A DNA stretch of 32,982 nucleotides from Methanobacteriota archaeon (GCA_027064305.1 JAMOPY010000012.1:1-32982); one strand, 5' to 3'; numbered from the stretch's first letter, positions 1-32,982 are shown. Numbers and translations: made by a program. The notes: generated by a model from the letters alone, not told the origin.

Positions 1-275
1 CCCTCGCTGGCCAGTCGCGCCTTGAGCACCACGGAGCAGGCCCGCTCGCCCAGGGCGTTGATGGCCACGGTCTTCTCCTCGCGGTACTCGTTCGCGAGCC
101 GGCGGACGCGGCGGACGGCCTCCCGGACCTCCATGAGCTCGCCGCCGTAGAAGCTCTCCGACACCCTAACCTCGCGGTCGCCCGCCGGGAGCCGCCTCCC
201 CAGGAGCTCCTCGTCGCAGAGCGCGATGACGAGGGTGTCGGGGGTCCCCTGGACGTTCACGGAGACCCGGGGCAT
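1..275 (-). CDS. DUF424 family protein (3' end runs off the window)
   Basis: Translated by hand from ATG at 275: MPRVSVNVQGTPDTLVIALCDEELLGRRLPAG...ESFYGGE...INALGERAC. The CD-ELLG, FYGG and N-xGE motifs fit DUF424. It starts just after the aIF-2beta stop. Confidence 0.85.
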   Translation of the reverse strand, partial: MPRVSVNVQGTPDTLVIALCDEELLGRRLPAGDREVRVSESFYGGELMEVREAVRRVRRLANEYREEKTVAINALGERACSVVLKARLASE

Positions 276-276
276 G

Positions 277-696
277 CTACTTCAGCCTCCTGACCGAGGA
301 CCACGCCCCGCACGCCTCGCACTTCAGGATCCACTGCCGGTCCTCCCGAACCAGCTTCGTATCCGGGCGGCCGCACTCCGGGCACAGGACGAACTCCTCC
401 ACGTACTCCTTGAGCTCCTCCTCGATGAGCTTCGGGTGGTACGTACCGTGCAGCACCAGGCGGTCGCCGTCGATGTGCCCGGCCGTACCCAGCTCCTTCA
501 GGAAGAAGCGCGAGAGGTGCTCCGGGTCCCGGTTCAGCTTGTCCGCGATCTCCTTGAAGTTCTGGATGATGGTCATCTTGCCCTCGATCGAGACGCGGGG
601 CTTCGGGACCTCGAACCGCCGGTCTTCCAGCACCTCCTCCGGGAGCTGCTCGTAGGCGCGCTCCAGGAGCTCCTCGTAGTCGTACTTGAGCGGCAC
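277..696 (-). CDS. eif2b: Translation initiation factor aIF-2 subunit beta
   Basis: YEELLERAY, RFEVPKP, KELGTAG and a C-terminal Zn ribbon (CPECGRPDT...CEACGA). Confidence 0.97.
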   Translation of the reverse strand: MPLKYDYEELLERAYEQLPEEVLEDRRFEVPKPRVSIEGKMTIIQNFKEIADKLNRDPEHLSRFFLKELGTAGHIDGDRLVLHGTYHPKLIEEELKEYVEEFVLCPECGRPDTKLVREDRQWILKCEACGAWSSVRRLK

Positions 697-699
697 GGG

Positions 700-1452
700 C
701 TACACCCCCCACTCCACGACGACGGACCAGTGCTTGCCGCTCGGCAGCTTGATCGGGAAGATCAGGTCGCGCTTTTCGAGCTCCCTGATCACGCGGTCGC
801 AGAACTCCTCGTCCGCGTCCGGCACGACCTCGGCGATGATCTCGTATAAGTCTTGCTTAGAGAACATGTCCTCCTCGTGCTCGACCAGCCGCTCGTACAC
901 CTTGCGGACGACGTCGTCGAGGTCCTCCGGGCGCTCGGGACCCTCGGCCTCCTCCTCGGCACCCTCGGACGGTTCGGCCGCCTCCTCGGCCTTCTCCACC
1001 ATCTTCCGGGCCTCCGGCTCGGCCTCCTCGGGCGCCTCGCCGGCGCGTTTCAGCGTTAGCTCGTACTCCAGCCGGCGCAGGAGCTCCTCGTGGTAGGAGG
1101 AGGGTCGGATGATCTCGGCCCGGAGGGGGACCGACCGGCCCTCCTCGCGCGGCTCCATGGGCCGGCCGACGACCTTCACCTCCACCCAGCGCTCCAGCTC
1201 GCTGGCCGTCTCGAACCACTCCTCGAAGGCGAAGACGTCCACCGAGCCCGTGTCGTCGGTGATCGTGAGGACGGCGAACTCCCGGTCCTCGTCCACGTAC
1301 TTGGACGAGACCACGCCGACCACCAGGGCCCGGTGGAACCGTACCCCGTCGGGCGTGACGAACCCGTCGTCGGTCGGTGAGGAGCGGGCGAGGACGCCCG
1401 CGGGCACGCGCACCGCGGGGTATCGGCGCGAGAGCTCCTCGGACTCGCTCAC
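700..1452 (-). CDS. OB-fold ssDNA-binding protein, RPA32/RPA-associated-like, with acidic linker and probable C-terminal winged helix
   Basis: RALVVGVV...LTITDDTGSVDV...VKVVGRP...RAEIIRP is an RPA-type OB pattern, followed by an E/A/P linker and an HTH-like tail (IRELEKRDLIFP). Confidence 0.7.
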   Translation of the reverse strand: MSESEELSRRYPAVRVPAGVLARSSPTDDGFVTPDGVRFHRALVVGVVSSKYVDEDREFAVLTITDDTGSVDVFAFEEWFETASELERWVEVKVVGRPMEPREEGRSVPLRAEIIRPSSYHEELLRRLEYELTLKRAGEAPEEAEPEARKMVEKAEEAAEPSEGAEEEAEGPERPEDLDDVVRKVYERLVEHEEDMFSKQDLYEIIAEVVPDADEEFCDRVIRELEKRDLIFPIKLPSGKHWSVVVEWGV

Positions 1453-1467
1453 CGCGGCTCACCACCG

Positions 1468-3441
1468 CTACTTGATGGGCGCGTAAACCCCGGGTCGGGG
1501 CTGGATGAGGTCGCCCTCCTCGAGGAGGTCGTTCAAGATCTCTTCGATCTTCTCCCGGCTCACCCGGTTCTTGACCGCGTTGATGATCTCCTTCTTCGGC
1601 ACCCCGTCCTCGTACTCCTTGGACAGCTTCCGCACGACTCGGAGCACGTACTCCCGGGCCTCGCGCACGGACTTGGGCTGGCCCGTCTCGATGACGTCCG
1701 CGTCCAGCGTCCCCTCGTCCCGCATCACCTCGTTCATGAACTCCTCCATGATGGACAGGGCGACCTCGACGTCCTCCGGTTCCACCGTGTCCGAGAGTCG
1801 GGCCCGGGCGGCGGCCCGGGCCAGTCGGATGGTGGAGCCCATCTGCCGGCGGGTGACGGGGACGGTCCGGAGCTCCCCCTCGTCCGCCATGTCCGCGGCC
1901 TTTTGGCGCACGGAGACGAACCACTCGGACAGCTTCTCCCGGGCCTCCGGGGAGATCTCCACGCGCTGGTACTCGGTGGTCGCGTACAGGATGTAGCGCT
2001 TGTAGAAGCCGTAGTCGTGGTCGAGCTCCTCGACGCCCCCGTCGAACGCGTCCATCATCGTCTCCGCGATCCGGCGATCCTGGTCCGGGTCCGGCTCGTC
2101 CCGGGTGAAGAGGATCACGTCGAAGCGGGAGAGGAGGGCGGGGTCGAGGTTGATCTCCTCGATGGGGTGGTCGCCCTGCCAGCGGCCGGCCTCGGGGTTG
2201 GCGGCGGCGAGGACGGCGCAGCGCGCGTTCAGCGTGGCCGTGATCCCCGCCTTCGCCACGCTCACCTTCCCCGACTCCATGGCCTCCAGGAGCGCGTTCA
2301 GGTCGCTCTTGGTGGCCTTGTCGAGCTCGTCGATGGCGATGATCCCGCCATCGGCCATCACGACCGCGCCCGCCTCAAGGGCCCAGCCGTCCTCCGTGCG
2401 CTCGGCGGCCGCGGTGAGGCCGGGCCCGGTCACGTGCTGGGCGCTCACGTACACGCCCTTGGGTGCCACCCGTTCGGTCACGTGCTGGAGGATCTGCGAC
2501 TTGGCGGTGGCGGGGTCTCCCACGATGAGGACGTGGATGCGCTCGCGCATGTGGGACTCCTCGACGCAGGAGAAGAGCTGGAGGGCGACCGCCCGCTTGA
2601 TGGCCTCGTGACCGTGGATGTGCGGGGCGACCGCCCTCGCGAGCTCGTCGATCGGTGACGACTGGGCGAACTCCTGGAACTCCAGGAGCTCCTTCCGGCC
2701 GAAGCTCACGTCCTCCGGGAAGTGGAGGGATTCGGACTTCTCCACGCCGTGCGCCTCGAGCACGATCTCCCCGGTGTCGCCGGGCCGCGGTCGACCGCGC
2801 CCGAGGCGGATCCGGGGAATCCCGGTGATCTTGACCCGGTCGCCCGGCTTGATCCGGTTGATGTGGTCGTACCGCAGCTCGACCTCCACGGTCGCCGGCT
2901 GCTCCGTTCCCTCGACCTTCTCGGGGGGCTCCTGCAGGATGGCCTCCTGGTAGTCCGTGTAGAACAGCTCGTCCGGATCGACGGCCGAGCCGCACTTGGG
3001 GCAGCGGACGTCGGGCCGGTAGTCCCGCTTGCCCACCTCGAACTCGTGCTTGCAGTGGGGGCACCGGGCCACGACCCGCGTCACCTCGGCCGCGACGTTG
3101 TCCACCCGCCGCACGATCCCCTCGATCGTGACCAGCTGGTCCTTGAACTCGACGCTGAGGTCGCGGGCCCTGAGCTCGATGGGCGAGGAGCGGAACTCCA
3201 CCCAGACGCCGTCGACCTCGGGCCGGTCGCGCTCGATGAGCCGCATCGCCTCCTCCCGGGCGATCCGGACGGCGTCCCGGACGTTCTTGGCCGCGTCCAT
3301 GGCGACCTCCGGCTCGTCCAGCTCCCCGAGGTCGACGACGACCGTCCTCCAGCGCGGGTACTCGTCGATCACGCGCTCCACGGAGTCCAGGAACGCGTCG
3401 GACTCGCGCAGGAACGAGCGGAACTCCTCCTCGTACTCCAC
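1468..3441 (-). CDS. mcm: MCM replicative helicase
   Basis: Zn finger CPHC..CPKC, Walker A GDPATAKSQ, GLTAA, Walker B IAIDELDK, AME-SVAKAG, AAANP, Arg finger LLSRFD, C-terminal winged helix. No intein. Confidence 0.97.
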   Translation of the reverse strand: MEYEEEFRSFLRESDAFLDSVERVIDEYPRWRTVVVDLGELDEPEVAMDAAKNVRDAVRIAREEAMRLIERDRPEVDGVWVEFRSSPIELRARDLSVEFKDQLVTIEGIVRRVDNVAAEVTRVVARCPHCKHEFEVGKRDYRPDVRCPKCGSAVDPDELFYTDYQEAILQEPPEKVEGTEQPATVEVELRYDHINRIKPGDRVKITGIPRIRLGRGRPRPGDTGEIVLEAHGVEKSESLHFPEDVSFGRKELLEFQEFAQSSPIDELARAVAPHIHGHEAIKRAVALQLFSCVEESHMRERIHVLIVGDPATAKSQILQHVTERVAPKGVYVSAQHVTGPGLTAAAERTEDGWALEAGAVVMADGGIIAIDELDKATKSDLNALLEAMESGKVSVAKAGITATLNARCAVLAAANPEAGRWQGDHPIEEINLDPALLSRFDVILFTRDEPDPDQDRRIAETMMDAFDGGVEELDHDYGFYKRYILYATTEYQRVEISPEAREKLSEWFVSVRQKAADMADEGELRTVPVTRRQMGSTIRLARAAARARLSDTVEPEDVEVALSIMEEFMNEVMRDEGTLDADVIETGQPKSVREAREYVLRVVRKLSKEYEDGVPKKEIINAVKNRVSREKIEEILNDLLEEGDLIQPRPGVYAPIK

Positions 3442-3466
3442 CGTCTCGGCTCCCCTCTCGGCGGTT

Positions 3467-3868
3467 TCAGTAGGGCGGTAGCACCCCGGAGATCCACCGG
3501 GCCGCGTTCAGGGCCCCGCCGATCGCCAGCGAGACCCCCATCACCAGGTCGATGATCAGGTGCTTCACGACGAGGAAGGCGCGGAGGAGGCCGGCGGGTC
3601 CGGCGCTGGTGACGTACCAGGAGAGCACCCAGGCGAGCCTCAGGATGGAGTGCCCCGCGACGCCCAGTTGGGGGATCGAGCACGCTAGGAGCAGCCAGGT
3701 CGCGTACCACCCGCACAGGCTCAGCGTCATGCAGGCCAGGGAGATGAAAACGACCAGGGCGGTCAGGGCGCGAGGGGGCCGGTTCAGGGCGCGCAGGACC
3801 TCGTACAGCAGGACCGTACCCAGCAGCGCGACCGTGAGCGCGAGCTCGGCGCACTCCACCGGGAGCAT
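3467..3868 (-). CDS. Small integral membrane hypothetical protein (about 4 TM)
   Basis: 133 aa, several hydrophobic stretches, fills the gap between amrB and mcm on the same strand. Confidence 0.65.
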   Translation of the reverse strand: MLPVECAELALTVALLGTVLLYEVLRALNRPPRALTALVVFISLACMTLSLCGWYATWLLLACSIPQLGVAGHSILRLAWVLSWYVTSAGPAGLLRAFLVVKHLIIDLVMGVSLAIGGALNAARWISGVLPPY

Positions 3869-3874
3869 CGGCGG

Positions 3875-4741
3875 TCACCCGGGGAGGAAAACGACGGACG
3901 CGTACCCCACCACCTGCGCCCGGTCCCCGGTCACGTCGCCGCTCGTGGCGTACTTGAGCAGCTCGCCCCGCCGGGCCCCCAGGAGCCGGGTCGCGACGAT
4001 GGTGGCGGCCGTTGGCCCCACCCCGCACATGCTGACGTTGTACCGCTCCACCACCTCGATCATCCCACGCTCGTCCATCTCCACGATCCGCTCGAGCACC
4101 TTCCGGTCCTTCTCCTGGGCCACGTCGTGGGGCTCGTAGTGCGTCAGGTCGGTGCTCGCGAGCACCACCACGTTTCTGCCCAACCGCTCGGCCACCTTCG
4201 CGATCGACTCGCCCACCTCACGCGCCGTCCTCAGGTCGTGCATCGCCATGCACACGGGCACGAACCGGAACGCGTCCCCGTACAGGTACTGTAGGAAGGG
4301 CAGCTGGACCTCGATGGAGTGCTCCTGCGCGTGCGCCTCCAGGTTGTCGTCCACCACCCCGCACGCCTCCACCAGCGCCCGCGCGAACTCCGCGTCGATC
4401 TCGACGGAGCCCAGTGGGGTCCTCCACCGGCCCGAGGTCATCGTGGCCACGGCGGTGCCCAGCCCGGTGTGATTGGGACCGAGGATGACCACGGTCTCGG
4501 GCGTACCGGACTCCGCCAGCGCCCGGTAGGTGTGCGCCGCCACGGGGCCGGAGAACTGGTAACCGGCGTGCGGCACCACGCCCCCGGGGATCCCGCAGGG
4601 TCCGGACGAGACCTCCGGCACGTCCCCCGGGCCCAGGTCGTGTCGAAAGCACCACTCGATGGTGCGCCTCAGCTCCTCGGGGTCGGAGGGGTAGAATTGA
4701 CCCGCAACCGCGGGGGATCGAACCAGGGTCAAGCCCGTCAC
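3875..4741 (-). CDS. amrB: AmmeMemoRadiSam protein B / MEMO1 family
   Basis: PAVAGQFYP, PHAGYQFSG, GPNHTG, EHSIEVQLPFLQ, ASTDLTHY, SMCG, VVGYAS. Confidence 0.95.
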   Translation of the reverse strand: MTGLTLVRSPAVAGQFYPSDPEELRRTIEWCFRHDLGPGDVPEVSSGPCGIPGGVVPHAGYQFSGPVAAHTYRALAESGTPETVVILGPNHTGLGTAVATMTSGRWRTPLGSVEIDAEFARALVEACGVVDDNLEAHAQEHSIEVQLPFLQYLYGDAFRFVPVCMAMHDLRTAREVGESIAKVAERLGRNVVVLASTDLTHYEPHDVAQEKDRKVLERIVEMDERGMIEVVERYNVSMCGVGPTAATIVATRLLGARRGELLKYATSGDVTGDRAQVVGYASVVFLPG

Positions 4742-4986
4742 CCTCGGTACTCCCTGTTGTCCGGGTCGTAGTACCGCTCCAAGTAGTACCCGAACTCCCG
4801 ACGCTCCACGATGCTCCGGACTCCCTCCCTCTTAATCTTGCTCTCCAGGTCCCGGGCCCGTTCCTCGTCCAGCTCGCCCCGCCTGAGCAGGTACCGGATC
4901 ACCTCCAGCGCCTCCTCGTCCGTCTCGCACCGGGCCAGGTAATCCTCCACCCGGGGTTCGTACCCGCGGAGGGGGTCCTTGGACAC
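4738..4986 (-). CDS. DUF2095 family protein
   Basis: GYEPRVEDYLARCETDEEALEVIRYLLRRGE...GVRS...GYY. Probable start is GTG at 4986, since the ORF-track extension to 5139 overlaps the divergent gene. Stop overlaps the amrB start (GTGA). Confidence 0.8.
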   Translation of the reverse strand: MSKDPLRGYEPRVEDYLARCETDEEALEVIRYLLRRGELDEERARDLESKIKREGVRSIVERREFGYYLERYYDPDNREYRG

Positions 4987-5682
4987 GTGAAGGTCCCCCG
5001 GGAGAGGCTCTCCAGGTGGCTGGAAAGGGAGGACGAGAGGGCCCGCCGTGCGGCCGCCCGGTACCGGGACTGGGCCGAGGGGCTGCGGCGGTTTGAGGTT
5101 TTTCAGTACGTTAAAAAGCGCACGGGGGGACTCGGGCACGGGGAGGGGCGCTTCGAGGCTGGCAAGATGGGCGTCAAGGGGTACGTGATCGCGTGGCCCG
5201 AGCGGGCCCGGGGCGCCGTGCTGGAGATCGGCACCGGACTGGGTCGAACGGCGTGGGCCCTCCTCGAGTGGGGGCGACCGAGGCTGCTCGTCTCGATCGA
5301 GGTCGACCCCAGGATGCTGGCCATCGCCCTGTACCGAAACCCGGTTCGGGAGTTCTCCGAGGCGCTGCGCGACGAGCGGGTGAGGCTGGTGCTGGGGGAC
5401 GCGCGCCGGGTGGTCCCGAGGCTACCGAGGGGAGCGTTCGATCACGCCGTGCACGACGGGGGTCCCTGCCCCCGACGCAACCCATCCCTGTTCTCGGAGG
5501 GGTTCCTAAGGGAGCTGGCGGGGAGGCTCAGGAGGGGAGGTACCGCGTCGGTCTTCGCCGGGCGGGATCCGGGGTGGCAGGATCGGCTGTACGAGGCGTT
5601 GAACGGGTTGTTCGAGAGGGTGTGGTCGGAGCGGTTTCCGGACACGCCGACCCTGGTCCTGCGGTGTGAGGGGAGGCGTTAG
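4987..5682 (+). CDS. Class I SAM-dependent methyltransferase
   Basis: Motif I VLEIGTGLG, SIEVDP, LVLGDA, FDHAVHDG, LRRGG. An alternative start is ATG 5168. Confidence 0.85.
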   Translation: MKVPRERLSRWLEREDERARRAAARYRDWAEGLRRFEVFQYVKKRTGGLGHGEGRFEAGKMGVKGYVIAWPERARGAVLEIGTGLGRTAWALLEWGRPRLLVSIEVDPRMLAIALYRNPVREFSEALRDERVRLVLGDARRVVPRLPRGAFDHAVHDGGPCPRRNPSLFSEGFLRELAGRLRRGGTASVFAGRDPGWQDRLYEALNGLFERVWSERFPDTPTLVLRCEGRR

Positions 5683-7070
5683 TCCCCGCCGGGCTCGCCC
5701 AGCCGTTCCCGCAGCAGCCGCATGGTCACCTCCGGGTCGGCCTGACCGCGGGTCTTCCTCATGACCTGGCCCATCAGGTAGTGGATGGCCTCCTCCTTGC
5801 CGGACTTGTAGTCCTCCACCGCCTGGGGGTTCTCCTCCAGGACCTCCTCCACCACCTCGGCCAGCCGGTCCTCGTCGCTGACCTTGAGGAGTCCCTCCTC
5901 CTCGATCACCTCGACCGGGCTCTTGTCGGAGTCCACGGCCTCCCAGAGCGCGTTGAGCGCGTTCTGCCGCGTGATCTTACCGTCCCGGACCAGTCGCATC
6001 AGCTCGATCAGCTCCTCCGGCTCGATCCGGGCCTCTCGGAAGGACAGCTCCTTCTTGTTGAGCACTTTCTTCAGCTCCTTGCGCACCCACTGGTCGATGA
6101 ACTCGATCTCCCAGTCGTCCGGGGCCTTCTCCGCCACCTCCTCGAAGAAGTCGGCCCACTCCCGCTCGGTGACCAGGGCCTCCGCCGCCTCCTTGGAGAT
6201 CCCGTACTCCTCCACCAGCCGCTCCGCGCGTTTGTGCGGCGGCTCCGGCGCCCGGGCCACCGCCTCCTCCCACATGTCCTCGGTGATCTCGAACGGGGGC
6301 AGGTCCGGGTCCGGGATGTACCGGTAGTCCTCCGCCGTCTCCTTGGCCCGCATCGGGACGGTCGTGCCCTGGTCCTCCCGGAAGGCCCGGGTCTCCCGGC
6401 GCACCTCCCGCCCGTGCCTCATCAGGTTCCGCTGGCGCTGGATCTCGAACTTGAGCGCGCGGTACACGCCCTTGATCGAGTTGATGTTCTTGATCTCGAC
6501 CCGGGCGCCCCCCTCCACCGACACGTTGGCGTCGACCCGGATGCCGCCGTCCTCCCGGACCTTACCCGAGTAGCGCAGCACCTGCAGCAGCCGCCGGAGG
6601 AAGTCGCGCGCCTCCTCCGGGGACCTCATGTCCGGCTCCGTGACGATCTCGATGAGCGGGACGCCGCTGCGGTTGTAATCCACCCGGCCCGTGGACGGGT
6701 CCCAGCGCCCTGGGTCCTCCTCCACGTGGATCTCGCGGATCCGGACCCCGTCCAGCTCCCCGTTCACCGCGATCGGGGTGCTGGTTCGCTGATACCCGGA
6801 GGGCAGGTCCGGGTAATCGTAGTGTTTCCGCTGGAAGTACAGCCGTTTCCCGATCACCGGCTCGCAGCCGAGCATGTGCGCGATCTCCAGCGCGATGAGC
6901 AGGGCCTCGCGGTTGGGCGGCAGGGGTTTGGCGCCCGGCATCCCGGTGCAGATGGGGCAGGTGTTCTCGTTGGGTTCCGCGTCCTCGTAGTCCGCGGGGC
7001 ACCGACAGAACAGCTTGCTCTCGGTGTCCAGCTGCACGTGCACCTCGAAGCCGATCCTCACCCCGGGCAC
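5679..7070 (-). CDS. gatB: Asp-tRNA(Asn)/Glu-tRNA(Gln) amidotransferase subunit B
   Basis: IGFEVHVQL, CPICTGMPG, RKHYDYPDLP, EEDPG, DYNRSGVPLIEIVTEPD, RVEIKNINS, DYRYIPDPDL, C-terminal Yqey domain. Confidence 0.98.
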   Translation of the reverse strand: MPGVRIGFEVHVQLDTESKLFCRCPADYEDAEPNENTCPICTGMPGAKPLPPNREALLIALEIAHMLGCEPVIGKRLYFQRKHYDYPDLPSGYQRTSTPIAVNGELDGVRIREIHVEEDPGRWDPSTGRVDYNRSGVPLIEIVTEPDMRSPEEARDFLRRLLQVLRYSGKVREDGGIRVDANVSVEGGARVEIKNINSIKGVYRALKFEIQRQRNLMRHGREVRRETRAFREDQGTTVPMRAKETAEDYRYIPDPDLPPFEITEDMWEEAVARAPEPPHKRAERLVEEYGISKEAAEALVTEREWADFFEEVAEKAPDDWEIEFIDQWVRKELKKVLNKKELSFREARIEPEELIELMRLVRDGKITRQNALNALWEAVDSDKSPVEVIEEEGLLKVSDEDRLAEVVEEVLEENPQAVEDYKSGKEEAIHYLMGQVMRKTRGQADPEVTMRLLRERLGEPGGD

Positions 7071-7098
7071 GGACCGGGCCCCGAGGTGGGGGAGCTGG

Positions 7099-7665
7099 TC
7101 ACCGACTTATGGGTAGCGGAGAGTTCAGCCCCTCGCGCAGCGCCAGCGTCCGGAAGAGCGCCGCGGTGACCAGGGCCTTCTCTGAGAGGTGGCGGGTCTT
7201 GGGCGGGTTGGGCACGGTGAAGCAGAACCGTCGGTGATCGGTCAGCGCGCCCGGTACCAGGTTGATCTCCCTGGGGGCCGGGACGTCCTTGGGCCACGGG
7301 ATCCGGACGGAGACCGGTATGCACTCCAGGTCCTCCTCGGACCGCCGGACCAGGAGCGACGCGTACGCGGCGTCACGCTTCCGGTGCTTGAACTTCCGGC
7401 TCGTCAGCAGGTTGGCCTCGGCCACGGGGACGTTCAGCACGAGCTCCCGAAGCTCCACGTCGTCCTCCGTCAGCGGGTCGAGCTCCAGGGCGCCGAAGTA
7501 CCACTTGTCCTCCCGCCGGGGCCGTCGTCCCCACCGCGGTTCGTAGAACCGCTCCAGGAGCCGCGGTAGCAGGTACACCCGGTACGGTGACCCCACCGTC
7601 CCCACCCCGCGCCGCTCGAGGTCGCTGGCGGTTTGCAGGCCACCCCGAAGTCGTTTACCGTACAA
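7099..7665 (-). CDS. Hypothetical protein, probably lineage-specific
   Basis: 188 aa ORF filling the pmbA-gatB gap on the same strand; no family recognised. Start uncertain (TTG 7665 or a later GTG). Confidence 0.6.
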   Translation of the reverse strand: MYGKRLRGGLQTASDLERRGVGTVGSPYRVYLLPRLLERFYEPRWGRRPRREDKWYFGALELDPLTEDDVELRELVLNVPVAEANLLTSRKFKHRKRDAAYASLLVRRSEEDLECIPVSVRIPWPKDVPAPREINLVPGALTDHRRFCFTVPNPPKTRHLSEKALVTAALFRTLALREGLNSPLPISR

Positions 7666-7737
7666 ACGTAACTAAACCCGACCGAACGTCACGAGGTTAC
7701 GCGTTTCGGCGTCCGGACTGTGTACGCTGATGGTTAA
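7652..7737 (-). promoter_or_regulatory. AT-richer intergenic region with a short inverted repeat (CGTTT-N7-AAACG); candidate promoter/operator
   Basis: cgtttaccgtacaaacg at 7652-7668, next to GTTTAGTTAC on the minus strand, in otherwise GC-rich DNA. Confidence 0.35.
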
Positions 7738-8972
7738 CTCATCCCCACGCGGCACCGCACCAGCGCGTGCGGCGCCCCCGTGGATCCGATCCGACGCACC
7801 TCCCGCGAGGCCTCCAGAAGATCGGTCAGCGCGTTCCCGCGGAGCGAGCAGGGCTTCACGCGGCGCCCCTCGGGGTCCTCCACCCACAGCCCCGTGACGG
7901 AGAAACGGCCGCTCACGTGGCTGGCCGTGTGCGCTCCCATCACCCTCCTCACCAACAGGTCCGCCTCCTCGAGCAGCCCCTCCCGGCTCGATTCGCCGCG
8001 AACGATCACGTTCCCGGGGCACGGTTCCGGGCGCCGGCTCCCCAGCCCGCTGCCGGTGGGTTCGAGCCCCAGCCTCTCGGACGAGTAGAGGTCGGTGTAG
8101 AGGCCTCGGAGCCGGCCCTCCGACACCAGCTCCACCCGGCTGGGGCCGACGCCCTCGTCGTCGAACCGGTAGGAGCCGGGCCACCAGTCCCGGAGGGGGT
8201 CGTTGAGCACGGTGACGCCCGCCTCGATCGCCCGGTTCCCGAGGTCCCGCCGCTCGAAGGCGCTGGTTCCCTTGGCGACCTCCAGCCCGGACAGGGCCGG
8301 CACCAGCGTGTGGTTGAGCAGGTCGCTCAGCGCCACCGGGTCGAACGCGACGAGGGCCCTCCCCTCCGGCGGGCTCACCTCCGGCGACCTGGAGGCCATC
8401 GTTGCGGCCTCCTCGGTGAGCGACTCCGCGTCCAGGTCCCGCGGCCTCACGGCGGCGTCCCAGGCGAACCCGGAGAACTCCCCGATCACGTCCACGGACA
8501 GGGACACCGTGGACTCCCGCCGCTCCACCCAGTCCTGGCCGGGGACCCGGATCCTCACGCGCCGGAGCGTGCCCGTGAGGGAGACCGCGGAGAGGGTGAC
8601 GTCCTCCGGCACCGTCGCCTCCACGGTCTCCAGCAGCTCCCGCAGCCGCTCCGGGTCGGTCGCCTCGTCGTGGTGGGCGCGGACGTCCTCGGGTCGCACT
8701 CGGTCCGGGTACGTGACCGGGCGCCCCGCCCCGAGCCCCGCGGATCGGCGCGCGAGCTCGATCAGCTCGTCGTACCCGTCCCGGCCGGTGGACGCCGCCA
8801 CCCCGAGTCCCTCGTCCGTCACGACGCGGGCGACCCGGGTGACGGTCTCGGAGCGGCTGACGCGGTCGCCCGACTCTCGCAGCCGCTCCAGCTCGATCCT
8901 CTCGGACCGCACCTCGAGCAGCAGGGCGCGGCCCGGCTCGAGGTCCGCGAGCGGGTCGGTCATCCCGATCAC
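7734..8972 (-). CDS. pmbA: PmbA/TldE family protein (non-catalytic partner)
   Basis: FDDEGV, LVSEGRL, GAHTASHVSGRFS. Lacks HExxxH. Overlaps the tldD stop. Confidence 0.9.
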   Translation of the reverse strand: MIGMTDPLADLEPGRALLLEVRSERIELERLRESGDRVSRSETVTRVARVVTDEGLGVAASTGRDGYDELIELARRSAGLGAGRPVTYPDRVRPEDVRAHHDEATDPERLRELLETVEATVPEDVTLSAVSLTGTLRRVRIRVPGQDWVERRESTVSLSVDVIGEFSGFAWDAAVRPRDLDAESLTEEAATMASRSPEVSPPEGRALVAFDPVALSDLLNHTLVPALSGLEVAKGTSAFERRDLGNRAIEAGVTVLNDPLRDWWPGSYRFDDEGVGPSRVELVSEGRLRGLYTDLYSSERLGLEPTGSGLGSRRPEPCPGNVIVRGESSREGLLEEADLLVRRVMGAHTASHVSGRFSVTGLWVEDPEGRRVKPCSLRGNALTDLLEASREVRRIGSTGAPHALVRCRVGMS

Positions 8973-10309
8973 CCCGATCTCAGGTTGAACGGCCCCTCGA
9001 TGAGCGCGTGCGGGCCTCCGTCGGACACGGGGACCAGCTGGCCGCCCTTGCCGCAGTACCCGGCGTGCAGGCGCCGCTCCCTGGAGAGCAGGAGGACGCC
9101 GCGGAGGAGTCGCAGCGTGTGCCCGGTGAGCCCGACGTCGCGCACGGGGCGGGCCGGCTCGCCGTCCTCCAGAACGTAGCCCATCTTGGCCGAGAACTGG
9201 AAGTGACCCGTGGTCGTGTCCGTCTGGCCGCCCTTGGAGCCCAGCAGGTAGACGGACCCGTCCCCCGCCTCCTCGAACAGCTCCTCCCGGTCCGCGTCCC
9301 CGGGCTCCACGTACGTCACGCTCATCCGCACCTGCACGTGGTCGCCCAGGGTCTCGGCCCGGCCGTTCCCGGTCGGGGGCGCGTCCAGCTCCGCCGCCGT
9401 GGTCAGGTCGGTCAGGTAGGCTCGGAGCACCCCGTCCTCCACGAGGACGGTGCGGCGGGCATCGACCCCCTCGTCGTCGAACGGGTAGGCCCCGAAGGGT
9501 CCGGGCTCGGTGGGGTCGTCCACGATCGTGACGGCCTCGGATGCGACCCGCTCCCCGAGCCTGCCCCGCAGGATGGACTCGCCGCGGGCGACGAGGTCGC
9601 CCTCGGTGGCGTGTCCGAACGCCTCGTGCACGAGGACGCCGAGGAGCTCGGGGTCGAGCACCGCGCGCTCGACTCGGTCCGGCCCGGGCTCGGCCCTCAG
9701 CAGGTCGCGCAGCCGTCGGGAGGCGCGGTCGAGGAGGGTCTCGGCGCGCTCCAGGAACCGCTCCGGGCCCGCGGCGGTGGCCCCCTCCCGCTCGTGGTAC
9801 TCCTCCCGCCCGTGCTCGCCCCGGTCGCTGACGCGGACGCCGAAGGAGGTCTGGTGCAGCCGGGCCTCCACCTCGGTCCCCCAGGTGGTCAGGATCCGGT
9901 ACCGGAGGGCGAGGGAGACGCAGCGGACCTCGCAGTCGTGGGGGGAGTTCCTGGAGAGGTCCAGGGCGAGCTCGGTCACCTCGTCCAGGGCGTCGAGGGG
10001 GTGGGTGCGGCCGGTCCAGTCGTGCCGCCCGGTCGCGGCGGGGGGCTCGTCGGGGAGGTCGGCGGTTCCGCGGCCCGGGACGCGGACGGCGGCCTTAAAG
10101 GGGTCCCGCCCGTCGGGTTGGTCGGCGTGGACCACGCGCCAGCTCCCGTCCTTTAGGAGCCTTAGCGCGGCGCCGCGGTGCCGCTCCGGGTCCGCCAGTC
10201 GCAGCTCGCCGTTCACGGCCTCCACCTCGATGCGGTCGGCCCGGAGCTCGTAGGCGATCGCGGCGTCCGCGTGCTCCTCCGCTCGGTTCAGGAGTCGTTC
10301 CGCGTCCAC
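8969..10309 (-). CDS. tldD: TldD family metalloprotease
   Basis: HEAFGH metal motif, FDDEGV, TGNGRA, VRMS, GGQ, GYCGKGGQLVPVSDGGPH. Confidence 0.95.
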   Translation of the reverse strand: MDAERLLNRAEEHADAAIAYELRADRIEVEAVNGELRLADPERHRGAALRLLKDGSWRVVHADQPDGRDPFKAAVRVPGRGTADLPDEPPAATGRHDWTGRTHPLDALDEVTELALDLSRNSPHDCEVRCVSLALRYRILTTWGTEVEARLHQTSFGVRVSDRGEHGREEYHEREGATAAGPERFLERAETLLDRASRRLRDLLRAEPGPDRVERAVLDPELLGVLVHEAFGHATEGDLVARGESILRGRLGERVASEAVTIVDDPTEPGPFGAYPFDDEGVDARRTVLVEDGVLRAYLTDLTTAAELDAPPTGNGRAETLGDHVQVRMSVTYVEPGDADREELFEEAGDGSVYLLGSKGGQTDTTTGHFQFSAKMGYVLEDGEPARPVRDVGLTGHTLRLLRGVLLLSRERRLHAGYCGKGGQLVPVSDGGPHALIEGPFNLRSG

Positions 10310-10313
10310 GGGG

Positions 10314-10778
10314 GTGCCCCCGGTGGAGCGGTACGTGCGGATCGTGGAGGGGATCCTGGCGTATCAGTTCGGGAGGGCCGCGGCGCGGGCGATGCTGGAT
10401 GGGGAGGTAGAGGTGAGGGTGTGTCGGGGTCGGCCTCGTGAAATTTTCGTGGACGGGAGGCGCCTGTGCACGATCCGGGCGTCGGACGGGTTGGCGTCGT
10501 TGGCGCCCGAGGGGGCGCGTCGGCTGCACGAGGTGACGGAGTTTCCGGAGCACCGGGTGGTGTGCTCCGAGGAGTGGGCGGACGCGGTTCGGCGGGGTCG
10601 GGACCTGTTCTGCGAGTACGCGGTGGAGGGGTGGGAGGAGCTGCGGCCCGGGGACGAGTGCCTGGTCGTGACGGAGGATGACGAGCTGCTGGCCGTGGGG
10701 CGGGCGCGCCTCTCCGGGTGGGAGGTGCGGTACTTCGAGGATGGGGTGGCCGTGCGGGTCCGGCGCGGGCTGGGCTGA
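10314..10778 (+). CDS. Stand-alone PUA domain protein resembling the C-terminal part of archaeosine tRNA-guanine transglycosylase
   Basis: [46 protein letters not shown]. Confidence 0.88.
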
Positions 10779-10782
10779 GTGG

Positions 10783-10789
10783 TTTTTTA
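10783..10789 (+). promoter_or_regulatory. T-tract: terminator of the PUA gene and/or TATA box for nac
   Basis: TTTTTTA just after the PUA stop and about 35 nt before the nac start. Confidence 0.4.
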
Positions 10790-10822
10790 GGCCCGGGATC
10801 GTTGGGTACGGGGGCGTCGCGC

Positions 10823-11188
10823 TTGTTCCCGGGAGGGAAGATCGATCCCCGGAAGCTTCAGCGGTTGATGCGGGAGATGCAGGAGGCGATGGAGCAGGAG
10901 GAGGTGAAGGTCGAACGGGTCGTCATGGAGCTGAAGGATGGTTCGAGGCTGGTCTTCGAGAGGCCTCAGGTGGTCCGGATGAGGCTGATGGGGCAGGAGT
11001 TCTACCAGGTGGCCGGGAAGGCCCGCCGCGAGGAGCCTGAGGAGTCGAAGGAGGAGCCGCCGTTCACGGAGGAGGACGTCAAGCTGGTCGCGGAGCGCGC
11101 CGGCGTGTCGGAGGAGGAGGCGCGGAGGGCGCTGGAGGAGACGGGCGGGGACCTGGCGGAGGCCATCATGCGGCTGCAGGAGGACTGA
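10823..11188 (+). CDS. nac: Nascent polypeptide-associated complex protein
   Basis: TTG start at 10823 gives [16 protein letters not shown]; YQVAG; UBA domain [36 protein letters not shown]. Confidence 0.95.
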
Positions 11189-11197
11189 CCGTGCCGC

Positions 11198-11231
11198 TTT
11201 TAACGGTCGGGGGCGGCCACCCGCCCGACCG
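11198..11231 (+). promoter_or_regulatory. TATA-like TTTTAA followed by a GC inverted repeat upstream of fbp
   Basis: TTTTAA 11198-11203, then cggtcgg-gg-gcgg (ccac) ccgc-ccgaccg at 11204-11231. Confidence 0.45.
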
Positions 11232-11234
11232 GGG

Positions 11235-12368
11235 GTGCGCTGGTTGTCCGAGGAGGGTGAGAAGATCACCGTAAGCGTGATCAAGGCGGACGTGGGCGGC
11301 TTCCCGGGTCACTCGGAGGCGCACCCGGACCTGCTGGAGGCGTGCGAGGGCGTGCTGGAGGAGGCGAAGGACGAGATCCTGATCGACTACTACGTGACCC
11401 GGTGCGGCGACGACATCGACCTGATCATGACCCACACGCGCGGGGTTGACGACGAGAAGGTGCACGAGCTGGCGTGGAACGCGTTCCAGGAGGCGACGGA
11501 GGTCGCCAAGGACCTGAAGCTGTACGGTGCCGGTCAGGACCTGCTGTCCGACGCGTTCAGCGGGAACGTGCGCGGGCTGGGTCCGGGCGCGGCCGAGATG
11601 GAGCTCCTGGAGCGGCCCAGCGAGCCGATCGTCGTGTTCTGCTGCGACAAGACGGAGCCGAGCGCGTTCAACCTGCCGCTGTTCCGCATCTTCGCGGACC
11701 CGAACAACACGGCCGGCCTGGTGCTGGACCCGAGCATGCACGACGGGTTCGAGTTCGAGGTGCACGACGTGATCGACCAGAAGAAGGTGATCCTGCGGTG
11801 CCCGGAGGAGATGTACGACCTGCTCGCCCTGATCGGGCAGACCCAGCGTTACGCGATCAAGCGGGTGTACAAGAAGGGTGACGGGCCCGAGGAGGAGCGG
11901 ATCGCCGCGGTGACCAGCACCGAGCGGCTCAACCTGATCGCGGGCGAGTACGTGGGGAAGGACGACCCGGTCGCGATCGTCCGCTGCCAGAGCGGGTTCC
12001 CGGCGCTCGGTGAGGTGCTGGAGCCGTTCGCCCTGCCGCACCTGGTGGCCGGGTGGATGCGCGGCAGTCACAACGGCCCGCTGATGCCGGTCTCCGAGGA
12101 CGACGCGCACCCGACCCGGTTCGACGGGCCCCCAAGGATCATGGCCTTGGGTTTCCAGCTGCGCAACGGCGAGCTGATCGGGCCGCAGGACCTCTTCGAC
12201 GATCCCGCCTTCGACCGGGCCCGGAGGCTGGCGAACGAGATCGCCGACTACATCCGCAGCCACGGTCCGTTCCAGCCGCACCTGCTGTCCGAGGAGGAGC
12301 TGGAGTACACCACGCTGCCCGACGTGCTGAAGAAGCTAGAGGACCGCTTCGAGGACCTGGAGGACTAG
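11235..12368 (+). CDS. fbp: Fructose-1,6-bisphosphate aldolase/phosphatase (FBPase class V)
   Basis: SVIKADVG, GDDIDLIMTH, LYGAGQDLL, FSGNVRG, EYVGKDDP, GWMRGSHNGP, RFDGPP, HGPFQPH. The start may be TTG 11244. Confidence 0.98.
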   Translation: MRWLSEEGEKITVSVIKADVGGFPGHSEAHPDLLEACEGVLEEAKDEILIDYYVTRCGDDIDLIMTHTRGVDDEKVHELAWNAFQEATEVAKDLKLYGAGQDLLSDAFSGNVRGLGPGAAEMELLERPSEPIVVFCCDKTEPSAFNLPLFRIFADPNNTAGLVLDPSMHDGFEFEVHDVIDQKKVILRCPEEMYDLLALIGQTQRYAIKRVYKKGDGPEEERIAAVTSTERLNLIAGEYVGKDDPVAIVRCQSGFPALGEVLEPFALPHLVAGWMRGSHNGPLMPVSEDDAHPTRFDGPPRIMALGFQLRNGELIGPQDLFDDPAFDRARRLANEIADYIRSHGPFQPHLLSEEELEYTTLPDVLKKLEDRFEDLED

Positions 12369-13192
12369 ACCAGCGGGGCCAGGAAGGCCAGCAGGCCCAG
12401 CAGCATCCCCGCCTTGACCGCCCGCTGCGCCCTTCCCACGTCCCACCCCCGGCACGCGAGGAGGGACGCACCGAGGATCACCGCGGCCGCCGGCAGCGCC
12501 AGGACCGGGTAGGGCCAACCCACCGCCCCGCGCAGGTAGGGGACCGGGGTCAGCGCCAGCAGCACCCCGGCGATCGCGGCGGCCGTGCGCAGGGCCACCC
12601 GCTCCCCGCACACGATCGGCAGCGTGCGCAGGCCGAGGGCCGCGTCCCCCTCCACGTCCTCCACGTCCTTGAGGATCTCCCGCACGAGGTTGGCCAGGAA
12701 CGCGAGGGCGAACATCCACGCGGCGGGCGCCGGCCGCGCGCCCACGGCCGCCCCGAACAGGAAGCACGAGCCCACGAGGTAGGAGACGACCGCGTTCCCC
12801 ACCAGGGGCGTTCCCTTCAGCCGCGCGGAGTACGCGTACAGCAGGACCGAGTTCACCGCGGCGATGAGGAGGCACGTCGGGTTGATCGCGGCCGCTAGGA
12901 GGGTTCCGAGGGCGAAGCAGCCCAGGGCGAACCGGTGGGCCGCCCGGCGCGAGACCCGACCGCTCGGGATGGGTCGGTCGGGCCGGTTGATCGCGTCCAC
13001 CTCCGCGTCGAAGTAGTCGTTGATCGCGTTCCCGCCCGCGCACACGATCGCCGCCGCGAGCGGGGCCAGCGCGGCCCGGACCGGATCCTGCACCCCGGCG
13101 ACCAGCTCCCCGATCAGCACCCCCACCGCGGCCATGGCGCAGTTGACGGGGCGGGCGAGCTCCAGGTACGCCCCGAGGCTCACCCCGTCCAC
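12365..13192 (-). CDS. Digeranylgeranylglyceryl phosphate synthase (UbiA family)
   Basis: RPVN, NDYFDAEVDAINRPDRPIPSG, REILKDVEDVEGD, multiple TM helices. Confidence 0.93.
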   Translation of the reverse strand: MDGVSLGAYLELARPVNCAMAAVGVLIGELVAGVQDPVRAALAPLAAAIVCAGGNAINDYFDAEVDAINRPDRPIPSGRVSRRAAHRFALGCFALGTLLAAAINPTCLLIAAVNSVLLYAYSARLKGTPLVGNAVVSYLVGSCFLFGAAVGARPAPAAWMFALAFLANLVREILKDVEDVEGDAALGLRTLPIVCGERVALRTAAAIAGVLLALTPVPYLRGAVGWPYPVLALPAAAVILGASLLACRGWDVGRAQRAVKAGMLLGLLAFLAPLV

Positions 13193-13195
13193 CCC

Positions 13196-13260
13196 GGGTA
13201 TGACGAGTGTGGGCCGTCTGGAGCCGCCGCGCGATGAAGACGCCTCGATTGGCCGACCCC
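13196..13260 (+). ncRNA. C/D box sRNA (2'-O-methylation guide) no. 1
   Basis: C ATGACGA 13200-06; 12-nt guide GTGTGGGCCGTC; D' TGGA 13219-22; C' ATGAAGA 13234-40; 12-nt guide CGCCTCGATTGG; D CCGA 13253-56; short GGG/CCC terminal stem. Fills the intergenic gap. Confidence 0.8.
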
Positions 13261-13261
13261 G

Positions 13262-14281
13262 CTACGTCACGAAGTGCAGCTTCGCGCCGCAGTACTCGCA
13301 GTGGAAGTCCTCCGTCACGTGCATCTCCGTGACCGCGAAGCCGCGGCGCTTCACCACGGGCCGCTTGCACTCCGGGCAGTACGTGTGCTCGTACTCGTGA
13401 CCCGGCACGTTCCCGGCGTACACGTAGTACAGCCCGACCTCGTACCCGATCCTCACGAACCGCTCGATCGTCTCCACGGGCGTGGGCGGCCGGTCCAGCA
13501 TCCGGTAGTCCGGGTGGAACCGGCTCACGTGCCAGGGCGTCTCCGGCCCGAGCTCCCGCTTGATCCAGCGGGCGAGCCTCCGCGCCTCCTCCTCCGAGTC
13601 GTTCAGCCCCGGGATCACGAGCGTGGTCACCTCCACGTGGACGCCCATCCTCTTCCAGATCTTGCAGGTGCGGAGCACCGGCTTCAACCGTCCCCGGGCC
13701 ACCTCCCGGTAGAACTCGTCCGTGAACGCCTTGAGGTCGACGTTGGCCGCGTCCAGGTGCTCACCCAGCAGCTCGGCGGTGGACCGGGTCGCGAACCCGT
13801 TGGTCACGTACACGCGGCCGAGCCCGGCCTCCCGGCACCGCTCGAACACCTCGATCGTGTACTCCAGGTTGATGATCGGCTCGTTGTACGTGAACGCGAC
13901 GCTCTCGCACCCGGTCCTCCGGGCGCCCCTCACGACCCGGTCGGCCGGCCACTCCTCCATCGGCACCTCCTCGGGGCTCGCCTGGCTGATCTGCCAGTTC
14001 TGGCAGTGGCGGCACCGGAGGTTGCAGCCCACGGTCCCGAGGGAGAACACGTCCGTCCCGGGCTTGTAGTGGAACAGCGGCTTCTTCTCGATCGGGTCCG
14101 GGACCGCCGTGCTGGCCCGGTTGTACGTGAGGAGCTTCAGCACGCCCCCCTCGTTCTCCCGGACGCGGCAGAACCCGCGCTCACCCTCCGGGATCGTGCA
14201 GCGGCGCGGGCAGACCAGGCACCGGACCGACCCGTCCTCCGCGCGCTCCCAGGAGCGTCCCTCCCACTCCTCCAGCCGCAT
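13262..14281 (-). CDS. amrS: AmmeMemoRadiSam radical SAM enzyme
   Basis: N-terminal CLVCPRRC...GFCRVR, DPIEKKPLFH, CNLRCRHCQNWQISQ, FTYNEP, SRFHPDY, YAGNVPG, C-terminal CPEC/CEYC. Confidence 0.96.
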   Translation of the reverse strand: MRLEEWEGRSWERAEDGSVRCLVCPRRCTIPEGERGFCRVRENEGGVLKLLTYNRASTAVPDPIEKKPLFHYKPGTDVFSLGTVGCNLRCRHCQNWQISQASPEEVPMEEWPADRVVRGARRTGCESVAFTYNEPIINLEYTIEVFERCREAGLGRVYVTNGFATRSTAELLGEHLDAANVDLKAFTDEFYREVARGRLKPVLRTCKIWKRMGVHVEVTTLVIPGLNDSEEEARRLARWIKRELGPETPWHVSRFHPDYRMLDRPPTPVETIERFVRIGYEVGLYYVYAGNVPGHEYEHTYCPECKRPVVKRRGFAVTEMHVTEDFHCEYCGAKLHFVT

Positions 14282-14320
14282 GAACTCACCCCTGCGGTGC
14301 CCGGCGGCGGCGGGTGGGTA

Positions 14321-14326
14321 CTTAAG
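14321..14326 (+). promoter_or_regulatory. TATA-like box (CTTAAG, palindromic) for sRNA no. 2 and possibly also for amrS
   Basis: About 28 nt before the C box at 14354 on + and about 40 nt before the amrS ATG on -. Confidence 0.5.
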
Positions 14327-14349
14327 TCCCCCGTCACCACCGGTCCCCG

Positions 14350-14418
14350 CGCCGTGACGACAGTCCCGCGCTGTAGAGGCCCGCCGGGCCGATGATAGGG
14401 CGGCTCATTGCCGAGCCC
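14350..14418 (+). ncRNA. C/D box sRNA no. 2 (degenerate internal boxes)
   Basis: C GTGACGA 14354-60; guide CAGTCCCGCG(CTG); D' CTGT 14371-74 or TAGA 14374-77; internal hairpin GGCCC-gcc-GGGCC; C'-like ATGATAG 14392-98; 12-nt guide GGCGGCTCATTG; D CCGA 14411-14; TATA-like box upstream. Confidence 0.65.
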
Positions 14419-14419
14419 C

Positions 14420-15700
14420 TCACAGCAGCCGATCGTACTCGGCCAGCAGGTCCCGCGGCTCCGGCTCCGACACCAGCCACAGCTTCGGCGGTGGGACCGT
14501 GCCCCGCTCCACCCGCCGATGGAACGGGTCCCGCAGCGCGTGCAGCCAGGGGGCCAGCAGCACCCTCGGGTACCCGGAGGGCGGGTCGAGCTCGGTGCAG
14601 CTGTACGCCATCTCCACCATGTCCACCCACGCCTCCGTCCCCTCCAGGAGCGCGACCGTCTCGGCCACCGTCCAGAGCCGGAGCAGGAGCCGCGAGCGCG
14701 CGGCCCGCCTCGCGAAGTCCAGCGGTCGCACCAGGACCCGGCCCCGGCCCATCCCCGCCAGCTCCCGGGCCCACCGGGTCCGGGCGTTCGGTGAGTAGGC
14801 GGCGGTGGGGTACCGAACGCCCAGCGCCCTGACGGCCCGCTTGTGCGCGTCGATCAGCCCGCGCAGCAGCCGGCGATCCCGGAGGACCTCCGCGACCAGC
14901 CTCCCCGCCTCCTCGACGTCCCTCCGGGTCCGGAAGTAGTGCAGCGAGGCGGCCACCGCGAGCCGCTGGCGCACCCGGTCGCGAACCTCCCTCAGCGCGC
15001 GCTCGTCCGCCCGTTGGGGTTCCGGGACCCCGGCGATCAGCTGGACCCGGGAGAGGAGGCTCAGGTACCGGCGGCGCGGGAGCTCCGGGGGGCGGTCCCC
15101 CAGGATGTGCGTGGGCGGGCCCGCGGCGTCCTCGGGCGCGCACTTCTCGGCCGGAACGCGGGTGGGTCCGGGCTCGCCCGGGGGCGTGGTGTACAGGAGG
15201 GCGTGCTCGCGCGTTCCCGGGCCCAGCAGCAGCGCGTGACCGCGGACGTTCAGCGCGAGCGCCGCGGCCGCGATGGGGTCGTACAGGATGGTGAACGATT
15301 CGAACAGGTCGTGTGGGCGCGGGGGACCGTGTCGGGCGTACCACAGCGCCGTCAGGTAGGCCCTCAGTGGCAGCCCCGCGGTGACCAGGTACTCGCCCTC
15401 CCGCTCGACGCCCGTCAGCACCAGGGGCTGTCCGGGATCCCAGTGCACCACGGCCTCCGGGTGGAGGCGAAGCGGGGAGCCGTTCACGCGCGACCGGTCG
15501 TCCGGGGGCCCGTGCACGCGCGCGATGAAAGGTCGGACGGGGCGCCCGCGCTCGTCCTCGGTCTCGGGCAGCTCCCTGACCCCTTCGGAGCGGGGCGGTC
15601 GAGCCACGTAGAGGGCGCCCGGGAAGACTGGGAGGGTGTCGGATTCGGGGTCGACGGCGTACAGGCCCCGGTGGAGGCGGCGGGCCCGGGCCCCCGTCAT
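14420..15700 (-). CDS. Hypothetical protein (426 aa), no recognisable family
   Basis: ATG start with GGGGTCA upstream, protein-like composition, fills the gap between sRNA loci. Confidence 0.7.
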   Translation of the reverse strand: MTGARARRLHRGLYAVDPESDTLPVFPGALYVARPPRSEGVRELPETEDERGRPVRPFIARVHGPPDDRSRVNGSPLRLHPEAVVHWDPGQPLVLTGVEREGEYLVTAGLPLRAYLTALWYARHGPPRPHDLFESFTILYDPIAAAALALNVRGHALLLGPGTREHALLYTTPPGEPGPTRVPAEKCAPEDAAGPPTHILGDRPPELPRRRYLSLLSRVQLIAGVPEPQRADERALREVRDRVRQRLAVAASLHYFRTRRDVEEAGRLVAEVLRDRRLLRGLIDAHKRAVRALGVRYPTAAYSPNARTRWARELAGMGRGRVLVRPLDFARRAARSRLLLRLWTVAETVALLEGTEAWVDMVEMAYSCTELDPPSGYPRVLLAPWLHALRDPFHRRVERGTVPPPKLWLVSEPEPRDLLAEYDRLL

Positions 15701-15716
15701 TCCGCCGGTGACCCCT

Positions 15717-15773
15717 GGGCTCGGTACGCCTGCCCCTCATCACGCGTCAGGGCCCGAATGGTTCCTCATCGCC
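15717..15773 (-). ncRNA. C/D box sRNA no. 3 (second of a tandem pair)
   Basis: Minus strand: C ATGAGGA 15769-63; guide ACCATTCGGGCC; D' CTGA 15750-47; C' GTGATGA 15743-37; guide GGGGCAGGCGTA; D CCGA 15724-21; GGC/GCC stem. Confidence 0.85.
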
Positions 15774-15834
15774 GGGTCGGTTAGCGGCACCGGTCTTCAT
15801 CCGGTCCGTGGCCTAAAGGCTCCTCATCCCCGGC
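15771..15834 (-). ncRNA. C/D box sRNA no. 4 (first of a tandem pair)
   Basis: Minus strand: C ATGAGGA 15827-21; guide GCCTTTAGGCCA; D' CGGA 15808-05; C' ATGAAGA 15800-15794; guide CCGGTGCCGCTAA; D CCGA 15780-77; 6-bp terminal stem GCCGGG/CCCGGC. Confidence 0.85.
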
Positions 15835-15883
15835 CGGGTCCCCGGCCGCGCGGGCCGGCGGACGTCACGCGTTCGGCGACCCG

Positions 15884-15966
15884 TTTCGTTCATGGTTTTC
15901 TACTTAAATGATGCCGCTTCTAACGTCCTGTTAAGCCCGAGGTAACCTTAATATTTCCGGGAAAAT
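15884..15966. promoter_or_regulatory. AT-rich divergent promoter region (sRNA pair plus orphan gene on -, radA on +)
   Basis: Minus-strand TTTAAG around 15903-15908; plus-strand TTAATAT around 15948-15954, about 38 nt before the radA GTG; SD-like GGAGGGGGTGA before radA. Confidence 0.6.
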
Positions 15967-15991
15967 CCGGCCCCGGAGGGGGTGAGCGACC

Positions 15992-16945
15992 GTGGTTGAG
16001 GAGGACGTGGTCAAGGTCACCTCCCAGTACCTGCGGCGCAGCGAGGATCAGATCGCGGAGGTGTACGAGCAGCTGGGGATCGAGACGCTGAGCGATCTGG
16101 CCGCCTCGAGGCCGGACGAGATCGCGCGCGCGTTCGGGATCAGCGAGAAGACGGCCAGGAACATCGTCCGGGACGCGAGGAAGGAGGCGAGCAAGGGGAT
16201 CGCGGAGCCGAAGACGCTGGCCGAGCTGCTGGAGGAGGAGGCGGAGCGGGACGTGATCCCGACGGGCATCGAGAGCTTCGACGAGCACATGGGCGGCGGT
16301 CTGCCGACGAAGACGATCGTGGGCATCTACGGGCCGCCGGGGGCGGGGAAGTCGCAGTTCGCGATGCAGGTGGCCGCGAACGTGCTGCGGGAGGGCGGGT
16401 CGGTGCTGTACGTGGACACGGAGAACGCGTTCAGCCCGCGGCGGTTGATCGAGATCGGCGGGTTCGACGAGGAGGAGGCGAGGGAGAAGATCGGCGACCG
16501 GTTCGTGCTGCGCCGGATCGTGGAGGCCGCGGCCCTGACGCAGTATTTCGACGAGGAGGAGGGCGAGTTCCTGGGGGAGGCGCTGAGGCTCGCCCCGAAG
16601 GTGGTGGTGATCGACTCGATCTCGCAGCCGTTCCGTCCCTACGGGGCGCGCGATAAGCTGCCGGAGCGTTCGCGGATGGTGGCGAAGATCCTGAACGCGG
16701 TGCTGAAGTACTGCACGCGGCACAACGCGCTGGGGCTGGTAACGACGCACGTGCAGGCGAACCCGGACGCGTTCGGTAAGCGGTGGCAGGACGTGGCGCC
16801 CACCGTGCTTAAGCACATCGCCACGTACCGGTTCAGCATCGAGTTCAAGGGCCGCACGGAGCGGGTGATCGCGCTGGAGGACGCGCCCGACAAGCCGCCG
16901 TTCGAGGTGGAGGTGGAGCTGACCGACCGCGGCCTGGTCGGTTAA
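15992..16945 (+). CDS. radA: RadA-family recombinase (divergent), with N-terminal HhH domain
   Basis: N-terminal domain (GIETLSDLA..GISEKTARNI), PTGIESFDEHMGGG, Walker A GPPGAGKSQ, YVDTENAFSPRR, Walker B VVVIDS, LEDAP. Confidence 0.8.
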   Translation: MVEEDVVKVTSQYLRRSEDQIAEVYEQLGIETLSDLAASRPDEIARAFGISEKTARNIVRDARKEASKGIAEPKTLAELLEEEAERDVIPTGIESFDEHMGGGLPTKTIVGIYGPPGAGKSQFAMQVAANVLREGGSVLYVDTENAFSPRRLIEIGGFDEEEAREKIGDRFVLRRIVEAAALTQYFDEEEGEFLGEALRLAPKVVVIDSISQPFRPYGARDKLPERSRMVAKILNAVLKYCTRHNALGLVTTHVQANPDAFGKRWQDVAPTVLKHIATYRFSIEFKGRTERVIALEDAPDKPPFEVEVELTDRGLVG

Positions 16946-16953
16946 GCGGAGGG

Positions 16954-17015
16954 GCCGGATGAGGAGACAGCCGGGACCCCGAGTCGGGATGCGGAGTGTG
17001 GCCGTAGCCGACGGC
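16954..17015 (+). ncRNA. C/D box sRNA no. 5
   Basis: C ATGAGGA 16959-65; guide GACAGCCGGGACC; D' CCGA 16979-82; C' ATGCGGA 16989-95; guide GTGTGGCCGTAG; D CCGA 17008-11; terminal stem GCCG/CGGC. Fills the gap between the convergent radA and rnz. Confidence 0.8.
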
Positions 17016-17857
17016 TACCTCCGCAGCCTCACCCTCATTCCCTCGGCGGCCACGAGCGCGTTCGGGAACACCTCCCGGGCCCGCCGGAGCGCCTCCGCCT
17101 CCTCCACCTTCGGGGACAGGTGCGTGAGCAGCAGGAGCGTCACCCCGGCCTCCCGGGCGACCTCCGCGGCCTCCCGGGGCGTCGAGTGACGGTACCGGCG
17201 GGCCTCCTCCGGGTCCAGGAAGCAGGCCTCGTGCACCAGGACCTGACAGCCCCGCACGGCCTCCGGGTCCGCGGGCCGCCCATCCCCGGTGACGTAGACC
17301 GAGAGCCGGCCCGGCCGGGTGATCGAGTAGGGCCTCCTCCCCTCCAGCAGCACCCGGCGGCGCTCCTCCGGGGGCACCTCCTCGATCAGCTCCGGGTCGG
17401 CCCGGCCCGGGATCCTGGGGGTCTCGAGCCGGTAGCTGACGGTGGGCACCGCGTGCCGCGACTCGTGCACGCGTACGGTGAGCTCCCCCACCTTCAGCCG
17501 GTCCCCCGGCTCGACCTCCCGGTACTCCACCTGGTCCAGCCCGGACACGTCCACGGCCTCCTCCCCGGTCACCGGAGGGCCGTACACGCGCACCCGGCGA
17601 CCGTGCAGCATGTCCAGCGTGGTGACGAGCGGTGGGATTCCGGCAACGTGATCGGTGTGATGGTGCGTCACCAGCACGGCGTCCAGGTCGTGCAGCGACT
17701 CGCCGTACCGGAGCGCCCGGCGCTGCACTCCCTCCCCGCAGTCGATCAGCAGCTTGGTATCCCCGTACCGGACCAGCAGACCCGGGTGACCGCGGTCCCG
17801 GGAGACGACCGCGCCCCCGGTGCCCAGGAAGAGGAGCTCCAGGGTCCGGGCCGTCAT
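17015..17857 (-). CDS. rnz: Ribonuclease Z (tRNase Z, metallo-beta-lactamase fold)
   Basis: ATG 17857: FLGTGG, LIDCGEG, THHHTDH, H-AVP, VTGD, LVHEAC, HST, LLTHLS. The ORF-track extension to 18052 overlaps the upstream gene. Confidence 0.9.
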   Translation of the reverse strand: MTARTLELLFLGTGGAVVSRDRGHPGLLVRYGDTKLLIDCGEGVQRRALRYGESLHDLDAVLVTHHHTDHVAGIPPLVTTLDMLHGRRVRVYGPPVTGEEAVDVSGLDQVEYREVEPGDRLKVGELTVRVHESRHAVPTVSYRLETPRIPGRADPELIEEVPPEERRRVLLEGRRPYSITRPGRLSVYVTGDGRPADPEAVRGCQVLVHEACFLDPEEARRYRHSTPREAAEVAREAGVTLLLLTHLSPKVEEAEALRRAREVFPNALVAAEGMRVRLRR

Positions 17858-19293
17858 CGCGCCACCTCCCGGGCCGCCCGCTCGAGGGCGCTCACGCCCT
17901 CCCTCAGGAAGTCCAGCAGGTCGTCCACCCGACGGAGCCTGCGGCGCCCCAGGCACTTGGACATCTCGTGAATAATCTCCTTGACGTCCCGCCGGGAGAT
18001 CCCGCGGCCCTGGTGCACGAACGCGTGCCGTAGCCTGCGGAGCTTGGAGCACGAGAGGGCCCTCAGCCGCTCCATGAGCGGCCCGAACACCGACTCGTCC
18101 ACCCGGCGGAGTCGGATCGCGGCGGCGGTCACCCGGGAGGAGAGGTGGAGGAACGTGAGCACGGCCCGACCGCGGCCCTCCTCACCGTGCAGCTCTCGAA
18201 GGATCCGTGACGGGTCCTCCTCGTCCCGGAGGGACTCCTCCAGGAGCTCACCGTCGCCCTCCAGCAGCCGCGCCATGCGCCGCGCCAGGTGCTCCGGGTC
18301 CGTGCTCTCGACGGGTTCCCCCGTGAGGGCGCAGTGCAGCAGCGCGTAGGTGGCCTGGGCGTAGTTCTCGTGGAACATGGTCATCCGGAGGATGAAGTCC
18401 CCGTACTCGCCCCGGACCCACTGGTACCGGGCGTTGTCGAGGATCACCCGCATGTGGTGGAGGATGCGGGCCATCGGGTCCTCGCAGGTCCGCTCCAGCC
18501 GCCGGAGCCGGCGGCGGGCGTCGTGTCGCAGCCGCTCCGACCGGGCGGATCGTATGACGCCCCGGTACAGCTCCAGAGCCTCGTCGTAGTTGAAGTTGAG
18601 CTCGCAGTCGCGGGCCCGGAGGTACTCAGGCTCGGTCGGGTCGTCGTACGCCGAGAACTGCTCGGCAACGTTGGCGGCGACCTCGAAGAGCCCGTGCCTC
18701 GTCAGGAAACCCTTCATAACCTTGGCCGGAAGGATCAGTGGCGAGGGTTCGGTCCGCACCCGTCGGCCCTCGACCCGCACCGCGTGGAACTCCCGCCAAA
18801 GGGAGGCGCCCAGGAGGCGGACGGCCCATTCGAGGTAGGTGTCGGTGTCCAGGACCGCGTAAACTTCGCTCTCGCGGAGCTCGGGCCGCTCCTTGAGGCT
18901 CCTGAGCACCGACTCCACGTCGTGGAAGACGCTGAAGTCGTGGGGATCGCCCTGGATGATGATGGGGTCCTCCACGCGCAGGTTCCTGACCCTGCGCGCG
19001 TACTCGGCGAGGAGTCGGGCGCAGTACTCAGTGTCCTCGGGGTGGTGACCGCTCCGGTGCCCGAGCCGCCGGTAGCCGAGGGGAATGAGCAGGACGCGGT
19101 CCTCGCGGTGCCCCTCCTCCTCGGTGATGAAGCTCAGGACCACGTCCGGGCGCTCCGAGAGGAACTCCTCAGGGTCGGCCTCTCCCGACGTCACCCGATC
19201 GAGGGCCCGGCGCGCGGCCCGGTACAGGTCATCGGCGTCCAGGCTCACGTCTCGGGGCTTGACCACGTAAAGCAGGGTGGCGCTGCACCGCAA
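17854..19293 (-). CDS. Csm6-like CARF-HEPN ribonuclease (stand-alone)
   Basis: Probable TTG start 19293 (479 aa). N-terminal Rossmann-like CARF pattern (LLYVVKPRD...RVLLI...EDTEYCARLL...GDPHDF...VYAVL), helical middle (LNFNYDEA, GEYGDFILR..FHE), C-terminal HEPN RxxxxH motif RHAFVH (18013-18030) followed by GRGISRRDV. Assigned by motif recognition only. Confidence 0.65.
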   Translation of the reverse strand: MRCSATLLYVVKPRDVSLDADDLYRAARRALDRVTSGEADPEEFLSERPDVVLSFITEEEGHREDRVLLIPLGYRRLGHRSGHHPEDTEYCARLLAEYARRVRNLRVEDPIIIQGDPHDFSVFHDVESVLRSLKERPELRESEVYAVLDTDTYLEWAVRLLGASLWREFHAVRVEGRRVRTEPSPLILPAKVMKGFLTRHGLFEVAANVAEQFSAYDDPTEPEYLRARDCELNFNYDEALELYRGVIRSARSERLRHDARRRLRRLERTCEDPMARILHHMRVILDNARYQWVRGEYGDFILRMTMFHENYAQATYALLHCALTGEPVESTDPEHLARRMARLLEGDGELLEESLRDEEDPSRILRELHGEEGRGRAVLTFLHLSSRVTAAAIRLRRVDESVFGPLMERLRALSCSKLRRLRHAFVHQGRGISRRDVKEIIHEMSKCLGRRRLRRVDDLLDFLREGVSALERAAREVAR

Positions 19294-19338
19294 CCTGCGA
19301 TCCCGACTCCCCCAGCGGTCGGGTCGGGGTGACGGGGT

Positions 19339-22074
19339 TTGGCGGAGGGATTCGAGGCGCTGCCCGAGGACGTTCGCGAGATCGTGTACTCGCGGTTTGA
19401 GGAGCCCACGCCCCCGCAGCGGGTCGCGATCCCGGAGATCATGAAGGGTAAAAATGTGCTGGTGATCGCCCCCACGAGCTCCGGGAAGACGGAGACGGCC
19501 GTGCTCCCCGTCTTCTCGATGGTCCGGGAGCTGGACGAGCCGGGGATCAAGGCGCTGTACATCACCCCGCTCCGGGCCTTGAACCGGGACATCCTCCGTC
19601 GGATTAAGTGGTGGGGCGAGAAGCTGGGGCTGGAGGTCGCGGTACGGCACGGGGACACGCCCGAGAGCGAGCGGCGGAGGCAGGCGGAGGACCCGCCCGA
19701 CGTGCTCATCACCACCCCGGAGACGCTGCAGGCCATCCTGCCCGGCAAGCGCATGCGGGAGCACCTCTCGCACGTGCGGCACGTGATCGTGGACGAGGTG
19801 AACGAGCTCGCCCTGGACAAGCGGGGCGTGCAGCTGACGCTCGGGCTGGAGCGGCTCGCCGAGGTGGCGGGGGACTTCCAGCGTATCGGCCTCTCCGCGG
19901 CGGTGGGATCGCCGGAGCGCGTGGGCCGGTTCCTGGCGGGCGATCGGGACGTGGAGGTGCTGGAGATCGAGGCCGAGCGGTACCTGGACGTGTCCGTGGC
20001 GCACCCGACGGGGCCGCACGAGGTCAAGGAGCGGCTGGAGCTGATCCGGGACCTCGCCCGGGAGCGGGAGTCGGTGCTCGTGTTCACGAACACCCGGCAG
20101 ATGGCGGAGCTGCTGGCCACCCGGCTGAAGACGGAGTTCGACGATCTCGAGGTGGAGATCCACCACAGCTCGATCTCCCGGGACCGACGGACCGAGGTGG
20201 AGCGGCGGTTCAAGGAGGGCGAGCTGGACGTGCTCGTGTGCACGAGCTCGCTGGAGCTGGGCATCGACATCGGCCACGTGGACCTGGTGATTCAGTACGG
20301 CTCGCCCCGCCAGGTGACGCGCCTCGTGCAGCGGGTGGGGCGCGCGGGTCGGCGGCGCCGGCGGGCGGAGGGGCTCGTGATCACGGGCAACCCGGACGAC
20401 CTCATGGAGGCGGCCGTGATCTGCCGGCGGGCGGTCCTGGGCGAGCTGGAGCCCACGGAGATCCCGGAGCGCTGCCTCGACGTGCTGGCGCACCAGCTCG
20501 TGGGGCTCTGCCTGGACGGGCACGAGGTGACGCTCGATTACGCGCTCCGGGTCTTCCGGCGGGCTTACCCGTACCGGCACCTGGACGAGGACACGCTCCG
20601 GGAGGTGGCCGAGTTCCTCGACGAGATCGAGGTGATCCGGCTGCGCGGGGACCGCGTGTACCGGACGCGGGACGCCTGGCGGTACTACTACGCGAACCTC
20701 AGCATGATCCCGGACGAGCGGCACTACCGGGTGGTGACGGAGAAGGGTGGGCACGTGAGCGTGCTCGACGAGCCGTTCGTGCTGGAGTACCTCAAGCCCG
20801 GGGTCAAGTTCATCTGCGCGGGCCGGCCTTGGATCGTGCAGGACGTGGACCACGACCGGTACGAGGTGGTGGTCACGCCCGCGGAGGCCGTGGAGGGGGC
20901 GATCCCCTCCTGGGTGGGCGAGGAGATCCCGGTCCCCTACGAGGTCGCCCGGGAGGTGGGCGAGAGGGTCCGCCGGGTGGCGGAGCGGCTCGAGGAGGAG
21001 GGGTTCACCGGGGCGGTGGAGGAGGCGTCGGAGGCCTTCGGACTCGAGCGCCGGGAGGCCAAGGTGGTGGCCGATCTCGTGCGACGGCAGCGGGAGGTCT
21101 CGGAGGTCCCGCTCCCGGGCCGGCCCGTCATCGAGGACCTGGGCGGAACGCTGGTGGTCCACGTGTACGGGGGCACGCGGGCGAACAAGACGCTGGAGAA
21201 GGTCTTGGGCGCGCTCCTCTCGGGCCGGACGGGCTCAGCCGTGCGGACGTACTCCACCCCGTACAAGATCGTTCTCTCGGCGGACAAGGCGGCGGGGCTC
21301 GACGCCGAGCTCCTGCGGGAGTGCCTGGAGAACCTGCCCGACTCGGAGAGCGACTTCCGGGCGCTGACCCTGAGGATCGTGGAGAAGTCCGAGGTGTTCA
21401 AGCGCCGGCTCGTTCACGTGCTGAAGCGGTTCGGCGCGATCGAGCCCGACGCGGACTACCGGGACGTCTCCCCGCGCCGGCTGCTCAAGGCGTTCAAGGG
21501 CACCCCGCCGTACTACGAGACCGTGAGCGAGGTCGAGCGGGAGGTTGACGCGTCGCGGGCCCACGAGCTCGCCAGGGAGCTGCGGGACCGGGCCGTGATC
21601 GTGAGGTCCAAGGCCCCGTCACCGTTCGCCGAGCACGCCCTGGAGGGGCTGGGCGAGGTCGGTCGCGTCTCCTCCGGGCTGCTGGCGGCCCAGATCGAGA
21701 CGCTCAAGCGGGACCTCCGACGGCGCCGGCTGTGGTTCGCCTGCCCGAACTGCGGCTGGAAGGGGCGGCGAAGCGTGAAGCGGGCCGCGGAGGAGGGGAT
21801 TGAGTGCCCGGAGTGCGGGGCCAGCTACCTGGTCGCCGCTAAGTCGAAGGAGAAGCTGCGGGAGCTGCTGGAAAGGGAGGGGTGGCGCCGGGTCGCCGAC
21901 CTGATCGAGTCGTACGGGGAAAAGGCCCTGGAGGCGCTCGCCGCCCCCGGGATCGGACCCAAGACGGCCGCCCGCGTGCTCTCCCGCACGAACGGTCGGG
22001 AGCCGGAGTTCTACCGGGAGCTGCTGAAGGAGCGCCTGAAGTACCTCAGAACCCGGAGGTTCTGGGACTCCTAA
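19339..22074 (+). CDS. lhr: Lhr-family SF2 helicase with C-terminal Zn ribbon
   Basis: PTPPQ, APTSSGKT, YITPLRALNRD, TTPETL, DEVN, GLSAA, CTSSLELGIDIG, QRVGRAG, SMIPD, IPSWVGE, CPNC..CPEC, GIGPKTA. Confidence 0.95.
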   Translation: MAEGFEALPEDVREIVYSRFEEPTPPQRVAIPEIMKGKNVLVIAPTSSGKTETAVLPVFSMVRELDEPGIKALYITPLRALNRDILRRIKWWGEKLGLEVAVRHGDTPESERRRQAEDPPDVLITTPETLQAILPGKRMREHLSHVRHVIVDEVNELALDKRGVQLTLGLERLAEVAGDFQRIGLSAAVGSPERVGRFLAGDRDVEVLEIEAERYLDVSVAHPTGPHEVKERLELIRDLARERESVLVFTNTRQMAELLATRLKTEFDDLEVEIHHSSISRDRRTEVERRFKEGELDVLVCTSSLELGIDIGHVDLVIQYGSPRQVTRLVQRVGRAGRRRRRAEGLVITGNPDDLMEAAVICRRAVLGELEPTEIPERCLDVLAHQLVGLCLDGHEVTLDYALRVFRRAYPYRHLDEDTLREVAEFLDEIEVIRLRGDRVYRTRDAWRYYYANLSMIPDERHYRVVTEKGGHVSVLDEPFVLEYLKPGVKFICAGRPWIVQDVDHDRYEVVVTPAEAVEGAIPSWVGEEIPVPYEVAREVGERVRRVAERLEEEGFTGAVEEASEAFGLERREAKVVADLVRRQREVSEVPLPGRPVIEDLGGTLVVHVYGGTRANKTLEKVLGALLSGRTGSAVRTYSTPYKIVLSADKAAGLDAELLRECLENLPDSESDFRALTLRIVEKSEVFKRRLVHVLKRFGAIEPDADYRDVSPRRLLKAFKGTPPYYETVSEVEREVDASRAHELARELRDRAVIVRSKAPSPFAEHALEGLGEVGRVSSGLLAAQIETLKRDLRRRRLWFACPNCGWKGRRSVKRAAEEGIECPECGASYLVAAKSKEKLRELLEREGWRRVADLIESYGEKALEALAAPGIGPKTAARVLSRTNGREPEFYRELLKERLKYLRTRRFWDS

Positions 22075-23042
22075 GGGATCGGGATCACCGCCAGGCCCAG
22101 GTAGGCCAGCACCAGGAGGAGCAGTCCGAACCCGCCGATCACGGTGCCGGTGAACGGGATGGGTAGACCGAGGGGCGGGGCGGGCCCGTCCCCCGGGCCC
22201 ACCCGGGGCGCGGATTGAGTCACCCGATCCCCCTCCAGACCGCGGCGGGCTTCGACGGTTCGAACCCCCGGCGTCGACAGGAAGGGGTGCCGGACGGCGA
22301 CCACCACCGGGTACCCCTGCAGGGCCAGCTCCCACAGCCGTCGGGCGAAGGACCGGAGGGCGTCGTCCGGGAGCCCGGTCAGCGTCACCACCACGAGCCG
22401 GCGGTCGGACCGGGAGGCGGCCACGTAGAGCAGCGGGTTGATGAAGGGGCTCACGGCCTCGTACAACCGGTTCACCGCGTCCACCGGCCCGAAGAACTCG
22501 AGCAGCTCGCCGTACAGGTTGTCCACGAGCGCCGACAGGGGGACCACCAGCAGCCTCCCCACCTCCCGGCTGGACTCGTCGTCGATCACCAGGTACCGCC
22601 TCCCGTCCCGCTCCACGGCCCCGAGGACGAGCACCGTGTGGTAGTCCGACGGGGTGTTCAGCAGCGACACGATCTTGACGTCGAACACCTTGGACAGGGC
22701 CCCGCTCGAGAGGCACCGGAACGCCTCCAGCACGCCCGCGCTGTCGTCCTCCACCTCCGAGCCGGCGGACCGGAGCTCGTACTGCAGCGGGGTCACGGGC
22801 GGGCCCGACCACCAACCCATGGCCACGCCCAGGTTGTACAGGTCGATCGCGCACGCCTCCCCGCACCAGATCGTGTCGGCCCGCCCGTCCCCGTCGACGT
22901 CCTTCCCCAGCGGCCCGTTGAACGCGTCGTACTTGGGGTTCAGGTAGTAGTGCCCCGGGGCGAGGCCACCCACGTCCTCGCCCGCGCCCGGGGCCGGCAG
23001 CGGGAGCAGGCACAGGAGGGCGAGCGCGAGGATCGTGGGCAT
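22071..23042 (-). CDS. Secreted, C-terminally membrane-anchored protein with putative papain-like (C39-like) Cys-His-Asp triad
   Basis: ATG 23042 (or GTG 23045) overlapping the cbiT stop; signal peptide MPTILALALLCLLPLPAPG; DVDGDGRAD; WCGEAC; YHTVLVLG; YLVIDD; Pro-rich linker; C-terminal TM segment. Confidence 0.65.
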   Translation of the reverse strand: MPTILALALLCLLPLPAPGAGEDVGGLAPGHYYLNPKYDAFNGPLGKDVDGDGRADTIWCGEACAIDLYNLGVAMGWWSGPPVTPLQYELRSAGSEVEDDSAGVLEAFRCLSSGALSKVFDVKIVSLLNTPSDYHTVLVLGAVERDGRRYLVIDDESSREVGRLLVVPLSALVDNLYGELLEFFGPVDAVNRLYEAVSPFINPLLYVAASRSDRRLVVVTLTGLPDDALRSFARRLWELALQGYPVVVAVRHPFLSTPGVRTVEARRGLEGDRVTQSAPRVGPGDGPAPPLGLPIPFTGTVIGGFGLLLLVLAYLGLAVIPIP

Positions 23043-23614
23043 CACCGCTCCCCTCGGCGCGTGAAGAGGGCCAGGAACAGCGTCCGCATGCCGGAGAACA
23101 GGGTGCCCCGGGTGACGCGCCGGCCCTCCCCCCAGACCAGGCACAGGGAGTCCACCCTCCAGCCGCGCAGGCGCTCCGAGGCCCGGGCGAACGTCTCGGG
23201 CAGCACCGAGTTGAGCAGGATCCGGTCCCGGACTCGGGTGCGCAGGTCCTCGAGCAGCTCCCCCAGCCGGTCCGAGCCCGAGACGAGCGCGGCGTCCACC
23301 TCGCCGACGTCCTCGAGCGCGTCCGGCGCCTCGCCCTCGATCACCCGAACCCGGTCCAGCGCGCAGAAGTTCCGCAGGTTGGACCGCAGCGAGCGCAGCG
23401 CCCGCTCGTCCCGCTCGACCGCGATCACCTCTCCCCAGGGTCCCACGCACTTCGCCAGCTCCAGCGTGATCGACCCGGAGCCCGCGCCCACCTCCAGAAC
23501 CCGCTCCCCGGGCCGCGGCCGCAGCATGGATATTATCACCGACTTGGCCGGCGGCTTCGTGGGACCGGGCACGCCCTCGGTGGACAACCGCTCGGGGTCG
23601 ATGGGGTTGAGCAC
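23042..23614 (-). CDS. cbiT: Cobalt-precorrin-6B C15-methyltransferase (decarboxylating)
   Basis: PGPTK, VLEVGAGSGSIT, VIAVER, VIEGEAP. Start is GTG 23614 or 23626. Confidence 0.9.
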   Translation of the reverse strand: MLNPIDPERLSTEGVPGPTKPPAKSVIISMLRPRPGERVLEVGAGSGSITLELAKCVGPWGEVIAVERDERALRSLRSNLRNFCALDRVRVIEGEAPDALEDVGEVDAALVSGSDRLGELLEDLRTRVRDRILLNSVLPETFARASERLRGWRVDSLCLVWGEGRRVTRGTLFSGMRTLFLALFTRRGER

Positions 23615-24275
23615 GGACCCACCCACCCTCTACGGGGTGGGGCTGGGACCCGGCGACCCGGAACTGGTCACCCGGCGGGCGGAGGAGGTGATCCGCAGCG
23701 TCCCCGTGGTGATGGTCCCGTTCGTGGGGGCCTCAAGCCGGGCGGCGAGGGTGGTCCGGGAGCTGGACCCGGAGGCGGTGATCGTCGGGTATCCGGCCCC
23801 GATGACGCGGGACGAGCGGGAGCGCGAAAAAGCTTACCGGGAGGCGGCCAGGATCGCCGAGGAGCTGCTCGAGGAGCACGGAAGGGTGGCCGTCTGCAAC
23901 CTGGGCGACATCACGCTGTACTCCACCTTCTGGCACCTCGTGGACCGGCTGCGGCTGGACGTCCGGGTGAGTCTGGTGCCGGGGGTCCCGGCCGGACTGC
24001 TCTGCGCGGCCCGGGTGGAGCGACCGCTGGTCATGGGGGACGAGCGGCTGCTCGTGTGCACCCGGGAGCCCCCCGAGCGGTTGCTGGACGGGGTGGGCGC
24101 GGTCATCCTGTACAAGCCGACCGAGCGCGGGATCCGGCTGCTTCTGGAGCGCGGGTTCCGGGTGTATCTGTGCCGGAGCCTGGGCTTCCCCGAGGAGGAG
24201 GTGAGGCGGGTTCGGGAGCCGGAGCGCCCCGGGTACCTGTGCACCGTGATCGCGCTCCGGGAGGGGGAGGGGTAA
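23601..24275 (+). CDS. cbiL: Cobalt-precorrin-2/factor II C20-methyltransferase
   Basis: LYGVGLGPGDPELVT, PMTRD, LGDITLYSTF, LVPGV. Start is ATG 23601 or TTG 23607; the ORF-track start at 22215 is spurious. Confidence 0.9.
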   Translation: MGLSTDPPTLYGVGLGPGDPELVTRRAEEVIRSVPVVMVPFVGASSRAARVVRELDPEAVIVGYPAPMTRDEREREKAYREAARIAEELLEEHGRVAVCNLGDITLYSTFWHLVDRLRLDVRVSLVPGVPAGLLCAARVERPLVMGDERLLVCTREPPERLLDGVGAVILYKPTERGIRLLLERGFRVYLCRSLGFPEEEVRRVREPERPGYLCTVIALREGEG

Positions 24276-24276
24276 C

Positions 24277-26772
24277 GTGCTCCGGAGCGTGTGGGTGGAC
24301 TACTCGCGCAAGGGCAGCCCCGACGTCGTCTTCGTGGGTCGGCGCCGGGACGGGGAGCCCGCGGCCCTGGTGGTGAAGGGCTTCCGGCCCTACTTCTACG
24401 TGGAGGCGGAGGAGGGGTTCGACCCGGATCGGCTGGAGGGTCTATCGGGCGTCGTCGAGGTGCGGGAGGTGGAGCGCCGGCACCCGTACTCCGTGGAGGA
24501 GCGAGTCAGCCTCTACCAGGTGCTGGTCACCTACCCGAAGGTCGTGCCGAGGCTCCGGGAGCGGGTCAAGGAGCTGGACGGCGTGCGGGAGGTGTACGAG
24601 GCGGACATTCCCTTCGTGCGCCGCGCGGCCATCGATCTCAACGTGCCGCCCGCGTCCGAGATCGACGTTGACGGGCTGAGGGAGGGCTCGTGGTCCGGGC
24701 TCCCGGCCTACTTCGCGGACGCGGAGGAGGCCCGCGAGCTGGAGCACCGACCCTACCCGCTGGACGAGCTGGTGGTGGCCAGCTTCGACATCGAGGTGCT
24801 GGCCGAGCCCGGGACGACCACGGAGGGCTCGGCCGGGCCGGTGATCGCGATCAGCTTCGCGTACCGGACGCCGGACGGCGAGCGCGGGAACTACGTGTTC
24901 ACGTGGAAGGGGGAGGAGGCGGAGTTCACCGTGGACGGCGTGGAGACTGAGGTCGTCGTCTGCGAGTCCGAGGCCGCGATGCTGCGCGAGTTCGTCGAGC
25001 GGTTCCGTCGGGTGGACCCGGACGTGGTGTTCACGTACAACGGGGACGAGTTCGACCTCCCGTACCTGAAGCGGCGGGCGGACCGGCTGGGGCTGGACGT
25101 GGGCCGGCTCGCCCGACCGCCCGGGAAGCGGGGCGTGATCATCAAGCCGGGCGCGGCCCGGCGGGCTTCCGACATCTTCGGGCGGGCGCACGTGGACCTG
25201 TACCACACGGCGCAGAAGAACCTCAAGCTGGAGCGGTTCACGCTGGAGGAGGCCGTCCGCGACGTGCTGGGGGTGGAGAAGGAGGAGCTGGAGCTGGCCG
25301 AGATCAACGAGGCCTGGAAGCGCGGGGACCTGGAGCGGTTGTTCCGGTACTCGGCCGAGGATGCGCACTACACGCTCGAGCTGGGCCTGGAGCTCGCGCA
25401 GGTTGAGCTGGAGCTGTCCTACCTGACCCGGCTGCCCCTGCCGGATGCCGTCCGGTTCAGCTTCGGGCAGCTGGCCGAGTGGCGGGCGCTCTACCGGGCC
25501 CACCACGAGGGGATCCTGGCCCCGAACAAGCCCTCCCGGGACGAGTACGAGCGGAGACGCCGGGAGGAGTACAAGGGCGCCATCGTCTTCGAGCCGAAGA
25601 TCGGGCTGCACGAGCACGTCGTGTGCGTCGACTTCGCCAGCCTGTACCCGAACGTGATGGTCCACCACAACATCTCCCCGGACACGTTCGACTGCGACTG
25701 CTGCCCCGAGGTCACGGTCGAGGAGGCCGACGACCCCACCGAGGCGACCGTCGCCCCGGGCGTGGGACACAAGTTCTGCCGGAGGCGGGAGGGGTTCTTC
25801 CCCCGGCTGGTGAAGCGCCTGATCGAGCGGCGCCGGGAGTACAAGGCCCGGCTGCGCGAGGTGGACCCGGACGAGGAGCCCGAGCGGTACCGGCTCCTCG
25901 ACGTGCGTCAGCAGGCCTACAAGGTCCTGGCGAACAGTTACTACGGCTACATGGGCTGGGCGAACGCGCGCTGGTACTGCCGGGAGTGCGCGGAGAGCGT
26001 GACCGCCTGGGGCCGGTACTACATCCGCGAGGTCCGGAGGATCGCGGAGGAGGAGTACGGGCTGAGGGTCGTGTACGGGGACACGGACTCCCTCTTCCTG
26101 AAACTCCCCGGGGCCGACCTCTCCGAGACGATCGACCGGGTGAAGGAGTTCCTGGAGGACGTGAACCGGCGGCTGCCCGTCGAGCTCGAACTCGAGGACG
26201 TGTACGAGCGCATCCTGTTCGTGACCAAGAAGAAGTACGCCGGGTACACGACCGACGGCAAGATCGTGACGAAGGGGCTCGAGGCCGTCCGCCGCGACTG
26301 GGCCCCCATCGCGCGGGAGACCCAGCGCCGGGTGCTCGAGCGCATCCTCAAGGACAACGACCCCGACGCGGCCCTGAAGGAGATCCACCGCGTGCTCGAG
26401 CGCCTGCGCTCCGGCGAGGTGGACCTGGACGAGCTCGCCGTCACCTCCCAGCTCACGAAGAAGCCCTCCGAGTACGTCCAAAAGGGGCCCCACGTCCGCG
26501 CGGCCCAGCGGCTCGCCCGGTACCTGGGCACCGAGCCCGAGCCCGGCACCATCGTCCGCTACGTGATCGTCCGCGGTCCCGGCAGCGTCAGCGACAAGGC
26601 CTACCCCGTCGAGCTGGCCCGGGAGGAGGGCAAGGAGCCGGACATCGACTACTACATCGAGCACCAGATCCTGCCCGCCGTCGAGCGCATCATGAAGGCC
26701 CTCGGGTACTCACGGGGGCAGATCGTGGGCGAGTCGACCGCCCAGAAGACGCTCGACCAGTTCCTGGGGTAA
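24277..26772 (+). CDS. polB: Family B DNA polymerase (no intein)
   Basis: Exonuclease motifs FDIE, YNGDEFDLPY, YSAED; polymerase motifs DFASLYP, KVLANSYYGY, YGDTDS, KKKYA, KGLEAVRRDW; N-terminal YEADIPF; C-terminal PIP box QKTLDQF. Confidence 0.98.
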   Translation: MLRSVWVDYSRKGSPDVVFVGRRRDGEPAALVVKGFRPYFYVEAEEGFDPDRLEGLSGVVEVREVERRHPYSVEERVSLYQVLVTYPKVVPRLRERVKELDGVREVYEADIPFVRRAAIDLNVPPASEIDVDGLREGSWSGLPAYFADAEEARELEHRPYPLDELVVASFDIEVLAEPGTTTEGSAGPVIAISFAYRTPDGERGNYVFTWKGEEAEFTVDGVETEVVVCESEAAMLREFVERFRRVDPDVVFTYNGDEFDLPYLKRRADRLGLDVGRLARPPGKRGVIIKPGAARRASDIFGRAHVDLYHTAQKNLKLERFTLEEAVRDVLGVEKEELELAEINEAWKRGDLERLFRYSAEDAHYTLELGLELAQVELELSYLTRLPLPDAVRFSFGQLAEWRALYRAHHEGILAPNKPSRDEYERRRREEYKGAIVFEPKIGLHEHVVCVDFASLYPNVMVHHNISPDTFDCDCCPEVTVEEADDPTEATVAPGVGHKFCRRREGFFPRLVKRLIERRREYKARLREVDPDEEPERYRLLDVRQQAYKVLANSYYGYMGWANARWYCRECAESVTAWGRYYIREVRRIAEEEYGLRVVYGDTDSLFLKLPGADLSETIDRVKEFLEDVNRRLPVELELEDVYERILFVTKKKYAGYTTDGKIVTKGLEAVRRDWAPIARETQRRVLERILKDNDPDAALKEIHRVLERLRSGEVDLDELAVTSQLTKKPSEYVQKGPHVRAAQRLARYLGTEPEPGTIVRYVIVRGPGSVSDKAYPVELAREEGKEPDIDYYIEHQILPAVERIMKALGYSRGQIVGESTAQKTLDQFLG

Positions 26773-26779
26773 CCCCCGC

Positions 26780-28420
26780 GTGCGGGTCGCCATCGTCGAC
26801 GGGTACACCGACGAGCCCGCGGGACTCGGCGTCCCGCCCTACCTCGGCACCCACCCCCGGTACGCCTACGGGGCCGCCCGGGCCGCCGGCGCCTCCGAGG
26901 TCCGCTACGTTCCCATCGAGCGGGTGAGGGAGGGGAAGGTCGACCTCGACCGCTTCGACGTGGTCGTGGGCATCTGCGGCGTGCACACACCGGGCCGGTA
27001 CCTCGGCGCCGAACCCGCGGACCTGAGCGAAATGCTCGAGATCCTGCGGGGCACGGACGCGATCACCGTCCTCGGCGGTCCGGCCGCCCAGTCCGGCCAC
27101 GGCCGGATCGGGGGCGAGCCCCCGGAGACCGAGATCGAGGGCGTGGACCTCGTCGCCACCGGGGACGTCGAGGCGGTCGTGCACGACCTCGTCCGCGAGG
27201 GCTCACCCGAGGCCGTGGACCCGGAGCGCGAGCGCACGATCGAGGAGCTCCGGGAGTACGCGGTCAAGGGCGCCCCCGCCGCCCGCGAGCACGTGGACTA
27301 CCCCGACGCCGTGATCGCCGAGCTGGAGACCTACCGAGGCTGCCCCCGGTACCTCACCGGCGGCTGCTCCTTCTGCACGGAGGTCCCGAGGTACGGGAAG
27401 CCCGAGTTCCGGCCCCCGGAGCACGTCATCGAGGAGGTGAAGGCGCTCTACCGGGTCGGCGTACGACACTTCCGACTGGGCCGACAGCCGTGCATCTACT
27501 CCTACCTGGCCCGGGGAATCGGCGAGACCGAGCGTCCCCGACCCAACCCCGAGGCCCTGCGCCGCCTGCTGCGCGGGATCAACGCGGTCGCCCCGGACCT
27601 GCTCACGCTCCACGTCGACAACGCCAACCCCGCCGTCATCGCCGAGCACCCGGAGGAGTCACGGGAGGTCACGAAGCTCCTCGTCCGGTACGGGACGCCC
27701 GGGAACGTGCTCGCCTTCGGCATCGAGACGTTCGACGAGCGCGTCGCCAAGCGCAACAACCTCAACGTCCGATCCCGGGAGGAGGCGTTCCGCGCCGTCC
27801 GCGTCGTGACCTCGATCGGCCGCATCCGCGGGTGGAACGGCCTCCCGTACGTGCTTCCCGGGATCAACCTCGTGTGCGGACTGATCGGCGAGGACCGCGA
27901 GCGCTACCGGACCGACGAGCGCGCTCTCAGGGAGCTGGTGGAGCGGGGCCTCGTCGTCCGGCGCATCAACGTGCGCAACGTCGTCCCCTTCCCCGGCACG
28001 GAGATGGAGCGGCACGGGACCCGATGGCTCGAGCGGAACCGGAAGCGGGCGGTCGCCTTCAAGCGGTTCGTCCGGGAGGAGATCGACCCGAAGCTGCTCC
28101 GACGCGTCGCCCCGAAGGGGACCGTCCTCCGGCGCCTCCGCGTGGAGCCCCGTAAGCCCGAGTTCGCCCGGCAGATCGGCTCCTACCCGATCGCGTGCCG
28201 GCTGGTGGCCGAGCGGAGACCCGGGGAGTGGATCGACGGGCTCGTGGTGGGGCACGGGGCGCGCTCCGTGGAGGTCGTCCCGCTACCGATCCGCAGGGAG
28301 GACGGGCCGGACACGCTCGCCCGGCTCCCCGGGGTCGGCCGAAAGGAGGCGCTGGACGCGTTCCTGAGGGGGCGCCGACCGCGCGTCCCGTACGCCCTAC
28401 CCGGCTGGTTCGAGCTCTGA
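26780..28420 (+). CDS. Archaeal radical SAM protein (COG1031-like) with C-terminal TRAM-like and HhH elements
   Basis: DGYTDEPAGLGVPPY, ETYRGC-x7-C-xx-C (CPRYLTGGCSFC), HVDNANP, PGINL, RQIGSYPI, LPGVG. Confidence 0.88.
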   Translation: MRVAIVDGYTDEPAGLGVPPYLGTHPRYAYGAARAAGASEVRYVPIERVREGKVDLDRFDVVVGICGVHTPGRYLGAEPADLSEMLEILRGTDAITVLGGPAAQSGHGRIGGEPPETEIEGVDLVATGDVEAVVHDLVREGSPEAVDPERERTIEELREYAVKGAPAAREHVDYPDAVIAELETYRGCPRYLTGGCSFCTEVPRYGKPEFRPPEHVIEEVKALYRVGVRHFRLGRQPCIYSYLARGIGETERPRPNPEALRRLLRGINAVAPDLLTLHVDNANPAVIAEHPEESREVTKLLVRYGTPGNVLAFGIETFDERVAKRNNLNVRSREEAFRAVRVVTSIGRIRGWNGLPYVLPGINLVCGLIGEDRERYRTDERALRELVERGLVVRRINVRNVVPFPGTEMERHGTRWLERNRKRAVAFKRFVREEIDPKLLRRVAPKGTVLRRLRVEPRKPEFARQIGSYPIACRLVAERRPGEWIDGLVVGHGARSVEVVPLPIRREDGPDTLARLPGVGRKEALDAFLRGRRPRVPYALPGWFEL

Positions 28421-28424
28421 TCCA

Positions 28425-31400
28425 TCACCACCTCGGCGGTTTCCCGGTCATCTCACGGCGTTTCCAGAGTGCCCCCACCGACAGGGCCAGGAGCGTCAGC
28501 ATCAGGGCCAGCACCCACTCCCAGATTCTCCGGGGCGGCGTGGAGGCGGCACCCGCCCGACGCATCGCGCGGGCGGCCTGAGCCCTCGCCCGCTCGTGGG
28601 ACAACCGGCTCCGAGCGACCTTAGAGGATCTGGGGGCGGCCGCCCGGGACCCGCCGGACGGGGCGGCGGTGGCCGGGGATCCGGCCGCGGCCCGGACCAC
28701 CGGTCGGGCCCCGCGGAGCGAGATCGTCCGGGCGGACCCTCCCCGGCGCCCTCCGGTCAGCCCGACTCGGCCTGTGGGGTTCCTCGCGATCGCGTACGTG
28801 GTCCGGGCCAGCGCGGTGGCGGCCCTGGCGACGTTGGAGACGGCCCGATGGAGAGCGCGCGCGGCGCTGGCGGCCTGGGAGGCGCTGGCGCGGGTGATCG
28901 CCCGGGCAAGGGAGCGCACGGCGGTCGCCGCGGCCCTCAGGGCGGTTCGAAGGGTCTGCCTCGGGCTGACCCGGGTGGGTTGGGCGCCCCCGACGGCTCG
29001 GCCCGATGGGTGGCTACGGGTCGTGACCCTGGTCGCCGGGGATCGGGGACCGGGTCGGGGAGGTGAGGGGGCGGGGGCGATCGTGGTCGTCGGGGCCGTG
29101 GGGGCGGTGGCGGCGCCGAGCCGAGTGAGCTCCCGGATGTCGCGGACGATCTCCGGGTTGTCCAGGGCCTGGTAGGCGGCCACGATGTCGGGGAGCAGCT
29201 GCTGCACGTCCGGGAGGTTGAGGGCGGCCGCCACGCGCTGGACGTAGGCGACGGTGCTCGGGTTGGGGCTCGTGTGGTGGCAGGTGGAGGGTCCGTACCG
29301 GGCCGTCACCCGCGCCCAGGCCCGGACGACCTCGGCCAGGGTCTTCCGGTCCGGGTGCCACAGGCCGGTTCGGGCGGCCTCGACGAGCCAGGACAGCGCG
29401 GACTGCACGTTCGCCCAGCCCAGGGCGGTTCGGGGCCGGTACCTGCCCAGCATGGTGACGACCGTGCGGGCGACCTGGGTCAGCAGCACGTCGCCCACCG
29501 AGCGCGCCTGGCGCATGGTGGAGAGGACGCCGATGAGGTTGCCGAGCCGCTTCTCCACCTCGTGCCAGCCCACGTCCGGATCGTGCGCCATCAGCGCGTG
29601 CCACCAGCTCGGGCTCAGCAGCTCCGAGCGGGTCTCGATGGAGAGCCGCTCGGCCAGGCTCTGCACGCTCGCCGTCATCGGGCTCCGGGCGACGGTGAAG
29701 TACACCAGCGGCTCGCGACCGCGCAGCCGGCGGACGTAGGCGGCCATCCCGCCGACCCACGAGTAGTAGTCGTTGACGTCGATCACGTTGAACGCGTTCA
29801 CGATCTGGTCCACGACCACGTCCACGGTCCGCGACAGCGCCCGGAAGACCCGCAGCGCGGGCACCGCCGCCCGGTAGCCGGTCAGCTCGTCGAGCCGGAC
29901 CTCCGTCCCGTCCGGGGCCTCGACGATGAACGCGTACGCGACGCGGGACTCGAACGATCGCACGATCGGCTCCGTCAGGCGCCGGTCCAGGTCCCCGGAC
30001 CCGGAGACGCCCAGCCCGCGCGTCAGGCTCGACCACCCGAACTCGATGATCCGGTTGACCCCGGTCCCCTGCGGGTCACCCGGGGGCTCCCCGAACACCC
30101 GCGTCGCGGCGAGCCGCTCGTCCACGCCCTCCCGCACGAGCTCCAGGTAGTGCTTCCTCGGGTAGTTCCACTCCGGCGGCTCGTCCAGCCGGCAGACCAT
30201 CCGGGAGGCGAGCGCCAGCAGTCGGACCAGCGGCTCGATCGACGTCATGACCGCGGTGCAGAGGGCGATCACGTCGATCCTCGGCCTCCGCACGGGGACG
30301 CCGTCCACCCGGACCGTGAGCCGGTCCAGCGGGATCACCCGGAGTCCCACGACCCGGCCGGTGCCCGGGTCCCAAACCGGCTTCACACCGAGCAGGTAGA
30401 GGACCTCCGCGATCCCGAGGCCCCCGGAGGTCAGCTCGTGGGCCGCGAACAGGACCACGGTGACGGTCTCCGGCCACCGGTGGTACGTCCGGTAGTACCG
30501 GGCGAGCAGCTCGTCCACGAGCCGCCGGGCCACGTCCCACGCCTCCGGGGTGGGCAGGGTCTCCGGATCGAACGGCACCCCGTTGCGCCCGACGGGGAAG
30601 GCCCGCGGGTTCCACAGCGGCTCCCCGAGCCCGCCCGTGGGCACGTGCCCCCCGGTCAGGAACGTTCGGAGCCCCTCCAGCTCGTACCAACCGGAGCGGA
30701 GCACGTGCACGTACTCCCGGTACGCGTCCGCGAGCATCTTCACCAGGTCCTCGTCGTACTCCCGGGTGACCTTGACCATCCCCTCCGAGGACAGCGCCTC
30801 CGAGAACCGGTCGAGCAGGGTCGAGTACACCCAGGGCTCGTGCAGGATCTGATCCGCCCGGGAGAGTAGGTCCGCGTCGTCCTTGAGCTCACCCTCGTCC
30901 ATCAGGCGCACCCACTCGTCGAGTCGCCTCACCAGCGCCGGCTCGGAGAGAACCAGCCGCAGGAACCGCTCCAGGACCCGGATCGAGGCCTCCCTCAGCC
31001 GGTCGTACAGGTCCGGTCGCTCGTCGAGGAGCCGGTATACCTCCTGCAGCGTGGCCTTGCCCGTGAGGCCCGACACGACCGCCAGGTACGGGACGAAACG
31101 CGGGGCGTACACCATCACCGCCTCCCGCAGCGCGACCTCCGGCGACAGGTCCTCCCCCAGGACGTGCAGCCCGTAGAAGCAGGCCTCACCCCGCAGGCTG
31201 AGCAGGTAGTCGTGCAGCTCGCTCAGGAACTCGTCCGGGTGCTCCAACGCCCACCGCTCCGCGTCCCTCGGGGGCGCCTCGCCACGCTCCTGGAAGATCG
31301 CGCGCACGACCTCCTCCAGCAGGCCCAGCCGCTTGGCCTCCTCCACGATCCGCCGCAGCACCTCCCGCTGGACGGTCGGGCTGCCCCCGTACGCCGAGGC

Positions 31401-32982
31401 CGCGACGTACTCGGACCAGAGCCGCTCCAACCGCGCGTACCGCTCGAAGTCCCGGAAGTACCCGGTCGGCGGGGACGGGTAGGTGATCAGGACCGCGCCG
31501 CCCCGGTACTTGGCCAGCAGCGCCTCGCCCGGGTTCGAGACGATGTAGAAGTACCCCTGCGGGACGTCCGGCAGCAGCAGGTGCGTCCAGTCCGTGACCG
31601 TGAGACCCCGGTCGTGCCCCGGCAGGAACTCGAACGTCCCGTGCGTGCCCACGTACACCACCGCGTCCGCCCGGAACACGCGCCGGATCCACCCGTACGC
31701 CGCGATGTACTGCCAGTGCGGCGGCAGCGTCCGCGAGTGGTACGTGACGGACGTGCTCGACCAGCCCCGGGGCGGCTGCAGGACGATCGCCACCTTACCC
31801 ACCACCAGGGCCGGGACCAGGCACCGACCCTCGTAGACCATCAGCCCCCGGTTGTCCGACGCCGACCCCCACAGCTCCCGGAACGACCGCAGCATCCCCT
31901 CCACGACCCGGCGCGCCCGCTCGTACCGGGCCGGGTCGCACCTCCGCACCAGCTCCAGGTACCGCTCCAACCGCGACACCACGTCCTCCCGGAACCACCG
32001 CTCCACCACGCCCGCCGGGACCAACTGGTCCGACGAGACCCGACCCAGCGTGACCTCCTCACCGTCCACCCGAACCCTCACCACTCCCCGCTCCACCACC
32101 ACCTCCACCCGCGTCCCGTCCACGCTCGCCGACCACTCCGCCCGACCCCCCCGATACAGGCGCACGATCCGACCCAGCTCCGGCCGACTCCACGGGCCCA
32201 CGTTCACCAGCAACGCCACCGAGCGCTCCGGATGGCGCGGATCCACCCCGGCGGCGAGCGCCTCCAGCGCCACCGCGAGCGCGTCCTCCCACCGCCTCGC
32301 CCGCTCCGGATCCTCCCGGTACCAGGACCACAGGCGCGCGAAGAACGGGGTGGCCGGGCCCAGATCGAACCCCCACGCGGCCAGCGCGGCCAGCAGGCGC
32401 ACCAGGCTCCGCGGCACGTCCAGGTACGCGGCCCCCAACCCCGAGCGGCCCGGCGGGTAGCAGTAGACCACGAGCGCCACCCGCTTCTCCCGGTTCGGCA
32501 GCCTCCGCAGCCTGAGCAGCCGCTCCACCAACCCCGCCAGATCGTCCAGCGTGCCCGGCAGCAGCCGCGGGCCCTCCGGCGAGTTCAACCAGAGCACGCG
32601 GAACCAGAACCCACCCTCCCGCTCCGAGCCCAGCTGCACCTGGTACGTCCACTCCAGCAGCGGCCCCGCCAACTCGCCCGCGTACTCACCCACGCTCATC
32701 CGCTCGTCGCCCAGGAACGGGAAGACCACCTGCACCAGCGGCGCGTTCAACCGGGACAGCACGTACTCCGCCGGCCGCGGGAAGTCCAGGGTAAAGGCAC
32801 GGAGGCTGACCACCGCCTCCACCCGCTTCCCCAGCTCCCAAAGCCGATCCAGCACCATCGCCGGCGTCACGAGCCCGAGCCCGCAGAACACCCCCACCGC
32901 CCGCGCCCCGTACCGACGCGCCACCGCGTCCAACCGGTCCACCACCGCCTCCACGACGCGCCTCACCGGCGTCATCAGGTAC
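28425..32982 (-). CDS. cobN: CobN/magnesium chelatase H-like protein with low-complexity tail and C-terminal membrane anchor (5' end outside the window)
   Basis: KRVALVVYCYPPG, AAYLDVP, QPPRGW, PPHWQY, GTHGTFEFLPG, EALLAKYRG, GLHVLG, PVGRN, LGVKPVWD, RPRIDV, DYYSWVGG. The frame is open to the window edge. A/R/P/S/T-rich tail, then WVLALMLTLLALSVGALW-KRR. Confidence 0.88.
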   Translation of the reverse strand, partial: YLMTPVRRVVEAVVDRLDAVARRYGARAVGVFCGLGLVTPAMVLDRLWELGKRVEAVVSLRAFTLDFPRPAEYVLSRLNAPLVQVVFPFLGDERMSVGEYAGELAGPLLEWTYQVQLGSEREGGFWFRVLWLNSPEGPRLLPGTLDDLAGLVERLLRLRRLPNREKRVALVVYCYPPGRSGLGAAYLDVPRSLVRLLAALAAWGFDLGPATPFFARLWSWYREDPERARRWEDALAVALEALAAGVDPRHPERSVALLVNVGPWSRPELGRIVRLYRGGRAEWSASVDGTRVEVVVERGVVRVRVDGEEVTLGRVSSDQLVPAGVVERWFREDVVSRLERYLELVRRCDPARYERARRVVEGMLRSFRELWGSASDNRGLMVYEGRCLVPALVVGKVAIVLQPPRGWSSTSVTYHSRTLPPHWQYIAAYGWIRRVFRADAVVYVGTHGTFEFLPGHDRGLTVTDWTHLLLPDVPQGYFYIVSNPGEALLAKYRGGAVLITYPSPPTGYFRDFERYARLERLWSEYVAASAYGGSPTVQREVLRRIVEEAKRLGLLEEVVRAIFQERGEAPPRDAERWALEHPDEFLSELHDYLLSLRGEACFYGLHVLGEDLSPEVALREAVMVYAPRFVPYLAVVSGLTGKATLQEVYRLLDERPDLYDRLREASIRVLERFLRLVLSEPALVRRLDEWVRLMDEGELKDDADLLSRADQILHEPWVYSTLLDRFSEALSSEGMVKVTREYDEDLVKMLADAYREYVHVLRSGWYELEGLRTFLTGGHVPTGGLGEPLWNPRAFPVGRNGVPFDPETLPTPEAWDVARRLVDELLARYYRTYHRWPETVTVVLFAAHELTSGGLGIAEVLYLLGVKPVWDPGTGRVVGLRVIPLDRLTVRVDGVPVRRPRIDVIALCTAVMTSIEPLVRLLALASRMVCRLDEPPEWNYPRKHYLELVREGVDERLAATRVFGEPPGDPQGTGVNRIIEFGWSSLTRGLGVSGSGDLDRRLTEPIVRSFESRVAYAFIVEAPDGTEVRLDELTGYRAAVPALRVFRALSRTVDVVVDQIVNAFNVIDVNDYYSWVGGMAAYVRRLRGREPLVYFTVARSPMTASVQSLAERLSIETRSELLSPSWWHALMAHDPDVGWHEVEKRLGNLIGVLSTMRQARSVGDVLLTQVARTVVTMLGRYRPRTALGWANVQSALSWLVEAARTGLWHPDRKTLAEVVRAWARVTARYGPSTCHHTSPNPSTVAYVQRVAAALNLPDVQQLLPDIVAAYQALDNPEIVRDIRELTRLGAATAPTAPTTTIAPAPSPPRPGPRSPATRVTTRSHPSGRAVGGAQPTRVSPRQTLRTALRAAATAVRSLARAITRASASQAASAARALHRAVSNVARAATALARTTYAIARNPTGRVGLTGGRRGGSARTISLRGARPVVRAAAGSPATAAPSGGSRAAAPRSSKVARSRLSHERARAQAARAMRRAGAASTPPRRIWEWVLALMLTLLALSVGALWKRREMTGKPPRW

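Follow-up and report, generated by a model that had tools for sequence, protein, structure and literature searches.

Five very probable C/D box guide RNA genes in a Methanopyrus genome and the covariation of their box letters

The modules in four intergenic gaps

The stretch of DNA analysed here (32,982 nt, referred to as the window) comes from a genome with a G+C content of ~70%, and includes a region in which five ORFs are separated by four intergenic gaps that hold five box-and-guide modules. The genes that separate the modules are UbiA, radical SAM, unknown, RadA-like and MBL-fold. In the following list the modules are given as C / guide / D' / loop / C' / guide / D, as read from the sequence, with spacer lengths in nucleotides.

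12365-13192, minus strand: ORF, bounds gap 1
13200-13256, plus strand: module c1, ATGACGA / 12 / TGGA / 11 / ATGAAGA / 12 / CCGA
13262-14281, minus strand: ORF (radical SAM), between gaps 1 and 2
14320-14327, no strand assigned: AT-rich palindrome ACTTAAGT, possible TATA element
14354-14414, plus strand: module c2, GTGACGA / 13 / TAGA / 14 / ATGATAG / 12 / CCGA
14420-15700, minus strand: ORF, between gaps 2 and 3
15721-15769, minus strand: module c3b, ATGAGGA / 12 / CTGA / 3 / GTGATGA / 12 / CCGA
15777-15827, minus strand: module c3a, ATGAGGA / 12 / CGGA / 4 / ATGAAGA / 13 / CCGA
15902-15909, minus strand: AT-rich element ATTTAAGT, located ~75 nt before the C box of c3a
15992-16945, plus strand: ORF (RadA/Rad51-like), between gaps 3 and 4
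16959-17011, plus strand: module c4, ATGAGGA / 13 / CCGA / 6 / ATGCGGA / 12 / CCGA
17015-18052, minus strand: ORF, bounds gap 4

The original prediction, which described C-guide-D'-C'-guide-D modules in each of four gaps, agrees with this reading: the gap edges coincide with the ORF boundaries, the D box is CCGA in the five modules, the C box is ATGAGGA (three times), ATGACGA (once) or GTGACGA (once), and the ten spacers that separate C from D' and C' from D all measure 12 or 13 nt. It also held that the 33-kb window contains no further modules, and two regular-expression scans returned only these loci and one hybrid match that spans the tandem pair. This pair is formed by c3a and c3b, the latter starting 7 nt past the D box of c3a on the minus strand, while c4 starts 14 nt after the stop codon of the RadA/Rad51-like gene. 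Module c2 was detected only by the looser of the two expressions, and c4 only by the first one because its C' box is ATGCGGA.

The terminal boxes of the five modules follow the pattern xTGAxGA ... CxGA, which would allow the tandem sheared G.A pairs of a kink-turn; the deviations are located at position 5 of the C box and position 2 of the D box, and these two positions form a C:C pair in c1 and c2, and a G:C pair in c3a, c3b and c4. The stems that close the modules, read by eye, comprise only 2-6 bp. The internal D' and C' boxes are clear in c1, c3a and c3b and degenerate in c2 (UAGA/AUGAUAG); in c4 the C' box is AUGCGGA, in which a C occupies the place of the A required for the second sheared pair, and this box is the same in 5/5 genomes.

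Orthologues and predicted targets of the individual RNAs

The guides were compared with 6,738 nt of 16S, 23S and tRNA sequence; no 23S is present in the assembly (89% complete), and those of two relatives (G005 and G002) were used in its place. Five of the ten guides, one per RNA, show at least 10 (10-12) contiguous Watson-Crick pairs covering the N+5 position, a criterion that shuffled guides reached 0.40 times on average and at most three times in 1000 shuffles. The expectation that the guides would show 9 nt or more of complementarity to stable RNAs was borne out for this half; for the other five guides the 16S, 23S and tRNA search returned no convincing target, their longest Watson-Crick runs (7-8 nt) being similar to those of shuffled guides.

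Judged by their sequence, c1, c3a and c4 are the orthologues of the Methanopyrus kandleri C/D box sRNAs 73, 105 and 76, respectively. The strands agree with those published, the guides are identical or almost so, and the RNAs are also alike in box order, in orientation to the adjacent genes and in predicted targets (23S-971, 16S-542 and 23S-2007 for sRNAs 73, 105 and 76, in PLEXY numbering). In contrast, the loops and flanks differ, as do several boxes: the D box is CTGA in sRNA 76 and CCGA in c4, and sRNA 105 has ATGACGA/CTGA/GTGATGA where c3a has ATGAGGA/CGGA/ATGAAGA. The M. kandleri genes are also up to 318 kb apart, whereas c1, c3a and c4 are neighbours here. Table S1 of Su et al. 2013 (NAR 41:6250) indicates circularisation for all three published sRNAs, which were relisted as MKAsR73, MKAsR105 and MKAsR76 (Dennis et al. 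2015). Since these orthologues are sRNAs verified by RNA-seq, RNAs of this kind were already known, and the modules can be called unannotated, as they had been, only in the case of c3b and c2, which are absent from the searchable tables.

For c1, the boxes and both guides are identical in 5/5 Methanopyrus genomes and the D'-C' loop varies with indels. Its guides are the same as those of sRNA 73, for which 87,100 reads of a circular, negative-strand RNA were reported (Su et al. 2013, Table S1). The D guide forms 11 contiguous Watson-Crick pairs with 23S, equalled by 9/1000 shuffled guides, and is predicted to direct the modification of ~U972 (G005 23S numbering). The Rfam search gave only a weak match, to sR23 (16.6 bits, E 0.77). 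A perfect 12-nt genomic match of the D' guide (C33:6491) lies inside long ORFs and was taken as a chance occurrence.

Module c3a is likewise conserved in 5/5 genomes; its orthologue sRNA 105 was represented by 2,300 reads from the negative strand (PLEXY target 16S-542; Su et al. 2013, Table S1). Its D' guide shows 10 contiguous Watson-Crick pairs to the 16S of its own genome (11/1000 shuffles equal it), with ~C544 as the predicted site, and it scores 13.6 bits against Rfam sR47. In the case of c4, which is kept in 5/5 genomes, the D box is CCGA in this genome (G000), G005 and G003, and CTGA in G002 and G001. Its orthologue sRNA 76 was detected with 15,100 reads from the positive strand (PLEXY target 23S-2007; Su et al. 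2013, Table S1). The D' guide of c4 can form 11 bp with 16S in the region of C781 or 10 bp with 23S in the region of C2008; 9/1000 shuffles do as well, and 16S C781 and/or 23S C2008 are the predicted methylation sites. The match of c4 to Rfam sR18 (24.0 bits, E 0.027) falls under the gathering score of 45, and a perfect 12-nt genomic match of its D guide, located inside an ORF, was taken as chance.

The only match at the gathering threshold of Rfam in the whole window is that of c3b to sR47 (43.9 bits versus a gathering score of 40, E 4.4e-07), so that the check with covariance models favours this module and leaves the remaining four below threshold or unmatched. The Pyrococcus family (RF01131) and c3b agree in the layout of their boxes and resemble each other in the D' guide, whereas the D guide of c3b is unrelated to the family consensus. 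A D' target common to both was considered and dropped, as only 7-nt cores were found in 23S; the search of rRNA and tRNA gave no convincing target for this guide. The boxes and the D guide of c3b are kept in 5/5 genomes, G002 among them, and the D guide shows 10 contiguous Watson-Crick pairs to 23S (32/1000 shuffles equal it), with ~C2044 as the predicted site. The G002 orthologue, in the region 1233340-1233405, was not found in the searchable supplementary tables of Su et al. 2013 and Dennis et al. 2015. Given that it is not among the RNA-seq-detected sRNAs of those tables, this orthologue may be weakly expressed; given the conservation of c3b in five of the six genomes of the genus that were searched, this RNA is probably missing from the reference annotation too. 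The element ATTTAAGT is a possible promoter of a c3a-c3b co-transcript.

Module c2 is a candidate C/D box sRNA confined to one Methanopyrus clade, with full-length homologues in 3/6 genomes of the genus (G000, G005 and G003). Complementary to positions 23-34 of tRNA, its D' guide forms 11-12 contiguous Watson-Crick pairs with 7/26 predicted tRNAs, equalled by 4/1000 shuffles; from this pairing, c2, an RNA with a non-canonical internal k-loop, is predicted to guide Gm26 in seven tRNAs, namely Arg(TCT), Ser(GCT), Cys, Lys, Thr(TGT), Asn and Tyr. Its assignment as the orthologue of M. kandleri sRNA 65 was rejected, since the true orthologue of that RNA is located at C36:7150-7215 and this genome has both. 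The two RNAs are alike in the core and register of the D' guide, both placing G26 at N+5, and unlike in locus, D guide and internal k-loop.

This redundancy raises an alternative restricted to c2, namely that it is not a working guide and represents a decaying copy or a tRNA-antisense by-product. In its favour, the D' guide of the sRNA 65 orthologue is almost identical and has the same register, the D' and C' boxes of c2 are non-canonical, the module is missing from 3/6 genomes of the genus and has no Rfam match at E<=10, and no target in rRNA or tRNA was found for its D guide (longest Watson-Crick run 8 nt). On the other hand, c2 is 90% identical between G000 and G003 with both spacers kept at 12-13 nt, and conservation starts with the C box, the flank upstream of it not being alignable. 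Furthermore, the internal k-loop carries a compensatory change that preserves its pair, from TAGA and ATGATAG (U:A) here to TGGA and ATGACAG (C:G) in G003, and the pairing with tRNA is longer for c2 (11-12 bp) than for the sRNA 65 orthologue (9-10 bp). We consider it unlikely that c2 is non-functional, and its predicted modification, Gm26 in seven tRNAs, offers a testable target. A perfect 12-nt genomic match of the D guide is located on C36, in the intergenic DNA that separates two sRNAs. Upstream of c2, ACTTAAGT lies ~27 nt from the C box on the plus strand and ~39 nt from the start codon of the radical-SAM gene on the minus strand; this possible TATA element is not kept in G003.

Gene order, excess over chance and proposed function

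The cluster had been described as a hotspot, a view that survives only in part. The five sRNAs in 3.8 kb compare with ~0.28 expected from 126 sRNAs in 1.69 Mb, this is the densest 3.9-kb stretch of the assembly by our own scan, and the module order is kept in G005 and G003; these data could be explained if the cluster were a functional unit, either a co-regulated island of sRNAs or a birthplace of sRNA genes. Nevertheless, the five sRNAs are placed on both strands with unrelated genes between them, no sequence is common to their guides, and in G002, a complete genome of reference length, the orthologues are scattered at ~915, 993 and 1233 kb, each adjoining the same neighbouring gene or sRNA as here. 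The only neighbours without a gene between them are c3a and c3b, and such pairs have been described as common (review PMC7994747). Table S1 of Su et al. 2013 already contains denser M. kandleri clusters, one with six sRNAs within 3.1 kb and another with seven within 5.0 kb. A functional unit is therefore very unlikely, and the apparent hotspot is a product of gene order.

At the scale of the genome, an expression that combines boxes and spacing gave 47 matches in the 1.21-Mb genome and 0 in each of five first-order Markov simulations, and a looser one gave 77 matches versus 4, 3 and 3 in the simulations. A fixed-spacer pattern yielded 23-35 matches per genome in six Methanopyrus genomes, and its backwards control yielded 0. 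The box conservation in related genomes was confirmed in 5/5 Methanopyrus genomes for c1, c3a, c3b and c4, and in 3/6 for c2; the boxes and guides are invariant while the loops and flanks vary, with indels that are not multiples of three. The genome also encodes fibrillarin (345.7 bits), Nop5 (252.4 bits) and L7Ae (102.4 bits), all above the Pfam cut-offs and with no internal stops. The idea that the modules only resemble C/D boxes, either by chance or as promoters, terminators, leaders or similar ordinary signals of intergenic DNA, could appeal to the short and degenerate nature of C/D boxes, to the four of five modules that have no gathering-level Rfam match and to the AT-rich promoter-like elements in gaps 2 and 3, but it is close to refuted by the 0-4 matches in simulated genomes versus 47-77 observed, by guides and boxes that are exactly conserved within intervening and surrounding sequence that is not, by the sequenced RNAs that are orthologous to three modules, and by a guide complementarity above that of shuffled guides.

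The architecture of the modules, their excess over chance, the conservation pattern, the complementarity, the protein genes and the covariation of the boxes described below were all observed directly. On these grounds, the five modules are very probably genuine archaeal C/D box guide RNA genes of a Methanopyrus species, an identity that is supported for all five and is weakest for c2. We infer that they are transcribed in this organism, assembled into RNPs and responsible for methylations at the predicted sites; a search for RNA runs of this genome found none among the seven sequencing runs listed (four studies). According to the mechanism proposed, L7Ae would bind each RNA at two sites, the kink-turn formed by the terminal C and D boxes and the k-loop formed by the internal C' and D' boxes, and the L7Ae-bound RNA would recruit a Nop5 dimer and two fibrillarins. 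The 12-13-nt guides would then pair with a stable RNA, and the base opposite the fifth guide nucleotide upstream of D or D' would receive the 2'-O-methyl group. Regarding their expression, c3a and c3b would probably share a single transcript, c4 would probably derive from the mRNA of the RadA-like gene, at its 3' end, and c1 would be transcribed against its neighbours, like its published orthologue.

With ~126-127 C/D box sRNAs already known in Methanopyrus, such sRNAs are ordinary for the genus and the locus itself adds little; the gain for annotation amounts to five genes for guide RNAs, of which two do not appear in the published reference lists.

Covariation between the C and D boxes

The unusual letters of these boxes had been interpreted as a lineage-specific consensus. 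The deviation is real and extends to the whole genus; nevertheless, the header of Table S1 of Su et al. 2013 already states D = CNGA, and an unrelated archaeon (G011) shows the same variant pairs at a lower frequency, according to boxes tallied by eye. Beyond the consensus, C-box position 5 covaries with D-box position 2, which together form the 3b:3n pair of the k-turn, in the combinations G:C, C:C, U:U and A:G. The mutual information between these positions is 0.88 bits for C5 and D2 and 0.60 bits for C'5 and D'2 in G000, and 0.62 and 0.63 bits, respectively, in G002; in both genomes 0/5000 shuffles reach either value. Non-partner box combinations were not significant in G000, and in G002 the non-partner combination C'5 and D2 gave 0.175 bits, reached by 338/5000 shuffles and far under the partner values.

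When 30 orthologous sRNA pairs from two species were compared (60 k-turns), the 3b:3n pair was found to differ in 26 k-turns, and in 16 of these the change affected both sides. The commonest pair is G:C (21/54 terminal and 17/54 internal k-turns) and U:U represents a minority (10/54 and 5/54, respectively); the G:C form is commonest in the higher-G+C species. This differs from the canonical archaeal k-turn, in which 3b:3n is U:U and 4b:4n is G:C: the tandem G.A pairs and the 4b:4n G:C are retained in nearly all matches, whereas 3b:3n is mostly occupied by other pairs. A strong propensity to U:U at this position was described for archaeal sets (Ashraf, Huang & Lilley 2017, RNA 23:1927).

Our search found no published statement of this C5/D2 covariation. 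The comparison outside the genus included five other archaea and, with 16 matches in G011, one in G007 and none in the others, rests on one genome; as the same pair types are present in that archaeon, Methanopyrus may differ from it in degree only. Random drift does not account for the unusual letters of the boxes. Our tentative interpretation, which we put forward as a possibility somewhat short of an even chance, is that the Methanopyrus box consensus reflects a pair rule, in which the 3b:3n pair has largely abandoned the usual U:U and switches fast among G:C, C:C, A:G and U:U while the guides stay fixed, and that c2 is a new clade-specific Gm26 guide with a U:A/A:U k-loop.

Methanopyrus has a growth temperature near 100 degrees C. 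If the published folding rules, by which a k-turn with a Watson-Crick pair at 3b:3n does not fold without protein, apply here, assembly of these RNPs would depend more on L7Ae. Gene finders that score each box against an invariable string will overlook many of these genes; snoscan failed on 45/126 of the M. kandleri sRNAs (Su et al. 2013). The 3b:3n variants of Methanopyrus also constitute a natural series for the biophysical study of k-turns.

Five C/D box modules in four intergenic gaps

The assembly, of which the window is contig C12, comprises 1.21 Mb in 50 contigs, is 89% complete and has a G+C content of 69.8%. The four intergenic gaps singled out in the original prediction match the ORF map exactly; reading these gaps directly and scanning them with a box/spacing regular expression returned the five modules, their box letters and their spacers as they had been described.

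C/D box sRNA modules of the window
c1: 13200-13256, + strand
c2: 14354-14414, + strand
c3a: 15777-15827, - strand
c3b: 15721-15769, - strand, in tandem with c3a (begins 7 nt past its D box)
c4: 16959-17011, + strand

All ten spacers are 12-13 nt long and the D box is CCGA in the five modules, while the C box is ATGAGGA in three, ATGACGA in one and GTGACGA in one. The genes flanking the gaps encode a UbiA prenyltransferase, a radical-SAM protein, a 426-aa protein, a RadA/Rad51-like ATPase and a metallo-beta-lactamase-fold protein. The ORF for the 426-aa protein (14420-15700, - strand) matched none of the Pfam families at E<=0.001; across the genus its conservation is only 69-77%, versus 85-92% for its neighbours in the closest relatives. 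In the gap that holds c3a and c3b, the AT-rich CTTAATATTT (15947-15956) is probably the TATA box of the RadA/Rad51-like gene, whose GTG start lies 36 nt downstream; taken with ACTTAAAT (15902-15909), it points to divergent promoters.

The box/spacing expression matched 47 sites in the genome and none in each of five first-order Markov simulations; a looser version, in which a degenerate internal k-loop was allowed, gave 77 matches versus 4, 3 and 3 in simulations. Likewise, a fixed-spacer pattern found 23-35 matches per genome in six Methanopyrus genomes, and none when reversed. Within the window the scans detected only these five loci, as had been proposed, plus one hybrid match spanning the c3a/c3b tandem. 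The Rfam covariance models were less uniform: at the gathering threshold the single match in the whole window was sR47 at c3b (43.9 bits, cut-off 40), and at permissive thresholds c4 weakly matched sR18 (24.0 bits), c1 sR23 (16.6 bits) and c3a C/D families (13.6-14.2 bits), with no match for c2 even then.

A DNA search of 13 genomes recovered the region from each of the other five Methanopyrus genomes, although the complete gene order is retained only in G005 (88-92% identity) and G003 (77-88%). The expected conservation of the boxes was borne out: an alignment of c1 from five genomes shows no difference in the boxes or in either guide, while the D'-C' loop varies in sequence and length, and the alignments of c4 and of the c3a/c3b tandem behave in the same way. 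This is the pattern expected of guide RNAs. Full-length homologues of c2 occur in three of the six genus genomes (the one under study, G005 and G003). The sRNA positions listed in Table S1 of Su et al. (2013) land on matching sequences of the relative G002, and by their shared guides c1, c3a and c4 correspond to M. kandleri sRNAs 73 (87,100 reads, negative strand, circular), 105 (2,300 reads) and 76 (15,100 reads) of that table. The G002 orthologue of c3b has intact boxes; its guide strings are absent from the workbook of Table S1 (Su et al. 2013) and from three supplementary files accompanying Dennis et al. (2015). The description of these RNAs as unannotated holds for c3b and c2, which are unlisted in the tables searched, and not for the other three.

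From the excess over chance, the alignments, the guide complementarity and the published orthologues, the assignment to C/D box guide RNAs was right. The locus very probably holds working C/D box sRNAs; c1, c3a and c4 are almost certainly such RNAs, and c3b is regarded as one with good, slightly lower, confidence. The original prediction overrated the novelty of the locus, which is of a kind usual for the genus and has two unlisted members. The genome encodes fibrillarin, Nop5 and L7Ae, and the RNAs most likely act in the standard way, in which L7Ae would bind both k-turns, Nop5 and fibrillarin would then assemble, and the guides would direct 2'-O-methylation at the target nucleotide opposite the fifth guide base (N+5). 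We infer that the RNAs are expressed in this organism and circularised, as well as their ends and the methylations. Within C40:5465-7254 the genes for Nop5 and fibrillarin are adjacent on the - strand and directly followed by two C/D sRNAs at 5614-5666 and 5465-5513, which correspond to sRNAs 43 and 45 in the published table; the first starts approx. 20 nt past the fibrillarin match.

Predicted targets and the c2 module

Each guide was compared with the 16S rRNA of this assembly, the 23S rRNA of G005 and 26 predicted tRNAs (6,738 nt in total), and only exact Watson-Crick runs that cover guide base five, counted upstream from D or D', were accepted. A 23S rRNA gene was not found in the assembly, though 16S is present on contig C40; only 26 tRNAs were predicted (aragorn), and four of these, of 92-93 nt, may contain introns or be false calls. 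The anticipated complementarity to stable RNAs was obtained for half of the guides, one in each RNA, with at least 10 pairs; over 1000 trials with shuffled guides, the mean number that qualified was 0.40 and the highest 3. The remaining five paired no better than shuffled guides.

Predicted guide targets
c1 D guide: 23S ~972, 11 pairs
c2 D' guide: tRNAs, 11-12 pairs
c3a D' guide: 16S ~544, 10 pairs
c3b D guide: 23S ~2044, 10 pairs
c4 D' guide: 16S ~781, 11 pairs; 23S ~2008, 10 pairs

Three of these sites agree with the PLEXY predictions listed for sRNAs 73, 105 and 76 to within 1-2 positions of numbering.

The D' guide of c2 pairs over 11-12 nt with seven of the 26 tRNAs (Arg-TCT, Ser-GCT, Cys, Lys, Thr-TGT, Asn and Tyr), with N+5 falling on the G that separates the D stem from the anticodon stem, position 26 as read from the cloverleaf. 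In tRNAs of hyperthermophiles, 2'-O-methylated m2,2G is known at this position. At C36:7150-7215 this genome also encodes the true sRNA 65 orthologue, whose guide is almost identical to the D' guide of c2 and in register with it, but pairs over a shorter 9-10 nt. The internal boxes of c2 (D' UAGA, C' AUGAUAG) would form U:A and then A:U pairs beyond the two G.A pairs of the k-loop; in the G003 homologue (UGGA and AUGACAG) C:G stands in place of U:A, so that both sides are changed and the pair is kept. A GGCC/GGCC stem in the 14-nt D'-C' loop is retained in all three genomes, and conservation begins sharply at the C box. The D guide has no target in 16S, 23S or the 26 tRNAs. Because the k-loop pair is kept, conservation starts at the C box and the tRNAs are complementary, c2 is judged a probable working guide. 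A perfect 12-nt complement of its D guide lies at C36:48445-48456, in an unexplained intergenic stretch of approx. 100 nt. This stretch belongs to a dense RNA island (C36:48330-48730; 430-830 of locus L106), where it follows the sRNA 68 orthologue and precedes two C/D sRNAs on opposite strands and a tRNA.

Origin of the cluster

Five sRNAs occupy 3.8 kb, where a density of 126 per 1.69 Mb predicts approx. 0.28, and by the looser scan this is the densest 3.9-kb stretch of the assembly, the runner-up holding four. Nevertheless, the term hotspot was overstated: the orthologues are dispersed in G002, near 915, 993 and 1233 kb, each with its neighbour retained, and Table S1 of Su et al. (2013) lists six sRNAs within 1231253-1234309, sRNA 105 among them, and seven within 519204-524175. 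Both strands carry members of the five, with unrelated genes in between, and the cluster reads as a by-product of gene order, with the exception of the c3a-c3b tandem.

Covariation of the box letters

The fifth base of the C box (C5) and the second of the D box (D2) form what we take, from the standard k-turn layout, to be the 3b:3n pair. The present assembly (G000) and G002 were rescanned with both bases free, which gave 54 matches in each and none in three simulations per genome.

Terminal C5:D2 pairs among 54 matches per genome (G000; G002)
G:C: 21; 13
C:C: 12; 11
U:U: 10; 14
A:G: 6; 4
C:G: 2; 4
Others: 3; 8

The internal pair (C'5/D'2) behaves like the terminal one in both genomes. Mutual information between partner boxes was 0.60-0.88 bits, a value reached by none of 5000 shuffles, versus 0.02-0.18 bits between non-partner boxes, non-significant except for one borderline case (C'5 with D2 in G002, at 0.175 bits, which 338 of 5000 shuffles attained). 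The D box is CUGA in only 11/54 (G000) and 19/54 (G002) matches, and CCGA occurs with AUGAGGA, as a Watson-Crick G:C, or with AUGACGA, as C:C. Across 60 k-turns from 30 orthologous sRNA pairs matched through their guides, the 3b:3n pair was the same in 34, whereas a single side differed in 10 and both did in 16; among the differences, G:C was found in the 70%-G+C genome in ten and in the 61%-G+C genome in three, counts that compare two genomes and imply no direction of change.

The deviation of the boxes in one direction is therefore real and has a structural reading; the claim that it is a lineage-specific consensus fared less well. As raw data it is not new, since the table header of Su et al. 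(2013) already gives D and D' as CNGA. The unrelated archaeon G011 (1.9 Mb, one contig) yielded 16 matches which, tallied by eye, show the same pair types as Methanopyrus (C:C, G:C, A:G), so that the C5:D2 rule probably holds across archaea, with the pair frequencies shifted in Methanopyrus; unlike Methanopyrus, G011 has U:U in 8/16 terminal and 8/16 internal pairs. A strong U:U propensity was reported for archaeal box C/D k-turns (Ashraf, Huang and Lilley 2017), and a Watson-Crick 3b:3n pair was reported to block folding in metal ions alone (McPhee et al. 2014). No printed statement of the covariation rule for Methanopyrus box sRNA k-turns was found in the papers searched, although a differently worded one could exist, and the rule is worth stating explicitly.

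The C' box of c4 (AUGCGGA, 16990-16996) has a C at the site where the second sheared G.A pair requires an A, and is unchanged across five genomes. In the published table, the same GAUGCGGA string was seen by eye in sRNAs 2, 76, 83 and 104. Read in another register (GAUGC), the box would regain the G.A pairs, but with a spacer of 15 nt.
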